A DNA stretch of 64,000 nt. It comes from Candidatus Saccharimonadota bacterium. GTDB taxonomy: Bacteria; Patescibacteriota; Saccharimonadia; Saccharimonadales; DTSZ01. Numbering within the stretch: position 1 is the first letter of the stretch; each line of letters begins with the position of its first letter. Location: contig DTSZ01000001.1 in assembly GCA_012965045.1 (NCBI GenBank), positions 348,937 through 412,936 on the forward strand, given 5' to 3'. Shown piece by piece: positions 1 to 64,000 of the stretch. The notes beneath the pieces were generated by a model. It was not told where the DNA came from. It saw nothing but the letters and a program-made list of their open reading frames with translations, and did not search any database. The position numbers were made by a program, and so were the translations under genes.

Positions 1-385
1 GTTTTCTAGATGCGTCAGCTATAAGTGACGGCGAAATTTCTTCAGCTGCACGCAAACGGGTCCACAAATAAAAGAAGAACAGCCCGCTAACAATTGTTAG
101 CGCCTCGAGTCCAGCCCATTCACTCAAGCCTCCAATAACAGAATTAGAGTCAAATAAATACGCGATGATGTCATTTCCGAGCAACACCGCTCCCAGCGTA
201 AGGCCAACCAGCGACAATACCATAAACAAATATTCTAAGCCTCTGCTTGAATACACTCGTGCCACTGGCATCGGAACAACCGTACCTTTAGCGTCGACTC
301 CTTTTAGTTTTTTAGCGTCCATTGTCGCTACGACAACCGGCGCTTCCTGTGTGTTAGTTTGCGTGGTTTTTTCAGCCTCAGCCAT
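1..385 (-). CDS. hypothetical membrane protein, partial (C-terminus lies beyond the window start)
   Basis: Not in the supplied ORF track. Reverse-strand ATG at 385-383 has an AAAGGAG Shine-Dalgarno (rc of 393-399) 7 nt upstream. The frame stays open to position 1. Translation MAEAEKTTQT...LFMVLSLVGLTLGAVLL...LTIVSGLFFFYLW contains two hydrophobic helix-like stretches. The + ORF 165-401 is its antisense shadow. Confidence 0.45.
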   Translation of the reverse strand, partial: MAEAEKTTQTNTQEAPVVVATMDAKKLKGVDAKGTVVPMPVARVYSSRGLEYLFMVLSLVGLTLGAVLLGNDIIAYLFDSNSVIGGLSEWAGLEALTIVSGLFFFYLWTRLRAAEEISPSLIADASRK

Positions 386-434
386 CTACCTACTCCTTTA
401 GTTAATAGTATTATACCACTATTGTGGTTGTGTT

Positions 435-2390
435 TTAGTGCTTCTCAAGACCGCTAATTAAATCTCGTAGTTCAGCGGCTTTTTCGAATTCTAAGTTTTT
501 AGCAGCTAAGTCCATTTGGTTTGTTAAGTCACGAATAAGATGAGGTATCTCACCCTTTGGTATTTTTCTAGGATCAAGCTTCTTTTTATCGCTATCAGGG
601 ATATCGGCACGCATACCCTTGTCGATATTTTTTTGGATTCCTTCTGGTGTTATTCCATGTTTTTTATTGTAGCTTTTTTGAATTTTACGTCGTCGATCAG
701 TTTCGTCGATTGCAGCTTTCATCGACCGTGTAATGTTGTCGGCATACATAATAACTCGACCCTCAACGTGGCGAGCCGCGCGGCCAATTGTCTGGACCAA
801 CGCGCTTTCACTTCGCAAGAACCCTTCTTTATCAGCATCTAAAATACAGACTAACGATACCTCTGGTAAGTCCAAGCCTTCTCGCAGCAGGTTTATTCCT
901 ACTACAATGTCGTAGGTACCCATGCGCAGATCTCGTAATATATCACTGCGTTCTAAAGTATCGACTTCGCTGTGCAAGTAGGCCACTTTAAAATCAGACT
1001 CCTCTAAATATTCTGTTAAATCCTCTGCCATACGCTTGGTGAGGGTCGTAACCAGCAAACGATGGCCTTTTTCAATTGTCTCTCGCGCTTCGGCGATTAG
1101 ATCATCAATCTGCCCTTCGGTTTTACGTATTTCAATCTCTGGGTCAATAAGACCAGTCGGGCGAATAACCTGCTGGGCGACGTGCGTGCTGCGACTTAGT
1201 TCGTAATCGCTCGGAGTAGCAGAAACATAAATCGCTTGATTTATGTGTCGTTCAAATTCGGTAAATGTTAAAGGTCGGTTGTCGAGCGCGCTTGGCAGCC
1301 TAAAGCCATGTTCAACTAATACTTCCTTACGAGCCCGATCGCCGTTATACATGCCGCGTACCTGAGGTATCGTCATGTGTGATTCATCAATCATTAGCAA
1401 GTAGTCGTCTGGGAAATAATCCAATAATGTTGCTGGCTGCTCGCCGGGTTCACGACTTGTCAAAAAACGTGAGTAGTTCTCAATGCCTTTGACGAAGCCT
1501 GTTTCTTCTAACATCTCAATATCAAAATTTGTGCGCTGCTCAAGCCGCTGGGCTTCAAGCAGTTTATTGTTCTTTTTAAAATGCTCTAGACGTTCATAAA
1601 GTTCGACCTTAATGTCTTCGATTGCCAATTTTATTTTATCGTGCGGTGTCACATAGTGGCTACTGGGATACACCGTATAGCTTTCAAGTTTTGCCTCTAC
1701 TTCGCCAGTTAGTGGATTTATCTTGGTGATCGCTTCCATTTCGTCACCAAAAAATTCTAGCCTGTAAGCCGACTCTTCGCTGGCTGGGTACACATCAATA
1801 ACATCACCGCGCACTCTGAATGTACCTCGCGCAAAATCTATGTCGTTACGAGTGTATTGAATATCGGTGAGTTGCCGTAAAAATTTATCGCGCTTTCTTT
1901 GTTCACCAACCGTAAGCTTAATAGACATGTCGCCATAACTTTCGACCGAACCAATACCATAAATACAGCTGACACTAGCAACAATAATCACATCTCGGCG
2001 GCTTAATAGACTAGAGGTGGCAGCATGCCGTAACCGATCAATTTCTTCATTGATTTGGCTGTCTTTTTCAATATAAACGTCTCTACCAGGCAAATAAGCT
2101 TCGGGTTGGTAGTAGTCGAAGTAACTAACAAAATAATGGACGGCGTTATTAGGAAAGAATCGTTTAAACTCACCGTAGAGCTGAGCAGCCAAGGTTTTAT
2201 TGTGCGCTAAAACTAAGGTTGGTTTTTGTGTTTGTTCAATAACATTTGCCATAGTAAATGTCTTACCAGAACCGGTTACACCAAGGAGCGTCTGCTCTTT
2301 ATCGCCTTTTTCTATTCGCGAAACCAAATCATATATAGCCTCGGGTTGGTCGCCAGTTGGTTTATAGTCGGTTTTTAATACTAAATTCAT
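435..2390 (-). CDS. uvrB: excinuclease ABC subunit B (UvrB)
   Basis: 651-aa ORF with Walker [11 protein letters not shown], helicase box MIDESHMT and C-terminal UVR-type helix [11 protein letters not shown]. Length and motif order fit bacterial UvrB. Confidence 0.97.
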
Positions 2391-2473
2391 TGTACTAGTC
2401 TACCATTTACGCTGTGTTTTGGTTTTTTCAATACTTTATTATATAATTTTGAAATTAATGGAATCCACAGCAT

Positions 2474-2863
2474 ATGTTTGAACACCCTATCGGCAGCGAT
2501 GAACTAGAAGCAGTTACAGAAGCAGCCAGCCATGCCCTAGCCGAAATTAGTGAAGGGACTCTCTATCTGCGCTCCGCAGCTGGAGAGCTCGGAGCGGCAA
2601 TATATAGTGGGACTCTTGCTCAAACTGCAGTAGAGCAAACCAGACACTCACTCCGCGTCAGTCGGGCTGAACTTAGGCGCGCTGGTCAAGCCGCCCCAGA
2701 AGCCCCTATTGAATTCTTATTGAGTGCTGCTCTTAGGTTTTACTATGAAAAACGAGAACAAGACTCTGACACATTCTATGGCAAAAAACAACACCGAATA
2801 CTTAACGCAAGAAGCACCAGTTCTTTTTTAAAGGCACTTGAGCATAGCCCTGTCTCCAGTTAG
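2474..2863 (+). CDS. hypothetical protein (129 aa, Ala-rich)
   Basis: Only long ORF in the uvrB/LOG spacer. No recognisable motif and no clear Shine-Dalgarno sequence. Confidence 0.3.
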   Translation: MFEHPIGSDELEAVTEAASHALAEISEGTLYLRSAAGELGAAIYSGTLAQTAVEQTRHSLRVSRAELRRAGQAAPEAPIEFLLSAALRFYYEKREQDSDTFYGKKQHRILNARSTSSFLKALEHSPVSS

Positions 2864-2875
2864 GGTGAGTTCGTA

Positions 2876-3427
2876 CTAGGGCTTTCTAAGCATCTCTTCT
2901 ACAGACCTCACCAACCTGACTGGGTCGGTATCAAAGACAACTCGGTGAGCGGCAAAATCTCGCATGCCAGCCGCACGCATAACATCATCAAATTCCTCGG
3001 TTGTACCGCCCGCACCAAGTAACACGCCACATGGTTTATGTTGTTCCATGGCTATTGTAAATTCATGCAGCGTCCCTAACCGTCCACCGATAAATATTAC
3101 GGCGTCACTTGATGAAATAAGTAATACGTCACGACCAATATAGTGGAGTCCGGTGAACAGAATGACATCGTAGCTTTCGGTCGGTAGCCGGTATTTTTTG
3201 GTGTGGGCTAGTTTCGTGGCGGCTGGGCTAATCCCAACGCTAATTCCGCCGACACTTTTAGCTCCTTGTGCTGCTCTATCAGGCAATCCTACGGTAGCGC
3301 CGGTCATAATTTGGTGGCCAGCTTTAGCGATTGCAACCCCAGCGTCAAAGGCTATTGTGTGCCCTGTCTCGACAGTTTTCCCACCAGCAGCACCCGAAAC
3401 ACAGATTTGATATGTATTCTTAGTCAT
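2876..3427 (-). CDS. LOG/SLOG-type Rossmann-fold protein (TIGR00725-like, lysine-decarboxylase-like family)
   Basis: 183 aa. Pattern ICVSGAAGG...IMTGATVGLPDRAAQGA...GGISVGI...DAVIFIGGRLGTLHEF matches the GGxGT-x-x-E signature and layout of LOG/TIGR00725 proteins. Its ATG overlaps the upstream stop as TAATG at 3425-3429. Confidence 0.75.
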   Translation of the reverse strand: MTKNTYQICVSGAAGGKTVETGHTIAFDAGVAIAKAGHQIMTGATVGLPDRAAQGAKSVGGISVGISPAATKLAHTKKYRLPTESYDVILFTGLHYIGRDVLLISSSDAVIFIGGRLGTLHEFTIAMEQHKPCGVLLGAGGTTEEFDDVMRAAGMRDFAAHRVVFDTDPVRLVRSVEEMLRKP

Positions 3428-4695
3428 TACCCGTGTATTCCATCATGGCTATGGTCGGGCTTTAAGGTTTCTGGTGCAACCATGTCATTGTCGAGTTGAA
3501 CGAGCACCTGATTTTTTAGAACATCTTCCCCCATGTAGCGAGAGAATATTTCATTCCAAAGCGATTCGCGCATATGGTAGACATAACGGTCGCCATAGCC
3601 TATTCCATTTGAGTAACCAAAAGAAACATCTGTAAGATTGAACGAATTTGGTTTATTGTCGTCCTCAAACCGTGCCACATAGTCCATATCGTGCCAAAAT
3701 TCCATTTCTGGGTCCAAGCTGTATAAAAGTTCTTCGGCTTTGCGCCAGTGCAAGTCCTCAGGGTGAAGATGTGGCTGAAACGCTTCTGGGTGACTTTCGT
3801 CTTTTAATTTACCAAAATAGCGCTGAATTACTCGCCAGTGAATATTTTGGCCTGCCATTATTGCCGCATTACTTGGGTCGGCAATAAGTGTGTCTACAAT
3901 TTCTTCGCCAAAATTAGGTTTAACCTGGCTTAATTTGAAAAAGCTTGAATACAGACGAATCTCGTTAATGTAGTGGTAGAGCAACGGCAGAGTTTTTAGA
4001 GTTATGCCGCGCATTTTTTCTTGTTTCATTGGTACTACAATAATTGTGCCAAGCTCTTTGGTGTGCGTTACATTATGCAATTTTTTCTTAGTGAACTTTT
4101 CTGCCATGCCTGCCCACTTGTCGTGGTCCATAATCACAATATTAATTTCGCGTTCTTCAAAATCACTTGGGGTAATCTTTTTAAATAGCTCGTTGTAATC
4201 ATTAAGCCAATCACCGCCTTCGCTAAAACGAAGAGCGCTATAAATTTCGTCGAAATTTTCTTGCTTAAACATGCTGTCAATACTGCGGTAATTTAAATGC
4301 TCCATCATTTTTTTCGGTGGCATTTCTCGTAACATATCTTTGGCGACCGATCGTTTGAGCGCCCAGCAGGTTTTAAGGGTGTCTGTTTCTTCAGCGGTTT
4401 TAACTGCAGCATCTACCACTCCGCGAATATCGCTGTGATCTTTGGCACCAATGATTTTAGTAACACGTTCATTATCTTGCTCGACGCGGTTCATTAAAGC
4501 AGCGTAAAGCTCCGGTCCTGTGGTGTCGTCAGGGTCAAGCCCTAAGGTCCGTAGGGCAATCCGCACCTTCTCGTCGATCTCGGCAATCAACCGCACATCA
4601 ACTGATTTTTCACCACTGGTTTTCTCAAGTTGCTTTAAAGCATGACTAAATAGTGGTTCTTCCGCATCTAAAAGTCGTGATAATTTTCGTGCCAT
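3427..4695 (-). CDS. conserved-looking hypothetical protein (422 aa), no family recognised
   Basis: Long uninterrupted ORF with normal amino-acid composition, translationally coupled (TAATG) to the LOG-like gene downstream. I recognise no catalytic motif. Confidence 0.7.
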   Translation of the reverse strand: MARKLSRLLDAEEPLFSHALKQLEKTSGEKSVDVRLIAEIDEKVRIALRTLGLDPDDTTGPELYAALMNRVEQDNERVTKIIGAKDHSDIRGVVDAAVKTAEETDTLKTCWALKRSVAKDMLREMPPKKMMEHLNYRSIDSMFKQENFDEIYSALRFSEGGDWLNDYNELFKKITPSDFEEREINIVIMDHDKWAGMAEKFTKKKLHNVTHTKELGTIIVVPMKQEKMRGITLKTLPLLYHYINEIRLYSSFFKLSQVKPNFGEEIVDTLIADPSNAAIMAGQNIHWRVIQRYFGKLKDESHPEAFQPHLHPEDLHWRKAEELLYSLDPEMEFWHDMDYVARFEDDNKPNSFNLTDVSFGYSNGIGYGDRYVYHMRESLWNEIFSRYMGEDVLKNQVLVQLDNDMVAPETLKPDHSHDGIHG

Positions 4696-4743
4696 GTTTG
4701 TTTCTCTTTTACTAACAAAACAATAACATTTTTTTGCTTATGC

Positions 4744-5706
4744 TTAAAGGGCTGATACGTCCAATGGCATGTCGTGGATATTCGCAGAATCTGTAAGAAT
4801 TCCTTTTTTAGCTCCAATATGCTGAATCACAGATGTTGAGTTAGCTGAACCGCGGGTAATAGCTTCTTCTATTGAATGGCCTTTGATCAAAGCTGCCGTC
4901 ATGCCGCTGCAAAAAGCGTCCCCTGCCCCTGTTCTATCAACAGCTTTTACATCTTCGTACATGCCAGCTTTTACAAATTTCTTGCCGTCGGTTGCATACG
5001 AACCATTAGGGCCGTCAGTTAAAATAACGTACTTAACGTAGCCAGCGATGGACCGCAATATAACCCTTGGTTTATCGCTTTTTACTAGCATCTGCCATTC
5101 TTCTTTATTCAGACTGATAAGATCAAGCTTAGGTAGCAATTTTTTTAAGATACCGACATGCTTTAATTCACCCTTACCTGGGTTAATCGCTATCTTAATT
5201 CCTTTTTTATGTGCTGTATTAACCAAGTATTCCAAGACCTCCATATTGCCAGCTAAACTACTAATATAGAGCCATTTTGCATTTAAATCAGACGGTCTAA
5301 AGTTTTCTTTTCGGTAGTGCGTTGAAGCGCCGCGGTACGTTAAAATTGTTCGCTCGCCGTTTGGCGCAAGTAATAAAACCGAATAACCAGTTGAATATTT
5401 TCTAGAGTAGGTTAAATGAGAAATATCAACACCTTCAGAAACTAGTCCTGTTTTAACTGCCGCGCCTGCTGGGTCGCTCGCAATTTTCCCCATAAAACAG
5501 CTGCTTAAGCCATTTCGCGCAAAGGTTACGGCCGCATTCGTGGCTCCGCCTCCTGTTGAAAATGTAATCCCGTCCACATCTAGTTTAGAGCCGAGAGGAA
5601 ATTCAGCTACCCAGTTATTGCCTTCTTTTTGTGGAGCTAAGACCTTGCCTGATAAAAACACGTCCTGTACTGCAGCACCTACACTTACAACATCAAATTG
5701 TTTCAT
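4744..5706 (-). CDS. PfkB-family carbohydrate/nucleoside kinase (ribokinase-like)
   Basis: 320 aa with PfkB signatures GGGATNAAVTFARNG (N-terminal) and DRTGAGDAFCSG (C-terminal ATP/anion-hole motif). Confidence 0.85.
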   Translation of the reverse strand: MKQFDVVSVGAAVQDVFLSGKVLAPQKEGNNWVAEFPLGSKLDVDGITFSTGGGATNAAVTFARNGLSSCFMGKIASDPAGAAVKTGLVSEGVDISHLTYSRKYSTGYSVLLLAPNGERTILTYRGASTHYRKENFRPSDLNAKWLYISSLAGNMEVLEYLVNTAHKKGIKIAINPGKGELKHVGILKKLLPKLDLISLNKEEWQMLVKSDKPRVILRSIAGYVKYVILTDGPNGSYATDGKKFVKAGMYEDVKAVDRTGAGDAFCSGMTAALIKGHSIEEAITRGSANSTSVIQHIGAKKGILTDSANIHDMPLDVSAL

Positions 5707-5799
5707 TTTATCAATCCACCCTGTTTTTTATTACTCTTATGCTTGCATAATTTTAAATAATTAACAATAATATCTTTACTTTGGTCTTTAACAATACAT

Positions 5800-6545
5800 A
5801 GAAGATGGTCTAGGTAGAGCTGACGAGTCGTCGGTTGCATCTAGATTATCTTCTTAACCTGGTGAACTATTCTGTTGCCGCAGAATGAGACGTCATTAGT
5901 TTGATGGCTCCGACTCTTGGCACGCAGAGTTGTAGTTCACCTTTGCTGCGGAATAGATACCAACCACAAATGATCAAGATGGTCAGAGGTTGTGCATTCT
6001 ACCTGTTTGACGCTAGGATTTCGGGTCAACACAGGACGATGAGACCGTCTCATCCCGCAGCTTAAATTTGGTGATTGGCATTCTGCCAGAAAACAGCAAC
6101 CCCTCACGTGCTGCACTCTCAGCACGCGCTGTTTTTGACTGAATCATGCGTAACCGCACGATTTGGCGTCACCCGGCTGGACTCAGCGAACAGATTTAGC
6201 ATCTCCCCCCCATGCTTCTTCTGTGCTGAGTTCAGCTAAACGTCTGGACCAGCTCGGCCACCCACCCCCTCTACCCGGGTTGGCCCAGACGATCGTCCTC
6301 CAGGGCATACGTTGATGTCGTCGCACATCGTGCCGCACTCGTACTGTCCTGGAGGACGACCAAACTTCCCACGGGGAGTCAGCTACCGCCGAGAGGGGGC
6401 CCTCGCGCGCTGCTGACTCCCCGCTGGGATGCAAAGATCAAGGAAATTTGGGGAAGAGGCCGCGGTTTTTTGGCAGCGAGAGGTTTTGAATGGCATTTGC
6501 TATTCAATCAAGATATCCACTCCCCTAAGACCACAAAAACCGCCG
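5800..6545 (-). ncRNA. candidate large structured RNA, family unknown
   Basis: 906-bp gap between pfkB and fba in a window where gaps are usually under 100 bp. Its only ORFs (62 and 83 aa) translate to Arg/Trp-rich nonsense. Local GC is high (42 of 60 nt in 6241-6300). At least 9 helices of 7-13 bp are present. Three helices gain a G-U pair only when read on the minus strand. Boundaries are approximate. Confidence 0.4.
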
Positions 6546-6612
6546 CCTATAACACTCAGTAGATACCAGTTGTAAGCTTAAAAATTGACTTTACAATTGT
6601 GATTTATAGCAA

Positions 6613-7524
6613 CTAACCTGCTTTATTAGTTGTGCCAAACAATTCTATTTTTTCTTCTACAACTTTTTGGACCGCTTCAATAACGGGGCCCATTAACTTT
6701 ACAACCGCATACTGATCTGGGTTGTCTTTTAATTGTTGTTCTAACGTAGTTCTAAACGCATAACGCATATCAGAATTTATATTAACTTTGCTGATACCGT
6801 TGCTTACAGCAGCTTGGTAATAGTGACCAGGTGTACCCGAACCGCCATGTAAACTTAAAAAAGCATCTTCTGGTATTGCGGCTTTAATTTGTTTTAAAAG
6901 TTCAATGTCCAGTTTTTTAGGTACTGGGTACTTACCGTGCAAGTTTCCAATGGCTACTGCAAAGGTGTCAATGCCTGTTGCTTCTATAAACTCTTTTGTG
7001 CCTTGGGGTGTGCTGAATGTCTTTCTGATTTCTTCATAGTCAATGTCTTCGTCGTGCACGTTGCTGCTGCCGCCAAAATAGTGCGGTTCACTTTCAACAA
7101 TTGCGCCACTTACGGTGGCTGCGTAGTCAACGACCTCTTTAGTTTTAGCAATAATTTCTTCTTCACTAGCATCTTTATTGGCCTGTGATATATCGATATG
7201 AATAAACTCATATCCTTCATCTATTGCGGCTTTTGCAGCTTCTACTTCTGGCGAGTGGTCAAGATTAATATATAACTCTACTCCGTACTGTTCGCGGTAA
7301 TTGTCTACCATGTCGCGAATATTCTTAAGGCCCATGGCTTTAACTTCACCAGCGCTCACTTCTACCATGCCAGGTGCATTTTTGGCAGCCAATGCCTTAC
7401 AGGCCGCAATTAAAGTTTCTTGATTATCGATATTAAAAGCACCGAGTGCGTAGCCTTCTCGTTTTGCTTTTGCATATGCAGTCCGTGCCTGTTCGCATCT
7501 TTTTTTACTGTCCCATTGTGCCAT
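6613..7524 (-). CDS. fba: class II fructose-bisphosphate aldolase
   Basis: 303 aa. Motifs YINLDHS, FIHIDIS and SLHGGSGTP are typical of class II (metal-dependent) ketose-bisphosphate aldolases. Confidence 0.9.
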   Translation of the reverse strand: MAQWDSKKRCEQARTAYAKAKREGYALGAFNIDNQETLIAACKALAAKNAPGMVEVSAGEVKAMGLKNIRDMVDNYREQYGVELYINLDHSPEVEAAKAAIDEGYEFIHIDISQANKDASEEEIIAKTKEVVDYAATVSGAIVESEPHYFGGSSNVHDEDIDYEEIRKTFSTPQGTKEFIEATGIDTFAVAIGNLHGKYPVPKKLDIELLKQIKAAIPEDAFLSLHGGSGTPGHYYQAAVSNGISKVNINSDMRYAFRTTLEQQLKDNPDQYAVVKLMGPVIEAVQKVVEEKIELFGTTNKAG

Positions 7525-7626
7525 GATGTATTTCCTTGTTCTTTACGCTTATGCTAGCACATAAAGCGCGTAAGAGTGTATCGCTTATGCTGGTATATAA
7601 AATTTATATACTTTATAGTCACAACT

Positions 7627-8781
7627 ATGAGTGAGCTACAGCAACAGGCGGAATATTCACCAGTTAATATCGTGCAAGCTATGGATGCCTTGCAAGCCAA
7701 GCATCAAAACGAGATCCTTTTGTCCTATGACAGTGTTGTGTATGGCGCGCAAGAGACGAAGCGAGTACTTAAGTCCGTTTCGGACGAGTCAGCCAATGGA
7801 GTTGAATACGCAGCAGATGCCCTCAGCGCTGAGGGCTCAATACTCCACCAAGAAACAGCGAGACTATTTTTTAATCAAGATACGACTGAAACCAACTTTC
7901 AACCCCTTATGAATGATCCGGACCTTGGCTTTTTTCGAACTATCGGATTACCGGAACTAAAAGACCTAAGTAAAACACTGCGCCAGCCAGAAGTCCGCTG
8001 GGGCTTAAATACAACGCACCGAGTTTATACAGAAACCGACATTGCAAAGTCACTTCCTGAAGTCATACAACACTTGAATCCTTTAGCTTTGTTAGATTTA
8101 TTCCGCAGGGTCGGAAAAACCATAACTACAAGCAGCCAAGAAGAGGTTGATCAGCAAATTGGTACCTATATTGCGCCTGTTGCGCCAAGCCAGTACCAAA
8201 ATCCCTCTACTCGGATCGACTGGCTTATACGCGAAGCAGGTGGCAGCAAGATTCAAGAGGTAGCTAATCAGCTTCTATGGGTGCTTCAGAATTATGATAA
8301 AGATATTCGTCGTGAACTTAAAACAAGAACACTGCAACAGTTGACGGTACGATATGGTGATAATGTGCAAACTATTTTTATAAAACCCGACAAAGAAGTT
8401 GCTCGCTTTGCAGCCCAATACCCAGACGATCCGATCGATCTGCTGGGCATAAGTGAAATACGCAAAGGCCGAAATGCTACTCGCCAGGCTGGATACAGGG
8501 CTCATTTTAGATCTGGCAGACAAATCCAGTCGTCGATTGGAGTAGCCCTTGATCCACGAACTGAAAAACCAGCGTATACGGCAACGTTAACAAGCGAAGG
8601 CGGCGATCAGACCGAGATATATGCCAACACCTTATTTACTGCGCTTGCGGCACTTCGTGATAACCCAGCGTTAGTCTCAGAACATCAACTTGAGCAACTC
8701 GATTTCAATCAACGTCTTTTTGCATTAGCATGCGTTCCTACTTTACGGGAGAAAATTTTCGAATCTGCGGGACTAGTTTAG
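7627..8781 (+). CDS. hypothetical protein (about 384 aa)
   Basis: Long ORF. I prefer the ATG at 7627 (MSELQQQ) over the track start 7576, whose first 17 codons are hydrophobic, AT-rich read-through. No motif recognised. The 3' end overlaps the convergent transketolase gene by 9 nt. Confidence 0.6.
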   Translation: MSELQQQAEYSPVNIVQAMDALQAKHQNEILLSYDSVVYGAQETKRVLKSVSDESANGVEYAADALSAEGSILHQETARLFFNQDTTETNFQPLMNDPDLGFFRTIGLPELKDLSKTLRQPEVRWGLNTTHRVYTETDIAKSLPEVIQHLNPLALLDLFRRVGKTITTSSQEEVDQQIGTYIAPVAPSQYQNPSTRIDWLIREAGGSKIQEVANQLLWVLQNYDKDIRRELKTRTLQQLTVRYGDNVQTIFIKPDKEVARFAAQYPDDPIDLLGISEIRKGRNATRQAGYRAHFRSGRQIQSSIGVALDPRTEKPAYTATLTSEGGDQTEIYANTLFTALAALRDNPALVSEHQLEQLDFNQRLFALACVPTLREKIFESAGLV

Positions 8782-9750
8782 GAAGCCAGTGATTTGCTTA
8801 GCCATTTGCTTGCCTGTTAAACCAAAGTGCTCCAGCAATTCTTGTGGTTTGCCAGACTGTCCATAGCTGTCTCTAACTCCAATTCTCATTGCTGGCACTG
8901 GATTGTGCTCGCTTAAAAATTCAATAACTGCGCTGCCAAAACCAGCAGCAATCTGAGCTTCTTCAGCGGTTACCAGTTTGCCAGTTTTATTCACACTGGC
9001 TAAAATTGTTGCTCCGTCCAGTGGTTTTACGACAGGTACGTGAACTACCTCTGCATCAATGCCTTTTTTAGCTAGTAAGTCTGCGGCAACCAGTAGTTGA
9101 TAGGTCATAGTGCCGGTACCTGCCAAGGTAATATCTGTGCCCTTTCGTAGTACGTGCGCTCTGTGCAAATCAAATGGTGAATCATTGGTTGTAAATACTG
9201 GAGTAGCTTCACGGGCTAAGCGAATGTAAGCCGGGTTTTCAATGTCTTCAGCCAGTGCTAGTGTGGCTTTTTCTGCCTCGACAGAGTCGCCAGGACAAAC
9301 CACCACCATATGCGGCAACACACGCATGAGCGCAATGTCTTCCAGCATTTGGTGCGTTGCGCCATCTGGCCCTACAGACACACCAGCATGTGAACCAACA
9401 ATCCGTACAGGCAACTCACCCATGCAAATACTGGTTCTAATTTGGTCAAAGCTTCTGCCAGGGTGAAAGGCTGCATAACTAGAACTAAACGGAATCCTGC
9501 CAGCGATAGCCAGACCAGCCGAAACGCTGGCAAGGTTTTGTTCGGCAATACCAATTTCTACGAATCGATCAGGAAATGCATCGCGAAAACCATTCATTTT
9601 TGTTGAATCAGTTAAATCTGCGCATAACGCTACAACCCGTTCGTCTTGTTGGCCAGCTTTGACTAATCCTCGGCCAAATCCACTGCGAATCGGCTCTTGC
9701 TTACAGGATTTTTTAAACATATCTGGGTCTAAATGTTTTGCGTAGCTCAT
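8773..9750 (-). CDS. tkt: transketolase, C-terminal subunit (pyrimidine-binding plus C-terminal domains)
   Basis: 325 aa. Motifs FVEIGIAEQN, HAGVSVGPDGATHQ and the C-terminal domain are present. The start overlaps the stop of the N-terminal subunit gene (ATGA at 9747-9750). This is the split-transketolase arrangement. Confidence 0.9.
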   Translation of the reverse strand: MSYAKHLDPDMFKKSCKQEPIRSGFGRGLVKAGQQDERVVALCADLTDSTKMNGFRDAFPDRFVEIGIAEQNLASVSAGLAIAGRIPFSSSYAAFHPGRSFDQIRTSICMGELPVRIVGSHAGVSVGPDGATHQMLEDIALMRVLPHMVVVCPGDSVEAEKATLALAEDIENPAYIRLAREATPVFTTNDSPFDLHRAHVLRKGTDITLAGTGTMTYQLLVAADLLAKKGIDAEVVHVPVVKPLDGATILASVNKTGKLVTAEEAQIAAGFGSAVIEFLSEHNPVPAMRIGVRDSYGQSGKPQELLEHFGLTGKQMAKQITGFLN

Positions 9751-10613
9751 TTATGTTCACCTTCAATTTTACCGTTCATGCTCCGTAGTTGGTTTAAAGC
9801 TTCTTTTGCAGCACTTTGAGCCTTCGGCCCTTTTTCTGAGTCAACAAAATACCCATGCCAATGATGATCAAACTGCATAAAGTCTACCCCTTTACCTGGA
9901 ATGGTATGGGCTAGCACTACAACCGGCTTTTCGACTATAGCTTTTGCCATATTGCAAGCCGCGACAATGTCTTCAATATTGTGGCCATCGACTTCTAGTA
10001 CATGCCAACCAAACGCCTGCCACTTGGCTTTTAAATCTTCAAGTGGCATAACTTCTTCGGTTAGTCCGTCGATTTGAATGTTGTTACGGTCAACTATTAC
10101 CGTAAGGTTATATAAGTGGTATTTTGCAGCCAGCATAATGCCTTCCCAAATCACCCCTTCGTTAAGCTCGCCGTCACCTGTTAAGCAATAAACATACCGG
10201 CCGTGTTCACCACGGAGCTTTTGATCAAGGGCGAAGCCAACAGCCTGTCCAAGGCCATTTCCAAGCGGACCGCTGGTGTTTTCAATGCCAGGTAGTTTGG
10301 TGCGTTCTGGGTGCCCTTGCAAACGACTACCAAATTTACGCAGTGTTGCGAGTTCTTTTTTAGGAAAATAACCTGCGTGTGCCAAAGTCGTATACAAAAC
10401 TGGTGCAATGTGACCGTTAGACAGAAATACTGCGTCACGCTCAGCCCAATCAGGGTCTTTAGGATTGTGGTTTAAAACCTCAAAATAAAGAGCCGTAAAA
10501 ACATCGGCCATGCCTAATGGGCCCGCCACGTGTCCACTACCGGCTTCCTCGAGCATTTTTATGATATCTTGACGAATAGCATTCGCCTTTTTTTCAAGCT
10601 GTTTTGTTGTCAC
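9747..10613 (-). CDS. tkt: transketolase, N-terminal subunit (thiamine-diphosphate-binding domain)
   Basis: 288 aa with SGHVAGPLGMADV, LSNGH and TGDGELNEG (GDG-x-NEG ThDP/metal motif). Confidence 0.9.
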   Translation of the reverse strand: MTTKQLEKKANAIRQDIIKMLEEAGSGHVAGPLGMADVFTALYFEVLNHNPKDPDWAERDAVFLSNGHIAPVLYTTLAHAGYFPKKELATLRKFGSRLQGHPERTKLPGIENTSGPLGNGLGQAVGFALDQKLRGEHGRYVYCLTGDGELNEGVIWEGIMLAAKYHLYNLTVIVDRNNIQIDGLTEEVMPLEDLKAKWQAFGWHVLEVDGHNIEDIVAACNMAKAIVEKPVVVLAHTIPGKGVDFMQFDHHWHGYFVDSEKGPKAQSAAKEALNQLRSMNGKIEGEHK

Positions 10614-10619
10614 AAAATT

Positions 10620-11246
10620 TTATTCCGCTAATGCTACAAGTGTAGCATACGCTGACTGTGGATTTTTAGCTTTCTGAACAGCGCTACCAACATTAATAAA
10701 CTCAATGTTTCGAGACACTAATTTAGCTATATTATGCTCATTTGCACCACCGTCCCAACCAAGGGTCAGCTCTGGGTTCATGGCTCGCAGTGTTTCAACC
10801 TTGTCAAGTTGACTAAGATCAGCTTCGCCGCCGTAACTACCAAGTTTACCGCCAAATATTAAACAACCATCGGCTATAGCCAGTTCTGGAACATCATCAG
10901 GACGAGTCTCTGGTAATAGCGCCACATGAACAGCAATGTCCATGCTCTGTAGTTCTGTGAAGCTTTCTGAAAAACTACTACTTTCAGCATGTAAAATAAT
11001 TACGTCTGGTTGTTTGGCTACGAGGGTTTCAATATGTTCTGCTGGATTATCGACCATTAAATGAATATGCACCTTAGAAGATTCTGGCCAATGCGCTTGA
11101 ACAAGATTTATTGACTTTGGTTTTGCAAATTTGCCGTCCATAACATCGATATGCAAAATCGGAGCAAACGATAATACATCCACCAACCGATTGTATTCTT
11201 GAATATCTGTCGCAAGTACTGTGGGAATAATTTCAGCCACAAGCAA
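10620..11246 (-). CDS. rpe: ribulose-phosphate 3-epimerase family protein
   Basis: 208 aa with a TTG start. HIDVMDGKF resembles the Rpe HxDxMDGxF motif. TIM-barrel-like alternation and position among pentose-phosphate genes support the call. It is more divergent than its neighbours. Confidence 0.7.
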   Translation of the reverse strand: MLVAEIIPTVLATDIQEYNRLVDVLSFAPILHIDVMDGKFAKPKSINLVQAHWPESSKVHIHLMVDNPAEHIETLVAKQPDVIILHAESSSFSESFTELQSMDIAVHVALLPETRPDDVPELAIADGCLIFGGKLGSYGGEADLSQLDKVETLRAMNPELTLGWDGGANEHNIAKLVSRNIEFINVGSAVQKAKNPQSAYATLVALAE

Positions 11247-11527
11247 CTCCGTTGCTACGACTGTAGAATAGAGAATAGAGAGTAGAGAGTACTAAAATCA
11301 TACAAAAAGTATAACAGTATTGAAGATTCTTTAATGCAGAAGCCTAGCAGCAACACTTGAATTAAACTCAGGACTAACCTTAGTACCGAGCTGAGAATGA
11401 GAAGTTCGTACTGGAGTGCAATGCAAGAAAGTGCCGAAGCGAGGAGTAAGTCGAATAAGCAAGCACCACAAGATATAAATAGGCCACTTTATTAACGAGC
11501 TGCGAACTGCAAAATACGATCTGCTAT

Positions 11528-11986
11528 TTAGAGCGGAAAGTAGCTCTCTAGCTTATCAAGCCGCCTCGCATGGCGCGGCTCTTCTGGGCCTTTGTAGTCT
11601 GCGTTGAGCCAGGCTTCTACAATCTTTATATTATTTGCCTCAGATATAAAATCGCCCGACAAACAAACAGCGTTTGAGTTCTCATGCTGACGAACTTTCT
11701 TAGCCTCTTCAACACTCCACGCAAGCCCTGCTCGAATGCCAGGATTCCTATTTAGCGCCATGCACATGCCTTGTGCACTGCGGCAAATAGCAATACCCCA
11801 ACCGTAATCGTCAGAACGCAACATACGCACTAATTTTAGCGCGTAGTCTGGGTAGTCGTCTTGAGGGTCTTTAACCTGCGGACCAACGTCCTCAACTTTA
11901 TGACCCTGCTCGACTAAGTAGTTTTTAAGCTTTTCTTTTAGATCAAACCCACCGTGATCACTTGTCAGGTAGATAGTTCGTTTCAT
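11528..11986 (-). CDS. rpiB: ribose-5-phosphate isomerase B (RpiB/LacA/LacB family)
   Basis: 152 aa with LTSDHGGFDLKEKL and GIAICRSAQGMCMALNRNPGIRA, typical of the RpiB family. Confidence 0.9.
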   Translation of the reverse strand: MKRTIYLTSDHGGFDLKEKLKNYLVEQGHKVEDVGPQVKDPQDDYPDYALKLVRMLRSDDYGWGIAICRSAQGMCMALNRNPGIRAGLAWSVEEAKKVRQHENSNAVCLSGDFISEANNIKIVEAWLNADYKGPEEPRHARRLDKLESYFPL

Positions 11987-12099
11987 TATCGTTGTTCTTG
12001 CACTCGAATTCTAACAGGTGCAAATTGTTTGAAAATGCTTCGTACGATAGCTGTTGTTGAGTCTTTTTGGTAGCTCATTTGCAATTCCTTCTCTGCCAT
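11986..12099 (-). CDS. possible small ORF (37 aa) translationally coupled to rpiB
   Basis: Below the track cutoff. ATG at 12099-12097 has AAGGAG (rc of about 12106-12112) upstream. Translation is MAEKELQMSYQKDSTTAIVRSIFKQFAPVRIRVQEQR. Its TAA overlaps the rpiB ATG as TAATG (11984-11988). Confidence 0.3.
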   Translation of the reverse strand: MAEKELQMSYQKDSTTAIVRSIFKQFAPVRIRVQEQR

Positions 12100-12197
12100 T
12101 ATTTTTTCTCCTTTTTTATTTTTGTTTTTTGGATTTACATAATTAACGATACAGAACATTGCATAGTAGATGCAAATTCATTTGATTGTAAATATTG

Positions 12198-13211
12198 CTA
12201 CGCTAGTACTTTTCCAATGTCAGCTACAAGTTCAACCAGTCGGTTACTGTAACCCCATTCGTTGTCATACCACGCAACGACTTTAACCATATTGCCGCCA
12301 ACAACTTTGGTGTGACTTAGGTCTACGGTCGAACTGTGACTGTCTCCAACAAAATCGCTTGAAACAAGCGGCTCTTCTGTTACTGCTAAGATTCCTTGGT
12401 AAATCGGCATTGCCGCGGCTTCTTTAAAGGCACTGTTAACCTCTTCGACCGTTACATCTCGTTTTAACAAGAAAGTAAAGTCACTAACAGACCCAACCAT
12501 AGTTGGCACGCGAAACGCCATTCCATCAAATATACCTTTGTAATTTTCTAGCACTTCGCCAGTGGCGATCGCTGCACCAGTACTGGTAGGAATAATATTC
12601 TGGGCTGCTGCACGAGCACGACGCATATCACCGTGTGGTGCATCTTGCAGTCGTTGGTCGGCAGTGTAGCTGTGTATGGTTGTCATCATAGCCTTTTCAA
12701 CCCCAAAGTTAGCCTCCATGACAGCTGCCGGTGGAACTATACAGTTAGTAGTGCATGATCCGTTCGAAAACACTTGGTTGTCGTCGTCAACAAGTTTGTC
12801 GTCGTTTACTCCCAGCACATATGTCGATGAACCTTCGCTCTTGGCCGGGGCAGATATTACTACTCGCTTAGCGCCAGCCGTAACATGTTTTTTAGCGTCT
12901 TCAGTCTTAACAAATCGACCAGTCGATTCGATTACCACGTCAACATTCATGTCTCCCCACGGGAGTTTCTCTGGATCGGGTTCGTTTAAGACTTTAATCT
13001 CATGGCCGTCAACTACTATGCCGTTTTCGCTGGCTTCCACATCATGTGCGTAACGCCCGTACGCTGTATCGTACTTCAGTAGGTGTGCCAAAGTTGGGTT
13101 GTCGGTTAAGTCATTAAGTGCAACTATTTCAATATCTTTACGTTCAAACGCTACTTTAAAAGCGTTCCGGCCGATTCTTCCAAATCCGTTGATTGCTACT
13201 TTTAATGCCAT
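12198..13211 (-). CDS. gap: type I glyceraldehyde-3-phosphate dehydrogenase
   Basis: 337 aa with INGFGRIGR (NAD fold), active-site SNGSCTTNC and C-terminal WYDNEWGYS. Confidence 0.95.
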   Translation of the reverse strand: MALKVAINGFGRIGRNAFKVAFERKDIEIVALNDLTDNPTLAHLLKYDTAYGRYAHDVEASENGIVVDGHEIKVLNEPDPEKLPWGDMNVDVVIESTGRFVKTEDAKKHVTAGAKRVVISAPAKSEGSSTYVLGVNDDKLVDDDNQVFSNGSCTTNCIVPPAAVMEANFGVEKAMMTTIHSYTADQRLQDAPHGDMRRARAAAQNIIPTSTGAAIATGEVLENYKGIFDGMAFRVPTMVGSVSDFTFLLKRDVTVEEVNSAFKEAAAMPIYQGILAVTEEPLVSSDFVGDSHSSTVDLSHTKVVGGNMVKVVAWYDNEWGYSNRLVELVADIGKVLA

Positions 13212-13285
13212 GTATCACCCTTCTAAAAATCTATTACTAGTGAAATAGTATAGAAATCACCACTGTCGTGCAAACTGTTTATGCT

Positions 13286-14020
13286 TTAGGCAGTTTGCAC
13301 TACATCGCTAATGACGTCACTGGTTAGTCCGTCAATAACTAACCGCGCTCGGCCTTCAAATATATGTCCTGTTTCTACTAAACTAACATCCGCAACGGCA
13401 CGTCCGCCCTCATCGAGCCCAACAGCTTCAGTTGTAAATTGCACCGGTAGAGTTGGCTCTACCCAGCCGTGCTGCATCCATTCTTTTTCATCAGCATTGG
13501 CAAGTGTTACGGCTCCAATAAACTGACTAGCTTTTGCGATTCTTGTTTGCCCAACCCACTCCTGTGCAGCGAAGGCAGTTTTGACCTCTCGATGATGCTT
13601 CAAATCGACTCTCACGCCTGGTTCAAGAAGCCCAACTACTATTGGTCTATCACTGTTGCCTTCAGGCAAAATGTCTTTCATCTTTACGTCCAGCATAAGC
13701 AAGCGCTCACTGGGACGAATTTGCGGAGACCGTACTTCAACTGGCCCATACGGCTTATCAAAATACATTCGATCAAACCGCCTACCGACGCTATACCTGA
13801 CTCCGGCACGTTGTCCGTATCGCATTCCAAGGTTAGGAGAAAAAGCAAGCGCCAATGACAAGTGACGCAATACCTCCGTATGGTCTATGATGCCGCCATA
13901 CGCCACTCGCCTCATGCGCGTCAGCTCAGTCTTGCTCGCATTATCTTTTTGTGCAGTTTTATATAACTGGAATTTTTCAATTCCTTGTAAAACTTTTTCT
14001 ATATTACTAAAATTACTCAT
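13286..14020 (-). CDS. hypothetical protein (244 aa)
   Basis: Long ORF with ordinary composition and no motif recognised. It is last in a tight three-gene minus-strand block. Confidence 0.55.
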   Translation of the reverse strand: MSNFSNIEKVLQGIEKFQLYKTAQKDNASKTELTRMRRVAYGGIIDHTEVLRHLSLALAFSPNLGMRYGQRAGVRYSVGRRFDRMYFDKPYGPVEVRSPQIRPSERLLMLDVKMKDILPEGNSDRPIVVGLLEPGVRVDLKHHREVKTAFAAQEWVGQTRIAKASQFIGAVTLANADEKEWMQHGWVEPTLPVQFTTEAVGLDEGGRAVADVSLVETGHIFEGRARLVIDGLTSDVISDVVQTA

Positions 14021-14035
14021 CTGCTTTTTAGTGTA

Positions 14036-14350
14036 TCACTCCATGACTTCAAGCTCGACACCACTATCAAACAAGCTCAAGAGAAAAATGCCATGTTCTT
14101 TTTGAACTGCAACGCTCAAAGTCAATGGCGATCGGACAATATCGGCCGTCTCTACTTGCGTAACCAATAGGTCTTCAATAACTGCAACAACAGTACAAGC
14201 TTTTAATTCCCCGGCCTCAAGTACAACGCTATAGGCATCTAATGCACGCTGTCGTAACTGATAACTTTCCCCAGGCTCACAACCACTCCCTAGGGCTTCA
14301 TTTAATATATTTACTTGCTTAACAAATTCACCAACAGCGCATTCACTCAC
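14036..14350 (-). CDS. hypothetical protein (104 aa)
   Basis: The GTG start at 14350 directly abuts the stop (14351-14353) of the upstream NUDIX gene. No motif recognised. Confidence 0.45.
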   Translation of the reverse strand: MSECAVGEFVKQVNILNEALGSGCEPGESYQLRQRALDAYSVVLEAGELKACTVVAVIEDLLVTQVETADIVRSPLTLSVAVQKEHGIFLLSLFDSGVELEVME

Positions 14351-14911
14351 TTACAAGATAAAATTTCTAGCCAACACCCCTATAGTTTGTGATTCCTTCA
14401 GCTCACCGTTCTTTATTAGTTGGGCAACTTCACTCCAATTAAATTCCTTTATTTCGTGAATTATCTCCCCTTCTTCTCGCGCATGCTGGTTTGTTAACTC
14501 CCAGTTATGTGAAGTCATATAGTACAGGTCGCGTTCAAATGTAGCAGTCATAATTACTTTTTCTAGAAATTCAGGATTATCGTTAACAATAATCCCAGCC
14601 TCTTCTTGGGCCTCTTGCATTGATTTCTTTTGTGCCATATCAATAAGATCCTTGCCAGCTTCTAGGTATTCCATCCATGGCTTTGCGAAGTCAAACATTT
14701 TACCTCCAGGCAATCGCCAGTCCGTAGACTTCATTTCGCGTCGGTACTCAGACTGTAAAATAACCTTAGAGCTATCGCGGTTCAGGCACAATAACCGCAC
14801 ACCGGGTGGACGTCTTACACGCTCCCATTGCTTACCGTTCACATCCGCATATTCAAACACGAATAATTGTGAACCAGCTATGGGTGTTTGCTGCCAATCA
14901 GGCTTTATCAT
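14351..14911 (-). CDS. NUDIX-family hydrolase (divergent)
   Basis: 186 aa. LPGGKM...SMQEAQEEAGI approximates the Nudix box GX5EX7REUXEEXGU, with the overall layout of ADP-ribose pyrophosphatase-like proteins. Confidence 0.65.
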   Translation of the reverse strand: MIKPDWQQTPIAGSQLFVFEYADVNGKQWERVRRPPGVRLLCLNRDSSKVILQSEYRREMKSTDWRLPGGKMFDFAKPWMEYLEAGKDLIDMAQKKSMQEAQEEAGIIVNDNPEFLEKVIMTATFERDLYYMTSHNWELTNQHAREEGEIIHEIKEFNWSEVAQLIKNGELKESQTIGVLARNFIL

Positions 14912-14917
14912 TTATGA

Positions 14918-15451
14918 TTATCCCTGCTTGTTCCAGCGTTCAATACACTCATTAATTACGCCGATCGCAGCTTCAGTATCACCAAAGCCCAATACTTCAG
15001 TTGTGCCAGGCTTTTTAAGGTCTTTGTAGTGATTAAAATGGTGCTCTATTTGTTGCTTCCAAGCATTGCCAAGCTCGTCAACAGTGTTGATCGAGCCATA
15101 ATGTCGGTCATCTTCCGGTACACAAATAACTTTATGATCCATCTCGCCACCATCGTCAAAATTAAGTACGCCAATTACTTTTGCTTTGGTAAAAACGCCA
15201 GTTGGAATTGGTTCAGACGTTACAACTAAGGTATCGAGCTCATCGCCGTCTTCGTCGAGTGTCTGCGGGATAAAACCATAATTAACTGGTTTTGCAAAAA
15301 TTCCCGGTTCGACTCGATCGAGCTCAAAACACGCTAAATTGCGGTTCCATTCAATTTTTAGCATGCTGCCTTTAGGGATTTCGATAACTGTATTAATCGA
15401 TCCGCTCGCTACATCGTCACCTGGTGTAAGAATTTGATTAAAATCTGGCAC
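14918..15451 (-). CDS. ppa: family I inorganic pyrophosphatase
   Basis: 177 aa with a GTG start and a GGAGG Shine-Dalgarno. VIEIPKGSMLKIE, DEDGDELD and the DHKV motif fit family I PPase. Confidence 0.93.
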   Translation of the reverse strand: MPDFNQILTPGDDVASGSINTVIEIPKGSMLKIEWNRNLACFELDRVEPGIFAKPVNYGFIPQTLDEDGDELDTLVVTSEPIPTGVFTKAKVIGVLNFDDGGEMDHKVICVPEDDRHYGSINTVDELGNAWKQQIEHHFNHYKDLKKPGTTEVLGFGDTEAAIGVINECIERWNKQG

Positions 15452-15478
15452 ATTTCCTCCTATAAATAGTTCTTGGAT

Positions 15479-15487
15479 AGTATAGCA
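15479..15487 (-). promoter_or_regulatory. extended -10 promoter element (TGcTATACT) upstream of ppa
   Basis: The rc of 15479-15487 reads TGCTATACT, 27 nt upstream of the ppa start. The same TATACT box recurs upstream of grx-like (18413-18421), gap (13247-13252) and sodN. Confidence 0.4.
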
Positions 15488-15530
15488 AATTACGTTCTGG
15501 ATTTAGGCCTGCTCGCTATAGCCGGCAAAT

Positions 15531-15576
15531 TATACACTTTTTGACGATCATAAAAGTTTGTATAGTTCGCCCGCGG
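15531..15576. repeat. copy A (degenerate) of a 36-nt palindromic intergenic element plus GC-rich right flank
   Basis: TATACACTTTTTGACGATCATAAAAGTTTGTATAG followed by TTCGCCCGCGG. It aligns with copies at 44733-44780 and 56444-56490. The arms match in 13 of 18 positions. Confidence 0.7.
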
Positions 15577-16038
15577 CTATTCAATTACTCTAACAACGCC
15601 GCGCATTGTAAATGGATGTGGTTCGCAAAAATAAACGTACTCGCCGCTTTCTTCAAACGTATAGCTAAAGCTTTCGCTATTTGCTAATAGGTCGCTATTA
15701 AGCCCTTGGGTTAAGCTATTGCTCCAAGAAACGATATTATGCCTAACATCACCAGTATTCGTCCATGTGACTGTTGTGCCTTTGCTTATAGTCAGCAGCG
15801 TTGGCTCAAAATAAAACTCACCAATGCTAACAGCAACGCTCGGTTGACCTACTGCATCAACCTCGCCATTATTGCCTGCTTCACTTAAATATGTTTGAGT
15901 GGCCTGGCTTAATTCGTTCAGAGCACTAGATTGTTCTGTGCTAGCATCCTGTTGTCTTCTGTCAGAATTATTTATCGTAAAAAATATTATGGCCGAACCG
16001 GCTATAACAAGACTAAGCCCGAAAAATAATTTATTCAT
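15577..16038 (-). CDS. cupredoxin (plastocyanin/amicyanin-like blue copper protein), membrane-anchored
   Basis: 153 aa. N-terminal hydrophobic anchor, TVTWTNTGDVRHN (His ligand) and YFCEPHPFTM (type-1 Cu C-x2-H-x4-M ligand set). Confidence 0.8.
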   Translation of the reverse strand: MNKLFFGLSLVIAGSAIIFFTINNSDRRQQDASTEQSSALNELSQATQTYLSEAGNNGEVDAVGQPSVAVSIGEFYFEPTLLTISKGTTVTWTNTGDVRHNIVSWSNSLTQGLNSDLLANSESFSYTFEESGEYVYFCEPHPFTMRGVVRVIE

Positions 16039-16062
16039 AAGTATATAGTTCTTTCTTATTAA

Positions 16063-16095
16063 AAAATCCGACCTACCAGTGGCGGGTCGGATTTT
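16063..16095 (-). terminator. rho-independent terminator hairpin
   Basis: 11-bp stem AAAATCCGACC / GGTCGGATTTT (16063-16073 / 16085-16095) with an 11-nt loop. On the minus strand it is followed by a T-run (rc of 16061-16066). It lies just downstream of the 16112-16783 gene. Confidence 0.6.
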
Positions 16096-16111
16096 ATCTA
16101 TAAACTCAAAT

Positions 16112-16783
16112 TTATAGGTTTTGCTGTTCTGCTATTGCACCAGCCAGCGCGTCAGCGATTTCGCCCATTTGGTCATAGGCTGCAGCCTCGTTGGCAAAGT
16201 AGCCTTCAATGTCGCCTGCAGCTAGTGAATCAACTGCAGCTACAACTAAGTCTCTGTGGCCGACAAGCAATGATTTAACTGTTTCCGGTGGTAGATCCAA
16301 GCCAGCTGTTTCGGTAAAGAAAGCTGTAGCCTGCTCGCCGTATCCAGCCAGGTCGTCCAAGGTCTGTTGCTGAACGTCTTCGTCTCCGTCTAGTACACCT
16401 TGCGTATAGCTAACGAAAAAACCAATATGCTCGCGCCATAGACTTAAAAATGCCTCTTCTTGTTCTGGATAAACACTCCCTACCAGACCAGCTATAGCAA
16501 CACTATTGTTATCAAGTTCGGACACCGCTGCTGCTGTTGTTTCTGAGTCAGCTCCATTAATTGCGATTGATCGCAACGCAACTGCTGCCTGAGTTACGTG
16601 TTGTTTTAGCTCTGTATTAAGCGCCAGTCGCAAGTCTGATGCTTCATCAGACACTGGTGACTGTTGCGTCGTTTGCGTAGTCTCCGAATCATCATCGCTC
16701 GCCCCGACTGTATACCCTATTACGCCCCCTAATACTAAACCTACGATGGCTAATGCCATTGCAGAACCTTTCATTGAATCCAT
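16112..16783 (-). CDS. hypothetical acidic, N-terminally anchored protein (223 aa)
   Basis: TM/signal segment MALAIVGLVLGGVIGY followed by an Asp/Glu/Ala-rich, helix-like region. No motif recognised. Confidence 0.6.
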   Translation of the reverse strand: MDSMKGSAMALAIVGLVLGGVIGYTVGASDDDSETTQTTQQSPVSDEASDLRLALNTELKQHVTQAAVALRSIAINGADSETTAAAVSELDNNSVAIAGLVGSVYPEQEEAFLSLWREHIGFFVSYTQGVLDGDEDVQQQTLDDLAGYGEQATAFFTETAGLDLPPETVKSLLVGHRDLVVAAVDSLAAGDIEGYFANEAAAYDQMGEIADALAGAIAEQQNL

Positions 16784-16915
16784 GGATTCTCCTTTTTATA
16801 GTTATTAATTAGTCATAATAATTTTTGCTTTTAAAAAGCTCCCGACTAACTAGCAGTTAAGTGTAGGGAGCTGAATGTATAGCTTATGTGAGAAAAACGT
16901 ATGACTATTGTATAA

Positions 16916-18097
16916 CTATTCGTTGGCCTCTAGAAATTCGCGTATTTTTAGAGCTGCTGTAGCGCCTTCGCCAACCGCCGAAGCAATTTGCATAGTTGCA
17001 CCGCTGCGCACATCACCAGCCGCGAACACACCATTAAGATTTGTCTGTAAATCCTCGTTGGTTTTTACAAATCCAGCTTCGTCGAGCTCAACTGAATCGC
17101 CCAAAAAGGCTGTATTTGGGCTCAAGCCAACAAACACAAACACCACGCCAACATTCATTTCTTGCGTTTCGTTTGTTTGATTGTTCTTAGTCGTAATTGA
17201 ATGGATTCGAACCCCTTCACCCTGGATTTCTTCGATTTCAGTATTAAAATGAACCGTAATCTTGTCGTTTTCTTGTACTTTTTGAATCAATACATCAGAC
17301 GCTCGCCAATGGTCTTTACGAATAAAAACATGTACTTGTTTGGCAAATTTTGTTAAAAACAAACTTTCTTGGGCTGCAGAGTTACCGCCGCCAATAACTG
17401 CCATCACTTGGTCTCGGTACAGAGCCCCGTCGCAGGTTGCACAATAATGTACGCCACGGCCATAGAACTCTTTTTCGCCTTTTACTCCTGCCTTTTTGTA
17501 ATCACTGCCAGTCCCAATAAGAACAGTCTTAGCTTTATAGTCACCGTCTGTCGACTTCACCACTCGGTAGTCGCCTTTGTCTTCAATCGCGGTAACTTCA
17601 GCAAGTTGAATAGTTGTACCAAACCGCAGTGCTTGTTTTTCTAGATTCTGAGCAAGCTCCATGCCACCAACACCGTCTGGAAACCCTGGGTAGTTCTCGA
17701 CGCTTTCAGTAACTGCAGCTAGTCCACCAACTACACCTTTTTCAAGTAAAACAGTTTCAAGATCCTCGCGGGTAGTATAAATCGCAGCGGCTAAAGAAGT
17801 CGGACCGGCACCGATACCAACTACGTCGTATATTTTGTCTTCTGAATGTTCTGCACTCATAGTTTTAAATTCCTCTTTTAACTCTTCGTTGCTTGGATTA
17901 ACTAAAATTTTACCATTAATGTCCAGCGTTGGTATTTCATGATGGCCGTTCGTCTTGGCTAGCATTTCATCTACAATTTCTTGCCCATCGTCCGGATCTC
18001 GTTCGGTGTAGTCGGTTAGATTGTTTTCGGACAACCACCGTTTGACACGAACACAGTCCGGACACCAATCTGAGCCATAGTACACAAACGAAGTCAT
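16916..18097 (-). CDS. trxB: thioredoxin-disulfide reductase fused to an N-terminal thioredoxin-fold (C-P-D-C) domain
   Basis: 393 aa. N-terminus YYGSDWCPDCVRVKRWL is a Trx/Grx-like redox motif. It is followed by GIGAGPTSLAAAIY (FAD), HYCATCDG (redox-active CATC) and VIGGGNSAAQE (NADPH). Confidence 0.9.
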   Translation of the reverse strand: MTSFVYYGSDWCPDCVRVKRWLSENNLTDYTERDPDDGQEIVDEMLAKTNGHHEIPTLDINGKILVNPSNEELKEEFKTMSAEHSEDKIYDVVGIGAGPTSLAAAIYTTREDLETVLLEKGVVGGLAAVTESVENYPGFPDGVGGMELAQNLEKQALRFGTTIQLAEVTAIEDKGDYRVVKSTDGDYKAKTVLIGTGSDYKKAGVKGEKEFYGRGVHYCATCDGALYRDQVMAVIGGGNSAAQESLFLTKFAKQVHVFIRKDHWRASDVLIQKVQENDKITVHFNTEIEEIQGEGVRIHSITTKNNQTNETQEMNVGVVFVFVGLSPNTAFLGDSVELDEAGFVKTNEDLQTNLNGVFAAGDVRSGATMQIASAVGEGATAALKIREFLEANE

Positions 18098-18119
18098 TGT
18101 CGATGCCGTAGCCGCAAGA

Positions 18120-18374
18120 CTATGAAATAGCTGAGGCTAGCTGTCCTGGGTTGAATCCAACGACCACTTCCTCTGTTCCATCTTCTTTTGTGAACAAGGT
18201 CACTGGCACAGCCATTTGACCAGACTTTTCAATCATTTCTTGTTGTCGAGACGGATCTTTGTCGAGTTCAATGTATTCATACTCTAAGCCTTTGCCGTCC
18301 AGCCACTTTTTAACCATCGGGCAATACACGCAAGTTGTTGTACTGAAGATAGTTATGTTTTTTATATTGCTCAT
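18120..18374 (-). CDS. glutaredoxin-like protein (NrdH-like)
   Basis: 84 aa with TTTCVYCPMVKKWLDGKGLEYEYIELD. This is a CxxC thioredoxin-fold protein of glutaredoxin/NrdH size. Confidence 0.8.
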   Translation of the reverse strand: MSNIKNITIFSTTTCVYCPMVKKWLDGKGLEYEYIELDKDPSRQQEMIEKSGQMAVPVTLFTKEDGTEEVVVGFNPGQLASAIS

Positions 18375-18412
18375 GTATTTCTCCTTTGATTAAAGTTTAA
18401 GTGATTACTTAA

Positions 18413-18421
18413 AGTATAGCA
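18413..18421 (-). promoter_or_regulatory. extended -10 promoter element (TGcTATACT) upstream of the NrdH-like gene
   Basis: The rc of 18413-18421 reads TGCTATACT, 38 nt upstream of the ATG at 18374. AAAGGAG Shine-Dalgarno follows. Confidence 0.4.
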
Positions 18422-18440
18422 AGTGGCTGTGTAGTGACTG

Positions 18441-19010
18441 TTAACCCTCAACTGCTTCGAGCTCAATGTCGAAAACCAAGGTACCGAGTGGTCTTGCACC
18501 TTCGCCAGGCACGTAACCGTTAGGTGCAGCACCATATGCTAATTCACCAGGAATGATCAATCGTCGTGTTCCGCCAACCTTCATGCCAGGAACACCTTGT
18601 GTCCAACCTGGAATAACTTCATTTAAGCCAAAGGTTATTGTCTGGCCGCGGTCTTTTGACGTTTCGAATATTTCACCGTTAACAGCGTATGCGCCGGTGT
18701 AGTGCACTGTAACCCGAGCGTTCTCTTCAACTACTTCGCCGTCGCCTTCTACTAAGTCAATAATCTGCAGCTCTGTGGCTGGTTCTGCCTGTGCGTCAAA
18801 GTCTTCTAAATATCTCACTTGTTCCTCCTGTTGATTAGTGCTGTCGGTACCATCGGTTACCTCTAAGCTTGTTTCGTTATCGTTTGTGGTTTCGGCAATA
18901 TCGACATTTAAGTCTGGTTCAGTTTCTGGCTTGCTTACAATAATAGCCGCCACAGCCACGCCAACAAATACCGCGACTACTCCAAATATTGCCCATTTAT
19001 TATCTTTCAC
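18441..19010 (-). CDS. FKBP-type peptidyl-prolyl cis-trans isomerase, N-terminally anchored
   Basis: 189 aa. TM anchor, then VHYTGAY..NGEIFETS and VIPGWTQGVPGMKVGGTRRLIIPGELAYG, the classic FKBP core. Confidence 0.88.
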   Translation of the reverse strand: MKDNKWAIFGVVAVFVGVAVAAIIVSKPETEPDLNVDIAETTNDNETSLEVTDGTDSTNQQEEQVRYLEDFDAQAEPATELQIIDLVEGDGEVVEENARVTVHYTGAYAVNGEIFETSKDRGQTITFGLNEVIPGWTQGVPGMKVGGTRRLIIPGELAYGAAPNGYVPGEGARPLGTLVFDIELEAVEG

Positions 19011-19348
19011 TAATCTCCTCCATTAAATGTTGATTGACCAGCATTGGGTTGCAACGAACTTTGCCCGCTACCTGGATTTTGCAACCCACTACTGTTTTGC
19101 GTAGACTGCTGAACGCCATCGGCTCCCTGTAGCGTATTGCCGCTACTGGCAGGAGCTTCGCTTCCCAGCCCGTTTACTTTAAGGTTTGTTGTGTTTGTTT
19201 GACGAATTGGTTGGGTGGTGGAATCGTCAGAAAACGTCTGCGCCACTGCATAGCCAGCTGCCGAAAAAACAAACAGCGATGCAAACGCCAGCATCCAAGC
19301 CGTACGCAGCAATAATCCGTGTGCGTGATGTATCAAAGCTACCCTCAT
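19010..19348 (-). CDS. hypothetical secreted low-complexity protein (112 aa)
   Basis: Signal-like N-terminus followed by a Gln/Ser/Gly/Asn-rich region. The stop overlaps the FKBP start by 1 nt. Confidence 0.45.
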   Translation of the reverse strand: MRVALIHHAHGLLLRTAWMLAFASLFVFSAAGYAVAQTFSDDSTTQPIRQTNTTNLKVNGLGSEAPASSGNTLQGADGVQQSTQNSSGLQNPGSGQSSLQPNAGQSTFNGGD

Positions 19349-19399
19349 AGTTGAAACAAAGTATAGACCATAACCGTATAGACGGCTACGTGGAATTTA

Positions 19400-22150
19400 C
19401 TACTTTTTCCGCAATCTATTGTATCCCCGTTTAGCAAAGGCAGACGCCGTTTCGGACATTATGTAGTAATACGGGAATGACAATATAACTAAGATTGTGG
19501 AGCTCGCTAAACCAAATATGATTGTGTAGGCCAGTGGCTCCCAGAACGGGTCGTTTAGCGCCAATGGCAACAAGGCAACAATAGTTGTGATGGTTGTAGC
19601 AAGTAGCGGTCTAAAACGCTGCTGTAGGGCTGAGGATATAGCTTCAACTCTGCCTTTGCCGGCTTGCTTTTCTTGATTCGCATAGTCAGTTAATAGAATG
19701 GTGTTGTTAACTGCGATCCCAATCAAACCGATCATGCCGATTGCGCTAAAGAAACTCAGTGAATTGTCAGTTACATACAATCCCAAGAAGACACCAAATA
19801 TGCTAAACGGAATCGCCAATATTATTAGTAGTGGTTGCAAAATAGAACGGAACTGAATCGCCAGTAAAACCAATATCGCCAAAATTGCTACCGGGAACAC
19901 TACACCCAATGCTGCAAAACTCTCGGCACTATCGCTTTCTTGTCCAAAATCAAAGCCAAGCGTAATCTGGTCACCATATTCAGCCAGACGACTGTCGGTA
20001 AACTCTTCCTCAACAGCAGTTTGAGCTGCAGTTACAAGAGCCGACACATCGCTATCCTCAAAACCCGCACTCACTTCAACGTAACGATCGCCGTTGGTCC
20101 GGGCTACGCCACGAACGCCAGAAAGATCAGTTTCGGTAATAGTCGACGTTGTGCCGTTCGCTCGCTCAATAGTTCTGTCAGTTAAAAAATCCTGAATATC
20201 TTGAGCAAGTGGCACTGTGTTTGCTGGATCTTCGCCAATAATCTGTACTTTAAACGGTAGGTCTTCTACCGGTGGGCCGTTATCGATTTGGCTGATTGTA
20301 ACTTCAGCAGCTTGTCCAATTTCTTGTTGCAGTGATTCTTCTAAGACCTCAATCAACTCAAACGAGGTAACTTCGCGGTCCGTAAATGGCACCAACTCAA
20401 CAACAATGTCTGCTCCGCGCTCGTTGCTTGGACTAAAACCGCCATACAAAGCCCGGACCATGTTTTCACCAACTTCCTCAGTTATGACGGTATTAGCACG
20501 CTCTGCTATCAACTCGGCCTGCTGCAAACTTGTACCTTGAGCAAATTCGTAATTGATATTTAGTTGATCGGAATCGTCAGAGGCAGGAAAAATATTAAAC
20601 TCAACTTTTTGGGCAAAGTACCCTGTACCCATCACAAAAACAAATGACAACAGCACCATACCCACTGCCACATGCTTACCAATTCGCGGCCGGGTTTTAA
20701 GTAGCAGCGGCAACCCCGCAAACGCCTGTGCAATAGAATCAAACATACGAGTTTTTGCATTTGGTTTGGTCTGCATGTTTTTTAAGCCAAATCGGCTCAA
20801 AAGCGGGATAAGTGTTAACGATAGTAGGAGTGACACGGTTAGTGAAATAATCACTGTTACTGGCATCAGTCGTATAAATTCTCCAAGAATTCCGCTAATA
20901 AATGTGAGCGGCAAAAAGACCAAAATAGTTGTCAGCGAGCCCGCAAAGCTGGCAGGTGCTACCTTGCTAACTGCTTCTTTTATGGCCTCTCGCGGTTTTC
21001 TGCCTTTCGCGCGGGCTGCCACAATTGCCTCAATAACTATTGTTGCATCATCGACAAACAAACCGAGCGACAGCACCAAGGCAAACAACGTAATAGTGTT
21101 AAGCGTATAGCCAACTGCCAAGAGTACAATCATCGTAACCAGCATCACCCCAAGCATAAATACAGCCGTTATTAACGAAGCTCGCCAGGTGATAAGCAGC
21201 CAGCTAATCAACGACACCGCCAAAATACCACTAAATAAATTACTTTGTAGCGAATTAATTTGAGTAGCTATCGAACTTCCGAAGTCAGCACCTATAGAAA
21301 TATCAAAATAATATCCAGTGTTTAATGAATCCGTCCGCAATCGATCATCACGCTCAAGCCGCTCAGACAACTCTTTAACGACGTCGTTCAGCTCTAGAAT
21401 ATCAATACTGTCAGTCTTGTTTATGCCAACCGTCACAGCTTTATAAAAGATTACATCGCTAGAACCAGGGCTTGGACTTGTGCCAAAAAAGTTAAAACCT
21501 GTTTGTCGACTCACAATCTCGCCAGTTGCAGGGTCTGGAGCCTGTTGCACTAACTCAACAACCTCGGCATTGGCAATTCGCTCGTCTTGCTTAAATTCTT
21601 CAGCTACAATTGCCGCCTTGTCTTGGATTTCTTCGATGTCTACATTTACTTCTGAACCAGTTTGGTTCGGTACATAGCCAACAGAAAGCAGCAAGTCATA
21701 CTCGTTCAAATAGGCCGCTGGGTTTAATGATATTGCGTCAAACTCAACTCCATCCGGGACATTGGCGTCGGCAAGCCGGCTCTGTACTTCCGTATTGGCA
21801 GCCTCGGCATCGACGTCTTCATCAAAAAAGGCAAAAAACGTAAAATTATTTGGCCCAGTGTTAGAGAATGTCTCAGTTATACCTTCAACATCTTCAATTG
21901 CCGCCAATGCCGGCTGGACCACATCACGGTCAACAGCTTCGGCGTCGTCGACAAAATACACCCCGTTTACAAGTGTTAACGGAAACTGAATCGGCGGGAA
22001 CCCCTCTCGCGGCAAAAATGTCGTGTAACTAAGCAGTCCAAAAATAAAAATTAAACCAAATACTGCACTCTTAATCTTCCACTCATCAAAAAACCGCACA
22101 CTTACATTACTTAAAAAATCCCGAAATCCCGAAGTACCTTTATTTGCCAT
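19400..22150 (-). CDS. RND-superfamily efflux transporter permease (AcrB-like)
   Basis: 916 aa. The N-terminus and the two blocks of TM helices separated by large loops fit an RND permease (e.g. LGLFVDDATIVIEAI, GLIGIAVNNTILL). No adjacent adaptor or outer-membrane gene. Confidence 0.85.
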   Translation of the reverse strand: MANKGTSGFRDFLSNVSVRFFDEWKIKSAVFGLIFIFGLLSYTTFLPREGFPPIQFPLTLVNGVYFVDDAEAVDRDVVQPALAAIEDVEGITETFSNTGPNNFTFFAFFDEDVDAEAANTEVQSRLADANVPDGVEFDAISLNPAAYLNEYDLLLSVGYVPNQTGSEVNVDIEEIQDKAAIVAEEFKQDERIANAEVVELVQQAPDPATGEIVSRQTGFNFFGTSPSPGSSDVIFYKAVTVGINKTDSIDILELNDVVKELSERLERDDRLRTDSLNTGYYFDISIGADFGSSIATQINSLQSNLFSGILAVSLISWLLITWRASLITAVFMLGVMLVTMIVLLAVGYTLNTITLFALVLSLGLFVDDATIVIEAIVAARAKGRKPREAIKEAVSKVAPASFAGSLTTILVFLPLTFISGILGEFIRLMPVTVIISLTVSLLLSLTLIPLLSRFGLKNMQTKPNAKTRMFDSIAQAFAGLPLLLKTRPRIGKHVAVGMVLLSFVFVMGTGYFAQKVEFNIFPASDDSDQLNINYEFAQGTSLQQAELIAERANTVITEEVGENMVRALYGGFSPSNERGADIVVELVPFTDREVTSFELIEVLEESLQQEIGQAAEVTISQIDNGPPVEDLPFKVQIIGEDPANTVPLAQDIQDFLTDRTIERANGTTSTITETDLSGVRGVARTNGDRYVEVSAGFEDSDVSALVTAAQTAVEEEFTDSRLAEYGDQITLGFDFGQESDSAESFAALGVVFPVAILAILVLLAIQFRSILQPLLIILAIPFSIFGVFLGLYVTDNSLSFFSAIGMIGLIGIAVNNTILLTDYANQEKQAGKGRVEAISSALQQRFRPLLATTITTIVALLPLALNDPFWEPLAYTIIFGLASSTILVILSFPYYYIMSETASAFAKRGYNRLRKK

Positions 22151-22199
22151 TAAATCAACTCCTTAAACGTTACTTTGAGTCTATAGCAAGGAATCCCGA

Positions 22200-23963
22200 T
22201 TAGCCAACCATGTCGTACTTCTTAAGCTGCTCAATATCAGCACCGTCTTTTTGCATTTTAAGGAGTTGTGAATAAATCCCGCCAGACTTTGCGAGCTGCT
22301 TAGGGCTACCTTGCTCAGCAATCCGTCCGCCGTCAATCACCAGTATTTTATCGACATTAGCTATGGTGCTTAGTCGGTGCGCAATAATTATGGTGGTACG
22401 ATTTTCCATTAATTTATCGAGTGCAGCTTGAACCAGTATTTCCGACTTGCTGTCGAGCGAGCTCGTCGCCTCGTCTAAAACAAGGATTGGAGCGTTTTTA
22501 AAAATTGCCCGAGCAATGGCTATTCGTTGCTGCTGCCCACCACTCAGTTTTAGGCCTCGTTCACCAATAAAGGTGTCGTAGTCTTTTTTGAACTTGTTAA
22601 TAAATTGGTGTGCATTGGCAGCTTTGGCAGCAGCTACTATGTCTTTCTTTTTATAAGACGATTTAGAATAAGAAATATTTTCAGTAATCGTGCCGCTAAA
22701 TAAACTGGCGGTTTGAAACACTGCTCCTACAGCTCGCCGTAAACTTGGCAGATTTATGTCGGCAATGTTCTGCTTGTCGACTAGAATTTGACCGTTGTCG
22801 GGGTGATAAAACCCCATTAACAAATTAGTGATTGTGGTCTTGCCTCCACCGCTTTCGCCGACAAGAGCGATCTTTTCACCCGGTTCAATAGTAAAATTTA
22901 AATCAGATAAAACCTGAGTTTTGTCGTCATAACTAAAGGTCACGTTTTTAAACTCTACTCTACCGTCGTGTACGTGCAGGTTTTTAGCCTGAGCATTTCG
23001 TTCCTCGTCGGCTTTTTCAATAACGTCAAAATAGTCTTTGCTGTTACTAATTACCCGTTGGGTTCTGTCGACAAGGAAGCTAATAGTGAAAATAGGAATA
23101 CGAATTTGATTGGAATATAAAATTAAAGCAACGGCATCGCCAGCTGTTAGTGCTCCGCGTGCTCCTTGAATAAAAATAAAGCAAAACACCGCAAAAAATA
23201 TGACATTCAGCACTAATCTCCGCTTAAAATCGCTTATATGCCAATGTTTTGACTGGGGACGTACTAAACTGATTATTTTTGCTAGTTTTGATTGATAGTA
23301 ATTTAGTTCGCGTTGTTCTTGGTTAAAACTTTTAACTGCTCTGATTTGGCTGATTGCCTCGTTAAAGCGACCAAACGCCATATCATTATTTTTGTTAATT
23401 TTGTCTTGGTAATCCATCCATAAGCCGCTGCTGCGCGTTGTCATAAAAATGTAAATTGGGTACAAAGCTGCTAAGAATAACGCAACTGGCAAACTGTAAA
23501 ATCCAATCACTACTAGCCCAAAAATGGTGCTAAAAATAAATTGTAAGAAATTGTTACTAAACGCAGACAAAAAATCACTAATTTGACCGACTGACCGCTC
23601 CAGCCTGTTGACGACTTTGCCTGTTATTTCGTTATCAAAATACTGCTGCGGTAGAATCATTAGCTTTTCATAATATTTGTTACCCAAAATGCGCCGAACA
23701 TGAAACCCCATTTGGTCGCCAATATAGCCATTAACATTAGTAATAATGTTATAAAGAATGTCCGCCAAAAAAATAACAGCTGCATAAAAAACAGCTTTAG
23801 AAATATCAAAGTCTTCGCCTTGCCCAAATAAATCAATAACTTTACCTGTAACTGCTGGTAAAAGCAGAGTTAGTAGCGCAGAAAATACTGTAAAACAACC
23901 AATTGCAATGTAATAACGTTTTAGTTCTTTGGTGGCGCTAAAAATTTTTCGGATTTGCTGCAT
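22200..23963 (-). CDS. ABC exporter, fused permease/ATPase (MsbA-like type I exporter)
   Basis: 587 aa. Six-TM N-terminal domain, Walker A GESGGGKTT, signature LSGGQQQRIAIARA and Walker B ILVLDEATS. Confidence 0.92.
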   Translation of the reverse strand: MQQIRKIFSATKELKRYYIAIGCFTVFSALLTLLLPAVTGKVIDLFGQGEDFDISKAVFYAAVIFLADILYNIITNVNGYIGDQMGFHVRRILGNKYYEKLMILPQQYFDNEITGKVVNRLERSVGQISDFLSAFSNNFLQFIFSTIFGLVVIGFYSLPVALFLAALYPIYIFMTTRSSGLWMDYQDKINKNNDMAFGRFNEAISQIRAVKSFNQEQRELNYYQSKLAKIISLVRPQSKHWHISDFKRRLVLNVIFFAVFCFIFIQGARGALTAGDAVALILYSNQIRIPIFTISFLVDRTQRVISNSKDYFDVIEKADEERNAQAKNLHVHDGRVEFKNVTFSYDDKTQVLSDLNFTIEPGEKIALVGESGGGKTTITNLLMGFYHPDNGQILVDKQNIADINLPSLRRAVGAVFQTASLFSGTITENISYSKSSYKKKDIVAAAKAANAHQFINKFKKDYDTFIGERGLKLSGGQQQRIAIARAIFKNAPILVLDEATSSLDSKSEILVQAALDKLMENRTTIIIAHRLSTIANVDKILVIDGGRIAEQGSPKQLAKSGGIYSQLLKMQKDGADIEQLKKYDMVG

Positions 23964-23965
23964 TG

Positions 23966-24451
23966 TTAAAACTCTACTGTGTCACCAGCGCTGAGTCCAA
24001 GCTTAGCTACGGCACCAGCGTTAAACTCAATAACATATTTGCTATTTTCTTCGGGCTTAAAAATTCTTGGGTAGGTGTCAGGACTAATATTCGATTCTAT
24101 GTGGACGACTCGTTTTTCGCTGTTTAGCCAGACAATATCAATACTAAATAGCATGTCTTTCATCCATATACCGTGTTGGGCTGACTCATCAAACACAAAT
24201 AACATTGCTCGATCGTCGTCAAGTCCTTCGCGCCCGCTAAGGCCGGTTATTTGTTCGTGCGGTTCATCGGCTACTAGTAAATCAAATGTTTGCTCACCAA
24301 CTGTAAATGAATATTCGGCATTTAGTTGGTCGGGCGCAGTTGCTTGTTGATTGATAAAAAATAGTCCACCAAGCAGACTCGCAGCCAATACAACTCCAAT
24401 ACCAATCACCTGTCGCGCGTTCATAATTTTAGTATACTGTATGTATGCCAC
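23966..24451 (-). CDS. DUF192-domain protein
   Basis: 161 aa. MLFVFDESAQHGIWMKDMLFSIDIVWLNSEKRVVHIE matches the DUF192 core. The real start may be the ATG at 24424 (MNARQV...), which removes the overlap with yajQ. Confidence 0.8.
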   Translation of the reverse strand: MAYIQYTKIMNARQVIGIGVVLAASLLGGLFFINQQATAPDQLNAEYSFTVGEQTFDLLVADEPHEQITGLSGREGLDDDRAMLFVFDESAQHGIWMKDMLFSIDIVWLNSEKRVVHIESNISPDTYPRIFKPEENSKYVIEFNAGAVAKLGLSAGDTVEF

Positions 24452-24942
24452 AATTTTCGTTCGACATAGTAAGTGAGTTTGACGTCAGCGAAATGAACAA
24501 CGCTATCGACCAGTCAATTCGCGAAATCCGCACTCGTTATGACTTAAAAGGTACTGCAGCATCAGTTGAATTTGCTGATGGCGATAAAAATAGTTTGCTT
24601 ATTAAAGGCGACGAGGAATTTCAGCTAAACTTAGTGCTCGACATCGTCCGCAGCAAACTCGCTAAACGCGGGATAGATCAATCCGTTTTGGATACCTCCA
24701 CTAAGCCCGAAGCCGGCAACCCGTGGCGCTGGACGCTTCCACTTAAGTCAGGCATTCCATCCGACACTGCTAAAAAAATCAGCAAAAGCGTGCGTGAACT
24801 GGGGCTAAAAAAACTCAACTCACAAATTCAGGGTGACAAACTGCGTGTAACTAGCCCAAGCAAAAACGACCTGCAGACTGTCATGGCGCATATTAAAAAG
24901 ACCGATTTTAGTATTCCGCTGCAGTTTAATAATTTCAAATAA
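24445..24942 (+). CDS. yajQ: YajQ-family nucleotide-binding protein (UPF0234)
   Basis: 165 aa with MPQFSFDIVSEFDVSEMNNAIDQSIREIRTRYDLKG, the characteristic YajQ N-terminus. Confidence 0.9.
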   Translation: MPQFSFDIVSEFDVSEMNNAIDQSIREIRTRYDLKGTAASVEFADGDKNSLLIKGDEEFQLNLVLDIVRSKLAKRGIDQSVLDTSTKPEAGNPWRWTLPLKSGIPSDTAKKISKSVRELGLKKLNSQIQGDKLRVTSPSKNDLQTVMAHIKKTDFSIPLQFNNFK

Positions 24943-24948
24943 CTCTGT

Positions 24949-25863
24949 ATGCACACCCCTGAAACAGTCCCACCCCCAGAGACGGCTCTTGAAAGATTCC
25001 GGTCAAAAGGAGCTTACAGCTTGGCAGCGCTTGCGCTCACTGCCAGCCAGTTACTACCTACATCATCAACAGTTGAGCAACTAACTGTTGATTCACCGGT
25101 GTTTTTAACGAGCAATTGCACCGACGAACACAATGCTCCAAGCGTGTCCGACATCGAACTCCTTCGTCAGCGCGCCTATGACGACAACAAACCAGTCGCC
25201 CGTGAAAACGCCACTACAAACGATGACGTACCGAAAGAAGAACTTTCAGGCATCCATACACGATTAAATCCAGAAGATTTTTTTGAAGTAGAACGGTTCC
25301 AGCTTGATTCAATTGAACTAGAAGTTGTCTTTAAAAGTGACAGCCCGGATGCGGCTGGAATGATTAACCATATCGCGCTCGAAGAACTATTGCTGTGGCC
25401 ATATAAAAACGCACATTTATTTGAACGCGAAAACCAACACCCCTTAGATCAAGACTCGCTAGAGTGCATCTACAACTACTTAACCCAGACTACATTCAAG
25501 CGACCGCTGGTGCTAAACATCCCGCATGAATTTTATAATTTTTGCAAAAATGACGACCAATACGTTAGCCCTCCTATCGGCTGCACTGCTAACGGCAGCA
25601 CCAATACAAAATTTTTCGGACCATTTATATTTGATTCGCAAATTTATTTAACTGCCGGAGCCAATACGCAGATAGACCCAGAAGAAACACTGCGACGACT
25701 TATAGGGCATGAACTTAATCATTGGGTACTTGGCCGTATGTACGAGGACGCCAATGTCCGACCACCCGATAGCAAAATTAAAGAAGCAACCGCCTACGAC
25801 ATTGGGCGATTTATTCGTCGGTTTTCTGATCAACTACAGCCGTTAATCAACCCTCAGCAGTAG
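24949..25863 (+). CDS. hypothetical protein with a HExxH motif (possible metallopeptidase-like)
   Basis: 304 aa. The only motif is LIGHELNHWVLG near the C-terminus. It starts 7 nt after yajQ. Confidence 0.55.
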   Translation: MHTPETVPPPETALERFRSKGAYSLAALALTASQLLPTSSTVEQLTVDSPVFLTSNCTDEHNAPSVSDIELLRQRAYDDNKPVARENATTNDDVPKEELSGIHTRLNPEDFFEVERFQLDSIELEVVFKSDSPDAAGMINHIALEELLLWPYKNAHLFERENQHPLDQDSLECIYNYLTQTTFKRPLVLNIPHEFYNFCKNDDQYVSPPIGCTANGSTNTKFFGPFIFDSQIYLTAGANTQIDPEETLRRLIGHELNHWVLGRMYEDANVRPPDSKIKEATAYDIGRFIRRFSDQLQPLINPQQ

Positions 25864-25864
25864 C

Positions 25865-27730
25865 TTACCAACCGCCGCCGCCACCGCCGCCTCCGCCGCC
25901 ACCAGAAAAGCCCCCGCTGAATCCACTACCACCACTGGCCCCACTATTGCTTGGTGGCGTAAACGCATTTTGAGCTGAACTCGATAAATTATTTAAACTG
26001 TCAGCCAATAACAGCGAATTAAAGGTACGGGCGTTGGAGTTGTACCAGTCGGGTGGTTGTTGATACAGGTCCTTAAACTGCTCACTCCAGCTTTCAGTCA
26101 AACCAAACAACATGGCGTATGGTAATAGTTCTTCGTAAATGCGCAGTTTAAACTCATTGCTGGAAACTTGTTCGCTGCCATATTTTGAGCCCTCAACACC
26201 TTGGTGAAACTCTAACCTGTCCGCCTCAGCAAGTTTTATGTACTCTTCGAGCCCTTTAATGTGGTCAAAAGCGGCGCTGCCTTTTGAAGTACGAGCAGGC
26301 ATGGCATTTGTCCAAAACAACATAAGTACTCCAGCAGCTATAAATCCAAACCCCACGCCGGGCAAAATAAAAAAGAACGGGACGCTCAGTAATGCCATCA
26401 AAATCGACCGGCCTACCCAGCTGGCTTTTGCTTTGTCGGGTGCAACCTTAAAATACCCTTCTTTAGCAAGCCGTGTTGGCGTATTTTTTATAAGTTTTTG
26501 CGCTCCGGTATACAGTTTGTTTTTTTGTGTATCGAGCTGGATAACTTCGCCAATAGTAGCGCTACCCGCGGCGGTCGCCTGTAAAGCACTTTCCCGCACT
26601 CCCTTAAGGTCGCCCTTAAATAATGATGTTAAGACTTTTTTGGGGTCGAATTCTACCGATTCGAATAATATCGATACTATTTCTTGTAAATCATGTGGTG
26701 CTGAACTTGGGTCTTTGGTTAATTCTAGACTTAGTTCGTGCTTGTCTTTGCGTAGTCGCCGCTTTGTTTCTTTGTCGATGATTTTTATATAGCCAAGAGT
26801 TGCGAGCTGCAATATGCCGGCTGAAATTCCAGCCGTTGTTAGCTTCTCTTTTAAAATCACTTCACTGCTAACTACATTGAGTCCTGCTGGTGGTACGTAT
26901 TGCGGGGTTGTGTAACCACGCTTATTGTCATCTCGACCATGCTTTTTCCAACGACGGTAGCTGTAGCCCAGCGCTAGAATCGGAACCCCAACAAAACCAG
27001 CCGCGTTTAATAGTGCTTTGCGCTTAATCCACGGGTCGGCAAAAAATTCACCTTTTTCGAAGCCCAGTACAACCGAAGCATTTTCGTACGCTAACAGGTT
27101 GTTTGCAGTTGCAGTAACAGTTATTCCTGCCGAAGACTCATCTCTGGTGATCGTGCAGTCAGCCGCTGAAGACCCAAAACTTCCACTAAAACATTCTTGC
27201 CTGTCCTGCAGAGATTCAGCAATTGATGCTGGTATATGAAACCTCGCCTCTAAACTGCCAAATGATTGACTCCATCCGGTGCCGTTAGTGTCCCAAAATA
27301 GCTCATCGTGATCATCGAAAAAACTAATAACGTTATCGACCGAGTATTCGATTACATAGGTCTGTTGCCCGTGCACAAAAACGTTAGCATCGCCGATTCG
27401 CACAATAAGAAAGTCGCCAGACGTATAGGTTGTATAGTTCCACGGCTGGCCGTTGCCATCAGTAACCGATGTGATGTCGATATTAACTGGTGCGTTTTTA
27501 TAGCTTTTAGGGATAGCCCGTTCAATGCCACGATTTTGATTAAAATCTGGAAAAACAGCAACTAACTCTTCTGTAATATCCAGCCTGCCCACATTCTGGT
27601 CGTCTTTAGATAAAAAGTAGTCGGCTTCAAACGATTCGAACACAAAGTTTTGGGTGTTTTGCGCCACTACTGCTTGGCCGCCAATCACCATCAAAGCTGC
27701 AACTAATAAACCAACTAGATACTTGTTCAT
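25865..27730 (-). CDS. DUF2207-family membrane protein with a poly-glycine C-terminal tail
   Basis: About 621 aa from the ATG at 27730 (MNKYLVGLLVAALMV, signal-like). The track start 27751 is less likely. It has an extracellular N-domain, TM segments, and ends SGGFSGGGGGGGGGGGW, as in DUF2207 proteins. Confidence 0.85.
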   Translation of the reverse strand: MNKYLVGLLVAALMVIGGQAVVAQNTQNFVFESFEADYFLSKDDQNVGRLDITEELVAVFPDFNQNRGIERAIPKSYKNAPVNIDITSVTDGNGQPWNYTTYTSGDFLIVRIGDANVFVHGQQTYVIEYSVDNVISFFDDHDELFWDTNGTGWSQSFGSLEARFHIPASIAESLQDRQECFSGSFGSSAADCTITRDESSAGITVTATANNLLAYENASVVLGFEKGEFFADPWIKRKALLNAAGFVGVPILALGYSYRRWKKHGRDDNKRGYTTPQYVPPAGLNVVSSEVILKEKLTTAGISAGILQLATLGYIKIIDKETKRRLRKDKHELSLELTKDPSSAPHDLQEIVSILFESVEFDPKKVLTSLFKGDLKGVRESALQATAAGSATIGEVIQLDTQKNKLYTGAQKLIKNTPTRLAKEGYFKVAPDKAKASWVGRSILMALLSVPFFFILPGVGFGFIAAGVLMLFWTNAMPARTSKGSAAFDHIKGLEEYIKLAEADRLEFHQGVEGSKYGSEQVSSNEFKLRIYEELLPYAMLFGLTESWSEQFKDLYQQPPDWYNSNARTFNSLLLADSLNNLSSSAQNAFTPPSNSGASGGSGFSGGFSGGGGGGGGGGGW

Positions 27731-27764
27731 TAACTTAATTCTACAGCCCAAATATATGTTTTGA

Positions 27765-27941
27765 CTAATTTGCTCCTAGCGCAACGTGCATGCTTGTTAA
27801 ATTTTCACCAACAACAAACTGCACAACCGCATACCAAACACCATCTTTTTGGTAAAATTTCCGCACCTGTGGCTCAATTTGCTGGGTAGTCTTTCCCGCT
27901 GCTATTTCAATTTTTGGCAATAAATCTTCGATACGCCCCAT
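27765..27941 (-). CDS. possible small protein (58 aa)
   Basis: Below the track cutoff. ATG at 27941 has a GGAGGA Shine-Dalgarno (rc of about 27948-27953). Translation is MGRIEDLLPKIEIAAGKTTQQIEPQVRKFYQKDGVWYAVVQFVVGENLTSMHVALGAN. Confidence 0.4.
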   Translation of the reverse strand: MGRIEDLLPKIEIAAGKTTQQIEPQVRKFYQKDGVWYAVVQFVVGENLTSMHVALGAN

Positions 27942-28232
27942 AGCCGATCCTCCAAAATAATTAGTTTAAAAGTTATAAATATATATTGCTTATAGGATTT
28001 TGATTTTTTGTGGTTTCGCTAAATCTTGGAGCGAAGATTTGTGTAAATAGGTTCACTCAGTGACCGTAGTATGAGTGCCTGATGTCTATAAATATACGCT
28101 TTAAGCATGTACTTGCATATTGTAGATATGACCGCCTAAAGTGTGCATAAAAAACAAATAGTTCGTGAAATTATATACAAAAAACTTCTAGTTACTATGC
28201 TTAGCTTAGTGTAATTAACCAAGAGGTATGTT

Positions 28233-28565
28233 ATGAAAAAATTTATGTTTATTTACAAAGGCCCAGCTACAGCCGCAGAAGACATGAGCCCAGAACAATC
28301 AAAATCCATTATGCAGGCCTGGTCTGACTGGATGAACGGTGTCGAAGAAAATCTAATTGATATGGGCACACCACTTGCAAATGGCCACGCTTTATTCGAC
28401 GACGGCACAGACGGAGATGGACTCGATCTTAGTGGGTACAGCATTATCCAAGCAGACTCTATGGAGCACGCCATGGAATATGCCGATAGTCACCCGTTTT
28501 TAAGTGACGAAGACGGTAAATTTTCAATCGAAATTCACGAAATGTTGCCCGTTCCAGAAATGTAG
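28233..28565 (+). CDS. YCII-related (DGPF) domain protein
   Basis: 110 aa. MKKFMFIYKG...W..W and GYSIIQADSMEHAMEYA resemble YCII-family proteins. AAGAGG Shine-Dalgarno upstream. Confidence 0.65.
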   Translation: MKKFMFIYKGPATAAEDMSPEQSKSIMQAWSDWMNGVEENLIDMGTPLANGHALFDDGTDGDGLDLSGYSIIQADSMEHAMEYADSHPFLSDEDGKFSIEIHEMLPVPEM

Positions 28566-28937
28566 CATTCATGTAGTATTAGTCTAATATGTAAATTTTT
28601 AAAGCCCTACTTTTGGATTATATATACCTACTAGTACTGTTTGTTTTTTCAAATGCAATAATACTGCTGTCTTTTTATATTTTATCTAGAATCAGAATCC
28701 ATAAGAAAAGTAATGGACTCTTTTTTATACACCTATTCGTTATTCTGGCCTGTGCTTGCGCGCTAATAATATTCTTTAGCAAATTTCTTTTAAGAATTGC
28801 TATCTAAAAACATCGTAAAAACCCAACACTATATGAATTTACCTATATAAATTACAGCCAACCAAAGAACATATTTGACCACACCGCACCGCAAGTACTA
28901 CAGTTAAAGAAATAACTTATGCTTAAAGGATGGGTGC

Positions 28938-30554
28938 GTGAACCAAGAAGAGCCAAAACAAGAGCAAAATAAACCTAAGCCAATAACAAAAAACTCAACT
29001 AAAAAACCACACGGAAATTACCTTATGTGGGTGGTGCTCGCGGCCGTGATAAGTTTTTTGGTGTTTCTGACATTTGTCGTTGTCCGGAACGTACAGCCGC
29101 AAACAGCAACGCAGCCAAGCTTACAATTCCAGCCAGTCGAACAATTAACCCTTGGCATGATCTCTTCTGGCTTCAATTTATATCCACAAAATTCTAGTAT
29201 CGAAAACGACATCATCCTTAACCGGCAAATTTTTGAAGGTCTAGTGCGGTTTGAGGATAGAACAACCGTAGTGCCTCTGTTGGCAGAGTCGTGGTCCAAT
29301 CCCGACACTTCAACGTGGGTATTCAAACTAAAACCCAACATTGCCTTTCATAGCGGCAATATATTGACTGCAGATGACGTTGTTTATAGCGTAGAGCAAT
29401 TCAAAAAATATCACGGAGAAGACGCTACCTACATTTCGACCATCGAATCAGTTGAAGCTACTGACCCGCAAACAGTTACTATTAAAACAACCGCTCCCGA
29501 CCCAACACTGCTCAGTAAGCTGACATTGGTGTATATAATTGACTCTGAATACTCAGGAGATAACCCAGCTTTAGCAGGAACTGGACCATACCTAACAGAT
29601 TCTATCCCAACTGAAGAAACTGTGCGCTTAACCGCATTTGACAATTACCATAATGGGCCAGTTGGCGGAGTTCAAACACTAACCATAACGGCAATTCCTA
29701 CAGAAGAAGAAGAACTGCGATCAGCCCTTGAGCAACACCAATTTGATTACATCAGTACACTTAGTGGGCTAACTAATGTAGGTATAGACCCGAATCAATA
29801 CGGCTACGAAACAATTGTTCGCGAAAGCATTTCGGTGAACTACCTTGGTCTTAATCAAGCAAAGGATGGGCCCTTGCAGAACGAATCTGTTCGCCGTGCT
29901 ATATACCTTGGAATTGATGTCGACGAACTGCTAGATGCCTACGATAAAACTGGTACTCCAGCTAGCCAACCAGTCACCGTTGATATTCCCGGCTTCAATC
30001 CATTAATCGAACGGCCTGCACATAACCCAGAAGAAGCTAAAGAGCTATTGGTGGAAGCTGGTTACGCCGACGGATTAGACCTCGAGTTGACGTACTTTGT
30101 TACTGCGCGGCTCGCAGCAGAAAACATTAAAACCCAACTAGAAGAACTTGGCATCAATGTTACTCTCGACGAGCACGATAGCGGCCAAACCATTGGCCCA
30201 AAAGTCTTCGCCAGCGGTGAAGTCGACATGTTCTTCTCTGGATATTTGCCTGACATTAACGACGCAGTAGACACCCTGTCGTTCATGTTTGTAGACTCAC
30301 CTAACTATTCAAATCAAAGTATTGCCGATCAAATTAATCAGTCGTCCACCATCTTTAGCAATCAACGCCTAGAATTACTGCAATCAATAGCCGACCAACT
30401 AATGAAAGATGTCGCAGTGGTGCCACTGTATGTATCGGATGTTGAACTACTTGGCTACAACGACAGTGATTATGTTTACGAAATTGACGCAAACGGCACT
30501 GCTTTTGAGGGGATCCACTATGCAGAATTTTATAAAAAACAAGCTACAGAGTAG
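28938..30554 (+). CDS. ABC transporter substrate-binding protein, family 5 (peptide/nickel type)
   Basis: 538 aa with a GTG start and an N-terminal TM anchor. LAESWSNPDTSTWVFKLKPNIAFHSGNILTADDVVYS is the typical SBP_bac_5 signature region. Confidence 0.85.
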   Translation: MNQEEPKQEQNKPKPITKNSTKKPHGNYLMWVVLAAVISFLVFLTFVVVRNVQPQTATQPSLQFQPVEQLTLGMISSGFNLYPQNSSIENDIILNRQIFEGLVRFEDRTTVVPLLAESWSNPDTSTWVFKLKPNIAFHSGNILTADDVVYSVEQFKKYHGEDATYISTIESVEATDPQTVTIKTTAPDPTLLSKLTLVYIIDSEYSGDNPALAGTGPYLTDSIPTEETVRLTAFDNYHNGPVGGVQTLTITAIPTEEEELRSALEQHQFDYISTLSGLTNVGIDPNQYGYETIVRESISVNYLGLNQAKDGPLQNESVRRAIYLGIDVDELLDAYDKTGTPASQPVTVDIPGFNPLIERPAHNPEEAKELLVEAGYADGLDLELTYFVTARLAAENIKTQLEELGINVTLDEHDSGQTIGPKVFASGEVDMFFSGYLPDINDAVDTLSFMFVDSPNYSNQSIADQINQSSTIFSNQRLELLQSIADQLMKDVAVVPLYVSDVELLGYNDSDYVYEIDANGTAFEGIHYAEFYKKQATE

Positions 30555-30579
30555 CATTACGATGAGGATTACATAGCCC

Positions 30580-32007
30580 ATGCGTCTCGGCTTACGTTTA
30601 CGGGTTGTAGGGTTTGTCAGTTTAGTGCTTTTTGCCATTGTTGGCTGGGCAGTGGTTATGTTTTCGCAGTCCTTCGCTAGCAGACTGCGAGACGGCCTCC
30701 TAATGCAAGCAGACCAGTTTGCCGAGCTAGCAACCGAGCCTATTGGCGAGGCGTTTTTGCAATATAAAGATTCTGGCCGGGTAAGAATCACTCAGCAGAT
30801 CGAAAATTTTGTTGCCCTAAATGACACCATTACTAACGTAAACATTTACGATGTAAGCGGAAACCTGCTGTATCAACAAAATAACTCATCTGACACCAGC
30901 AACCAAACAGTCTCAGACCAAGCACTTCAAACTATCGACACCACCTATCTCTACAGCCAAGACAACACCATCCAACAGGTAGTTAGTCCATATGTAGAAG
31001 ACACGGGCGTGCATCGCTACACAATTGTGTACCAAATAGACTCTTCGTCGATTTCTGCAGACGTATCGCGTACCGTAAACACAACTATTGCAGTTGGCAT
31101 TGCTGTTATTGCCGTTACTATTCTTGCTGTTTCCCTGTTGCTAGAATTATTGTTGCTTAAACCAATCTCTAAACTGCAACAGGCTGCAGAATCAGTAAGT
31201 AAAAGTGATAACAACACAGAAATACCAGTTTTTGCTAGAAACGATGAGATTGGTGATTTATCACGCTCAGTAGAAATAATGGCAAACAAACTGCAGGCCG
31301 ATATTGAGCAGCTGCGCGGTGTCGACAAATCAAAATCAGAATTTATGGCTCTTTCTTCACATTATCTACGGACACCCATAACTGTCTTAAAAGCCTGCAT
31401 GGAGCTGCTTGGAGATTCCAAAAATAACAATCAGAAGTCTCGAGCTTTAGCTATTGCAAATGCAACTCAGGCAACCGAAAAACTGTACGAACTGACTGAA
31501 AATATTCTGCTTATTGCCAGGTTCCAGGTTAATACTGGTGACATCGAATCAGAAGAAGTTGAAATCAATTCATTCCTTACGGATTTGTGTACCACTTATA
31601 AAGTCCAAGCGGCTGACAAAGGTCTGGATTTTACAGCCAAGTTTGAAGGTCAGGACTCAACTGTAAACATTTCAAAAGAATATCTTAAAATTATTATAGA
31701 CAATGTTTTTTCTAATGCTCTTCACTTCACTGCTTCTGGGGGCATTACCTTGCAAGCGGCTAAGGATAATAATGCGGTCTCGATTTCTATTACCGACACC
31801 GGCCGCGGAATTGCACAAAAAGAGTTATCACGATTGTTTGAAGGTTTTCATATCGGTGAAGACTTTATGACAATGACAGAAAGCCACACCGGTCTGGGCC
31901 TCTACACTATAAAACTAATAATCGAAAAACACGGTGGCAACATCTCTGTAACCAGCGAACAAGACAAAGGTACCTGCGTTACAATTACTTTGCCGTCTAT
32001 ACAGTAG
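30580..32007 (+). CDS. sensor histidine kinase (TM - HAMP - HisKA - HATPase_c)
   Basis: 475 aa with H-box SEFMALSSHYLRTPIT, N-box NVFSNALHFT, G-boxes TDTGRGI and GLGLYT. No response regulator is adjacent. Confidence 0.88.
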   Translation: MRLGLRLRVVGFVSLVLFAIVGWAVVMFSQSFASRLRDGLLMQADQFAELATEPIGEAFLQYKDSGRVRITQQIENFVALNDTITNVNIYDVSGNLLYQQNNSSDTSNQTVSDQALQTIDTTYLYSQDNTIQQVVSPYVEDTGVHRYTIVYQIDSSSISADVSRTVNTTIAVGIAVIAVTILAVSLLLELLLLKPISKLQQAAESVSKSDNNTEIPVFARNDEIGDLSRSVEIMANKLQADIEQLRGVDKSKSEFMALSSHYLRTPITVLKACMELLGDSKNNNQKSRALAIANATQATEKLYELTENILLIARFQVNTGDIESEEVEINSFLTDLCTTYKVQAADKGLDFTAKFEGQDSTVNISKEYLKIIIDNVFSNALHFTASGGITLQAAKDNNAVSISITDTGRGIAQKELSRLFEGFHIGEDFMTMTESHTGLGLYTIKLIIEKHGGNISVTSEQDKGTCVTITLPSIQ

Positions 32008-32121
32008 ACCAGCAAGCAGAGTTACAGATTGCAAAGAATAGTGCGCGCGTATTGTATTAAATTTTCCGAAATACTACTTTGAAGAAGTATTTCAACAGTT
32101 CAGCTTATTCTTGAATTATCC

Positions 32122-32892
32122 TTAAACCCAGTCCGAATCATTAAAATGATAAGCGCTACCGTTAACCGGACTTGCAGGCATAGACCGGAATTTATCAACA
32201 CAGGCCTCTATGTCACTAAAATCGTTTGGTTGCATAGCATTAATTATGGTTAGGTTTGCTGGACTTAACTCAAACCCATCTACAATAGACACACTCCTGT
32301 GGCTTTCTTGTATCCCCACCATAAACACTAAGGGCTCCCCGTCTGAAGCTTCTAGATCTTCAAGACCTTGACCTATCGTGGCAAGTGCAATTCGGTTGCC
32401 TTTTAAGCTCATGACTTTGCCATCTTTATGAAGATTAGCTTGTTCTGCAAAAACAGACTTTACGATGTAATCTGTAACATTCGGTTTTCCTTCTACTCCA
32501 AGCGCACTAGTATTACGTGGCGGTAAATCCAAGCCAGCATATCTATATTTCGCGCCTTTAATTGCTAAACGAGCGTCTTCTAAAACTCTGCCTATCGGTC
32601 CTAATTCTTCCCGTCTTTCAGACTCTATACGCTCTTCATTTTGTCGTTTTATTTCCCATGCCCTTAGAGCTTCGAATCTCTTATGCTCATCTATAACCGC
32701 TCTCTCGGCTTTCTCGCGCGATCTTTCTTCGATGGCAGGGAATATCCTACGAAAAAACTTAACAGCTTTATTACTCTTATTGAGTCTTCGCTGCGCTTGT
32801 TCGCTAATTTCCTCTGCACTAATTTCCTGTACAGGAGCTGAAAATTCTTCAATCATATTACATATTATATTACTATGTTGGGTAATTGTCAA
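32122..32892 (-). CDS. hypothetical protein (about 245-256 aa)
   Basis: Long ORF with a charged, coiled-coil-like N-half (ERSREKAERAVIDEHKRFEALRAWEIKRQNEERIESERREE). No motif recognised. The start may be M13 at 32856. Confidence 0.55.
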   Translation of the reverse strand: MTITQHSNIICNMIEEFSAPVQEISAEEISEQAQRRLNKSNKAVKFFRRIFPAIEERSREKAERAVIDEHKRFEALRAWEIKRQNEERIESERREELGPIGRVLEDARLAIKGAKYRYAGLDLPPRNTSALGVEGKPNVTDYIVKSVFAEQANLHKDGKVMSLKGNRIALATIGQGLEDLEASDGEPLVFMVGIQESHRSVSIVDGFELSPANLTIINAMQPNDFSDIEACVDKFRSMPASPVNGSAYHFNDSDWV

Positions 32893-33213
32893 TATTATTC
32901 AGGTTTGTGTAAAATTTATAGATCTTGAATATACGATTAGATACCAGCTAGCATTAACCTTCGCTCATTTGTTGGTTCTGAGGATATAGTTCTCTTATCA
33001 TTATTCGAAAATTTATCTGTTATTTGATTGAATTTAGAGTTGTATCTGTTTAAAATCTTGAAAGGAAATTTGCCTTCCTAGTTCTTTAAACCAAGACATT
33101 CTACTGAAAATTTATATACAAATGCCTGTTCGAGGAACTAAAGAGGGGAAATTGCGGTAAACTGTATGTATTCAAAATTGTTTGAATACGAAAGTTGGCA
33201 GCAATTTCTACGA

Positions 33214-33288
33214 TGGGGCGTGGCCAAATGGTAAGGCAGCGGTTTCTGGTACCGAAGATTGTAGGTTCAAGTCCTACCGCCCCAGCCA
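33214..33288 (+). tRNA. tRNA-Gln (anticodon CUG), CCA encoded
   Basis: Cloverleaf by hand. Acceptor TGGGGCG/CGCCCCA, anticodon arm GCGGT-TTCTGGT-ACCGA, T arm GTAGG-TTCAAGT-CCTAC, discriminator G plus CCA. Closely resembles E. coli tRNA-Gln. Confidence 0.9.
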
Positions 33289-33551
33289 ATAAAAACGAGT
33301 CCATTTTTGGGCTCATTTTTATTGATTTGGCATGATGGACTTGAACCTAGTTAGGTGAGAAATGACTAAATGTCATTTCGCAAGACCCGGAAGCCCGGAT
33401 TGGCTTGGCAGCCAACCGAGTTGAGGAGGGGTGAAACATGCTGGCAGCATGTCGCAAGGAAATCTACTCTTGAAAACTGGTTTTTCAAAGATGTAGTTTC
33501 GGGATCGCAGGATGTGATGCGGAATTTTTACAAAGTAAAAATATCTGTGAC

Positions 33552-33571
33552 CAAGTCCTACCGCCCCAGCC
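33552..33571 (+). repeat. 20-nt direct repeat of the tRNA-Gln 3' end (att-like scar)
   Basis: CAAGTCCTACCGCCCCAGCC at 33552-33571 is identical to 33268-33287 inside the tRNA. An inverted 11-nt T-arm fragment (GGACTTGAACC, 33337-33347) lies between the two copies. Confidence 0.8.
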
Positions 33572-33694
33572 TAAATAAATCAGTAGCCTCCGTCCATTCT
33601 TTGTTTATGCAAGCTGTCATTGCCGACAAGAAATAGATATGTATACCGAAATACCCGAGAACTGCTGCTTGATACTTATTGCTATACTTTTATT

Positions 33695-34144
33695 ATGAGA
33701 TCTATTAAAAGGGATATTGTTGGTGGCTTTATATTTTCCAGCGATGGAAAATTATTGCTTGGCAAAAATCGTAAAGGCGGCGTGTACCAAGAGTCATTTG
33801 TAGTCCCCGGTGGTGGAATAGACCAAGGCGAAACAAAACATCGGGCACTACAGCGTGAAATGCTTGAAGAGACAGGTATAAATATTAGAGGTTGCAAAAT
33901 TACGCCTATAAACACACTTCACGTTCAATCGCAAAAAACCTTACGTGAAACTGGTGAAACTGTATTAGTTAACATGACCTTTTATAACTACAAGATTGTG
34001 GTACCAAAAAGTGCAAACGATATAAAAATAAAAGCCGAAGATGATTGGACAGAGCCACAATGGTTCACTAACGACAAACTACAATCTATAAATCTGAGCC
34101 CGCCTACAAAAACTACATTAGGCATATTGAATATACTTAAATAA
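33695..34144 (+). CDS. NUDIX hydrolase
   Basis: Nudix box GGGIDQGETKHRALQREMLEETGI. I prefer the ATG at 33695 (MRSIKRD) over the track start 33620. Confidence 0.8.
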   Translation: MRSIKRDIVGGFIFSSDGKLLLGKNRKGGVYQESFVVPGGGIDQGETKHRALQREMLEETGINIRGCKITPINTLHVQSQKTLRETGETVLVNMTFYNYKIVVPKSANDIKIKAEDDWTEPQWFTNDKLQSINLSPPTKTTLGILNILK

Positions 34145-34292
34145 TGAAACAGATTATTTTTACACCAGTAAATGAACGGTAACTAGAGCAATGTCACACC
34201 ACCCTCATTGAGTAACGACCAAGCATGAAAATATCTGACAATTATTTCGTTACTAAATTGACTAAAACAATGTTTTATTATAATGTCAGTCC

Positions 34293-34595
34293 ATGGAAGA
34301 CCACAGTAAGTTACCCCCATACCTAGCAATACCGCAATCAATAGATATTACTCCAGACGGTACGGTAGTAAGAGAAGATGTACTTATGCCAGAAGATGCT
34401 GACCCACAGCAAGTAGCAGAACACATGGCTTTAGATCGGGGTGTAGACCCAAGCGATATAACGGTTAAAGAACAAGGCACGTCAGCTAGAGATGCAAGTC
34501 GTGGCAATAGAGCTGGAAAAGTTTTTGGCTTCAGTAACTGGAATGGCAGCAAATGGGAACCAAGAGGCCCCAAGGGTGACCCGACCCTCAACTAA
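34293..34595 (+). CDS. hypothetical small protein (100 aa)
   Basis: The + frame has more protein-like composition than the fully overlapping minus ORF 34286-34591. No motif recognised, and it sits in an accessory-looking region. Confidence 0.3.
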   Translation: MEDHSKLPPYLAIPQSIDITPDGTVVREDVLMPEDADPQQVAEHMALDRGVDPSDITVKEQGTSARDASRGNRAGKVFGFSNWNGSKWEPRGPKGDPTLN

Positions 34596-34675
34596 TAGTA
34601 TTGGTTCCAAATTTTTGAGTTTTTTCTGTATCTACAGCCGTGCTAAACCCTCCCACTGCGCAGCGCAGTTCTACT

Positions 34676-34828
34676 CTACTCATACCTCAACGATTTAACC
34701 GGGTCTTTGCGACTAGCTTTAATTGCTGGGTATAGTCCGAAAATAACACCTGCCAGCACCGAAACAACCTGCACATTTATAATAAAATTTGCATCAACAA
34801 TCGCCACAGTTCTAGCTATAATCACATT
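34676..34828 (-). pseudogene. C-terminal remnant of an FtsX/MacB-type ABC permease
   Basis: The open frame of 50 codons ends ...VLAGVIFGLYPAIKASRKDPVKSLRYE*. That is the characteristic last TM helix plus YPAxKAxRxDPvxxLRxE tail of FtsX-family permeases. No upstream body of the gene remains (stop at 34829-34831). Confidence 0.6.
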
Positions 34829-34937
34829 TTAGTACTCATAAAAATTTAAAAAAATTGCTGAAACTATTATTTTTATTAAAAATTAGATCGATGTTCGTGA
34901 ACCGACTACAGACTATTACAGATGGCTAACTCAATAT

Positions 34938-35189
34938 CTAATTACCGCAAGTTGCTAGTGAACGTGCGAAAAATCCAGCTATTGCAGCTGCTATAAATAC
35001 GAACCACAAAACAAATTTAGCCAATATGCGTATTGATTTATGTGTAATCTTACCAGCATAACGATTAAGCTTTACCGTTATAAAGATCGCTAATGCCAGC
35101 CCACCAAAGTACAAAAGGTTTGCTCTTAAAATTTCGTCGCTATCGGGAGCAGAGCCAGTGCATAAGAAGGCGATAGTTTGATAATTCAT
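34938..35189 (-). CDS. hypothetical small membrane protein (83 aa)
   Basis: Two to three hydrophobic helices (LLYFGGLALAIFITV, FVLWFVFIAAAIAGFF). No motif recognised. Confidence 0.4.
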   Translation of the reverse strand: MNYQTIAFLCTGSAPDSDEILRANLLYFGGLALAIFITVKLNRYAGKITHKSIRILAKFVLWFVFIAAAIAGFFARSLATCGN

Positions 35190-35275
35190 TAGTTAAAGTA
35201 TACATCAGCAGTATAAAATCCCGCATATCCTTCTTTAGGCGCATGCCTCAAATAACAGCACAATCTACAGCATAG

Positions 35276-36283
35276 TCATGAGCTGCTAGAACTTCGCCGT
35301 TTTATAAGATTCTCCCATTTTGTATCATAGCCAAACACAATTGCATACGGTGCCGATTTAGTCATAAAAGCATCGTCACCTTGCGCTTCAAACTGGATAT
35401 TATCTAAATCGACTGTTTCTAAAAAGATTCTAAATCCTTCGATCTCTGGCCAAATTTGGCGAATCTTTTTCGTATATAGCCAATATTTACCAGCATGCTT
35501 GATCCAAAACTTAACTACTATATAGGCTATTAATAAATACACTGGGAATAAAAGAAACCCAAGCCCGAACGTTACAATCAACCCAGTAAATATTGAATAC
35601 AAGCTAAGTGGACCATATTCAACACCGTTCCAATTTGTCGGCAAAAACGCAAAAATCATAGGCAGTAAACTTATTATAAATACAGTCCTGGCTATGCGTT
35701 TTCGCCGTTGTCTTCTAAAATCGTCAACCACAAAGCCTTTTTGACTTAACTCATGTCTAACAGCAGCCGTAAAGCTTGTAAGATTATGACTCACAGGAAT
35801 TGTGAACGAATATTCTTTTCCATTAACAAACGCACTAATTTGATTAGTATCTTGAATAACATCAGGCTGGTTTTTGTTTGATTTGGTGAAGAATTCGACC
35901 GCGATTTTTTGATGCTCTTTAGCCAAAGCTAACTTAGACGTATCAAGTATCTTTACAGAATTCATGCCAGTTATGCGTAGGGCGCCCATGTGCTCAAGTT
36001 CCAACACAGACGCAATCACTTCTTTTGTGTCTACCTCCATGTCGTACAAAAGCCCAACTTCAGCAGCCGTCATACCTTGCGGCGGCTCGAACTGACTAAT
36101 AATGGTGCCAGCTCGTTCGTTTGCGATTTGTGTTGCTTTTCTGCGAACTCGTGCGGCAAATAAAATTACTGGTGAAAATAGCAAAAACACAATAAAAAAC
36201 AGTACGAAAAAAAACAGCAAGATTATAATATATCCGGAAAAATCATCGGTACTTGCACTTATTGTCGCTGCAATACTATCCAT
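35276..36283 (-). CDS. membrane protein resembling the C-terminal (membrane) half of DUF2207 proteins
   Basis: 335 aa. QFEPPQGMTAAEVGLLYDMEVDTKEVIASVLELEHMGALRI parallels YVPPAGLNVVSSEVILKEKLTTAGISAGILQLATLGYIKI in the DUF2207 gene at 25865-27730. Several TM helices. Last gene of the kinase operon. Confidence 0.6.
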   Translation of the reverse strand: MDSIAATISASTDDFSGYIIILLFFFVLFFIVFLLFSPVILFAARVRRKATQIANERAGTIISQFEPPQGMTAAEVGLLYDMEVDTKEVIASVLELEHMGALRITGMNSVKILDTSKLALAKEHQKIAVEFFTKSNKNQPDVIQDTNQISAFVNGKEYSFTIPVSHNLTSFTAAVRHELSQKGFVVDDFRRQRRKRIARTVFIISLLPMIFAFLPTNWNGVEYGPLSLYSIFTGLIVTFGLGFLLFPVYLLIAYIVVKFWIKHAGKYWLYTKKIRQIWPEIEGFRIFLETVDLDNIQFEAQGDDAFMTKSAPYAIVFGYDTKWENLIKRRSSSSS

Positions 36284-36291
36284 ACAACTAG

Positions 36292-36762
36292 TTAAACATC
36301 CTTAATTGGTGGCAAAAAGCGAATTCTGCTCAAGCGCTGTGCTCCATCGGCTCCTGGCTTGCAGTCAATGTCGTGCAAACTGGCAAAGTAGTCGCCGTCA
36401 CTTCCCCGGTATAAAATTTTGCAGTCTTGAATATAATTTCCGTAGATTTTAGGGCCATTATAAATCTGAAACTCTCGTCGTTCACCGGGCTCTAATTGTC
36501 GTTGTAACTCCATTTTTTTACCAAACATATGGATTTCATCTAAGAAAACAATTTGTTTCGAATTGTTAAGAATAAAGGCGTCACAGGTCATTATATTTCC
36601 GTTAAAACTACAGTCGTACCGCTGATCAATAAAAACCTCTGGCACATCTTTACCATCTATTCGGCTTGGTCGCTCGGTCGGCTTGCTAGTAGCTTGTTGG
36701 TCGTCAGGCTGAAATACTGGTTCACCGCTGAGCATTCTTTTTATAAATTTTCCTAATGCCAT
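36292..36762 (-). CDS. hypothetical protein (156 aa) in the two-component operon
   Basis: ORF separated by 1 nt from the receiver gene. No confident family. It contains DCSFNG (DxSxxG-like) but no proper RxxxR. Confidence 0.6.
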   Translation of the reverse strand: MALGKFIKRMLSGEPVFQPDDQQATSKPTERPSRIDGKDVPEVFIDQRYDCSFNGNIMTCDAFILNNSKQIVFLDEIHMFGKKMELQRQLEPGERREFQIYNGPKIYGNYIQDCKILYRGSDGDYFASLHDIDCKPGADGAQRLSRIRFLPPIKDV

Positions 36763-36763
36763 A

Positions 36764-37120
36764 TTATTGGTAGGAGTTAAGTTTCTCGAGTAATTGCGAC
36801 GGAGTGTTTTCAGCTTTGATAAGAAAGTCGGCTACTCCGAGGTTGATTGCCTCTGACACAGTTTCTGGCTTATTGAAGTCACTTAAAACAATAACCTTAG
36901 TCTTCTCTGGTTTATCAAATTGTTCCAGAAATTGGATGCCGTTTATTTTAGGCAGCAGCAGGTCAAGCAATATAAAGTCGAATTCTATGTTTTGTAGCAA
37001 CTCAAGCGCCTGGTCGACGTCGGTAACGGTTTCAACCTTATATTCACCATGCCGTTCTAAATAATCGCCATAAATTTTGTGAAGGACCGGAAAGTCTTCG
37101 ATCATTAAAATTCGTTTCAT
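36764..37120 (-). CDS. single-domain response regulator (receiver only, CheY-like)
   Basis: 118 aa with MKRILMIEDFP, phospho-acceptor FILLDLLLP, VIVLSDF and ADFLIKA (conserved Lys). No output domain. Confidence 0.85.
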   Translation of the reverse strand: MKRILMIEDFPVLHKIYGDYLERHGEYKVETVTDVDQALELLQNIEFDFILLDLLLPKINGIQFLEQFDKPEKTKVIVLSDFNKPETVSEAINLGVADFLIKAENTPSQLLEKLNSYQ

Positions 37121-38373
37121 TTTTTCCCACTTCTTTCTAAGATTACTGTTGTTAGTGTACCCTGCTTTCCACTATTCATCCGCAAAACTCCTTTATACGA
37201 TGTGATTATTTTATTCGCTACAAACATTTCTAGTCCAAAACCTTGTATTTCGGGTTTGTCAGTATCAATCTTAAATTTAGAAAAAATCTTTTTTATCTCC
37301 TTAGTCGACAGTTCGACTCCGCCGTCTTGAATAGTAACAATGACTTTTTCTTTAGTAATTTTCAGCCCAACCCTAATCAACTGCTTTTTTTCACTGCGTA
37401 AAAACGCTGTTTTAAAAATATTACGCATAGCAATTTGTAGCCGATTTTGTTCGGCGTTAACCATGGCAGTTTGATCTTTATCATACTCAATTTTTAAATC
37501 TGCTTTTCTGTCAAAGCGTTCTGCTATTTGTTCTGCTGCTGCCGTGATAACAGTAACCACATCAGACTCAAAATCTTGTGACACCTTTTTTTCAGACGAT
37601 AGACTTTCAAATAAATTATTCAAAGACATCAACAAGTCCTGATTTTCGTCTTTTAATATTTGAATATGTTTCTTGAGCTCTTTAGGCTTAACACCCGAGT
37701 CATCCAAGACATCAAGCACCGAACGAGCTGTCGAAACCGGGTGCATTAACTGATGCATTATTAGGTGCAAGAAATTATCGAATGACTTTTCTTGAATTTC
37801 AAAGCGATCAAGCTTCATTAAATAGCCAACAATTACCCCAAGAATCACGAAGAACGCCGGATAAAATAACAGTGGGACTAAAAAATCGTCCAAAGCGACC
37901 GATTGTGAATTGATTTCACTCAGTACCACTACTGACGCATAGGCTAGCGAGGCAATGATTGAGGTTGCAAACACCATTTTCCGACTCGAAAGCAGGCCTG
38001 CCGACACAATTGGCAATGCAAACAAAGCCGTCGTTCGTGCTTCAAGACCACCCTGGTCATAGGTGATAAAAGCAGCCAACACGACGTCAAACAATAACTG
38101 CCCAACCAGCACGGCCCGTTGTAGTTCAAGTTTTTGGCTGTTAACGTGCGCAAGTAGCCAAATACCCATGTTTACTACTAGTGCAGCTCCGCCAATCAAT
38201 ACGTAGCGAATGTAGGTGTCGGCTGGCTCGTGTGCGAAAAAACTAGCCAACGTAGCACCAAGCCCAAGCGCTGTAACATATATAAATCGCAGACCAACCA
38301 GACGCAGATTTCGATCGAAAATAAATAAGGATTTTTCCTTAGTCGAATTTATATCGAAATAACTTAAGTCCAT
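37117..38373 (-). CDS. membrane sensor histidine kinase (multi-TM input, atypical H-box)
   Basis: 418 aa. About six N-terminal TM helices, H-box-like LIMHQLMHPVSTARSVL, and HATPase_c features IQDGGVEL and GFGLEMFVANKII. It overlaps the receiver gene by 4 nt. Confidence 0.8.
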   Translation of the reverse strand: MDLSYFDINSTKEKSLFIFDRNLRLVGLRFIYVTALGLGATLASFFAHEPADTYIRYVLIGGAALVVNMGIWLLAHVNSQKLELQRAVLVGQLLFDVVLAAFITYDQGGLEARTTALFALPIVSAGLLSSRKMVFATSIIASLAYASVVVLSEINSQSVALDDFLVPLLFYPAFFVILGVIVGYLMKLDRFEIQEKSFDNFLHLIMHQLMHPVSTARSVLDVLDDSGVKPKELKKHIQILKDENQDLLMSLNNLFESLSSEKKVSQDFESDVVTVITAAAEQIAERFDRKADLKIEYDKDQTAMVNAEQNRLQIAMRNIFKTAFLRSEKKQLIRVGLKITKEKVIVTIQDGGVELSTKEIKKIFSKFKIDTDKPEIQGFGLEMFVANKIITSYKGVLRMNSGKQGTLTTVILERSGKK

Positions 38374-38412
38374 TGCGGCCTATCTATTGCTATTGCTCAT
38401 TATACACAAGCG

Positions 38413-39912
38413 TTATAGTTCGCTCGCTAGTGGCCATGGATTAAAGGTGCAGCCCTGAAGATTGATCGATTGTTGCTGCATAACAGGAGCCGGCTGTCCT
38501 GTTCCTGGGCAATTACTGTGGCCGTTGCCGAGCCAATGACCAACTTCATGATTAATCACCATGTGCTGATAATCCCTCAAACTACCGCCTGCGCTATTCC
38601 AGCTATCTGTTGCTGTTCGCCAGCGATTATCGTTAATAATTACGTTACGTCCAACACGACACGAATACACCGCAGAGCAAATTGGTGCCGCCGACTCTAC
38701 TCGCTCTGGACTGGCCAACACTAACGTAAAATTGCCGCCACTGCTGACTTGCGTAAAGCTATTTCCACCACCCGCCCAGCCTCGCCCATCAGCCAGCGTC
38801 GCTGCTGCCTTGGCCTTAAAGTCGTTAAAGTCAGATTGGGTCGTACCCCAAATCTCAACACTATAGGTGTACGAATTTAGTTTTATGCTGTCATCTACGG
38901 TAACTTCGGTTGAATCAAACGGCACTTCACTGAACTCAAACGACAGGCTTGCACCCTGCGACTTTTGAACCGCCTCGACAAGCTGAGCAGCTATCTGTGA
39001 CTTGTTGGTAACTTGCGTCCCGTTAACCCCAGCTGTTGTTATTTGCGGCGTTTTACCGCTCACATAAACGCTGGTAACTTCATTGACTGGCGGTTTTTCA
39101 AGTTGCACAGCAACAAAATCTACAAATTTACCAACTGCCGCCTGATCAACAACTACATTTTTTTGCTCATCTAGATCGAGCCAGCCAACAATTTGTTCAA
39201 CAGACGCGGCAACATCATTGATAGTGTAAGACTGGCCTATAATTAGCTGCACTATTCCCTGTTTTGACTCAATTTCTGACTCGGTTACCGGTGGTGTCAG
39301 TGGGCCTGTCTGCAACGTGACAGAAATTGACTCCATTGACTGACTATATGAATCCCGCAGCCGAGAGCTCAGTTCACTAACGTTTACGCCAAAACCCTCA
39401 GCAGACGGAGTTGGCGCCAGACCACCACTGTCGTTTAACCCAAAGTCGGCTGATACTGGTTCAATAAATGTATCGTCGGTAAACTGCTCAGTTGCCCGCA
39501 TAACGTCTTTACGATCAATTCCCACCGCTGTGTCTAATCTAGACGACCCTACGTACGGAAATAGCTGCCTAACTAGAGAACGCGTAGTTAGTAGCTCCTG
39601 AATGTCTTGCTGTTGAATTGTAATTCCTATCTGGGGAGCTGTGTAGGTTTGGGTTTGGCCATCAAGAACTAGCGTTACTTCACTAGAATTCAAGGTGGTA
39701 GAAAGCGTGTTAACCGCTTGGTCGATAGTGTTACCTGACACGTCTATGCCGGCAATTTTAGTATTGGGTAAAAAACTACTACCATACGTTATCTTGGAAA
39801 CTGCTAAACCGGCTAGCGGCACTAAAGCCAGCACACCTACCAATACGCCTATTAACTTAGACCTTCGGCTACTAAAAGACAAACCTGACAAGCGTCGTTT
39901 TTTGACCTTCAA
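38413..39912 (-). CDS. secreted/anchored putative zinc metalloprotease (metzincin-type HExxHxxGxxH; DUF3152-like C-terminal domain)
   Basis: 499 aa. N-terminal TM anchor and a VanW/YoaR-like N-region. The C-terminus has HMVINHEVGHWLGNGHSNCPG, the HEXXHXXGXXH zinc-binding consensus. Confidence 0.65.
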   Translation of the reverse strand: MKVKKRRLSGLSFSSRRSKLIGVLVGVLALVPLAGLAVSKITYGSSFLPNTKIAGIDVSGNTIDQAVNTLSTTLNSSEVTLVLDGQTQTYTAPQIGITIQQQDIQELLTTRSLVRQLFPYVGSSRLDTAVGIDRKDVMRATEQFTDDTFIEPVSADFGLNDSGGLAPTPSAEGFGVNVSELSSRLRDSYSQSMESISVTLQTGPLTPPVTESEIESKQGIVQLIIGQSYTINDVAASVEQIVGWLDLDEQKNVVVDQAAVGKFVDFVAVQLEKPPVNEVTSVYVSGKTPQITTAGVNGTQVTNKSQIAAQLVEAVQKSQGASLSFEFSEVPFDSTEVTVDDSIKLNSYTYSVEIWGTTQSDFNDFKAKAAATLADGRGWAGGGNSFTQVSSGGNFTLVLASPERVESAAPICSAVYSCRVGRNVIINDNRWRTATDSWNSAGGSLRDYQHMVINHEVGHWLGNGHSNCPGTGQPAPVMQQQSINLQGCTFNPWPLASEL

Positions 39913-39970
39913 AACACCCCTAAAATTTACTACTTCAATTGTATCCTAGAATCGCTAAACTCGCTTGTGC

Positions 39971-40576
39971 TTAGGCGGTAATATTTTGAATTCCAGTAAT
40001 TATAAGATCAACACCAAATGCTCCAACAATAAAACCATTCAGTCGCAAAATTATTTCAATATTTTCATCAAAAACAGTTTTAAACCTATCAACAAGTTTA
40101 TGTCGCACAAATGCCAGGCAGGCTACGATAGCCAAATTTGCAATCATAACCATGATAATTGTCAGAATTGTTCCAAGTGCTGAAAACTCACCACCAATTA
40201 CAACGCTAAGCGCAATTGTGCCTGCGCCCACCATAAACGGCAAAGCAACTTCGGACGCAATCTTGCTAAGCTTGCCTTTTATAGTAATAAACGACTCTTT
40301 ACCTTGAACTATGTAGCTTAAGGCAAAGGCTAGCAATACGACACCGCCAAAAATCCGCAAACTATCAAAACGTATTTTTAATACATGCTCAAATAGATAG
40401 GTGCCACTTAGGGCGAACAGTAAGTAAATAGAAGCTGAAATAAGCGACGCAAAGGTCATGATCTTGATGTAGCGGCCAATACCAAACTCTTTTTTAAGCG
40501 GTAGTGTATACACAAAAAGAGCGAATGGATTTAATAGCGCTAAGAAGTAAATAATATATTCAATCACAGTCTGCAA
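39971..40576 (-). CDS. MarC-family (UPF0056/NAAT) integral membrane protein
   Basis: 201 aa with a TTG start and six hydrophobic helices. The N-terminus YFLALLNPFALFVY resembles the MarC NP-motif region. Confidence 0.6.
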   Translation of the reverse strand: MQTVIEYIIYFLALLNPFALFVYTLPLKKEFGIGRYIKIMTFASLISASIYLLFALSGTYLFEHVLKIRFDSLRIFGGVVLLAFALSYIVQGKESFITIKGKLSKIASEVALPFMVGAGTIALSVVIGGEFSALGTILTIIMVMIANLAIVACLAFVRHKLVDRFKTVFDENIEIILRLNGFIVGAFGVDLIITGIQNITA

Positions 40577-40744
40577 ATGTAGTTAAAAACAGTCTCTGCG
40601 TCAACCATATTATATTTGAATTAGGTTAAGTTGCGTGGGTGTGGTAAGATTGTCAAAGTTGTTTTTTAATGATCTAGTAGTTATTTGTTTATCTAGGACT
40701 CATCAAAGAACACCCTAGATACAACATAACGAAAGGTTATTCTC

Positions 40745-41962
40745 TTGAAGAATGGTTATAAACCACGCAACGCACGTGGAAAAAATTACTCGCGTAACTA
40801 TAGTAGTAATAATAGACGCCGAGGTGGCGGTGGTGGTAAACGAAAATTTGGTAAGACAATCGACCCAAAACGGTTTGTTAAGCCTGCAAAATTTAGTGAG
40901 GTCAAAGAATACGAACCAACAAATACGTTTTTTGACTTCGGCTTTAACGAAGTTATTACACAAAACCTCGTAGCAAAAAACTTTGAAAAACCAACACAAA
41001 TCCAAGACAAATCGATACCGGTTATCTTACGCGGCGAGGACGTAGTTGGAATTGCCAATACCGGAACCGGCAAAACTGGGGCATTTTTATTACCGCTGTT
41101 ACACAATTTAATGGCTAATCGTTCACAAAAGGCTTTAATTATTGCTCCAACCAGAGAGCTTGCTATTCAAATTGAAAAAGAATGTGCAGCCTTCGCCAAG
41201 AAAAGCGGACTTTTCGGCACACTACTAATTGGCGGCGTGCCAATCGGGCCACAACTGCGAGACTTACGCAGTCGGCCAGAGATTGTTATCGGTACACCCG
41301 GAAGAATCAAAGATCATTTGGAGCGTAAAACACTTAAACTGCACGACTTTAGTTACGTAGTGCTTGATGAGGTTGACCGTATGCTCGACATGGGCTTTAT
41401 TAACGACATCCGCGACATTCTAAGTAACTTGCCTGATCAGCGCCAATCGCTGTTCTTTTCAGCAACTATGAGCAATACAATTAAAGGCTTAATTGAAACG
41501 TTCACCAATAGCCCTGTGCACATAATGGCACGGACTGCTGAGACGAGCGATAATGTCGACCAAGCTGTCATTAACTACAAACAAGATGTTGATAAGATCG
41601 AACGATTGCATGAATTGCTGGTTTTAGAAAACGTCCAAAAAACGTTGATCTTCAGAGAAACCAAATATTCAGTTGAAAAACTGCATAAAGAACTAAAAAC
41701 TCGCGGATTTTCTGCTGACTACATGCACGGCGGCAAGAGCCAAGGTGCTCGCCAACGAGCTTTAAAGAAATTCCATAAGGATGAGGTTGATATCTTGATT
41801 GCAACCGACGTAGCGGCTCGTGGGATCGATGTTGACGGAATTAGTCACGTGATTAACTATGATATTCCTCAAACCTACGACGACTACACTCACCGCATTG
41901 GTCGAACTGGCCGCGGCGGTGAAATTGGCTACGCAGTAACGTTTGTTGGCCACAGGCGCTAG
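40745..41962 (+). CDS. DEAD-box ATP-dependent RNA helicase
   Basis: 405 aa with a TTG start. Basic RG-rich N-terminus, Q-motif PTQIQ, motif I ANTGTGKTGAF, motif II VLDEVDRM, SAT, and motif VI HRIGRTGRGG. Confidence 0.92.
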   Translation: MKNGYKPRNARGKNYSRNYSSNNRRRGGGGGKRKFGKTIDPKRFVKPAKFSEVKEYEPTNTFFDFGFNEVITQNLVAKNFEKPTQIQDKSIPVILRGEDVVGIANTGTGKTGAFLLPLLHNLMANRSQKALIIAPTRELAIQIEKECAAFAKKSGLFGTLLIGGVPIGPQLRDLRSRPEIVIGTPGRIKDHLERKTLKLHDFSYVVLDEVDRMLDMGFINDIRDILSNLPDQRQSLFFSATMSNTIKGLIETFTNSPVHIMARTAETSDNVDQAVINYKQDVDKIERLHELLVLENVQKTLIFRETKYSVEKLHKELKTRGFSADYMHGGKSQGARQRALKKFHKDEVDILIATDVAARGIDVDGISHVINYDIPQTYDDYTHRIGRTGRGGEIGYAVTFVGHRR

Positions 41963-41981
41963 TACCAAAACCAAAAACAAC

Positions 41982-42014
41982 AAAAAACCGACTTGCTTCC
42001 AAGTCGGTTTTTTT
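41982..42014. terminator. bidirectional rho-independent terminator
   Basis: 8-bp stem CCGACTTG/CAAGTCGG (41988-41995 / 42000-42007) with loop CTTC. An A6 run lies before it and a T7 run after it. It sits between the convergent helicase and RRM genes. Confidence 0.75.
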
Positions 42015-42032
42015 GATCTACACTAAAATATT

Positions 42033-42308
42033 TTAGTAACGTCGATCGTTGTTTCGAGGCTCTTGTGGACGAGCTTCGTTAACAGTCACAGAGCGACCAT
42101 CAATTTCTTTCCCGTTCATGCCATCGATAGCAGCTTTCGCTTCTTCAGCTGATTCGAATTCTACGAATCCGAAGCCTTTTGATCGGTTTGTTTCACGATC
42201 TACGATAACCTTAGCTGATGATACTTTACCAAATTCAGCAAATGCGTCTGCTAAAGCTTGGTCATCTACACCCCAACTGAGGCTGCCAACAAATAACTTT
42301 GTTCCCAT
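42033..42308 (-). CDS. RNA-binding protein with a single RRM domain
   Basis: 91 aa with RNP-2 KLFVGSL and RNP-1 KGFGFVEF. Confidence 0.9.
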   Translation of the reverse strand: MGTKLFVGSLSWGVDDQALADAFAEFGKVSSAKVIVDRETNRSKGFGFVEFESAEEAKAAIDGMNGKEIDGRSVTVNEARPQEPRNNDRRY

Positions 42309-42438
42309 ATTTTCCTTATTTTCTCACCGGCTCACTGAAATTCAGTCGCTGCTTCCCAGATACGAACTTTTAACTATTACTCACACTCAAAACTTTAAGC
42401 AGTTGTCTTAAGTTCTATAAGAATACCACGTTTTGGGC

Positions 42439-43185
42439 TTATAGTCCTATTGTATCCGTAAATGCCTTCGCCCACACCTTATACCCCCAATTATTCGGGT
42501 GAAAGAAATCGGGGGCATAGTGCAACCAATGGTTAAAGTTTTCCTTAGTTTCTGCCTCAAGTGGTACAGAGTTAAGACGTGGCTGTTTTGATAGTTCATC
42601 TCTTACTATTTTGGAGGCAGCTTCTGCCTTATTTACTAATGGTCCCGTACCAAAATCAGGGATGTCTGCTACATATGCACCATCCGGCAGGCCATCTATT
42701 AACTGCTTAAACTCACGCCTAAACGTAGCTGGCTCAAAGTCTTTTATGTTATTTGCGCCAATTTCAACAGTAATTACGTCCGGCTTATATTTTGCAAGTT
42801 CAGGAAGTTGGTCATTAATCGCTTCCGTTATAACTGCGCCACTTTTACTTAAATTAATGATTTTAACGTAAGAGCCTGTTTTTTGCTCTAAATGCTTAGC
42901 AACCAAGCCAACATAGCCGCGCATTGGGCTCGTAGCTCCAATTCCTTGTGCGGCAGAATCACCTAAGGCTACATAAATCAATTCTTGCTGGTCCCCCCTA
43001 AACTTACTCTGCTCAACATTTAGTTTGTCCCAGTAATTACTGTACATGCCAACTTGGCTTCGTAGAACCAATAGCAACAATACCTCAACAATAAGAAGTG
43101 CAGCCAAGGCTAATCCAATAATCCACAGAGCTCTTTTAACAGGCCCAACTGTAACCGGCGGAAGAATTTTACTTAAAATTTGCAT
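42439..43185 (-). CDS. SGNH/GDSL-family hydrolase, N-terminally anchored
   Basis: 248 aa with block I YVALGDSAAQG, block III GANN-like IGANNI and block V DFFHPN. Confidence 0.8.
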   Translation of the reverse strand: MQILSKILPPVTVGPVKRALWIIGLALAALLIVEVLLLLVLRSQVGMYSNYWDKLNVEQSKFRGDQQELIYVALGDSAAQGIGATSPMRGYVGLVAKHLEQKTGSYVKIINLSKSGAVITEAINDQLPELAKYKPDVITVEIGANNIKDFEPATFRREFKQLIDGLPDGAYVADIPDFGTGPLVNKAEAASKIVRDELSKQPRLNSVPLEAETKENFNHWLHYAPDFFHPNNWGYKVWAKAFTDTIGL

Positions 43186-43253
43186 TGATTAAAAGTATAC
43201 ACTGTTCTGGTATCATTATAGTGTTTACTTAAAATGAGGATCAGGAATTTATT

Positions 43254-43745
43254 ATGAATAAAACAACGCTTGGCGTCGGTATATTTGTGGCTCTATTCGT
43301 AGCAGGGTTAGGGTATTTAATTGTTTCATCAGACGACACACCGGACACCGCCAACACTTCACCGTCCTCAAATTCTCAAACCGAAACTAGCACCACTCAA
43401 GAAGACGGCTCGTCTGAAACAAGCCAAGCAGTTAGCGGTATCTATACCGACTACTCACAAAAAGCTCTAACTAATGCCGAAGGCCAAGTCGTATTATTTT
43501 TTCACGCACCGTGGTGCCCGCAGTGTCGACAAATGGAAGCTGATATCTTAGCGAACGGTACACCAGCTGGCTATACCATCCTAAAAGTTGACTATGACAG
43601 CAACCAGGACTTACGCGATTTCTACGGCATACGGCTGCAAACAAGCTTCATTAAAGTTTCAAACGACGGAACTGCTCAAGACGAAGTTTACATAGCCTAC
43701 AACGAACCAACGCTAGCCACTTTAGCTAATGATTATTTAAACTAA
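43254..43745 (+). CDS. membrane-anchored thioredoxin-like protein (TlpA/ResA-like)
   Basis: 163 aa. TM anchor, then VVLFFHAPWCPQCRQMEADI (WCxxC). Confidence 0.8.
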   Translation: MNKTTLGVGIFVALFVAGLGYLIVSSDDTPDTANTSPSSNSQTETSTTQEDGSSETSQAVSGIYTDYSQKALTNAEGQVVLFFHAPWCPQCRQMEADILANGTPAGYTILKVDYDSNQDLRDFYGIRLQTSFIKVSNDGTAQDEVYIAYNEPTLATLANDYLN

Positions 43746-43749
43746 GCTC

Positions 43750-44487
43750 ATGACTCAACTAATTATTTCATTCGTTGCTGGAGTTTTGACTGTACTTGCC
43801 CCGTGCGTTCTGCCATTGCTGCCAGTTATTTTAGGCGGTTCGGTTACTGCAGCTAGCGAACCGTCAAAACCCAATCTTAAACGACCACTGGTTATCACTG
43901 GTAGTTTAGTACTTTCGATTGTTGCATTTAGCATATTGCTTCGCTCAACAGTGAGCTCGTTTAGTATTTCTGACCAAACGCTGCAAATTTTCTCTGGCAC
44001 AGTTGTTGTTTTATTTGGTCTTAGTTTTGCCGTTCCTAAATTATGGGAATGGGTAGCTCTAAAAACTAAGTTCTACCAAAAATCGACTGGGTTTTTTAGT
44101 AAATCTACTGCTAAGAAGAGTAAGTACAGTGACGCTATTTTAGGGCTTAGCCTGGGGCCAGTTTTTACAAGCTGCAGTCCAACCTATTTTTTGATCGTTG
44201 GGCCACTTATTGCCAACAACTTCGCAGAAGGGTTACTAAACCTTATTGTGTATAGCATTGGCTTGGCTGGAACTCTGCTGCTAATTGCTATTGGCGGACA
44301 AAAAATTGCCAACAAGCTTGGCTGGCTGACAAATCCTAACGGTAAATTCCCGAAAATACTGGGTGTAATTTTTATTATTGTCGGATTAATGATTCTATTC
44401 GGTATCGATAAAGAAATCCAAGAATATATCCTTGAACAGGGATGGTACGATCCAATTGGTAATTTTGAACAAGGTTTAGGTATATAG
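43750..44487 (+). CDS. ccdA: cytochrome c biogenesis/thiol-disulfide transporter CcdA (DsbD-family)
   Basis: 245 aa. LAPCVLPLLPVILG and a second Cys region FTSCSPTYFL, with six TM helices. Confidence 0.85.
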   Translation: MTQLIISFVAGVLTVLAPCVLPLLPVILGGSVTAASEPSKPNLKRPLVITGSLVLSIVAFSILLRSTVSSFSISDQTLQIFSGTVVVLFGLSFAVPKLWEWVALKTKFYQKSTGFFSKSTAKKSKYSDAILGLSLGPVFTSCSPTYFLIVGPLIANNFAEGLLNLIVYSIGLAGTLLLIAIGGQKIANKLGWLTNPNGKFPKILGVIFIIVGLMILFGIDKEIQEYILEQGWYDPIGNFEQGLGI

Positions 44488-44640
44488 CCGTATTGTAAGC
44501 TCACCAAAATTGCCGCTGTGGTCTTACCGTAGTACCACAGGCGATGATGCTGGCTGGTAGCTGTGACTAAAGCGCTGTTTAATTTGTTGCTGGCTCTTGC
44601 TAGTCCAATTCGTTAGCCTTCCGCCTAGCCCAACAACCCA

Positions 44641-44704
44641 CCCTCACGCACTCAAACCCTCACACATTCACACCCTCACACGTTCATACCTTCACTCCAG
44701 CCTA
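44641..44704 (+). repeat. four tandem 16-nt C-rich repeats (CCCTCACACRTTCAYA-like)
   Basis: Units start at 44641, 44657, 44673 and 44689: ccctcacgcactcaaa / ccctcacacattcaca / ccctcacacgttcata / ccttcactccagccta. Confidence 0.8.
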
Positions 44705-44732
44705 TCCACAAGTAAACCTCCCAACCTCATAC

Positions 44733-44768
44733 CTATACACAATTTGACGATCGTCAAATTGTGTATAG
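44733..44768. repeat. copy B (perfect) of the 36-nt palindromic intergenic element
   Basis: CTATACACAATTTGACGATCGTCAAATTGTGTATAG is a perfect 18+18 palindrome. It is followed by TGCTGCCGCGAGCAC and a T-rich run (44786-44803). Confidence 0.85.
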
Positions 44769-44824
44769 TGCTGCCGCGAGCACTGGCTGTTTTTTGGTTT
44801 TTGTTATTTTTCTGCTCACTTCAA

Positions 44825-45112
44825 TCAGTTTGTTCGCGGCCAAACCAATACGCCCTGTATGCTGTTCCGATCAACAATTGCATTGTGGTGGCTGTCCGCA
44901 TTGTCGCCTTCGAGCCAAATTTTATCGCCATGATCTTCTATCCTGACTATTCGCTTTACCACATCAACGTTTTTGTGTCGTGCTAATGCGATCGAATTCA
45001 GTCTAAAGGTTTTCTTTCTAAAGACCAGAATTTGGCCTTCGCGGAGTGTTGGTTCCATGCTGTGACCGACTACTCGGCGCACATATAGTCTGGGTAATTT
45101 CATAGTGCTCAT
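44825..45112 (-). CDS. sodX: S26/S24-type serine peptidase, Ni-SOD maturation protease (SodX-like)
   Basis: 95 aa with VVGHSMEPTL (catalytic Ser motif) and VVKRIV (Lys). It lies immediately downstream of sodN. Confidence 0.8.
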   Translation of the reverse strand: MSTMKLPRLYVRRVVGHSMEPTLREGQILVFRKKTFRLNSIALARHKNVDVVKRIVRIEDHGDKIWLEGDNADSHHNAIVDRNSIQGVLVWPRTN

Positions 45113-45253
45113 ATTCTGCCATTTACTTTAATGTTAGCTAAAACTGATTTAAATCAGTTTTAAATCAGTTTTCGTTAGTGTTTGTTTTTTTTATTTTTTT
45201 ACATCTATAGACTGCGATCGGTGCAAGCCTCTTAATGATACTTTTTTGCAGAC

Positions 45254-45673
45254 TTAGCTTAAATTCTTAACAACTGCCGAATAATTGTAGTTATCTTTCG
45301 TTGTTGCAAATAACTCCCCTACTTGGTCAACGAGGTTTATTAAATCTTCTGCGTCAGAAAGCTCAACAGTTTTTTTAGCCTGACCAGCAGCCTTGGTGGC
45401 TCTCCATATTAAATCGTGGAGTTCTGGGTGAGCCTCGGCGTGTTCTGGCTTAAAGTAATCGGTCCATAGCACCCACAGGTGGCGCTTCACTTCTTCTGCC
45501 CGCTCTTCTTTAATGGCAATTGCCCGGGCCCTAAACACCTCATCGTCACTGTCGTGATACTTTTTAACAGCATTTAAAACCGATTGAGCTTCTATGCGAG
45601 CTTGTGCTGGGTCATAGACACCGCACATTAAGTCGCAGTGTGCATGAGCCGGTTTAATAAATTTTATACGCAT
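45254..45673 (-). CDS. sodN: nickel-containing superoxide dismutase precursor
   Basis: 139 aa. Propeptide MRIKFIKPAHA, then HCDLMCGVYDPAQARIEAQSV, collinear with Streptomyces SodN (HCDLPCGVYDPAQARIEAESV), plus WTDYFKPEH. Confidence 0.92.
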   Translation of the reverse strand: MRIKFIKPAHAHCDLMCGVYDPAQARIEAQSVLNAVKKYHDSDDEVFRARAIAIKEERAEEVKRHLWVLWTDYFKPEHAEAHPELHDLIWRATKAAGQAKKTVELSDAEDLINLVDQVGELFATTKDNYNYSAVVKNLS

Positions 45674-45769
45674 AAATGTTCTCCTCGCTTAATGTCGCCT
45701 ATACCTAATAGTATAGCTTGGTTTGTATACATGCAGTAAAACCTTCATGAACGAACAGATGATAGCAGC

Positions 45770-46603
45770 CTAAAGCAATTCGACATCAGTAAGTGACAAC
45801 GCAGCAACAAGACTTCTTCCCACATCTCTGTCTTGAACACCCGTCCTATTAAGCTTTGCGATAGTTTCTTGGGCTCTCAACTCTCGAAGAACACCAACAA
45901 TAGTGCCAATGTTGTAATCACCGGACAGCACCTGTCTTGGTGGTATACTATTAAATACCATAAAGCGAGCAGTTAAAGATTGAGCAATGCCTGAAACCAA
46001 TCTTTCTCTGCCATAAAACGCCCCATAATCGTTGTTATTAAGTCGAATTGTATCTAGTAGACCGGCTGATTCTTGAGGGACATCTTCACGACGTGCAAAT
46101 TCCTTAACTGCAAGATCCCACAAACCCCGCGAGTATGATTTTAGTCCAGTCACACTCGGCGGCAACACTCTTCGGGCAATACTCGCACTGGCAATGCCGA
46201 CAATTGCAGCTTGACTGCACAATTCTAATGACTCTCGGTCCAATGGCTCGACAAGCCCAATCAGTTGTTCGCTGAGAGCTTTTGCGTCTTCGGTGTACGT
46301 TGTAGGTCTTTTTAAATCATCTTTGGTTTCTAAGACTGCAGCTTTTAATTGGAATTTCGGTGGTTGATAAATATCATCCACTAAAAGCTCGTGTTGTATC
46401 CCTTCAAAGGGGCGGCCTAGTTGATCAAATAAACCATCTAATATCCTGTCGTAGCGAACTCCACGCATAGCTTCTGGATCTGGCAAGAGGTTGTCTACAA
46501 GTTCCGTTACCCCAGGCTCTTTTTTTAACCTTCGGTTACGATATTCATTTATATCGGTTACGGTAGCTTCAGCACTCATACTAATACCGTACAACTTTTG
46601 CAT
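45770..46603 (-). CDS. hypothetical protein (277 aa)
   Basis: Long ORF directly downstream of trmD. No motif recognised. Confidence 0.6.
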   Translation of the reverse strand: MQKLYGISMSAEATVTDINEYRNRRLKKEPGVTELVDNLLPDPEAMRGVRYDRILDGLFDQLGRPFEGIQHELLVDDIYQPPKFQLKAAVLETKDDLKRPTTYTEDAKALSEQLIGLVEPLDRESLELCSQAAIVGIASASIARRVLPPSVTGLKSYSRGLWDLAVKEFARREDVPQESAGLLDTIRLNNNDYGAFYGRERLVSGIAQSLTARFMVFNSIPPRQVLSGDYNIGTIVGVLRELRAQETIAKLNRTGVQDRDVGRSLVAALSLTDVELL

Positions 46604-46609
46604 TATATG

Positions 46610-47251
46610 TCAACCTTTTTGGTTATCAACTCTCCATTTTTCTACCGCCGCGTGATTTCCGCTTTTAAGTATCTCTGGCACTGTAAGCCCTCTAAATTCA
46701 TCTGGTCGGGTGTATTGTGGATACTCAAGATTGTCCCCATGGCTGAAAGATTCTATCTCAGCACTTGCTTCTCCTCCTAAGACCCCAGGAATTAGCCTGA
46801 CTGCTGCATCTATAACCGACATAGCCGGCAGCTCGCCGCCAGTAAGCACGTAATTACCGATGCAGATAGATCCATCCACGAATTCCCTAATGCGCTCGTC
46901 AAAACCTTCGTAACGCCCACAAACTAAAATAAGTTCAGCTTCACGAGAGAGCTCTTGAGCAAATTTTTGGTTAAACGTTCTGCCGCGCGGCGACATTAAG
47001 TATGCTTTTGCTTTTGGCAGCTTTTCTTTAGCGTACTCAATTGCGGCTACTACTGGCTCTGGTTTAAGAAGCATGCCGTCACCACCGCCATAGACTGTAT
47101 CGTCGACTTGTTTACGCGGGCCAAGCCCAAAGTCACGCAAATTAACAACTTCAAGCTCTAAATGACCATTTTTTTTGGCTTTAAGCATCATAGAGTGTTC
47201 AAAATAGCTTTCGAACATTTCAGGGAATAGGCTGATTGTAAATATTTTCAT
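46610..47251 (-). CDS. trmD: tRNA (guanine37-N1)-methyltransferase
   Basis: I prefer the ATG at 47251 (MKIFTISLFPEMFESYF), giving 213 aa. The track N-terminus (50 extra aa) is Cys/His/Arg-rich read-through. YVLTGGELPAMSVIDAAVRLIPGVLG is the TrmD SAM-binding knot region. Confidence 0.92.
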   Translation of the reverse strand: MKIFTISLFPEMFESYFEHSMMLKAKKNGHLELEVVNLRDFGLGPRKQVDDTVYGGGDGMLLKPEPVVAAIEYAKEKLPKAKAYLMSPRGRTFNQKFAQELSREAELILVCGRYEGFDERIREFVDGSICIGNYVLTGGELPAMSVIDAAVRLIPGVLGGEASAEIESFSHGDNLEYPQYTRPDEFRGLTVPEILKSGNHAAVEKWRVDNQKG

Positions 47252-47280
47252 ATCTGGGGTAATTATACGTAAATAGTGAT

Positions 47281-47315
47281 AAATTAAAACACCATCGCAA
47301 GCGGCGCGATGGTGT
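47281..47315 (-). terminator. rho-independent terminator after the rpsP-KH genes
   Basis: 10-bp stem ACACCATCGC/GCGATGGTGT (47289-47298 / 47306-47315) with a 7-nt loop. On the minus strand it is followed by TTTTAATTT (rc of 47281-47289). Confidence 0.6.
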
Positions 47316-47430
47316 TTACACATAAACCTCTCTCGTGTTTTGGTTTGAATGTGTTTATTTTTGAGTCCTGATTGTTTTAAACAAAAACGGCTACATACCA
47401 AGCGCTGTTTTCGTTTTCAGGTTATGTTAA

Positions 47431-47955
47431 TTATAGGCCGATATCATCGAGATCAGCAAGATCTTTTTTGTGCTTTTCAACGGTGTCATCTTCTGCTTCT
47501 GTGGATGACTCTTCTGGCTCATCTGTTGTGTTGTCCACATCCTCATCATCAGAATCGTCATTAGATGAACTTAAGTGAGCCCATTGGCTAGCGGATTCAC
47601 TTGGTTCAGGAGTCGGAACTGCTGCCGCTGCTGGTTCTGCAGTCGTTGTTTCTTCCGTCTTTTTGTCTTCGTCTTTTCTATCATTTCGCTCGGCACGGCG
47701 GGCGTCGCCCTCTGGATCAACAATTTTTAAATTGTAGCGAGCGTCATTTTTTGTGCCCAAAGCACGTAAAAGTGTACGAATACTTTGTGCCGTATTGCCG
47801 CGTTTACCTATAACTCGGCCAAGATCTTCTTGAGCCACACTAAGCTCTAAAAGCACACCCTTTTCATCAATTGTTCGGTTAATACTTACTGAATCTGGAT
47901 CGCTTACTAACGCCTTTACAACGAATTCAACGAACTGCTGGTCTATTGTCGCCAT
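47431..47955 (-). CDS. KH-domain RNA-binding protein (YlqC/UPF0109-like) with a long acidic C-terminal tail
   Basis: 174 aa. FVEFVVKALVSDPDSVSI and LGRVIGKRGNTAQSIRTLL (GxxG loop). Located after rpsP, as in many bacteria. Confidence 0.85.
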   Translation of the reverse strand: MATIDQQFVEFVVKALVSDPDSVSINRTIDEKGVLLELSVAQEDLGRVIGKRGNTAQSIRTLLRALGTKNDARYNLKIVDPEGDARRAERNDRKDEDKKTEETTTAEPAAAAVPTPEPSESASQWAHLSSSNDDSDDEDVDNTTDEPEESSTEAEDDTVEKHKKDLADLDDIGL

Positions 47956-48023
47956 GGACAGTCTCCTCCCAAGTTGTTAATGACTAAATTGTATACGAAA
48001 GAATTAGTTTAGTAAAAAACAGA

Positions 48024-48434
48024 CTATTCTGCTTTTTCTTCGTCTTCAGGCTTGCTTTCTTTGGTTTCTGCAGGTTCTTCCGCTTTTGATTCTTCTTGAG
48101 CTGGCGCTTCCTCTGGTGTTGCTGCTTCTTCTGCCGCCTCTGACTCTTCAGTCTCAACTTTTTTTGGCTCTTTAGTTTCAATAACTACCCAGTCAGGCAG
48201 TTTGATGCCTTCTTTTTTAAGTAAAATTGCAACTCGGTTTGAAGGCTGCGCGCCGTTACCTAGGTACTTCTCAATTTCGTCTTTTTTAAATTGTGCTTTC
48301 TTTGTATGTGGGTCGTAACTACCAAGATACGCTGCTACTTTGCCGCTAGTTGGCTGCAAGCTGTGTTCTTGTGCAATTAATCTGTATTGTGCAAGTTTTT
48401 TTCTACCTACACGCTGTAAGCGTAGTGCTAACAT
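48024..48434 (-). CDS. rpsP: 30S ribosomal protein S16 with an acidic C-terminal extension
   Basis: 136 aa with MLALRLQRVGRKKLAQYRLIA...YLGSYDP, then a Glu/Ala/Lys-rich tail. Confidence 0.93.
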   Translation of the reverse strand: MLALRLQRVGRKKLAQYRLIAQEHSLQPTSGKVAAYLGSYDPHTKKAQFKKDEIEKYLGNGAQPSNRVAILLKKEGIKLPDWVVIETKEPKKVETEESEAAEEAATPEEAPAQEESKAEEPAETKESKPEDEEKAE

Positions 48435-48507
48435 GGATCTCCTAAATAGCCTTTATTTTATAAGTGATTATGACTCGTGCTACATTAACAGATGAACAAC
48501 AGGGGTG

Positions 48508-49206
48508 TCAAGCGCCATAATGATCAAGCGCTTTTTCGGCTGCAGCTTGTTGAGCCGTCTGTTTTGACGGGCCGTCACCCTGTCCGCGCAAATCATCGCC
48601 AACGTACACGCCGACAGTGAATACCTTGTCATGATCAGGGCCTTTTTCGCTTAAAACTTTGTAGGTTGGTGTGTGGCCTTCTTTGGCTTGCGAAAGCTCT
48701 TGTAAACGTGACTTGGCGTCCTGCCACGAGCCAGTTTTTAAAATGCCATCAAGCGTTACTAGCACAGTCTTTTCAATAAATTGCTGAGCGGCATCGTAGC
48801 CCTGATCACAATAAATAGCCCCAACTATCGCTTCGTAAGCATTCGCCAGCATCTGTTGACGAGCGCGAGCGCTGGCGCTTTTTTCACCGCGGCTCATGCG
48901 CATCATTTCAAAAAAACCAAGCTTTTCAGCGGCATCACCAATGCTTTCGGTGCGAACAAGCGCACTACGCCAATTGGTCATAATGCCCTCGGCTTCGTCA
49001 TAGTGACTATATAAAAATTCAGTAGTAACCAGCTCTAAAACTGCGTCACCTAAAAACTCTAGTCGTTCGTTGTGTTCAATTCCTTTACTGCGTCGGGCTT
49101 CATTAACCCACGACCGATGCGTAAGCGCCGTTTGCAGTAAACCAATATCTTTAAATACTACCCCAAGAGTATGTTTTGCAAAACCAACGTAATCTTTTTG
49201 ACTCAT
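48508..49206 (-). CDS. rnc: ribonuclease III
   Basis: 232 aa with the RNase III signature ERLEFLGDAVLE and a C-terminal dsRBD (GPDHDKVFTVGV...GDGPSKQTAQQAAAEKAL). Confidence 0.93.
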   Translation of the reverse strand: MSQKDYVGFAKHTLGVVFKDIGLLQTALTHRSWVNEARRSKGIEHNERLEFLGDAVLELVTTEFLYSHYDEAEGIMTNWRSALVRTESIGDAAEKLGFFEMMRMSRGEKSASARARQQMLANAYEAIVGAIYCDQGYDAAQQFIEKTVLVTLDGILKTGSWQDAKSRLQELSQAKEGHTPTYKVLSEKGPDHDKVFTVGVYVGDDLRGQGDGPSKQTAQQAAAEKALDHYGA

Positions 49207-49260
49207 ATTAAATTCCTAAAATTTAATAGAGTACTGAGTGCAGAGTTCAGAGTGCGGGTT

Positions 49261-49668
49261 TTAATCATTATACTTTCCTTGTTTAGTAGACTTAATGAGC
49301 CCGCCAAGTAATCTCCGGACTTCATAAGACATTTTCTTTAATGTAGCGTATTCCGCTTCTTTAAGATAGCCCAGGTCCTTGGCCAATAGGAGTTGATTCT
49401 GAACCTCAATTAGAGAGCCCTGAGCAATAATGTAAAAATGTAGACGGTCCGGACTAGTTGATCGGCCAAAACCTTCAGCTATATTTGATGTAATCGAGAC
49501 CAGCGCTCTTCTAGTCTGGCTAGTTAGCCCAAAATTCTCTTTCGACGGATACGCGTCGATTTGTTTGTATGCCGCTAAAATAAAAGTGTGGGATTTTTGC
49601 CATGCTACCAGATCTATAAAATCAGAGATTTTCTGTGCTCTATTCTCCATACACTTTACTCTGCTCAA
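49261..49668 (-). CDS. four-helix-bundle protein (23S rRNA intervening-sequence protein family, TIGR02436-like)
   Basis: 135 aa with LTSQTRRALVSITSNIAEGFGR and IAQGSLIEVQNQLLLA, typical of this family. The start may be the ATG at 49650 (MENRAQ). Confidence 0.85.
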   Translation of the reverse strand: MSRVKCMENRAQKISDFIDLVAWQKSHTFILAAYKQIDAYPSKENFGLTSQTRRALVSITSNIAEGFGRSTSPDRLHFYIIAQGSLIEVQNQLLLAKDLGYLKEAEYATLKKMSYEVRRLLGGLIKSTKQGKYND

Positions 49669-49677
49669 ATAGTAGGA

Positions 49678-50280
49678 CTATTTGAGCTGCCCGCTTCGTA
49701 TTCGTTTCATGGCAAGCAAGACTAACTTACCAATATCGTCGTATTCAATAATGTCAAAAGCCTCGGTTGCAGGAAACCATTTAATGTCATTCATCCAAGA
49801 TTCTTTACGGAGTTTGTTGGTATCGCCCAATGCTTCTACTAAATACACGTGCATAGTTATAAGTACTAGACTGTCTTGTCGGCGATAGCGAAAATTAACT
49901 TTGCCAAGGTGAGCATGCACATTCATTTTTTGGAGCCCAGTTTCTTCCATAATTTCACGCTCAGCAGTTTCGTCTGGTTTTTCACCTTCTTCAATATGAC
50001 CTTTAGGTATTGTCCAACGGTCTTTAGCGTCTTGAATTAAAAGAATTTCTATACCGCCTCTGTTATTGCGACGATAAATAATCCCACCTGCCGTTAACTC
50101 ACGAACAACTTCTTGAATGCCGCCACGCCGAAAAAGCTTTTCTGCACCGCGTTTTATTGGGTTCATCGGGTTTGGGCGGTGTCTTTTTTGGTCTGCTGGT
50201 GGAGTTTTTGGTTTACTAGACTGGTTATTAGCAGGGCGATTTTTCTGGTTGTGGTCTTTATTCTTGTTATTCTTTGCCAT
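49678..50280 (-). CDS. NUDIX hydrolase with a basic N-terminal extension
   Basis: 200 aa with Nudix box GHIEEGEKPDETAEREIMEETGL. It overlaps the nusB end by 14 nt. Confidence 0.8.
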   Translation of the reverse strand: MAKNNKNKDHNQKNRPANNQSSKPKTPPADQKRHRPNPMNPIKRGAEKLFRRGGIQEVVRELTAGGIIYRRNNRGGIEILLIQDAKDRWTIPKGHIEEGEKPDETAEREIMEETGLQKMNVHAHLGKVNFRYRRQDSLVLITMHVYLVEALGDTNKLRKESWMNDIKWFPATEAFDIIEYDDIGKLVLLAMKRIRSGQLK

Positions 50281-50707
50281 CTTTTTCCTCTAGATTCTTT
50301 AGAGCAGTACCCAGCACACCGTTTATAAACTTACTGGAGTTATCGCCACCGAAGGCTTTCGCCAGTTCGACAGCTTCGTTAATAATAACCTTAGAAGGCG
50401 TTCCGTCACCTTGATTTAATTCAAATAACGCAACACGTAAGATAATTTTATCAATTCGAGCAATTTGGTCTACAGGCCAGTCAGGAGCAATAGGAGCAAT
50501 AATTTCATCAAGCTCGGCGGCTTTTTTACTAACACCAAGTACTAGCTTCTCTACGAAATCAGTATCATCGATTTGCTGCTTAAACTGATCAATGTTGCGT
50601 TTATATACAACCATCAAATCAAGACCAGAATCTTCACCGCCACGAAAATCGTATTCGTACAGTGTTTGTAGTGCAACTATTCTACCAAGGTGTCTATTAC
50701 TGGCCAC
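50267..50707 (-). CDS. nusB: transcription antitermination factor NusB
   Basis: 146 aa with GRIVALQTLYEYDF and AILRVALFEL-like ILRVALFELN. Confidence 0.88.
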   Translation of the reverse strand: MASNRHLGRIVALQTLYEYDFRGGEDSGLDLMVVYKRNIDQFKQQIDDTDFVEKLVLGVSKKAAELDEIIAPIAPDWPVDQIARIDKIILRVALFELNQGDGTPSKVIINEAVELAKAFGGDNSSKFINGVLGTALKNLEEKDGKE

Positions 50708-50727
50708 AAAGGCTCCTAATTGTTAAA

Positions 50728-50880
50728 TTACTTGTTTTTCTTGCCAAATTCTTTTTTGGTTGTAAAAGCCTTAACAGGGCTGGTTTTATTAACTCGTCGA
50801 GCTAAATCTAAAACTCTGTGACTTCTACGGTTGCCGGTTCTTCGCGGTGTTACGCGCTTTTTTGGTGTTCCACCAATCAT
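50728..50880 (-). CDS. rpmF: 50S ribosomal protein L32
   Basis: Below the track cutoff (50 aa): MIGGTPKKRVTPRRTGNRRSHRVLDLARRVNKTSPVKAFTTKKEFGKKNK. The PKKR-x-x-x-RR-x-x-RRSH pattern is the L32 N-terminal signature. Confidence 0.8.
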   Translation of the reverse strand: MIGGTPKKRVTPRRTGNRRSHRVLDLARRVNKTSPVKAFTTKKEFGKKNK

Positions 50881-50919
50881 AAACAAACACTCTCTTATCT
50901 ATTACTTAACTTCTATGGC

Positions 50920-50948
50920 ATTATAGAGTATCATCTGATCCATATCAA
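50920..50948 (-). promoter_or_regulatory. sigma70-type promoter for the rpmF-nusB operon
   Basis: On the minus strand, TTGATA (rc of 50943-50948), a 17-nt spacer, then TATAAT (rc of 50920-50925), about 40 nt upstream of the rpmF ATG. Confidence 0.55.
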
Positions 50949-50957
50949 TACTAGGTA

Positions 50958-50986
50958 TTGACTTTTTTAATATTATATTGTAATAT
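50958..50986 (+). promoter_or_regulatory. sigma70-type promoter for the divergent 51016 gene
   Basis: TTGACT (50958-50963), a 17-nt spacer, then TAATAT (50981-50986), 30 nt upstream of the ATG at 51016. Confidence 0.4.
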
Positions 50987-51015
50987 TGTTTCATTAATCA
51001 TAAGGATTATTACAC

Positions 51016-51354
51016 ATGGCAAATAACGAAATACCATACGAATCTAGAACATTACGCGAAAGACTAAAAAGTCGTACCGCTAAGGTTATTGCCGTAGTAG
51101 GTATCGCTGCTACATCATTTATGGCAGGTAATGCAATGGGTCGTGACGCTGGATACAGCACCGGTCACGAAGCTGGCCGTCAAGAAGTCTACCAACAACT
51201 GCTACCACATATGCCGGCTGTACAATCTGAAGCTCCAGCTAGCGCTGAAGGCACCGCCCTCAGCCCCGAAGAAAACGACAACGATGTTATGTCTCATGAA
51301 CACGAAATACGTACAGGTTGGGAAGCCTCTGGTGTTGAATTCCCGGACTATTAA
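51016..51354 (+). CDS. hypothetical membrane-anchored protein (112 aa)
   Basis: One TM segment (VIAVVGIAATSFMAGNAMG). No motif recognised. The stop overlaps the convergent leuS end. Confidence 0.5.
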   Translation: MANNEIPYESRTLRERLKSRTAKVIAVVGIAATSFMAGNAMGRDAGYSTGHEAGRQEVYQQLLPHMPAVQSEAPASAEGTALSPEENDNDVMSHEHEIRTGWEASGVEFPDY

Positions 51355-53873
51355 CCCTCTACCACAAAGTTAACAAGCCGCCCCGGAACAGTAATAGTTT
51401 TCTTCAACTCGCCGGATTCCAAATATTCGGCGATTTTTGTATCTTCTTTTGCAGCTTGAACCATTTCTTCCTCGGTTGCTTCAGCCGACATCGTAATATT
51501 TGCCCGTACTTTACCGTTTATTTGCACGACTACAGTAATAAGCTCTTCTTTAACTAATTCATCGTCCCATTCTGGCCACCCGCCGATATGTATCGATTCA
51601 GTGTTGTGACCAAACGACTGCCACAACTCTTCTGTCATGTGCGGGGCAAATGGTGCAAGTAGTCGTAGAGTGCTTTCAATGGCGTGCATCCACGTACGTG
51701 GGGCATGTCCAAACGGCAATTCTTTTTGTAATTCTCTTAGCTCATTACTTAGCTTCATTTGTGCTGCAATTGCAGTGTTAAAACTAAGATTCTTAAGGTC
51801 TTCTGTAACTTTTTTAATAGCCCGGTGAGTACTGCTTGCAACTGCGGTTTCTAGATCAGAAACATCTTTGCCTGGGTCAGCCGGCCTAGCTTCCATAAAT
51901 TCTTGAACAAAATCCCACACACGGTTTAAAAACCTATATGTTCCCGGTACCCCGTTTGGGTTCCACACAGCATCTTGGTCATATGGACCAATAAAAAGCA
52001 TGTAAGTTCGTAGCGCGTCAGCGCCGTAGCCGCTATCAATAACTTCCAGCGGGTCAACCACGTTACCTAAACTTTTACTCATTTTGCGACCGTCAGCCGC
52101 ATTTATGTAGCCGTTGTATACAAGTTTTTTAACTGGTTCGCGAGTTTGTGAGTCTATATAGCCTTTGTCCGCAAAAAATTTATTCCAAAATCTAAAATAC
52201 AGTAAATGACTAACCGCGTGATCACCGCCAAAGTAAAAATCTACTGGGAACCAATAGTCAGCTGCTTCTTTTGAAAATGCAGCCGTAGTGTTTTTTGAAT
52301 CTGTATAGCGGTACATATACCAACTACTACAGGCGTAGCCATCCATTGTGTCTGTTTCCCGTTTCGCTGGCTTGTTACATGTAGGGCACTCGACGTTTAC
52401 CCAGTCCTCGACACTAGCAAGCGCAGTTTGACCGTCGTCGGTCGGTTGATAACTTTCAACCTCGGGCAGTACAACTGGTAAATCCTGTTCTGGCACGGCA
52501 ACAGGGCCGCAAGCATCACAATGAATAATTGGGATCGGCGCGCCCCAGTAGCGCTGGCGACTAATCAACCAGTCGCGCATTCTGTAATTAACCTTTTCTT
52601 GAGCTTTTTTGTCATCGGCTAATTTGGCGACAATTTTTTCGCGGGCATCCTCGGTCCGCAAACCATCAAACTCACCTGAATTGATAACAACCCCTTCGCC
52701 ACCAAATTTAGACTCTTCTGGGTCAGCCTTTTTATATGTTTCTACAATTTTAAGTTTAAACTTGTCAGCAAATTCATGATCTCGTTCGTCGTGTGCCGGC
52801 ACAGCCATAATTGCGCCGGTTCCGTAGCCCATTAAAACGTAGTCAGCTATCCAAATTGGAATTTTTTCGTTGTTTATCGGGTTAATGGCATAAGCGCCGG
52901 TAAACACACCGGTTTTTTGCTTTTCGTCCTTTTTGCGCTGCAGATCAGTCTTTGATTTGGCTTCATGTACATATTTTTCTACTTCTTGTTTTTGCTCGTT
53001 GGTAGTAATCTTTGAAACTAATTCATGCTCTGGCGCTAACACTAGATAGGTAGCACCGTACAAAGTGTCAGGCCGTGTTGTAAAAACTCGTATTTGGCAG
53101 TTCGTATCGTGCAGTTCGTTGCTCGCAGCGCTCTTTTCCCTATTCTCTGATTTTGCGACAGCAAAATCTATCTCTGCTCCTACGGAGCGGCCTATCCAAT
53201 TCCGCTGGCTTTCTTTAATGCCGTCTGGCCAGTCGAGTTCATCAATATGTTCTAGCAGTTCGTCTGCGTAGTCGGTAATTTTAAAGAACCACTGCTTTGT
53301 GGTGCGTCGCTCTACTTCTGGGTCTTCTGGCTTGTCGTGTCGCCAACACTTGTTGTTTTCTACCTGTTCGTTGGCCAGCACTGTTTTACATTTAGTACAC
53401 CACCATTGCTGGCTTTCGCCTTGATAGGCTAGGCCTTCTTTAAATAATTCCGCAAAAATCCATTGGGTCCATTTGTAGTACTCTGGTTCGGTCGTATTAA
53501 GTTCGCGCGACCAGTCGTAACTCATGCCCAGTCGACTCAACTGTTCTTTGAAGCGGGCGACGTTATCTTTGGTTGCTTGCTGAGGCGATATGCCAGTTTT
53601 TATAGCATAGTTTTCTGTTGGTAAACCAAAGGCATCCCAGCCCATGTTAGTCATTACATTAAAGCCGCGCTGGCGATGAAAGCGCGCCACGGCATCGGCG
53701 ATTGAATAATTAAAACAATGCCCCACATGCAACCCAGCACCACTTGGGTACGGCAGCATAGGTGTGGCGTAAATTTTTGGCTTGTCTGAATCTTCGGTTA
53801 CTTCATACAGCCTAGTGTCGGCCCAGGTTTTCTGCCATTTCGGTTCTATTGTTTTAGGGTTATAGCGTTGCAT
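51351..53873 (-). CDS. leuS: leucine--tRNA ligase
   Basis: 840 aa with the HIGH motif (GLHVGHCFNY), a CP1 editing insertion and KMSKS (GRKMSKSLGN). Confidence 0.97.
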   Translation of the reverse strand: MQRYNPKTIEPKWQKTWADTRLYEVTEDSDKPKIYATPMLPYPSGAGLHVGHCFNYSIADAVARFHRQRGFNVMTNMGWDAFGLPTENYAIKTGISPQQATKDNVARFKEQLSRLGMSYDWSRELNTTEPEYYKWTQWIFAELFKEGLAYQGESQQWWCTKCKTVLANEQVENNKCWRHDKPEDPEVERRTTKQWFFKITDYADELLEHIDELDWPDGIKESQRNWIGRSVGAEIDFAVAKSENREKSAASNELHDTNCQIRVFTTRPDTLYGATYLVLAPEHELVSKITTNEQKQEVEKYVHEAKSKTDLQRKKDEKQKTGVFTGAYAINPINNEKIPIWIADYVLMGYGTGAIMAVPAHDERDHEFADKFKLKIVETYKKADPEESKFGGEGVVINSGEFDGLRTEDAREKIVAKLADDKKAQEKVNYRMRDWLISRQRYWGAPIPIIHCDACGPVAVPEQDLPVVLPEVESYQPTDDGQTALASVEDWVNVECPTCNKPAKRETDTMDGYACSSWYMYRYTDSKNTTAAFSKEAADYWFPVDFYFGGDHAVSHLLYFRFWNKFFADKGYIDSQTREPVKKLVYNGYINAADGRKMSKSLGNVVDPLEVIDSGYGADALRTYMLFIGPYDQDAVWNPNGVPGTYRFLNRVWDFVQEFMEARPADPGKDVSDLETAVASSTHRAIKKVTEDLKNLSFNTAIAAQMKLSNELRELQKELPFGHAPRTWMHAIESTLRLLAPFAPHMTEELWQSFGHNTESIHIGGWPEWDDELVKEELITVVVQINGKVRANITMSAEATEEEMVQAAKEDTKIAEYLESGELKKTITVPGRLVNFVVEG

Positions 53874-53907
53874 ACCAAAACAGTATACCGCCCATCTGTT
53901 GCAATGA

Positions 53908-55503
53908 CTAGGCTGCAGCGATTTCCAAGCTGCTTTGTTCTAAATTAGTTTCGGCAACAATTTTGCCAAGTTCTTTGTAGCGAGCATTCTGTCTTTGCAT
54001 GTGTGCCGTAAACTGCTCTTTGGTCATTTTCGGTTTTTGTAAAACTTCATTCCACTTACGCTGAATAAGCCGAAAGCCGTTATGGAGTGCTCTTCTGTCT
54101 TCTAGCGTTAACGGATTACCGTCAATGTCTTTAAATTTTGTAAGATCGATCACAACCTGACGGGCTTTATTGCCATTGGCCTTCACCGCACCTACAGCCC
54201 CCGCAATTGCGGGAATACTTGATGTTCGGAAAAAATCAACGCCATCAAGCTTAACCACAGGGTCAAGATATCGGTCTTTTTGAGCCCGTAATTCGATAAC
54301 TATGTGCGTGGGGTCGCTACCGCCAATTAATTTAGTATGCTGCTCGTCATCGACGTCGAGCCTAACCTGTCCCATATGGAGCCAATCAGGTAAATGGTCG
54401 GGGCCAGTATAGGGGTTGGCGAAACTATACTCAGCATGAACCGGTCGCTGCTGAGCAACGATGGCATCAATAATTCTACTTGTAGTGTTTATAAAACCGT
54501 GGCGATTACCTGCTGCCCGCAGGTGCTCTTGGTGGTCTTCGTGGGCCACATATAATGTATCGCTCGGGTGGGCTTGATTCACATAATTAAAATCCGTATG
54601 CGACGAAGCTAGCGCAAATTTAATTTGCTGGTTTGCAAGGTCGGCAACAGTAAATCGAACTGGTTCTGCCCAGTTTTCGGCTTGTAAACGTGCTTGTGTG
54701 CGCTTCCATAAAACCGCTGCATCAATATTCGTAAACACCAACTGTTCGCCATAGGGTGTGTTGTGCATGTGCTGTATATGTTGCAGTGACTCTTGTATAT
54801 CATTTTTGGGGGCCGCCCAAATATACCCTTCTGAAGCAATGTAAAATCGGTCAATTTCCATAAAGCCATTCGGCTGGCAAAGTATACCCGTCTCTGTCTC
54901 TTCCTTAACGAGATCATCAAGAGTCATATCGATACCAACAAACCTATTACCTTCAACTAGCCCTATGTCACGCAAGTGGTCATAAAACCCACTTCGCTCA
55001 CCGTTTTCGCCAAGCACTTCGTCGTGATGATTGCCTTTGTGTTTTGGCTGAAATAAAATTTCGGTGTCATGCGAACCGAGTAAATGCGCTTCATCATGAA
55101 ACGCCATAACCATTACTTGTTGAGCGGAGCAGCCGTACTCAACCGCCGCAATTACCGAAGTTATTTGGTGCTGCGCTCGTGACCATCGGCCAATGTCAGG
55201 CTTTATACTACGTGCTTCTGTTTCACTAAGTTGGCGCGTACTCGAACTAAGCCCGCCGTACTTCCACAGTTCTACAATAAACTGCTCTGCAGCGTGCGCC
55301 CCTTCGCCAACTGACTGCTCATTTATAAACGACCCGTCGCCAATTGTGACAATGCGGTTAAAAACTGGCTCGTAAAACCCCAAGGTGTCATCGCCATAAT
55401 CAATGACATATGACTCATGCTCTGAAATACTAGCGACTTGCCCGCCACCATACTCACCAATTGGCGTCGTGTAGTACTCGACTGTCGAACCCTCGCGTCT
55501 CAT
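53908..55503 (-). CDS. HD-domain phosphohydrolase, dNTP-triphosphohydrolase-like (SAMHD1/COG1078-type motif arrangement)
   Basis: 531 aa. RWSRAQHQITSV followed by MAFHDEAHLLGSHDTE aligns residue-for-residue in pattern with R-x-x-H ... HD-x-x-H-x-x-x-SH-x-x-(D/E) of dGTPase/SAMHD1-like enzymes. About 105-aa unmatched N-terminal region. Confidence 0.5.
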   Translation of the reverse strand: MRREGSTVEYYTTPIGEYGGGQVASISEHESYVIDYGDDTLGFYEPVFNRIVTIGDGSFINEQSVGEGAHAAEQFIVELWKYGGLSSSTRQLSETEARSIKPDIGRWSRAQHQITSVIAAVEYGCSAQQVMVMAFHDEAHLLGSHDTEILFQPKHKGNHHDEVLGENGERSGFYDHLRDIGLVEGNRFVGIDMTLDDLVKEETETGILCQPNGFMEIDRFYIASEGYIWAAPKNDIQESLQHIQHMHNTPYGEQLVFTNIDAAVLWKRTQARLQAENWAEPVRFTVADLANQQIKFALASSHTDFNYVNQAHPSDTLYVAHEDHQEHLRAAGNRHGFINTTSRIIDAIVAQQRPVHAEYSFANPYTGPDHLPDWLHMGQVRLDVDDEQHTKLIGGSDPTHIVIELRAQKDRYLDPVVKLDGVDFFRTSSIPAIAGAVGAVKANGNKARQVVIDLTKFKDIDGNPLTLEDRRALHNGFRLIQRKWNEVLQKPKMTKEQFTAHMQRQNARYKELGKIVAETNLEQSSLEIAAA

Positions 55504-55565
55504 TATTTTAATTGTATATTATTTTTTCTAGAGTTTATTATTTTTCTGGTAGAATTATCAGCTAC

Positions 55566-55642
55566 GGGGCTATAGCTCAGCTGGCTAGAGCGCTTCGCTG
55601 GCAGCGAAGAGGTCTGGGGTTCGAATCCCCATAGCTCCACCA
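55566..55642 (+). tRNA. tRNA-Ala (anticodon GGC), CCA encoded
   Basis: Acceptor GGGGCTA/TAGCTCC with the G3-U70 identity pair, anticodon arm CTTCG-CTGGCAG-CGAAG and T arm TGGGG-TTCGAAT-CCCCA. Confidence 0.93.
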
Positions 55643-55686
55643 ATTCAGACTATTGTATTTTTCATACTTTATTGTATTATATCCTA

Positions 55687-56322
55687 ATGCCATCGACTAC
55701 TGTAACCACACCACAAGAACAGCTTATTATTGGGTCACCTGAACGTTTCTTCGTCGATCCATACACTGTTGTCGAAATAGGTCACGGCGAACATCCAATT
55801 TGGATAAATAATCCAAGCTTTTACGAAACTACCGCTAAATATATAGGGGTAGAGTCTTGGTTGCGCTGCACTAAAGAAATTGGTGATTTATTAGTTAAAG
55901 AGGCGCTTCAGCATCCTGCGGCTAAAGTGGGATTCCAAAAGATAAATGCTTCTCTAGAAGTCTATGACCCTACAACAGAACTTCCTTCAGGGTTAGCTCA
56001 CGAGGTGGTGCTTAGTAATGTTTTTACAGATCCACAAATCGCAGATAATTCTGAGCACACACAGCGGCTACTGCAAGAGGTGTCGCGTTTACTTGACCCA
56101 GATACTGGGATAGTTGTACTTCGAGAAACGCTAACACCAGAAATTATGAATATTGATGAATTTAGTTTATTTGCAGATAAAGCTGGATTAGAAGTAGCGG
56201 GGATAGAAAAAAATGGTGGAGAATTTTGGCTTGAATTAGAGAGACTTTACTGTGCTTCAGGGTACGGAGGGAAGAGAAATAGTTTCTACATGTTTTTACA
56301 AAACTCCAAGCAGCTCCTGTGA
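55687..56322 (+). CDS. hypothetical protein, weakly methyltransferase-like
   Basis: About 211 aa from the ATG at 55687. VVEIGHGEHP and HEVVLSNVFTDP loosely resemble class I SAM-methyltransferase motifs I and post-II, but the glycine loop is degenerate. Confidence 0.5.
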   Translation: MPSTTVTTPQEQLIIGSPERFFVDPYTVVEIGHGEHPIWINNPSFYETTAKYIGVESWLRCTKEIGDLLVKEALQHPAAKVGFQKINASLEVYDPTTELPSGLAHEVVLSNVFTDPQIADNSEHTQRLLQEVSRLLDPDTGIVVLRETLTPEIMNIDEFSLFADKAGLEVAGIEKNGGEFWLELERLYCASGYGGKRNSFYMFLQNSKQLL

Positions 56323-56443
56323 TCCCACCCAGAGAGCAATAATAAATAAAGCCCCCTGTTCACACGAACAGCGAGCCTCACACTGTCTTTAAGCATAACC
56401 AAAAAAAAGCTACGAGGCAATAAAATTTGCTTACGTGTCTGAA

Positions 56444-56479
56444 CTATACAGATTTTTACGATCGTCAATTTTTGTATAG
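56444..56479. repeat. copy C of the 36-nt palindromic intergenic element
   Basis: CTATACAGATTTTTACGATCGTCAATTTTTGTATAG has arms matching in 14 of 18 positions. It is followed by TAGCTGCGCGA, like copy B. Upstream TTCACACGAACA and CCTCACAC echo the C-rich units of copy B. Confidence 0.75.
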
Positions 56480-56615
56480 TAGCTGCGCGATTGTGGTTTG
56501 TTGATTTGGATTAATCGCGATGGAAAGTCTACTGCGTACGAATGATTATAGGGCTGTGATCTAGTAATTAACTAAATTTTACAGCTTATTTATATAAAGT
56601 GGTTATACTTAAAAC

Positions 56616-57320
56616 ATGGTTCTACTCTTACAGTTTAGAAGTGACGCTGCTGGTTGGCATGAACTTAAATGCTTTTGTGACGCACTGGAACTTCCTTACC
56701 ACCAAATTCAAACCGTGAACCTGCTCAACCCAAACACTGACTGGCAATTAGTACGAAAATTAGCTGCTCAATCAGACAAAATTATAATTGGCGGCAGCGG
56801 TGAAACAGGGTACGAGCATCCTGACCATGACCACTATTTTGCTATGCTCGACTCGTTCCGCCCGTTTTTAGCCGAACAAGTTGACAAAGGAAAACACATT
56901 TTTGGAGTATGCCTTGGCCATCAGATATTGGGTGACGTCTTTGGTGGCAATGTTCAACCCAGTCCCAAACACGAAGAAACTGGCACAGTTCAACTCGAAC
57001 AAAGTGCAGCAGCTCGCAATGACCCGTTATTTAGCGATCTACCAGAAACGTTTTTCGTTTCAACCGCTCATAAAACATCCGTTCTGTCTGTTCCCAACCA
57101 TGTTGAGGTGTTAGCAACTAATCACAACTCCCCGATTCAAGCTATGCGCTACAAAAACGCCTGGGGTGTTCAGTATCATCCAGAGCTCGATGATGAAAAA
57201 CTAACTTTTCGCCTAAAGCTGTACCAAAGCTATGTCCGGAACCAAATAGATGACGTAGAGCCAAAAGACTTTAGTGCTGCAAAAGAGGTGCTTAAACGCT
57301 TTATTCATCTCCCATTATAG
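56616..57320 (+). CDS. class I glutamine amidotransferase-like protein
   Basis: 234 aa with IFGVCLGHQILG (nucleophile elbow Cys) and VQYHPE (His/Glu of the triad). Confidence 0.85.
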   Translation: MVLLLQFRSDAAGWHELKCFCDALELPYHQIQTVNLLNPNTDWQLVRKLAAQSDKIIIGGSGETGYEHPDHDHYFAMLDSFRPFLAEQVDKGKHIFGVCLGHQILGDVFGGNVQPSPKHEETGTVQLEQSAAARNDPLFSDLPETFFVSTAHKTSVLSVPNHVEVLATNHNSPIQAMRYKNAWGVQYHPELDDEKLTFRLKLYQSYVRNQIDDVEPKDFSAAKEVLKRFIHLPL

Positions 57321-57825
57321 ATTGTTCGGCATCCGCAAGAGATCGTACTCCGATTGCTAAAACGCTGCGGTCAACAAACTTAATCTCGCGTGTAAAATGC
57401 TCGCCCTCAAGCGTAGCGGATAACCAACTGTGGGCATCATTGGCCTGAGCCTCAACCAGCAAGCCTGATCCTTCAGCTCGACGATGTGCAGCATCGATAT
57501 CCGTAACGAAAAAATCGACATGATCAACTGTGCCAATCTCGTCGCTTGATCCAGGGCGACGTTGCATTAATTTCACCACTTGTATGCCTCGCGCAAAACT
57601 TTCCGAAAACACCAAGCTAGCAATTTTTCTATCGTTAACTGTGCCTATATGCACCTGCTCCACTCCACCCCAAAACTCCATTATTGCTCTTAAAGAGCTG
57701 TGAAAATCGGAGCCGGCAACTTTCCAGCCTATAGCAGTCGGTTTTTCTAACAAGTCCCCGAGCTCTGTTTGGTCGACATCGTTAAAATATTTTTCTACAT
57801 GGCGTTCAAAACTATCTTTATGCAT
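57301..57825 (-). CDS. hypothetical protein, VOC (glyoxalase/bleomycin-resistance)-like
   Basis: 174 aa. VDHVDFFVTDIDAAHRRAEGSG resembles the VOC-family beta-alpha-beta motif. Weak call. Confidence 0.45.
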   Translation of the reverse strand: MHKDSFERHVEKYFNDVDQTELGDLLEKPTAIGWKVAGSDFHSSLRAIMEFWGGVEQVHIGTVNDRKIASLVFSESFARGIQVVKLMQRRPGSSDEIGTVDHVDFFVTDIDAAHRRAEGSGLLVEAQANDAHSWLSATLEGEHFTREIKFVDRSVLAIGVRSLADAEQSIMGDE

Positions 57826-59824
57826 GTATTTTCTCCAAAAATTCTTTAGCTGTTACTTCAGACACACCTAAGCTAGCGGCCTTTCTACGTTTACTTGCGC
57901 CTGGCTTTTCACCGACAACCAACATTGTCGTGTCTTTACTTACAGACGACTGGACTTCTCCGCCATTTTTTCGAACTAATTCAAAACCTTCTTCGCGGCC
58001 ATAGCCAGGTAGCGAACCAGTAATTACTACCTTTTGACCAGTCATGCTTCCTGTAGTTTGTTTATATGGCTGTGGCCAAACGTGGTTAGCCTTAAATTTC
58101 TCTAGCATAGCTATTGTTTGGTCGGCCGATAGCCATTCCTCAATTGAATGCGCAACCACTTCGCCAACGCCCTCTATTTCTTCTAACTCTTCGAAGCTTG
58201 CGTTCAGAAAGTTCTCTAACGTGCCGTATTTTTTGGCTAAATCAAGGGCGGTTTGTTTGCCAACGTGACGAATGCCAAGCCCAAAGATGAATCGTGCTAG
58301 TTCGGGGTTTTTCTTTTCAGCAATGGCGTCTATTAGCTGTTGGGCCGATTTTTCGGCAAAGCCTTCTAGGTTGTAGATATCAGTGTAAGTTAGGCTGTAA
58401 ATGTCAGCTAAATCGGTTGCCAAGTTTTGGTCTACCAACAGTTCTACAACTTTTTTGCCCATTCCATCAATGTCCAATGCACCCTTGCTGACAAAATGCT
58501 GCAAGCTGCGTTTAAAAATTTCTGGGTCGTTTAAATTCACTGCTCGCCACACGGCTTCACCGTCTTTTCTTTTAAACTCCAGCGGGTGATCAGCGAGGGC
58601 TTTTTGTATATCGTAGGGTTTTTCGCTGCCATCACGCAGACTTTCGATTGGTCGAACTACCTCTGGAATGATATCACCAGCTTTTTGAATAATTACCGTG
58701 TCACCAATACGAATATCTTTGCGAGCAATCTCGTCTTCGTTATGGAGCGTTGCACGCTGAACCGTACTGCCCGCTACCAAGACTGGTTCCATTATTGCTA
58801 CCGGTATGGCGGCCCCTGTGCGACCAATGCTAATAACAATGTCCATTATTTTTGTCGTAGCCTGTTCTGCTGGGTATTTATACGCGCAGGCTCCACGTGG
58901 AGCTTTGCCGACAACCCCAAAATCTACAAAAGCCTGTCGATCATTGACTGTCAATACTACCCCGTCAGTGTTATAGGGCAAGCCTGTGCGCTTTTGTTCC
59001 CTGTCGGTAATATAATCCTTAGCTTCGCGCGGGCTATTGCAAACGGTGGCGTATGTATTAGTAATAAACCCTAAGCTGTTGGTTACTTCATATTCTTGCT
59101 TCTTAGTTGTTATGTTGTCGTGAAAAACAGCGTATGGGTGAAACTTAAGCGGTCGGGCAGCTACTAGACTTGAGTCAAGCTGACGAATTGATCCTGCTGC
59201 GGTGTTCCGTGGATTCGCGTACTGCTCAAGGCCTGCCTGCTCGCGTTCCTTGTTAAGCCCTTCAAAGTCCTTATTTTCTAAAATAATTTCACCGCGCACT
59301 TCAAGCCTGCCTGTCAAAAAAACCGGATTAATAGTATCGCCTCGCAAACGGAGCGGAACTGTCTGGATAGTTTTTACATTTTGCGTTACATCCTCGCCGA
59401 CATATCCGTCACCTCTGGTAACAGCGGTGGTTAGTACACCGTCTTGGTAGATCAAAGCACAGGCTAAGCCGTCGAGCTTTAAGTCAGCTAAGACTTTTTT
59501 ATCCCAGTCAGGGTTTAGTTTCAGTAACCGTTCGTACCACTTGTCGAGCTCGTCAAAGTCAAACACATCATTTAAGCTAAGCATTCGCTGGCTGTGTTCA
59601 ACTTTACTAAAGCCTTCGGCTGGAGCACCGGCAACCCGTTGCGAAGGAGAGTCGGCTGTGATCAAATCAGGGTACTCGGCTTCTAGCTGGGTTAGCTCAT
59701 GCTTCAAGCCATCGGCTGCAGCCTCTGACATCGTCGACTTGTTTAGTACATGGTAGTTATACCGATAGTCGTTTATTTCCTTGCGCAGTTTTTCTAGTCG
59801 GGCTTTAGCTTCGCTTTTTTTCAT
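57818..59824 (-). CDS. ligA: NAD-dependent DNA ligase
   Basis: 668 aa with adenylation motif LKLDGLA, OB fold, Zn-finger region, HhH repeats (GIRHVG) and a C-terminal BRCT (VVITGSLPGY). Confidence 0.96.
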   Translation of the reverse strand: MKKSEAKARLEKLRKEINDYRYNYHVLNKSTMSEAAADGLKHELTQLEAEYPDLITADSPSQRVAGAPAEGFSKVEHSQRMLSLNDVFDFDELDKWYERLLKLNPDWDKKVLADLKLDGLACALIYQDGVLTTAVTRGDGYVGEDVTQNVKTIQTVPLRLRGDTINPVFLTGRLEVRGEIILENKDFEGLNKEREQAGLEQYANPRNTAAGSIRQLDSSLVAARPLKFHPYAVFHDNITTKKQEYEVTNSLGFITNTYATVCNSPREAKDYITDREQKRTGLPYNTDGVVLTVNDRQAFVDFGVVGKAPRGACAYKYPAEQATTKIMDIVISIGRTGAAIPVAIMEPVLVAGSTVQRATLHNEDEIARKDIRIGDTVIIQKAGDIIPEVVRPIESLRDGSEKPYDIQKALADHPLEFKRKDGEAVWRAVNLNDPEIFKRSLQHFVSKGALDIDGMGKKVVELLVDQNLATDLADIYSLTYTDIYNLEGFAEKSAQQLIDAIAEKKNPELARFIFGLGIRHVGKQTALDLAKKYGTLENFLNASFEELEEIEGVGEVVAHSIEEWLSADQTIAMLEKFKANHVWPQPYKQTTGSMTGQKVVITGSLPGYGREEGFELVRKNGGEVQSSVSKDTTMLVVGEKPGASKRRKAASLGVSEVTAKEFLEKIHA

Positions 59825-60674
59825 AGCTCAATAAATCTCTATATAACACAAATACGTAACTCCAAAACAACGGAACCAATACTGCAATTGAGTAGTTTGG
59901 TATTTGCAAACCAAACACCTCACGCCCCACTGCAAAAGCACCGACAACTGCCGCTACCAAAAGAGCTGAATATATAATTAAAAACACCGAAACTCGCCAC
60001 GTAACCTGAATCGTAAAGCCTTTAACTAGCTGTTTAGCAGCCTGCCATGCAGCCACCGGGCGGACATCGGGAATGGTAACAATTAAAAGAGACATCAACG
60101 TTGTGCTAAGCCAGTACATGCTTGGCAACGACAAAATAAACCACAGTATTCCAAAAGCGATTTGCTCCCACAGCAGTATGGCGATGTCGGAAGCAATGGC
60201 AATTTGAAAAATAAGTGCACCGAAAGCAAATGGCAGTATTTGGATAATTGTCAAAGACAATAACGTTATAAAGCCCATTATCTGGCTTGGACCATCAAAA
60301 AATGACGTTTGTACTTTTGGTTTTGGGTTTTCTCTCGCGGCTTCGCGCAATAAATGGATATACATCATGCTGATCAACAGTGCGACTATTACGCCAAAAT
60401 ATACTTGGGCATTGGTTTGTAGTATTTCGTCACTAATTACAAACACGATAAGTAATGAATGGGCAACAAAAAATATGCCAAACTGCCGCTTAATTGACCA
60501 CAATACCTTAACTGCCTCCCATGCAATTCGCCAAAACGGCAGTAATTTTAATTTTTTATAACGCTTGGCTTCTTTTTTTTGGCTTTTTTTGTGCTTTTGA
60601 TCTTGCTTAGCATCAGTCGTTTTACTCGATTTTTTAACAGCCTTTTTAGTTTTTGTAGTTTTTTTCTGTACCAC
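59805..60674 (-). CDS. hypothetical polytopic membrane protein with a lysine-rich N-terminus
   Basis: 289 aa. KKTTKTKKAVKKSSK N-tail followed by about six TM helices. No motif recognised. Confidence 0.6.
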   Translation of the reverse strand: MVQKKTTKTKKAVKKSSKTTDAKQDQKHKKSQKKEAKRYKKLKLLPFWRIAWEAVKVLWSIKRQFGIFFVAHSLLIVFVISDEILQTNAQVYFGVIVALLISMMYIHLLREAARENPKPKVQTSFFDGPSQIMGFITLLSLTIIQILPFAFGALIFQIAIASDIAILLWEQIAFGILWFILSLPSMYWLSTTLMSLLIVTIPDVRPVAAWQAAKQLVKGFTIQVTWRVSVFLIIYSALLVAAVVGAFAVGREVFGLQIPNYSIAVLVPLFWSYVFVLYRDLLSYEKKRS

Positions 60675-61567
60675 TACAATTGAGTTCCGGCTTGGTTAAT
60701 ACGCTCAATTCGTTTGGCAATCGGCGGGTGAGTGCTAAATAAGTTCGCAATAAAACCGGCGTTTTTGTCGGTCTTTTTAAGAGGGTTTTCAAAAAACATA
60801 TGAGCGGTTGCACTACTGCCGCTACTAGTCGGACGCGAATAACTGCCTATTTTTTGTAAGGCGCTGGCTAGTCCGTCCGGGTAACGAGTCATCATAACTC
60901 CTGATGCATCGGCCAAATATTCCCGTTGCCGCGACACAGCCATGCGGATTAAGCTCGCGACCATTGCAGCTAAAATTGACACCCCAATACCAATCAACAA
61001 CGTCACGCCATTATTATTTCTGTCTCGGCTACCGCCGCCCCACCATAAACTACGCAAAAAGAAGTCACTAATGAGCGAAATAACACTAAACATGCCAAAA
61101 ACTATAGTGGTAACTCGTATATCGTAGTTGGCGACGTGACTTAGTTCATGCGCCATAACACCTTCCAGCTCGCTGTCGCTTAACATATCAAGTAGACCTG
61201 TGGTGGCGGCCACACTGGCATGATCTGGATCTCGCCCGGTTGCAAAAGCATTAGGGGCTGGGTCGTTCATAATATAGACCTTAGGCATGGGCATGCCTGT
61301 AGCAATAGTGAGGTTTTCAACTGTTTTGTATAAACGAGGAGCGCTTGACGCGTCGACTTGCTTGGCTCTTGAAATACTTAGCGCAACTTTGTCGGCAGCG
61401 TAGTAATTAAACAGGGTGTAAATCACCGCACCAACACCAACAAAAAGCGTAATACTTGGACTGTCGTACAAAACAGAAATAACGTACCCTATTAGTATGA
61501 TTAGTCCAAATAAACCGAGGACTAAATACACCGTTTTACGTTTATTTTCTGCAATCTTAGAATACAT
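60674..61567 (-). CDS. htpX: zinc metalloprotease HtpX (M48 family)
   Basis: 297 aa with HELSHVANYD (HExxH), a downstream EYLAD, and four TM segments. Confidence 0.92.
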   Translation of the reverse strand: MYSKIAENKRKTVYLVLGLFGLIILIGYVISVLYDSPSITLFVGVGAVIYTLFNYYAADKVALSISRAKQVDASSAPRLYKTVENLTIATGMPMPKVYIMNDPAPNAFATGRDPDHASVAATTGLLDMLSDSELEGVMAHELSHVANYDIRVTTIVFGMFSVISLISDFFLRSLWWGGGSRDRNNNGVTLLIGIGVSILAAMVASLIRMAVSRQREYLADASGVMMTRYPDGLASALQKIGSYSRPTSSGSSATAHMFFENPLKKTDKNAGFIANLFSTHPPIAKRIERINQAGTQL

Positions 61568-61605
61568 ATCTAAAATTTACCCCTGTCCTGTTGCAATGAA
61601 AAATA

Positions 61606-62163
61606 TTAGAAAGAAACTTGAACGTTTTGTTTTTCTACTTCGTTCTCGACTTCAAAGAATTCTCGTTCAGTAAAACCTAATGAACGTGCGAATAAATTTG
61701 TAGGAAACACTTTGATCTTAATGTTTAAGTCACGCGCAGCGCCATTGTAAAAGCGGCGAGATGCTTGAATTTTGTTTTCTGTATCACTTAGTTCGCTTTG
61801 TAGCGCCAAGAAGTTTTGGTCTGACTTAAGCTGTGGGTAAGCCTCAGCAACTGCAAACAGGCTTTTTAATGCTCCGGTAAACATGTTTTCTGCCTGAGCT
61901 TGCTCGGCTGGACTACCAGTAGCGTTAATAGCATTCGCTCGGGCTTTAGTTACGTTTTCAAAAACTTCTTTTTCTTGTTTAGCAAAACCTTTAACGGTGC
62001 TGACCAAGTTTGGGATCAAGTCGTAGCGTCGCTTTAGTTGTACCGAAATATCACTCCACGCTTCGTCTACGCGGACGTTTGACTTCACAAGACCGTTATA
62101 CACACCGATCAGCCACAGCACTAGCGCACCAGCGACTATAAGCAAAACAATTAATACTGTCAT
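61606..62163 (-). CDS. lemA: LemA-family protein
   Basis: 185 aa. N-terminal TM, then QLKRRYDLIPNLV and ASRRFYN, typical LemA motifs. The htpX-like gene downstream is a common pairing. Confidence 0.9.
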   Translation of the reverse strand: MTVLIVLLIVAGALVLWLIGVYNGLVKSNVRVDEAWSDISVQLKRRYDLIPNLVSTVKGFAKQEKEVFENVTKARANAINATGSPAEQAQAENMFTGALKSLFAVAEAYPQLKSDQNFLALQSELSDTENKIQASRRFYNGAARDLNIKIKVFPTNLFARSLGFTEREFFEVENEVEKQNVQVSF

Positions 62164-62223
62164 TACATACCTCTTTTTAATTGTTTACATTTTAACAAAT
62201 TTTATAGCTAAAGTGGTAGCGGC

Positions 62224-62883
62224 TTATTTTGCGTCGCCAGTATCTGGAAGTTCAGCTTCTTCTTCTGGTTCAGATTCGGTATCAACCGGTTCTGGCTCAA
62301 CACAGTCTGGGTCGTCGGCAGTAAGTATGTCGCTGTACGGGCAAGGCTCTGGCTTAACACAGTCTGGGTCTGTGCTTAGTATGGTGGCATTGTATTGACA
62401 CGGTGGAGCTTCTTCAACTTGCGGAGTAATACAATCTGGGCTATCGGCTGCTAGTGTTGCGTCAAATTCACACGGTTCAAAACAATTAGGGTCGTCAGCT
62501 TCAAGACTTGCATTAAATTCACAAGTTTCAACCTCAACACAGTCGGGGTCGTCGGCTAGTAGCGTGGCGTCATACTCACAAACCTCTTGCTGCACAACCG
62601 GCGGTGTTGTTGGTTCTGGCTCTGGCTCACCTCTATTCATCAATAAGAGCGTTCCAAGACCACCGATAATCACCAGCGCAGCAATTGCTCCAACTATCCA
62701 CCATAATTTCGAGCTGCTTTGTGGCGCCTGTACTGGTTCTGGCTGAGAAACAACCGGTGCAGGAGGTACAGGTGGTTCTTGAGAAGGCGGCACAAAATCC
62801 TCAGCATGCGCTAAGTCTACGTGTGCGCTTGATAATGCATTGTTTTTTTGAACGGCTTTAGTTGCCGCTATATCACCATTCAC
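62224..62883 (-). CDS. anchored protein with five tandem 14-aa Cys-bounded repeats
   Basis: 219 aa. Pro-rich N-region, one TM (LWWIVGAIAALVIIGGLGTLLL), then 5 x C-x-(Y/F)-x3-(L/I)-x2-(D/T)-(D/S)-P-(D/N)-C. Acidic C-terminus ending ELPDTGDAK. Confidence 0.6.
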   Translation of the reverse strand: MNGDIAATKAVQKNNALSSAHVDLAHAEDFVPPSQEPPVPPAPVVSQPEPVQAPQSSSKLWWIVGAIAALVIIGGLGTLLLMNRGEPEPEPTTPPVVQQEVCEYDATLLADDPDCVEVETCEFNASLEADDPNCFEPCEFDATLAADSPDCITPQVEEAPPCQYNATILSTDPDCVKPEPCPYSDILTADDPDCVEPEPVDTESEPEEEAELPDTGDAK

Positions 62884-62967
62884 TTTTTTAATTTTCCTCT
62901 GTTTTTGTCTCTCGCGTTTTTGATTTTATGCGATTACAAATATTTAACCATAAACTCTATGGTAAAA

Positions 62968-63342
62968 TCAATCGTCTTTGTCAAAAAACATAAAGTGAAC
63001 CATAGCTGCCTTGCCCAAAAGGCCAGACACTCTTCGACCAACTACCCCTGCAACCCATTCTGCGCTCGATTTTGCAGACTCGGTTACGCCCTGTCTAACA
63101 GTAGTAATCATACCCCCAGCCGAGGCTAATATTTCTTGTTTTGTGCGACGTCTTAGCTCTTGCTTGATTAGCTCTATGCTTGCTTCTGCCAGTACCAACT
63201 CGTGGGCGGTGGGATTTTCTTCGTCATAAATTCTGAGCTGATCGTGTGCAAGCTGCTCAAGATCAGTTTTTGGCATTTCCGAAAAAGGAGGCACAGCAAG
63301 CATAGGGTTATTGGTAGCAACCGGCTGTTCTGCTGTAGACAT
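62968..63342 (-). CDS. hypothetical protein (124 aa)
   Basis: ORF with an AGAGGT Shine-Dalgarno upstream. No motif recognised. Confidence 0.5.
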   Translation of the reverse strand: MSTAEQPVATNNPMLAVPPFSEMPKTDLEQLAHDQLRIYDEENPTAHELVLAEASIELIKQELRRRTKQEILASAGGMITTVRQGVTESAKSSAEWVAGVVGRRVSGLLGKAAMVHFMFFDKDD

Positions 63343-63482
63343 TACCTCTACTATAGACGCTAGCGTTTATATAATGCAAGAATACTAGGCTGCTCGCGGT
63401 TTGCCACGTAAGGGCAAGCCGCGCTCCGCCTGTTCGATGCCACACGAAAACCAAGAAATTGGTTTTCATCCTCAGCTCACAA

Positions 63483-63506
63483 TAAAAAAAGACCCAAAAT
63501 CGGGTC
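63483..63506 (-). terminator. rho-independent terminator downstream of tRNA-Leu
   Basis: On the minus strand, GACCCGATTTTGGGTC (5-bp stem, 6-nt loop) is followed by T7 (rc of 63484-63490). Confidence 0.7.
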
Positions 63507-63516
63507 ATTTCTTATT

Positions 63517-63600
63517 TGGTGGGCGAGGAGGGGCTCGAACCCTCATGCCAAAAGGCACGGATTTTAAGTCCGCTATGTATACCAATTCCATCACTCGCCC
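63517..63600 (-). tRNA. tRNA-Leu (anticodon UAA), long variable arm, CCA encoded
   Basis: The rc reads GGGCGAG-TG-ATGG-AATTGGTAT-ACAT-A-GCGGA-CTTAAAA-TCCGT-GCCTTTTGGCAT-GAGGG-TTCGAGC-CCCTC-CTCGCCC-A-CCA. This is a class II tRNA layout like E. coli tRNA-Leu(UAA). Confidence 0.9.
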
Positions 63601-63751
63601 GGACTCGTAATATTCTAAGTGTCATCTGTAAAATTGGCAATAGTAATCCAAAGCATAAGTTTTTTATTTAACATTCTTTACACAAGCACTATAATATGAT
63701 AATATAAATACAACAACTAGAGGTGGTTGTAATTAACAAAGGAGTTTGTAA

Positions 63752-64000
63752 ATGAAGAAATTATTACTCGCAGCATTTCTGCTTATGGGTGTAGGTGCGT
63801 TTTTTACCTACGGTTCACCAGCAGCTGCTCAATCAACAGAATGTCAAGTTAGCGGCGACTACGGTGGTATTGAAGTTAACGGCAACACAGTAACTGGTAC
63901 GTTTAGCATGAGCGGCCCAGAAGACTGTACTGAAACAACAGTAAACCTAGCTGTATGGCTATGTCGACCTGAAGGCTGTAACGAAAACCTTAAGGACCAA
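63752..64000 (+). CDS. secreted Cys-containing protein, partial (continues beyond window end)
   Basis: ATG at 63752 has an AAAGGAG Shine-Dalgarno (63738-63744). Signal peptide MKKLLLAAFLLMGVGAFFTYGSPAAAQ. The frame is open to the window end. Confidence 0.6.
   Translation, partial: MKKLLLAAFLLMGVGAFFTYGSPAAAQSTECQVSGDYGGIEVNGNTVTGTFSMSGPEDCTETTVNLAVWLCRPEGCNENLKDQ

Follow-up and report, generated by a model that had tools for sequence, protein, structure and literature searches.

Described RNAs with C-rich loops and large structured RNAs

The 6C RNA is a small and highly conserved RNA of high-GC Gram-positive bacteria, with two hairpins and a length of roughly 60-80 nt. In Actinobacteria, the C-runs in the apical loops of this RNA (RF01066) bind mRNAs by G-C pairing, for which no chaperone is needed (PMC6486639). 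RNAIII of Staphylococcus aureus consists of 514 nt and 14 hairpins, does not depend on Hfq and carries a promoter and a terminator of its own; its C-rich apical loops, like those of the Rsa sRNAs with a UCCC motif, pair with the Shine-Dalgarno regions of their targets (PMC2790875, PMC2837412). The large RNAs OLE, GOLLD, ROOL, HEARO and raiA were found as long, GC-rich and ORF-free intergenic regions in AT-rich genomes (PMC12286853, PMC3413148). OLE, GOLLD and ROOL form homo-oligomers (PMC12286853).

Here we describe a gap between two genes of a Saccharibacteria genome, which most likely encodes a hairpin-rich ncRNA of ~0.8 kb on the plus strand that belongs to no described family. It resembles RNAIII and the Rsa RNAs as a long multi-hairpin RNA with several C-rich apical loops. 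However, it has no similarity to them in sequence or by covariance model (RF00503 is unmatched), it is longer (~0.8 kb) and closed by a long-range helix between its 5' and 3' parts, and it has neither a delta-haemolysin-like or other conserved peptide nor an agr/quorum-sensing neighbourhood. As in 6C, the apical loops are built of C-runs, but RF01066 is unmatched at E <= 10, and the element has ~0.8 kb and about 12-15 hairpins, is poorly conserved in sequence and occurs in another phylum. With the ornate RNAs of the OLE, GOLLD and ROOL type it shares the size class (>400 nt), the many helices and the mode of discovery. It differs from them in the lack of a conserved sequence core and in its fast turnover of length and sequence, the Rfam models are unmatched, and it is located neither in a prophage nor beside tRNAs, IscB or OAP-type partners. 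A string of hairpins which repeats one short apical-loop motif, with variable copy number and fast sequence evolution, is also characteristic of CsrB/RsmZ, but on the favoured strand the motif of the element is a C-run and not A(N)GGA. GGA is found in several loops on the minus strand only, the strand that is disfavoured by folding.

Locus and composition of the gap

The window analyzed in this study is a stretch of 64 kb from a genome of Saccharibacteria (TM7). This genome was recovered from hydrothermal-vent metagenomes. The gap between pfkB and fba comprises 906 nt (5707-6612) without a credible ORF. The minus strand of the gap runs in the same direction as an operon of sugar-phosphate genes, and the neighbouring genes belong to sugar-phosphate metabolism. 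A structured RNA of ~750 nt had been predicted here, and the gap, its GC content, its helices and a folding better than that of shuffled sequences were all confirmed. The GC content of 150-nt segments at 6150-6400 is 0.60-0.66 compared to a mean of 0.43 and represents the peak of the entire 64 kb; for 6241-6300, a recount gave the same 42 G+C in 60 nt as before. The gap was also described as the longest non-coding stretch, which holds only if the ORFs of ~100-110 aa in two rival stretches, putative and plausible genes, are real. These two stretches (27752-28937 and 34145-35275) have 1.1-1.2 kb each without ORFs of at least 120 aa.

For identification of known RNA families, Rfam 15 was applied. 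At the gathering score, only three tRNAs were matched in the full window, none of them in the gap. When the filters were relaxed and E <= 10 was allowed, 5600-6700 gave four chance-level matches (14-18 bits, compared to gathering scores of 45-70), none of which was RNase P bact a/b, tmRNA, group II intron, ROOL, GOLLD, OLE, HEARO or raiA. Eight related loci gave no match at E <= 1. The assignment to an unknown family stands for the window as well as for its relatives.

Table 1. Features of the gap between pfkB and fba and of its flanks, in window positions. Energies are predicted; L039 is the closest informative relative.
Feature	Position	Strand	Remarks
PfkB-family kinase (pfkB)	4744-5706	minus	flank of the gap
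Promoter-like TTGCAT-N17-AATAAT	5743-5771	plus	from scan; putative start ~5777-5780
Conserved 15-mer TTGGTCTTTAACAAT, likely 5' end	5781-5795	plus	sole exact 15-mer common to window and L039
Hairpin H1	5800-5854	plus	24 pairs, 5 G.U; -31.7 kcal plus, -15.5 minus; complete only on plus
Long hairpin domain	5861-5941	plus	helix 5861-5869/5933-5941; -36.2 kcal plus, -28.7 minus
Multi-stem junction	5945-6061	plus	closed by 5945-5951/6055-6061; holds hairpins 6002-6035 and 6038-6054; forms on both strands
Three short hairpins	6076-6166	plus	6076-6088, 6107-6126, 6139-6166; 7.2 kcal better on minus
Hairpin H2	6175-6237	plus	23 pairs; apical loop CUCCCCCCC (6203-6211); predicted fold
Hairpin H3	6241-6291	plus	apical loop CCACCCACCCCCUCUAC (6258-6274); 3 double compensatory changes vs L039
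Hairpin H4	6293-6359	plus	12-bp base UCGUCCUCCAGG/CCUGGAGGACGA; 5 double compensatory changes vs L039
Hairpin H5	6367-6429	plus	outer UCCCA/UGGGA, inner GGGGAGUCAGC/GCUGACUCCCC; 6 double compensatory changes vs L039
Closing helix, 3' strand AAAGAUCAAGG	6433-6443	plus	conserved as AAGAUYAAG
Single-stranded purine block GGGGAAGAGG	6450-6459	plus	kept in L039 as GGGAAGAGG
3' domain H6	6458-6547	plus	closing stem GGCCGCGGUUUUUUGG/CCACAAAAACCGCCGCC, inner hairpin 6486-6507; predicted fold
A+T-rich terminal hairpin	6559-6607	plus	beside fba stop; possible weak terminator; -12.2 kcal plus, -3.7 minus
Class II fructose-bisphosphate aldolase (fba)	6613-7524	minus	flank of the gap

Predicted structure

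All helices named in the original prediction were found again and appear in the MFE folds. The long-range closing helix joins 5779-5789 (C5779, U5780 and the conserved 15-mer) with 6433-6443 by 11 pairs on the plus strand, including 2 G.U. In L039, whose fba is 84% identical, a C of the partner strand is replaced by U; the G-C pair becomes G.U, which pairs only on the plus-equivalent strand. The -35 block GCTTG(C)ATAATTT of the promoter-like site is also kept in this relative, 39-40 nt from the 15-mer as in the window. The counterpart of H2 carries the loop AUCCCCCUC, the changes in H4 include a flip of CC/GG to GG/CC, and at the position of H6 a Y-shaped domain is found. In the window, the inner stem of the terminal hairpin is followed by UGUGAUUUAU; this hairpin was not reported by the consensus scan.

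Folding strength and strand

Compared to shuffled sequences, 5780-6560 folds with a z-score of -11.9 on the plus and -6.0 on the minus strand, and the MFE of the entire gap is -366.7 kcal on plus versus -337.3 kcal on minus. For the core 6238-6432 the z-scores are -7.8 and -7.2, respectively (200 shuffles), and the GC-rich hairpins H3-H5 fold equally well on either strand. Only two domains, 6076-6166 and H5, fold better on minus. Across seven homologous gaps, the strand antisense to fba and pfkB, which is the plus strand of the window, shows the more negative z-score in every case (antisense values of -6.8 to -18.1). Its MFE is lower in five of the seven, about equal in L039 and 11 kcal higher in L083. 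Over all predicted helices, 89 G.U stand against 66 A.C, a weak asymmetry (p = 0.08), and the z-scores and energies of the single domains were more decisive for the strand than this global count.

Promoter-like sites 5' of the structure were identified on the antisense strand in six of the seven homologues, and in L041, L042, L083, L084 and L088 terminator-like stems with a U-run behind them are oriented antisense. The terminator hairpin of L039 is flanked by an A-run and a U-run and is bidirectional. In the window, the promoter-like site matches 8 of 12 positions and the terminator is weak. These signals point to the plus strand as the probable strand of transcription, for which the ends and the independence of the transcript are predictions.

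A transcript from the minus strand, co-oriented with the flanking genes, had been proposed before. This was not borne out, as the antisense z-scores, the U-run stems and the promoter geometry favour plus. The three additional pairs which form on minus only are real but are outweighed by G.U pairs restricted to plus in other places, five of them in the hairpin at 5800-5854. The promoter assumed for the minus strand was not reported by the scan, and its -10 element, TATAGG, does not end in the invariant T. Picking a few wobble pairs by hand is an unreliable basis for a strand call, which was reversed here by the z-scores of both strands across homologues.

The gap could still function on the minus strand, as an intercistronic element of an fba-pfkB read-through mRNA. 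It might be a cis stabiliser, a processing site or an insulator similar to REP/BIME, or its G-rich, Shine-Dalgarno- or GGA-like loops might bind ribosomes or a CsrA-type protein. We consider this unlikely, although such an element would have the same orientation as the sugar-phosphate operon and read-through from fba is plausible, since a sense-oriented U-run terminator after fba is absent in most relatives. The loop sequences of this strand are GGGGGGGAG, GAGGGGGAU and AGGAGGGGAA, some with GGA; the equal folding of the GC-rich core and the better sense strand of L083 fit as well. However, the z-scores favour antisense in all seven homologues, and the minus strand disrupts H1, the closing helix and the terminal hairpin. 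In addition, a separate promoter-like site of pfkB lies directly upstream of this gene, which is TAAAAT/TATAAT-like in the window and L039 and reads TGnTATCATAAG in the sister lineage. A REP/BIME-like repeat or a MITE was rejected within the 64-kb window, where the gap is present in one copy, unlike REP, and nhmmer matched it only to itself and its own hairpin arms. Csr/Rsm models of Rfam gave no match in the gap region and the related loci, and neither CsrA (including a tblastn search) nor Hfq was found in the 64 kb, which are part of the genome.

C-rich loops and possible function

Across the seven homologues, 16 of 33 runs of four or more C are located in apical loops, where 12% would be expected (p = 3e-7). 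The loops contain C7, C5 and CCCC-containing runs, as in H2 and H3. Runs of five or more C or G are rare, with 16 in the whole 64 kb, three of which lie inside the element, the longest among them. The genes of the window use AGGAG/GGAGG ribosome-binding sites, which are complementary to CUCC and CCUCU of the loops. This complementarity is no more than suggestive, as pairing with a Shine-Dalgarno sequence would be expected of every C-run.

We propose that a plus-strand gene at ~5778-6610 is transcribed independently and yields an ncRNA of ~0.8 kb, which would be antisense to fba and pfkB without overlapping them. By pairing of its 5' end (5779-5789) with 6433-6443, the RNA would close a large multiloop of about a dozen hairpins, with the 3' stem domain and then a weak terminator downstream. 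The single-stranded apical C-runs, which are anti-Shine-Dalgarno-like, could base-pair with G-rich sequences, presumably above all with the AGGAG/GGAGG ribosome-binding sites of mRNAs. In this way, the RNA might control translation in trans as a multivalent regulator or sponge, like RNAIII, the Rsa RNAs and 6C. Binding of mRNAs by C-rich loops is a documented mode for 6C (PMC6486639) and for RNAIII and the Rsa RNAs (PMC2790875, PMC2837412). In its full form, as an independently transcribed, clade-specific and fast-evolving plus-strand ncRNA of ~0.8 kb that probably pairs through C-rich loops, this is our preferred reading, which we hold tentatively and at a little below even confidence. It would be a bolder and rather doubtful step to regard the element as an undescribed class of large RNAs (0.4-0.9 kb) of one Saccharibacteria clade, which is defined by a closing helix and C-run hairpins and serves as sponge or governor of G-rich ribosome-binding sites or of a poly-C-binding protein.

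The C-rich loops could also be protein or tertiary contacts, for example with the purine block, of a plus-strand scaffold, be it a ribonucleoprotein or an ornate RNA that self-assembles. OLE, GOLLD and ROOL were discovered by the same hallmarks, a size of 0.4-0.9 kb, a closed multi-helix architecture and a high GC content against an AT-rich genome, and, as read from the sequence, the block at 6450-6459 could pair with CCUCU of the H3 loop. We nevertheless judge a scaffold to be quite improbable. In ornate RNAs, sequence cores, junction nucleotides and pseudoknots stay conserved even between phylogenetically distant bacteria, whereas the primary sequence of the element is lost at 84% fba identity, its length varies more than 2-fold and its hairpins look independent. 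A partner gene that co-occurs with the element was not apparent; relatives without the element have the same neighbouring genes, and the OLE, GOLLD and ROOL families are unmatched.

Distribution and compensatory changes

The genes fba and pfkB directly adjoin each other in the majority of relatives, and the hairpin-rich spacer of 0.4-0.9 kb is present in one clade only. According to the fba tree, the loci with the element form one clade of Saccharimonadales. A search of 33 GTDB relatives with nhmmer/blastn gave no match to the gap; none of these genomes has a gap between fba and pfkB. Scanning metagenomes with Fba revealed 38 loci, of which only three reach an identity of 75-77%; the gaps of these three are short. 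The informative homologues were obtained by exact-protein look-ups of Fba matches.

The gap of L039 has almost no sequence in common with that of the window and was not detected by nhmmer in the first search, but the order of the hairpins is kept. In H2-H5, ~16 pairs are changed on both sides and ~4 on one side, and none is lost. The RNA structure is conserved through compensatory change. A covariance model built with the conserved flanks (R2) gave the orthologous alignment and finds L039 with 25.8 bits (E 8.9e-6), placing H5 at 7037-7151 on the minus strand of that locus, which is the matching strand. The three-hairpin model R1 finds L039 at E 3e-4 but shifted by one hairpin, as models of this kind are misled by arrays of generic hairpins. 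For the elements of the sister lineage, E-values of 0.15-0.24 for L041 and L088 provide no convincing link, and the Y-shaped 3' domains of L041, L083, L084 and L088 were aligned too poorly by MAFFT for counting pairs. The homology of these elements (L041, L042, L083, L084, L088) rests on the shared locus, clade and architecture. A deletion of 11 nt in L040, by which one arm of H5 is removed, was rejected as a sign that H5 is dispensable; the contig shows further clusters of indels, and a misassembly is probable.

The gap lengths within the clade are 58, 106, 178, 378, 662, 694, 806, 868, 906 and 922 nt. Some members have merely 58-178 nt between fba and pfkB, and L038, the closest non-identical relative, carries at this site an ORF of 278 aa whose protein has no similarity to the gap of the window. 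The element is accordingly dispensable or is often replaced. The genes around it are unchanged in relatives which lack it. Most likely, the RNA is one of a set of rapidly evolving elements which is restricted to the fba-pfkB locus and, so far, to one small group of Saccharimonadales.

The spread of gap lengths, the unrelated ORF in L038 and the barely conserved primary sequence would also fit a non-functional hairpin-rich spacer, produced at a hot spot of insertion or expansion, by decay of inserted DNA or by replication errors that generate palindromes. There is little probability for such an origin, as ~16 double compensatory substitutions without a broken pair between the window and L039 indicate selection on pairing and are not expected otherwise. 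Short blocks are kept at fixed spacing, the z-scores are strongly negative in all homologues, and the G.U pairs together with the strand bias indicate that RNA and not DNA is the selected molecule. Within the 64 kb, no repeats of the element and no TIR/TSD were found; the pairing of 5779-5789 with 6433-6443 needs G.U (9 of 11 pairs as DNA) and sits inside the element. A phage or plasmid origin was rejected, since no similarity to either was found.

For the ORFs in the gap (83, 62, 54, 50 and 48 aa), no sign of a protein was found: Pfam gave nothing for the seven longest (best E 0.039, below the cut-off), and tblastx among the seven homologous gaps revealed no conserved reading frame or peptide. 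A decayed GC-rich protein gene, perhaps horizontally acquired, could account for a GC content above the surrounding genome and for the ORF at the same site in L038, but is largely refuted and has a negligible probability, given that even the longest ORF of 83 aa has no Pfam match, that the homologous gaps share no frame, that the L038 protein is dissimilar and that the substitutions compensate helices and not codons.

Significance

To our knowledge, the Candidate Phyla Radiation (Patescibacteria) is almost uncharted with regard to regulatory and structured RNAs, and no report on large ncRNAs in Saccharibacteria was found in the literature searched. Saccharibacteria are ultra-small and host-dependent bacteria with genomes of ~1 Mb, so that an RNA gene of ~0.8 kb is a sizeable investment. 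Sequence turnover with retained pairing makes the locus a good natural data set on the evolution of hairpin-array RNAs. If the RNA is transcribed as proposed, the few bacterial ncRNAs >400 nt would be joined by a new family, and mRNA recognition by C-rich loops would be extended from Firmicutes and Actinobacteria to the CPR. If it acts as a sponge, it would be a global knob for post-transcriptional control in a reduced genome with few protein regulators.

Composition and context of the fba-pfkB spacer

The window contig belongs to the Saccharibacteria (TM7, Patescibacteria). Its genes for class II fructose-bisphosphate aldolase (fba) and a PfkB-family kinase lie within a string of genes for sugar-phosphate metabolism (gap, rpiB, rpe, split tkt, fba, pfkB) and flank a spacer of 906 bp. 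The same spacer (100% identity), together with an identical Fba, recurs in hydrothermal-vent metagenomes (Mariner, Lau), where the longest contig bearing them reaches 353 kb. The 150-nt windows of highest GC content fall inside it (0.60-0.66 vs. 0.43 for the whole 64 kb). The minimum free energy (MFE) lies well below that of dinucleotide shuffles for the region 5780-6560 and for the core 6238-6432 (z = -7.8 on the plus and -7.2 on the minus strand, 200 shuffles). The GC-rich multi-helix segment of the original prediction is thus real, and every helix listed there is present in the folds.

Three further stretches of the window are free of ORFs of at least 120 aa. They contain small ORFs of 52-112 aa that resemble genuine small genes, the 52-aa product being very basic, and a GC rise like that at 6150-6400 is absent from them. 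The 628-aa predicted membrane protein encoded in the window has an unusual C-terminal tail of 11 glycines followed by a tryptophan.

Coordinates of features in the window and at related fba loci
Feature	Locus	Position	Strand
PfkB-family kinase (pfkB)	window	4744-5706	minus
Spacer	window	5707-6612	
fba	window	6613-7524	minus
Conserved 15-mer TTGGTCTTTAACAAT	window	5781-5795	
Closing helix	window	5779-5789/6433-6443	
Hairpin H1	window	5800-5854	
Hairpin H2	window	6175-6237	
Hairpin H3	window	6241-6291	
Hairpin H4	window	6293-6359	
Hairpin H5	window	6367-6429	
Terminal hairpin	window	6559-6607	
Predicted membrane protein	window	25865-27751	minus
ORF-poor stretches	window	27752-28937; 34145-35275; 50708-51350	
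Small ORF	window	28233-28565	plus
Small ORF	window	34293-34595	plus
Small ORF	window	51016-51354	plus
52-aa ORF	window	50728-50886	minus
278-aa ORF	L038	4543-5379	plus
Contig end	L082	3892-3968	
ORF-poor stretch	L008	9255-10327	
TGnTATCATAAG near pfkB	L041	about 6530-6553	
TGnTATCATAAG near pfkB	L042	about 6268-6287	
TGnTATCATAAG near pfkB	L083, L088	just upstream of pfkB	
Hairpin and U-run	L067	4370-4711	antisense to fba
Hairpin and U-run	L049	4385-4842	antisense to fba

Distribution among related Saccharibacteria

The species-collection comparison set comprised 33 related genomes, all of them Saccharibacteria/Saccharimonadales MAGs. For most Saccharibacteria, the distance between fba and pfkB is just -3 to 20 nt, so that the two genes adjoin or overlap. 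All loci with an expanded, ORF-free and hairpin-rich spacer belong to a single clade of the neighbour-joining Fba tree. Short spacers occur inside the same clade (58 nt in L087, 106 nt in L046, 178 nt in L044 and L085), and the nearest non-identical relative (L038, Fba 87%) carries at this position a 278-aa ORF that matches nothing in Pfam and bears no resemblance to the window spacer. The element is thus confined to one lineage, where it has been passed on at a constant position and at times been lost or replaced; its distribution is narrow. The fba-pfkB site holds different inserts among close relatives.

The NCBI MAG contig of L082 stops just inside the Y-shaped terminal domain, possibly because the assembly broke off within the GC-rich array of hairpins. 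If such arrays break assemblies, the element would be under-represented in MAGs. L040, a 1.8-kb contig from the window strain, shows an 11-nt deletion corresponding to 6408-6418, by which one arm of H5 is lost. Since it carries several further clusters of indels, within fba as well as upstream of it, but just one substitution, these indels are probably assembly errors and not natural variation. In the GTDB relative L008, 1.07 kb without ORFs of at least 80 aa (GC 0.56 vs. 0.49) may be another RNA gene.

Spacers of the clade: length, folding (antisense/sense to fba) and C-run apical loops on the antisense strand; antisense is the plus strand in the window, where z refers to 5780-6560
Locus	Spacer (nt)	MFE (kcal/mol)	z	C-run loops
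window	906	-366.7/-337.3	-11.9/-6.0	CUCCCCCCC; CCACCCACCCCCUCUAC
L039	806	-299.9/-298.9	-18.1/-6.0	AUCCCCCUC; GAUCCCCCCA; CCCCCC(CC); UUUCACCCCCC
L041	662	-258.8/-217.0	-6.8/-4.2	UCCCCC; CCCACC
L042	378	-134.1/-122.6	-8.2/-3.6	UUCCCCUCCU
L083	868	-364.5/-375.6	-8.9/-6.6	UCACCCC
L084	922	-373.5/-350.6	-7.2/-2.6	ACCCC
L088	694	-305.2/-279.3	-11.3/-8.1	AUCCCCCGU; UUACCCCA
L082	partial; contig stops 77 nt past fba			

Strand and putative promoters and terminators

With strand-specific shuffles, z was more negative on the strand antisense to fba in all seven homologues. H1 folds at -31.7 kcal on the plus and -15.5 kcal on the minus strand, an advantage that comes from five G.U pairs, and the terminal hairpin at -12.2 vs. 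-3.7 kcal. The closing helix has 11 pairs on the plus strand, two of them G.U. In L039 its 5' strand is invariant and the partner changes from C to U; the resulting G-C to G.U change is tolerated on the antisense strand only. The minus strand is favoured in just two window domains, 6063-6170 (by 7.2 kcal) and H5 (by 3.9 kcal).

Read on the antisense strand, the array closes next to the fba stop with a Y-shaped three-way junction and then UUUUUCUUU in L041, L083, L084 and L088, and with a long stem domain and then UUUUU in L042. Read on the sense strand, these elements have an A-run before them and no U-run. The terminator hairpin of L039 is bidirectional. Six of the seven homologues have promoter-like sites on the antisense strand, 5' of the structure. 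The window and L039 share GCTTG(C)ATAATTT, a -35-like element 39-40 nt ahead of the 15-mer, a spacing that fits promoter/+1 geometry.

The original prediction had placed the transcript on the minus strand because of three extra wobble pairs; these are outweighed by MFE, z-scores, domains and the putative terminators and promoters. It is accordingly unlikely that the array works as an intercistronic element of the sense strand, with loops that are G-rich and resemble Shine-Dalgarno or GGA sequences. As the overall count of wobble pairs shows little asymmetry (89 vs. 66, p = 0.08) and the GC-rich core is strand-neutral in folding, we regard the plus strand as probably, not certainly, the transcribed one.

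A promoter-like site also lies directly upstream of pfkB, so that this gene need not depend on read-through of the array. In the sister lineage, only 5-12 nt separate the start codon of pfkB from the conserved TGnTATCATAAG, which resembles an extended -10 motif; the pfkB mRNA may accordingly be leaderless or have a very short leader, and be made from a promoter of its own. In the more distant L067 and L049, outside the clade, a hairpin followed by a U-run on the antisense strand lies directly past the fba stop; transcription converging on the 3' end of fba may be widespread among Saccharibacteria.

Structural conservation

The first nhmmer search missed the spacer of L039 (Fba 84%). This spacer has the same order of elements as the window: the 5' 15-mer, hairpins (at least two with C-run loops), H3, H4, H5, an AAGAUYAAG block, a GGGAAGAGG block, a 3' domain that is Y-shaped or a stem, and the terminator. 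Hand-aligned pair lists of the orthologous stems revealed about 16 double compensatory changes (H2, 2; H3, 3; H4, 5, including a CC/GG to GG/CC flip; H5, 6), about four single-sided changes of the G.U to G-C type and no lost pairs. The seven distinct sequences are too few for a proper covariation statistic. A covariance model of window H5 with its flanks found L039 7037-7151 on the matching strand (25.8 bits, E = 8.9e-6), and a three-hairpin model found L039 at E = 3e-4, off by one hairpin in register. The latter reached only E = 0.15-0.24 on L041 and L088, so the elements of the sister lineage are judged homologous by their locus, clade and architecture. The sole further hints are a common GAGGACGAC and a CUCUACCC(C)GG loop.

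That the plus strand yields a scaffold or ornate RNA, self-assembling or bound to a protein partner, is rather improbable, given that no core is conserved and the length varies two-fold. A spacer without function at an insertion hot spot is a still weaker explanation in view of the compensatory changes. Pfam gave no match for the ORFs of the spacer and tblastx among the seven homologous spacers no conserved reading frame; a pseudogene is hardly credible.

Rfam 15 matched three tRNAs and nothing else in the window at the gathering score. At E <= 10, the region 5600-6700 gave four chance-level matches (14-18 bits vs. gathering scores of 45-70), and eight related loci gave none at E <= 1. RNase P, tmRNA, group II introns, ROOL, GOLLD, OLE, HEARO and raiA are therefore excluded as family assignments, in agreement with the unknown family proposed originally, as are 6C, RNAIII and Csr/Rsm RNAs. 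No similarity was found in phage or plasmid records, no second copy in the 64-kb window and nothing in literature searches on large ncRNAs in Saccharibacteria.

C-rich loops and possible function

In the predicted folds of the favoured strand, C-runs form many apical loops. Across the seven homologues, 16 of 33 runs of at least four C are located in apical loops (12% expected, p = 3e-7), compared with one of 15 such G-runs. C or G runs of at least five are rare in the window (16), and three, including the longest, lie inside the element. The ribosome-binding sites of the window genes are AGGAG/GGAGG.

C-rich loops of the 6C sRNA bind several mRNAs without need of a chaperone (PMC6486639), and C-rich loop pairing with mRNAs was described for RNAIII and the UCCC-motif Rsa RNAs of S. 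aureus (PMC2790875, PMC2837412). Loop composition is alike in the element, but every other membership test that was run for these families came out negative; it may work like these RNAs without belonging to their families. The most fitting description is a putative new family within a known general kind, the bacterial hairpin-array ncRNAs with C-rich loops, of which no described family matches.

As the likeliest mechanism, we propose that a plus-strand RNA of about 0.8 kb, from about 5778 to 6550-6610, would be transcribed independently. Its 5' end would pair with 6433-6443 and close a multiloop around about a dozen hairpins, whose single-stranded C-rich loops could pair with stretches rich in G, ribosome-binding sites being the most plausible partners. 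In this way the RNA would regulate translation, or serve as a sponge, at several sites at once.

Follow-up and report, generated by a model that had tools for sequence, protein, structure and literature searches.

PaaX of Escherichia coli and Pseudomonas is the repressor of the phenylacetate catabolon; it controls the paa genes and binds phenylacetyl-CoA through a C-terminal effector domain. Short palindromes that recur between genes are familiar from other systems as well. REP sequences carry GTAG at the 5′ end and occur in tens to hundreds of extragenic copies, and the RAYT proteins are HUH tyrosine transposases of the IS200/IS605 type. The parS sites of ParB and the NBS sites of Noc are palindromes of 14-16 bp that are shared across phyla, are present in several copies and often lie beside the gene of the protein that binds them. 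The E. coli PaaX site is built of widely spaced inverted hexamers, TGATTC-N27-GAATCA, and PaaX represses its own promoter (PMC9493321).

Among CPR bacteria (Patescibacteria) very few regulators are recognisable, and gene control is nearly unstudied. The palindromic element described here is conserved across several CPR classes and is coupled to a very large protein family, which would place the two among the first candidate regulator-site pairs in these bacteria. Judged from sequence comparison, the palindromes are most likely the predicted cognate sites of a short PaaX-family protein, which would regulate its own gene and have additional intergenic sites (rough probability 0.55). This reading was preferred over terminators and over chance because elsewhere in the CPR bacteria the element family brackets a PaaX-like gene.

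Three copies of a palindrome in the window

The window, a 64-kb stretch of a Candidatus Saccharibacteria genome (CPR/Patescibacteria) from a hydrothermal vent, contains three copies of a 34-36 nt palindrome of the form TATACA-N4-TTT-N-ACGATC-N-T-N-AA-N4-TGTATA(G):

44733-44768, no strand: copy A, a perfect 36-nt palindrome (18+18), CTATACACAATTTGACGATCGTCAAATTGTGTATAG
56444-56479, no strand: copy B, with 14/18 pairs
about 15531-15565 (15530 in one listing), no strand: copy C, with 12/17 pairs and the core degraded to ACGATCAT

A previous sequence-only reading of this DNA had described copy A as a perfect 18+18 palindrome and copy B as matching in 14 of 18 arm positions, and both descriptions were confirmed. 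The third copy does recur as claimed, but its pairing of 13 of 18 was not reproduced: 12 of 17 positions pair, rising to 13 only with a G-T pair counted. The flanking genes bear out that all three copies are intergenic. Copy A lies between the converging genes ccdA (+ strand, ending at 44487) and sodX (- strand, ending at 44825), with sodN beyond sodX, and has no gene to serve. Copy B is placed between an unannotated ORF of 216 aa (55672-56322) and a class-I glutamine amidotransferase (GATase) gene, both on the + strand, 122 nt past the stop codon of the former and 137 nt before the ATG of the latter at 56616. Copy C is found 12 nt past the cupredoxin stop codon (15577), which leaves 79 nt between it and the ppa start (15451), both genes being on the - strand. 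Read by eye, the sequences most like promoters are TATACT, at 6 nt from the GATase ATG, and, ahead of ppa, TGCTATACT. Neither is covered by a copy: B is ~115 nt upstream of the first and C ~45 nt upstream of the second.

A search of the 64 kb for TATACA-N15-30-TGTATA returned exactly three matches, copies A, B and C, where 0.06 were expected, and for the full degenerate pattern the number expected by chance in the window was 0.00. With the flanks of the window included, the density in this genome is 3 copies per about 82 kb. Chance similarity, or a recent local duplication without function, would fit the restriction of the window to three copies, of which B and C are degenerate. It is exceedingly improbable, as close to zero copies are expected and the same element, with its boxes conserved, recurs in many unrelated CPR genomes, a cross-lineage conservation that contradicts it.

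Folded as RNA, copy A was predicted to form a strong hairpin (-21.8 kcal/mol, z = -8.0), copy B one of -11.2 kcal/mol (z = -3.3) and copy C one of -10.4 kcal/mol whichever strand is taken. A palindrome yields the same hairpin from either transcribed strand, and these folds would suit an element that acts at the RNA level: a transcribed hairpin serving as a 3′-end stabiliser, as an RNase III or other processing site, or as a terminator without a U-tract, its apex perhaps recognised by a protein. Such a role is considered distinctly unlikely. The element lacks a T-run after it (T makes up 0.38 of the downstream bases, compared with 0.35 for A upstream), the evident terminators of this genome are different (41982-42013, 33289, 63482), and Rfam returned three tRNAs only in the window, with the element in no family. 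The sequence-only reading had also offered a hairpin terminator. A generic intrinsic terminator was rejected: the element is not called in a terminator scan and has no excess of T on its downstream side, its stems are AT-rich, and its apex is conserved across phyla.

Two further candidates were discarded. GATC and CGATCG occur at about their expected frequencies in the window and give no restriction-modification signature. A sigma-70 promoter within the element would have only 14 bp from TTGACG to TATAGT, and the promoter scan calls none there.

Terminator-like palindromes of the classical, bidirectional kind, with an A-run, a GC stem and a T-run, were noted in the window at 41982-42013, 33289-33322 and 63482-63515. 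The 3′ part of the tRNA-Gln gene (33214-33288) is inversely repeated just downstream (33262-33349, 42-nt arms, 76% complementary), which may reflect an integration scar or else a terminator that overlaps the tRNA end.

The right flank and the surroundings of copy A

Four features adjoining the copies are as follows:

44769-44779, + strand: right flank of copy A, TGCTGCCGCGA, with T-N5-CGCG in register
56480-56490, + strand: right flank of copy B, with T-N5-CGCG in register
15566-15576, + strand: right flank of copy C, with T-N5-CGCG in register
44766-44795, + strand: small hairpin TAGTGCTGCCGCGAGCACTG followed by GCTGTTTTTT, terminator-like, overlapping the last 3 nt of copy A and the GC flank

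The three copies had been said to share a flank that defines their orientation. What is common to A, B and C, on the + strand only and in fixed register, is G, T, five variable bases and CGCG; the similarity is weaker than was stated. In a simulation, a run of four identical columns among three random 16-mers of the window had p ~3e-4, a post hoc value. The left flanks have nothing in common. Alignment of the copies with 80 nt on each side showed that their likeness stops ~11 nt past the palindrome, and a larger MITE-like unit was rejected. The T-N5-CGCG flank was not found in the other lineages scanned, among which L002 alone has a GC-rich flank. The GC-rich flank is lineage-specific and no property of the element family, and its significance is uncertain.

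Downstream of ccdA, a C-rich 16-nt tandem repeat, CACCCTCACACATTCA, is present in 3.6 copies at 44639-44695 (+ strand) and is predicted to be unstructured. Read along the + strand to 44795, it is followed by the copy-A hairpin and by the small hairpin with its T-run (UUUUUU in the transcript), and this last hairpin, at 44766-44795, is probably the real terminator downstream of ccdA. The segment 44639-44795 (+ strand) looks like a candidate sRNA or structured 3′UTR with CCUC-type (anti-Shine-Dalgarno-like) motifs. Copy A could then be a module of that transcript, the long hairpin between the C-rich repeat and the small hairpin with its U-run. As an account of the element this is improbable: neither the repeat nor the terminator accompanies copies B and C, their likeness to A is limited to the palindrome and 11 nt, and the family-wide link to a PaaX-like gene is independent of the copy-A context. 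Given the early point at which the three copies diverge, the suggestion that they belong to a shared sRNA gene family likewise finds no support.

The 9-mer CTATCCACA at 44702-44710, 22 nt upstream of copy A, occurs once and agrees at 8 of 9 positions with the DnaA-box consensus, TTATCCACA. This resemblance is probably due to chance.

Conservation and symmetry of the element in CPR bacteria

A scan of species-representative genomes gave 2 matches, one in a Paceibacterota MAG and one in an unclassified MAG, and a slightly looser pattern gave 68 loci in metagenome contigs, many of them from 0.1-µm-filtered Hainich groundwater. Removal of duplicates and of about 9 probable chance matches reduced the 70 loci of both scans to about 56 unique instances, most of which come from CPR bacteria of groundwater. 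A pattern search of other genomes, as proposed in the sequence-only reading, thus yielded further copies in many unrelated CPR lineages. No matches to the element pattern were found in viral contigs.

The half-site profile consists of TATACA, a variable position, a mostly A/T stretch, T at position 12 and then [C/G]ACGAT. The scan pattern forced positions 1-6, 12 and 15-19, and left positions 13-14 and the A/T bias at 8-10 unforced. Because both the outer boxes and the core were forced, their conservation among the scan matches is partly circular, and only the reverse test and the second flanking copies described below are free of this bias.

Symmetry is far commoner in these sites than binding of a dimer to duplex DNA requires. 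Perfect 34-nt palindromes make up 26 of 65 scan instances, and in 11 of the 65 the palindrome continues for 4 nt or more into flanks that are otherwise unrelated. When 77 sites were aligned without gaps, 20 of 21 mirrored column pairs had changes on both sides. The covariation score of 0.43, a statistic that does not discriminate between a DNA palindrome and an RNA stem, compared with 0.14 for shuffled alignments, was reached by 0 of 500 shuffles and collapsed when the register was slid.

These compensated stem changes would also be expected if the hairpin acts in RNA. The sense strand has 10 G-T against 5 A-C mismatches, an asymmetry that would be an RNA signature and was set aside as not significant. 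In Hainich lineages and in window copies B and C, positions 7-10 are non-complementary while the half-site boxes are kept, and several lineages, B and C included, have 3-5 mid-stem mismatches with a conserved half-site sequence. The hairpin is therefore not universally maintained, which counts against an RNA element.

Dispersal without any regulatory purpose was weighed as a further explanation. The palindromes would then be self-maintaining or domesticated repeats comparable to REPIN/RAYT systems, with the PaaX-like protein as their maintenance or mobilisation factor and with orphan copies that regulate nothing. We regard this as unlikely, though well short of negligible. Seven sites with an identical 34-mer in differing flanks were found in sample Ga0213870, and the same 34-mer is present in L019. 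The many perfect palindromes with compensated arms are in keeping with such repeats. The element was not found within the 20 kb around sodN in three other Saccharibacteria and is thus absent at the orthologous positions of these relatives. Against this, the consensus lacks GTAG, few decayed copies appeared in a relaxed scan, and an unsystematic look revealed neither target-site duplications nor polymorphic insertions. The copies are few as well, with three in about 82 kb of the present genome and mostly just the two bracketing ones in L083-L086.

A second class of element has the outer boxes TA[AT]CCA…TGG[TC]TA around the same CACGATCGTG core. It was seen in L073 (487, 1132 and 5301) and, as orphans, in L035 (8873), L051 (9624) and L021 (10312).

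The element brackets the gene of a PaaX-like protein

Five loci carry two copies 650-860 bp apart, and in 5 of 5 a gene of the same family lies between them, matching Pfam PaaX_M (PF20803) with 77-84 bits (cut-off 24). When all neighbours were clustered, the PaaX_M protein was the only strongly recurrent one, with 17 neighbour relations at 14 loci; by a rough estimate, well under one chance adjacency to such a gene would be expected. The other neighbour clusters found at more than one locus were pairs: clpB/htrA in L015 and L067, a KH-domain gene shared by L001 and L030, and a further pair from L023 and L068. Each element is located 0-65 nt from an end of the PaaX-like gene. A relaxed scan revealed a second, slightly divergent copy across the gene in L002, L019, L021, L023, L046, L053 and L073, and the usual architecture is therefore element-gene-element. 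Of two paralogous genes in L073, one stands between TATACA…TGTATA sites, the other between TA[AT]CCA…TGG[TC]TA sites.

Because the scan pattern forced the outer boxes, the association was tested in reverse with four loci (L083-L086) picked purely by protein homology to the L002 regulator. Indeed, in all four the gene has ACGATCGT-centred palindromes to its left and right. The two in L083, tcgTAGTAAAAAATTCACGATCGTGAATTTTTTACTAcga and tcgTTGCAGAAAATTCACGATCGTGAATTTTCTGCAAcga, are perfect over 40 bp; L086 has two that are perfect over 46 bp and a third, imperfect one; L084 has two imperfect palindromes; and L085 has shorter versions of roughly 24 nt. What does not vary is therefore the core (T)TCACGATCGTGA(A). 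In L083 and L086 the outer hexamers show no conservation at all, and the outer arms of the paired sites at one locus may be unlike, yet each of the paired sites in L083 and L086 is perfectly self-complementary. Compensated changes between the two sites of a locus number 3 in L083, 3 in L086 and 2 in L042.

The bracketing of a single- or low-copy cognate gene is what a REPIN/RAYT-like origin would predict. So is the occurrence of the same 34-mer with regulators that are only 33% identical (L019 and L032), and of element-gene-element units in differing contexts with regulators 83-88% identical (L043 compared with L015 and L067). On the other hand, neither Pfam nor a fold search identified the flanked gene as an HUH/Y1 transposase, and the core and TATACA arms are kept across proteins of ~30% identity, which fits an old protein-site pair better than REPs, whose evolution is fast.

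No PaaX-like ORF was detected in the window at E <= 10, nor is one listed for the ~9 kb to its left or right; among the matches listed for two regulator queries there was no homologue from this genome. A literature search returned no paper on PaaX-like proteins in CPR bacteria, on this motif or on their pairing.

The PaaX-like protein

The AlphaFold model (mean pLDDT 82) shows a winged helix followed by a ferredoxin-like (Cas2-like) domain. Its best match in the PDB is E. coli PaaX (8A39, E = 1.7e-4), with Cas2 proteins next. The sequence profile gave weak matches only, to winged-helix proteins (AspA, MarR), Cas2 and PaaX, and the NCBIfam matches to PaaX and Cas2 were partial and below the cut-offs. 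Of three regulators scanned against Pfam, L042 alone has PaaX_C; the others are about 180 aa long and have PaaX_M only. The family comprises at least 3,836 clusters at 50% identity (E <= 1e-10), its best-scoring representatives are mostly 180-200 aa, and its members are labelled 'hypothetical', 'Cas2' or 'PaaX' in their sources. RNases occur among Cas2-fold proteins, a circumstance that would favour the RNA-level role discussed above.

An origin in phage, defence or CRISPR systems was rejected. Besides the viral contigs, PHROGs gave nothing useful and PADLOC reported only weak similarity to the Cas2 domain. The elements are single and not arrayed, and the gene lists of L083-L086 contain no cas genes.

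Position relative to genes and promoters

A -10-like hexamer (TATAAT, TATAGT, TATGAT or TAGAAT) is usual 6-14 nt before the regulator ATG, and the upstream element ends 0-26 nt upstream of this hexamer. The position of the element just before the -10 suggests autoregulation at the DNA level. It would also place the upstream copy outside the transcript of the regulator gene, a further point against an RNA element.

A spacing of 6-7 nt between such a hexamer and the ATG was seen for the regulators of L002, L015, L023, L032, L043 and L067 and for the window GATase (56604-56618, TATACT), and by eye the spacer has no evident Shine-Dalgarno sequence. The PaaX-like genes may thus have leaderless or short-leader mRNAs, and the window GATase a leaderless one.

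The gene contexts of 45 sites were 30 tandem, 9 convergent and 6 divergent, with no orientation preference. Convergent cases include copy A, L071 (SLT versus PGM) and L035, the last two being well annotated. In tandem contexts the median distance was 46 nt to the upstream stop codon and 119 nt to the downstream start, and several copies lie 1-12 nt past a stop codon. Proximity to stop codons and placement between converging genes would both fit a 3′-end role in RNA, and the dispersal between unrelated genes in any orientation would equally fit a REPIN/RAYT-like repeat.

The orphan sites neighbour clpB, hrcA, htrA, trmD, pheS, gltX, gyrB, HU, murB, uppP and hisD, and further corA, rmuC, a SpoU methylase gene, a dCMP deaminase gene, ppa and the GATase gene. 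Tabulation of flanking genes and their orientation, a step suggested along with the original observation, thus left PaaX_M as the recurrent neighbour and otherwise housekeeping genes in all orientations. A coherent regulon was rejected, the neighbours being heterogeneous, functionally unrelated and variously oriented.

The PaaX-like gene is often near clpB, htrA-type protease genes or hrcA (L015, L067, L043, L083, L086), and in L083 a GC-rich ACGATCGT-centred palindrome is located at 6079, between htrA and clpB. This hints at a link of the regulator with proteostasis; the three window sites lie elsewhere.

In the Paceibacterota-like L001/L049 and L030 the element lies just downstream of a KH-domain (khpA-like) gene, with trmD 69 nt further downstream in L001 and L049. 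In the window khpA and trmD are adjacent, 29 nt apart, with no element between them.

A proposed model of the element and its protein

Of the four roles first proposed (operator, REP-like element, hairpin terminator or processing site, small-RNA family), the operator of a dimeric regulator is favoured by the genetic coupling to a PaaX-family winged-helix protein in many CPR genomes. The REP-like features are real, and the terminator and the sRNA family found no support. In the preferred reading, a protein of ~180 aa, with a winged helix at its N-terminus, a Cas2-like domain for dimerisation and, as a rule, no PaaX C-terminal effector domain, would bind as a dimer and read the central 14-16 bp, (T)T[C/G]ACGATCGT[G/C]A(A). 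The subtype of the window keeps the outer hexamers TATACA/TGTATA as well, separated by 22 bp, which recalls the E. coli PaaX site. Two sites bracket the gene of the protein itself, and the upstream one, near the -10, would mediate autoregulation. At orphan sites, such as the three in the window, the bound protein may influence transcription of the neighbouring genes or local DNA structure.

The lack of a PaaX-like gene in the window and its flanks, and of the element around sodN in the three other Saccharibacteria, weighs against this reading. Other observations run counter to a classical operator: the perfectly compensated arms exceed what a dimer on duplex DNA would need, the neighbours of orphan sites are unrelated, with 9 of 45 sites between converging genes, and copies B and C do not cover the likeliest promoters. 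The arms are self-complementary and compensated, so competence to form a hairpin or cruciform is probably required of the site. The compensated arms together with the bracketed gene mean that the site may act folded, or may behave as a domesticated repeat.

There is, then, a minority chance of something more unusual than a PaaX-family transcription factor and its operator. One such 'palindrome plus keeper' system would have the Cas2-like-domain protein recognise the ACGATCGT apex of a hairpin or cruciform, in place of a plain duplex, and maintain, copy or exploit these structures at many intergenic sites, and is offered tentatively, as an unlikely alternative. Functionally it may correspond to REPIN/RAYT while using an unrelated protein, or it may be a cruciform switch, which may be sensitive to supercoiling or temperature and tied to the clpB/htrA/hrcA neighbourhood.

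Comparison with known systems

Rho-independent terminators are likewise stable hairpins that often stand shortly past a stop codon, but the present element has AT-rich stems, no U-tract and an apex shared across phyla. Like CIRCE/HrcA and HAIR/HspR, it is a long inverted repeat found across phyla, its regulator is often beside clpB, htrA or hrcA, and a copy lies upstream of clpB/hrcA (L015, L067, L043, L083, L086); the sequence and the protein family are different, however, and most other sites, including all three window copies, are not at chaperone genes.

With parS and the Noc sites the element shares a conserved palindrome in multiple copies, often beside the gene of the binding protein, and its inner half-sites TTTCAC/GTGAAA seem to resemble the half-sites of parS, TGTTTCACGTGAAACA. 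It differs in that its protein has no ParB domain, GATC stands between the half-sites and the arms are long.

The likeness to REP/REPIN-RAYT systems is more extensive in form: short intergenic palindromes are dispersed without orientation preference, form a compensated hairpin and flank a cognate single-copy gene. To this extent the REP-like part of the earlier proposal stands; a larger MITE-like unit does not. The bracketed gene is PaaX-like here, GTAG is absent, copy number is far lower, and the sequence of the element is conserved across very distant CPR lineages.

The pairing of a PaaX-like protein with this palindrome, of which the literature search returned no description, has its kin in the PaaX-family transcription-factor/operator pairs. 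It departs from E. coli PaaX in several respects. Most of the CPR proteins are without PaaX_C, and no paa genes appear in the locus gene lists. The CPR sites have an extra invariant central palindrome, ACGATCGT, and differ in spacing and hexamer sequence, and in some CPR lineages conservation is limited to the core, and the outer arms vary from site to site. The sites stand at both ends of the gene, have compensated arms and occur as orphans by unrelated or converging genes. The similarities concern the protein, the site and its placement. Both proteins combine a winged helix with a Cas2-like central domain (Pfam PaaX_M, best fold match 8A39); the sites are similar in architecture, with inverted 6-bp repeats set far apart, TGATTC-N27-GAATCA there and TATACA-N22-TGTATA here; and PaaX represses its own promoter, and the element here abuts the gene of its own regulator.
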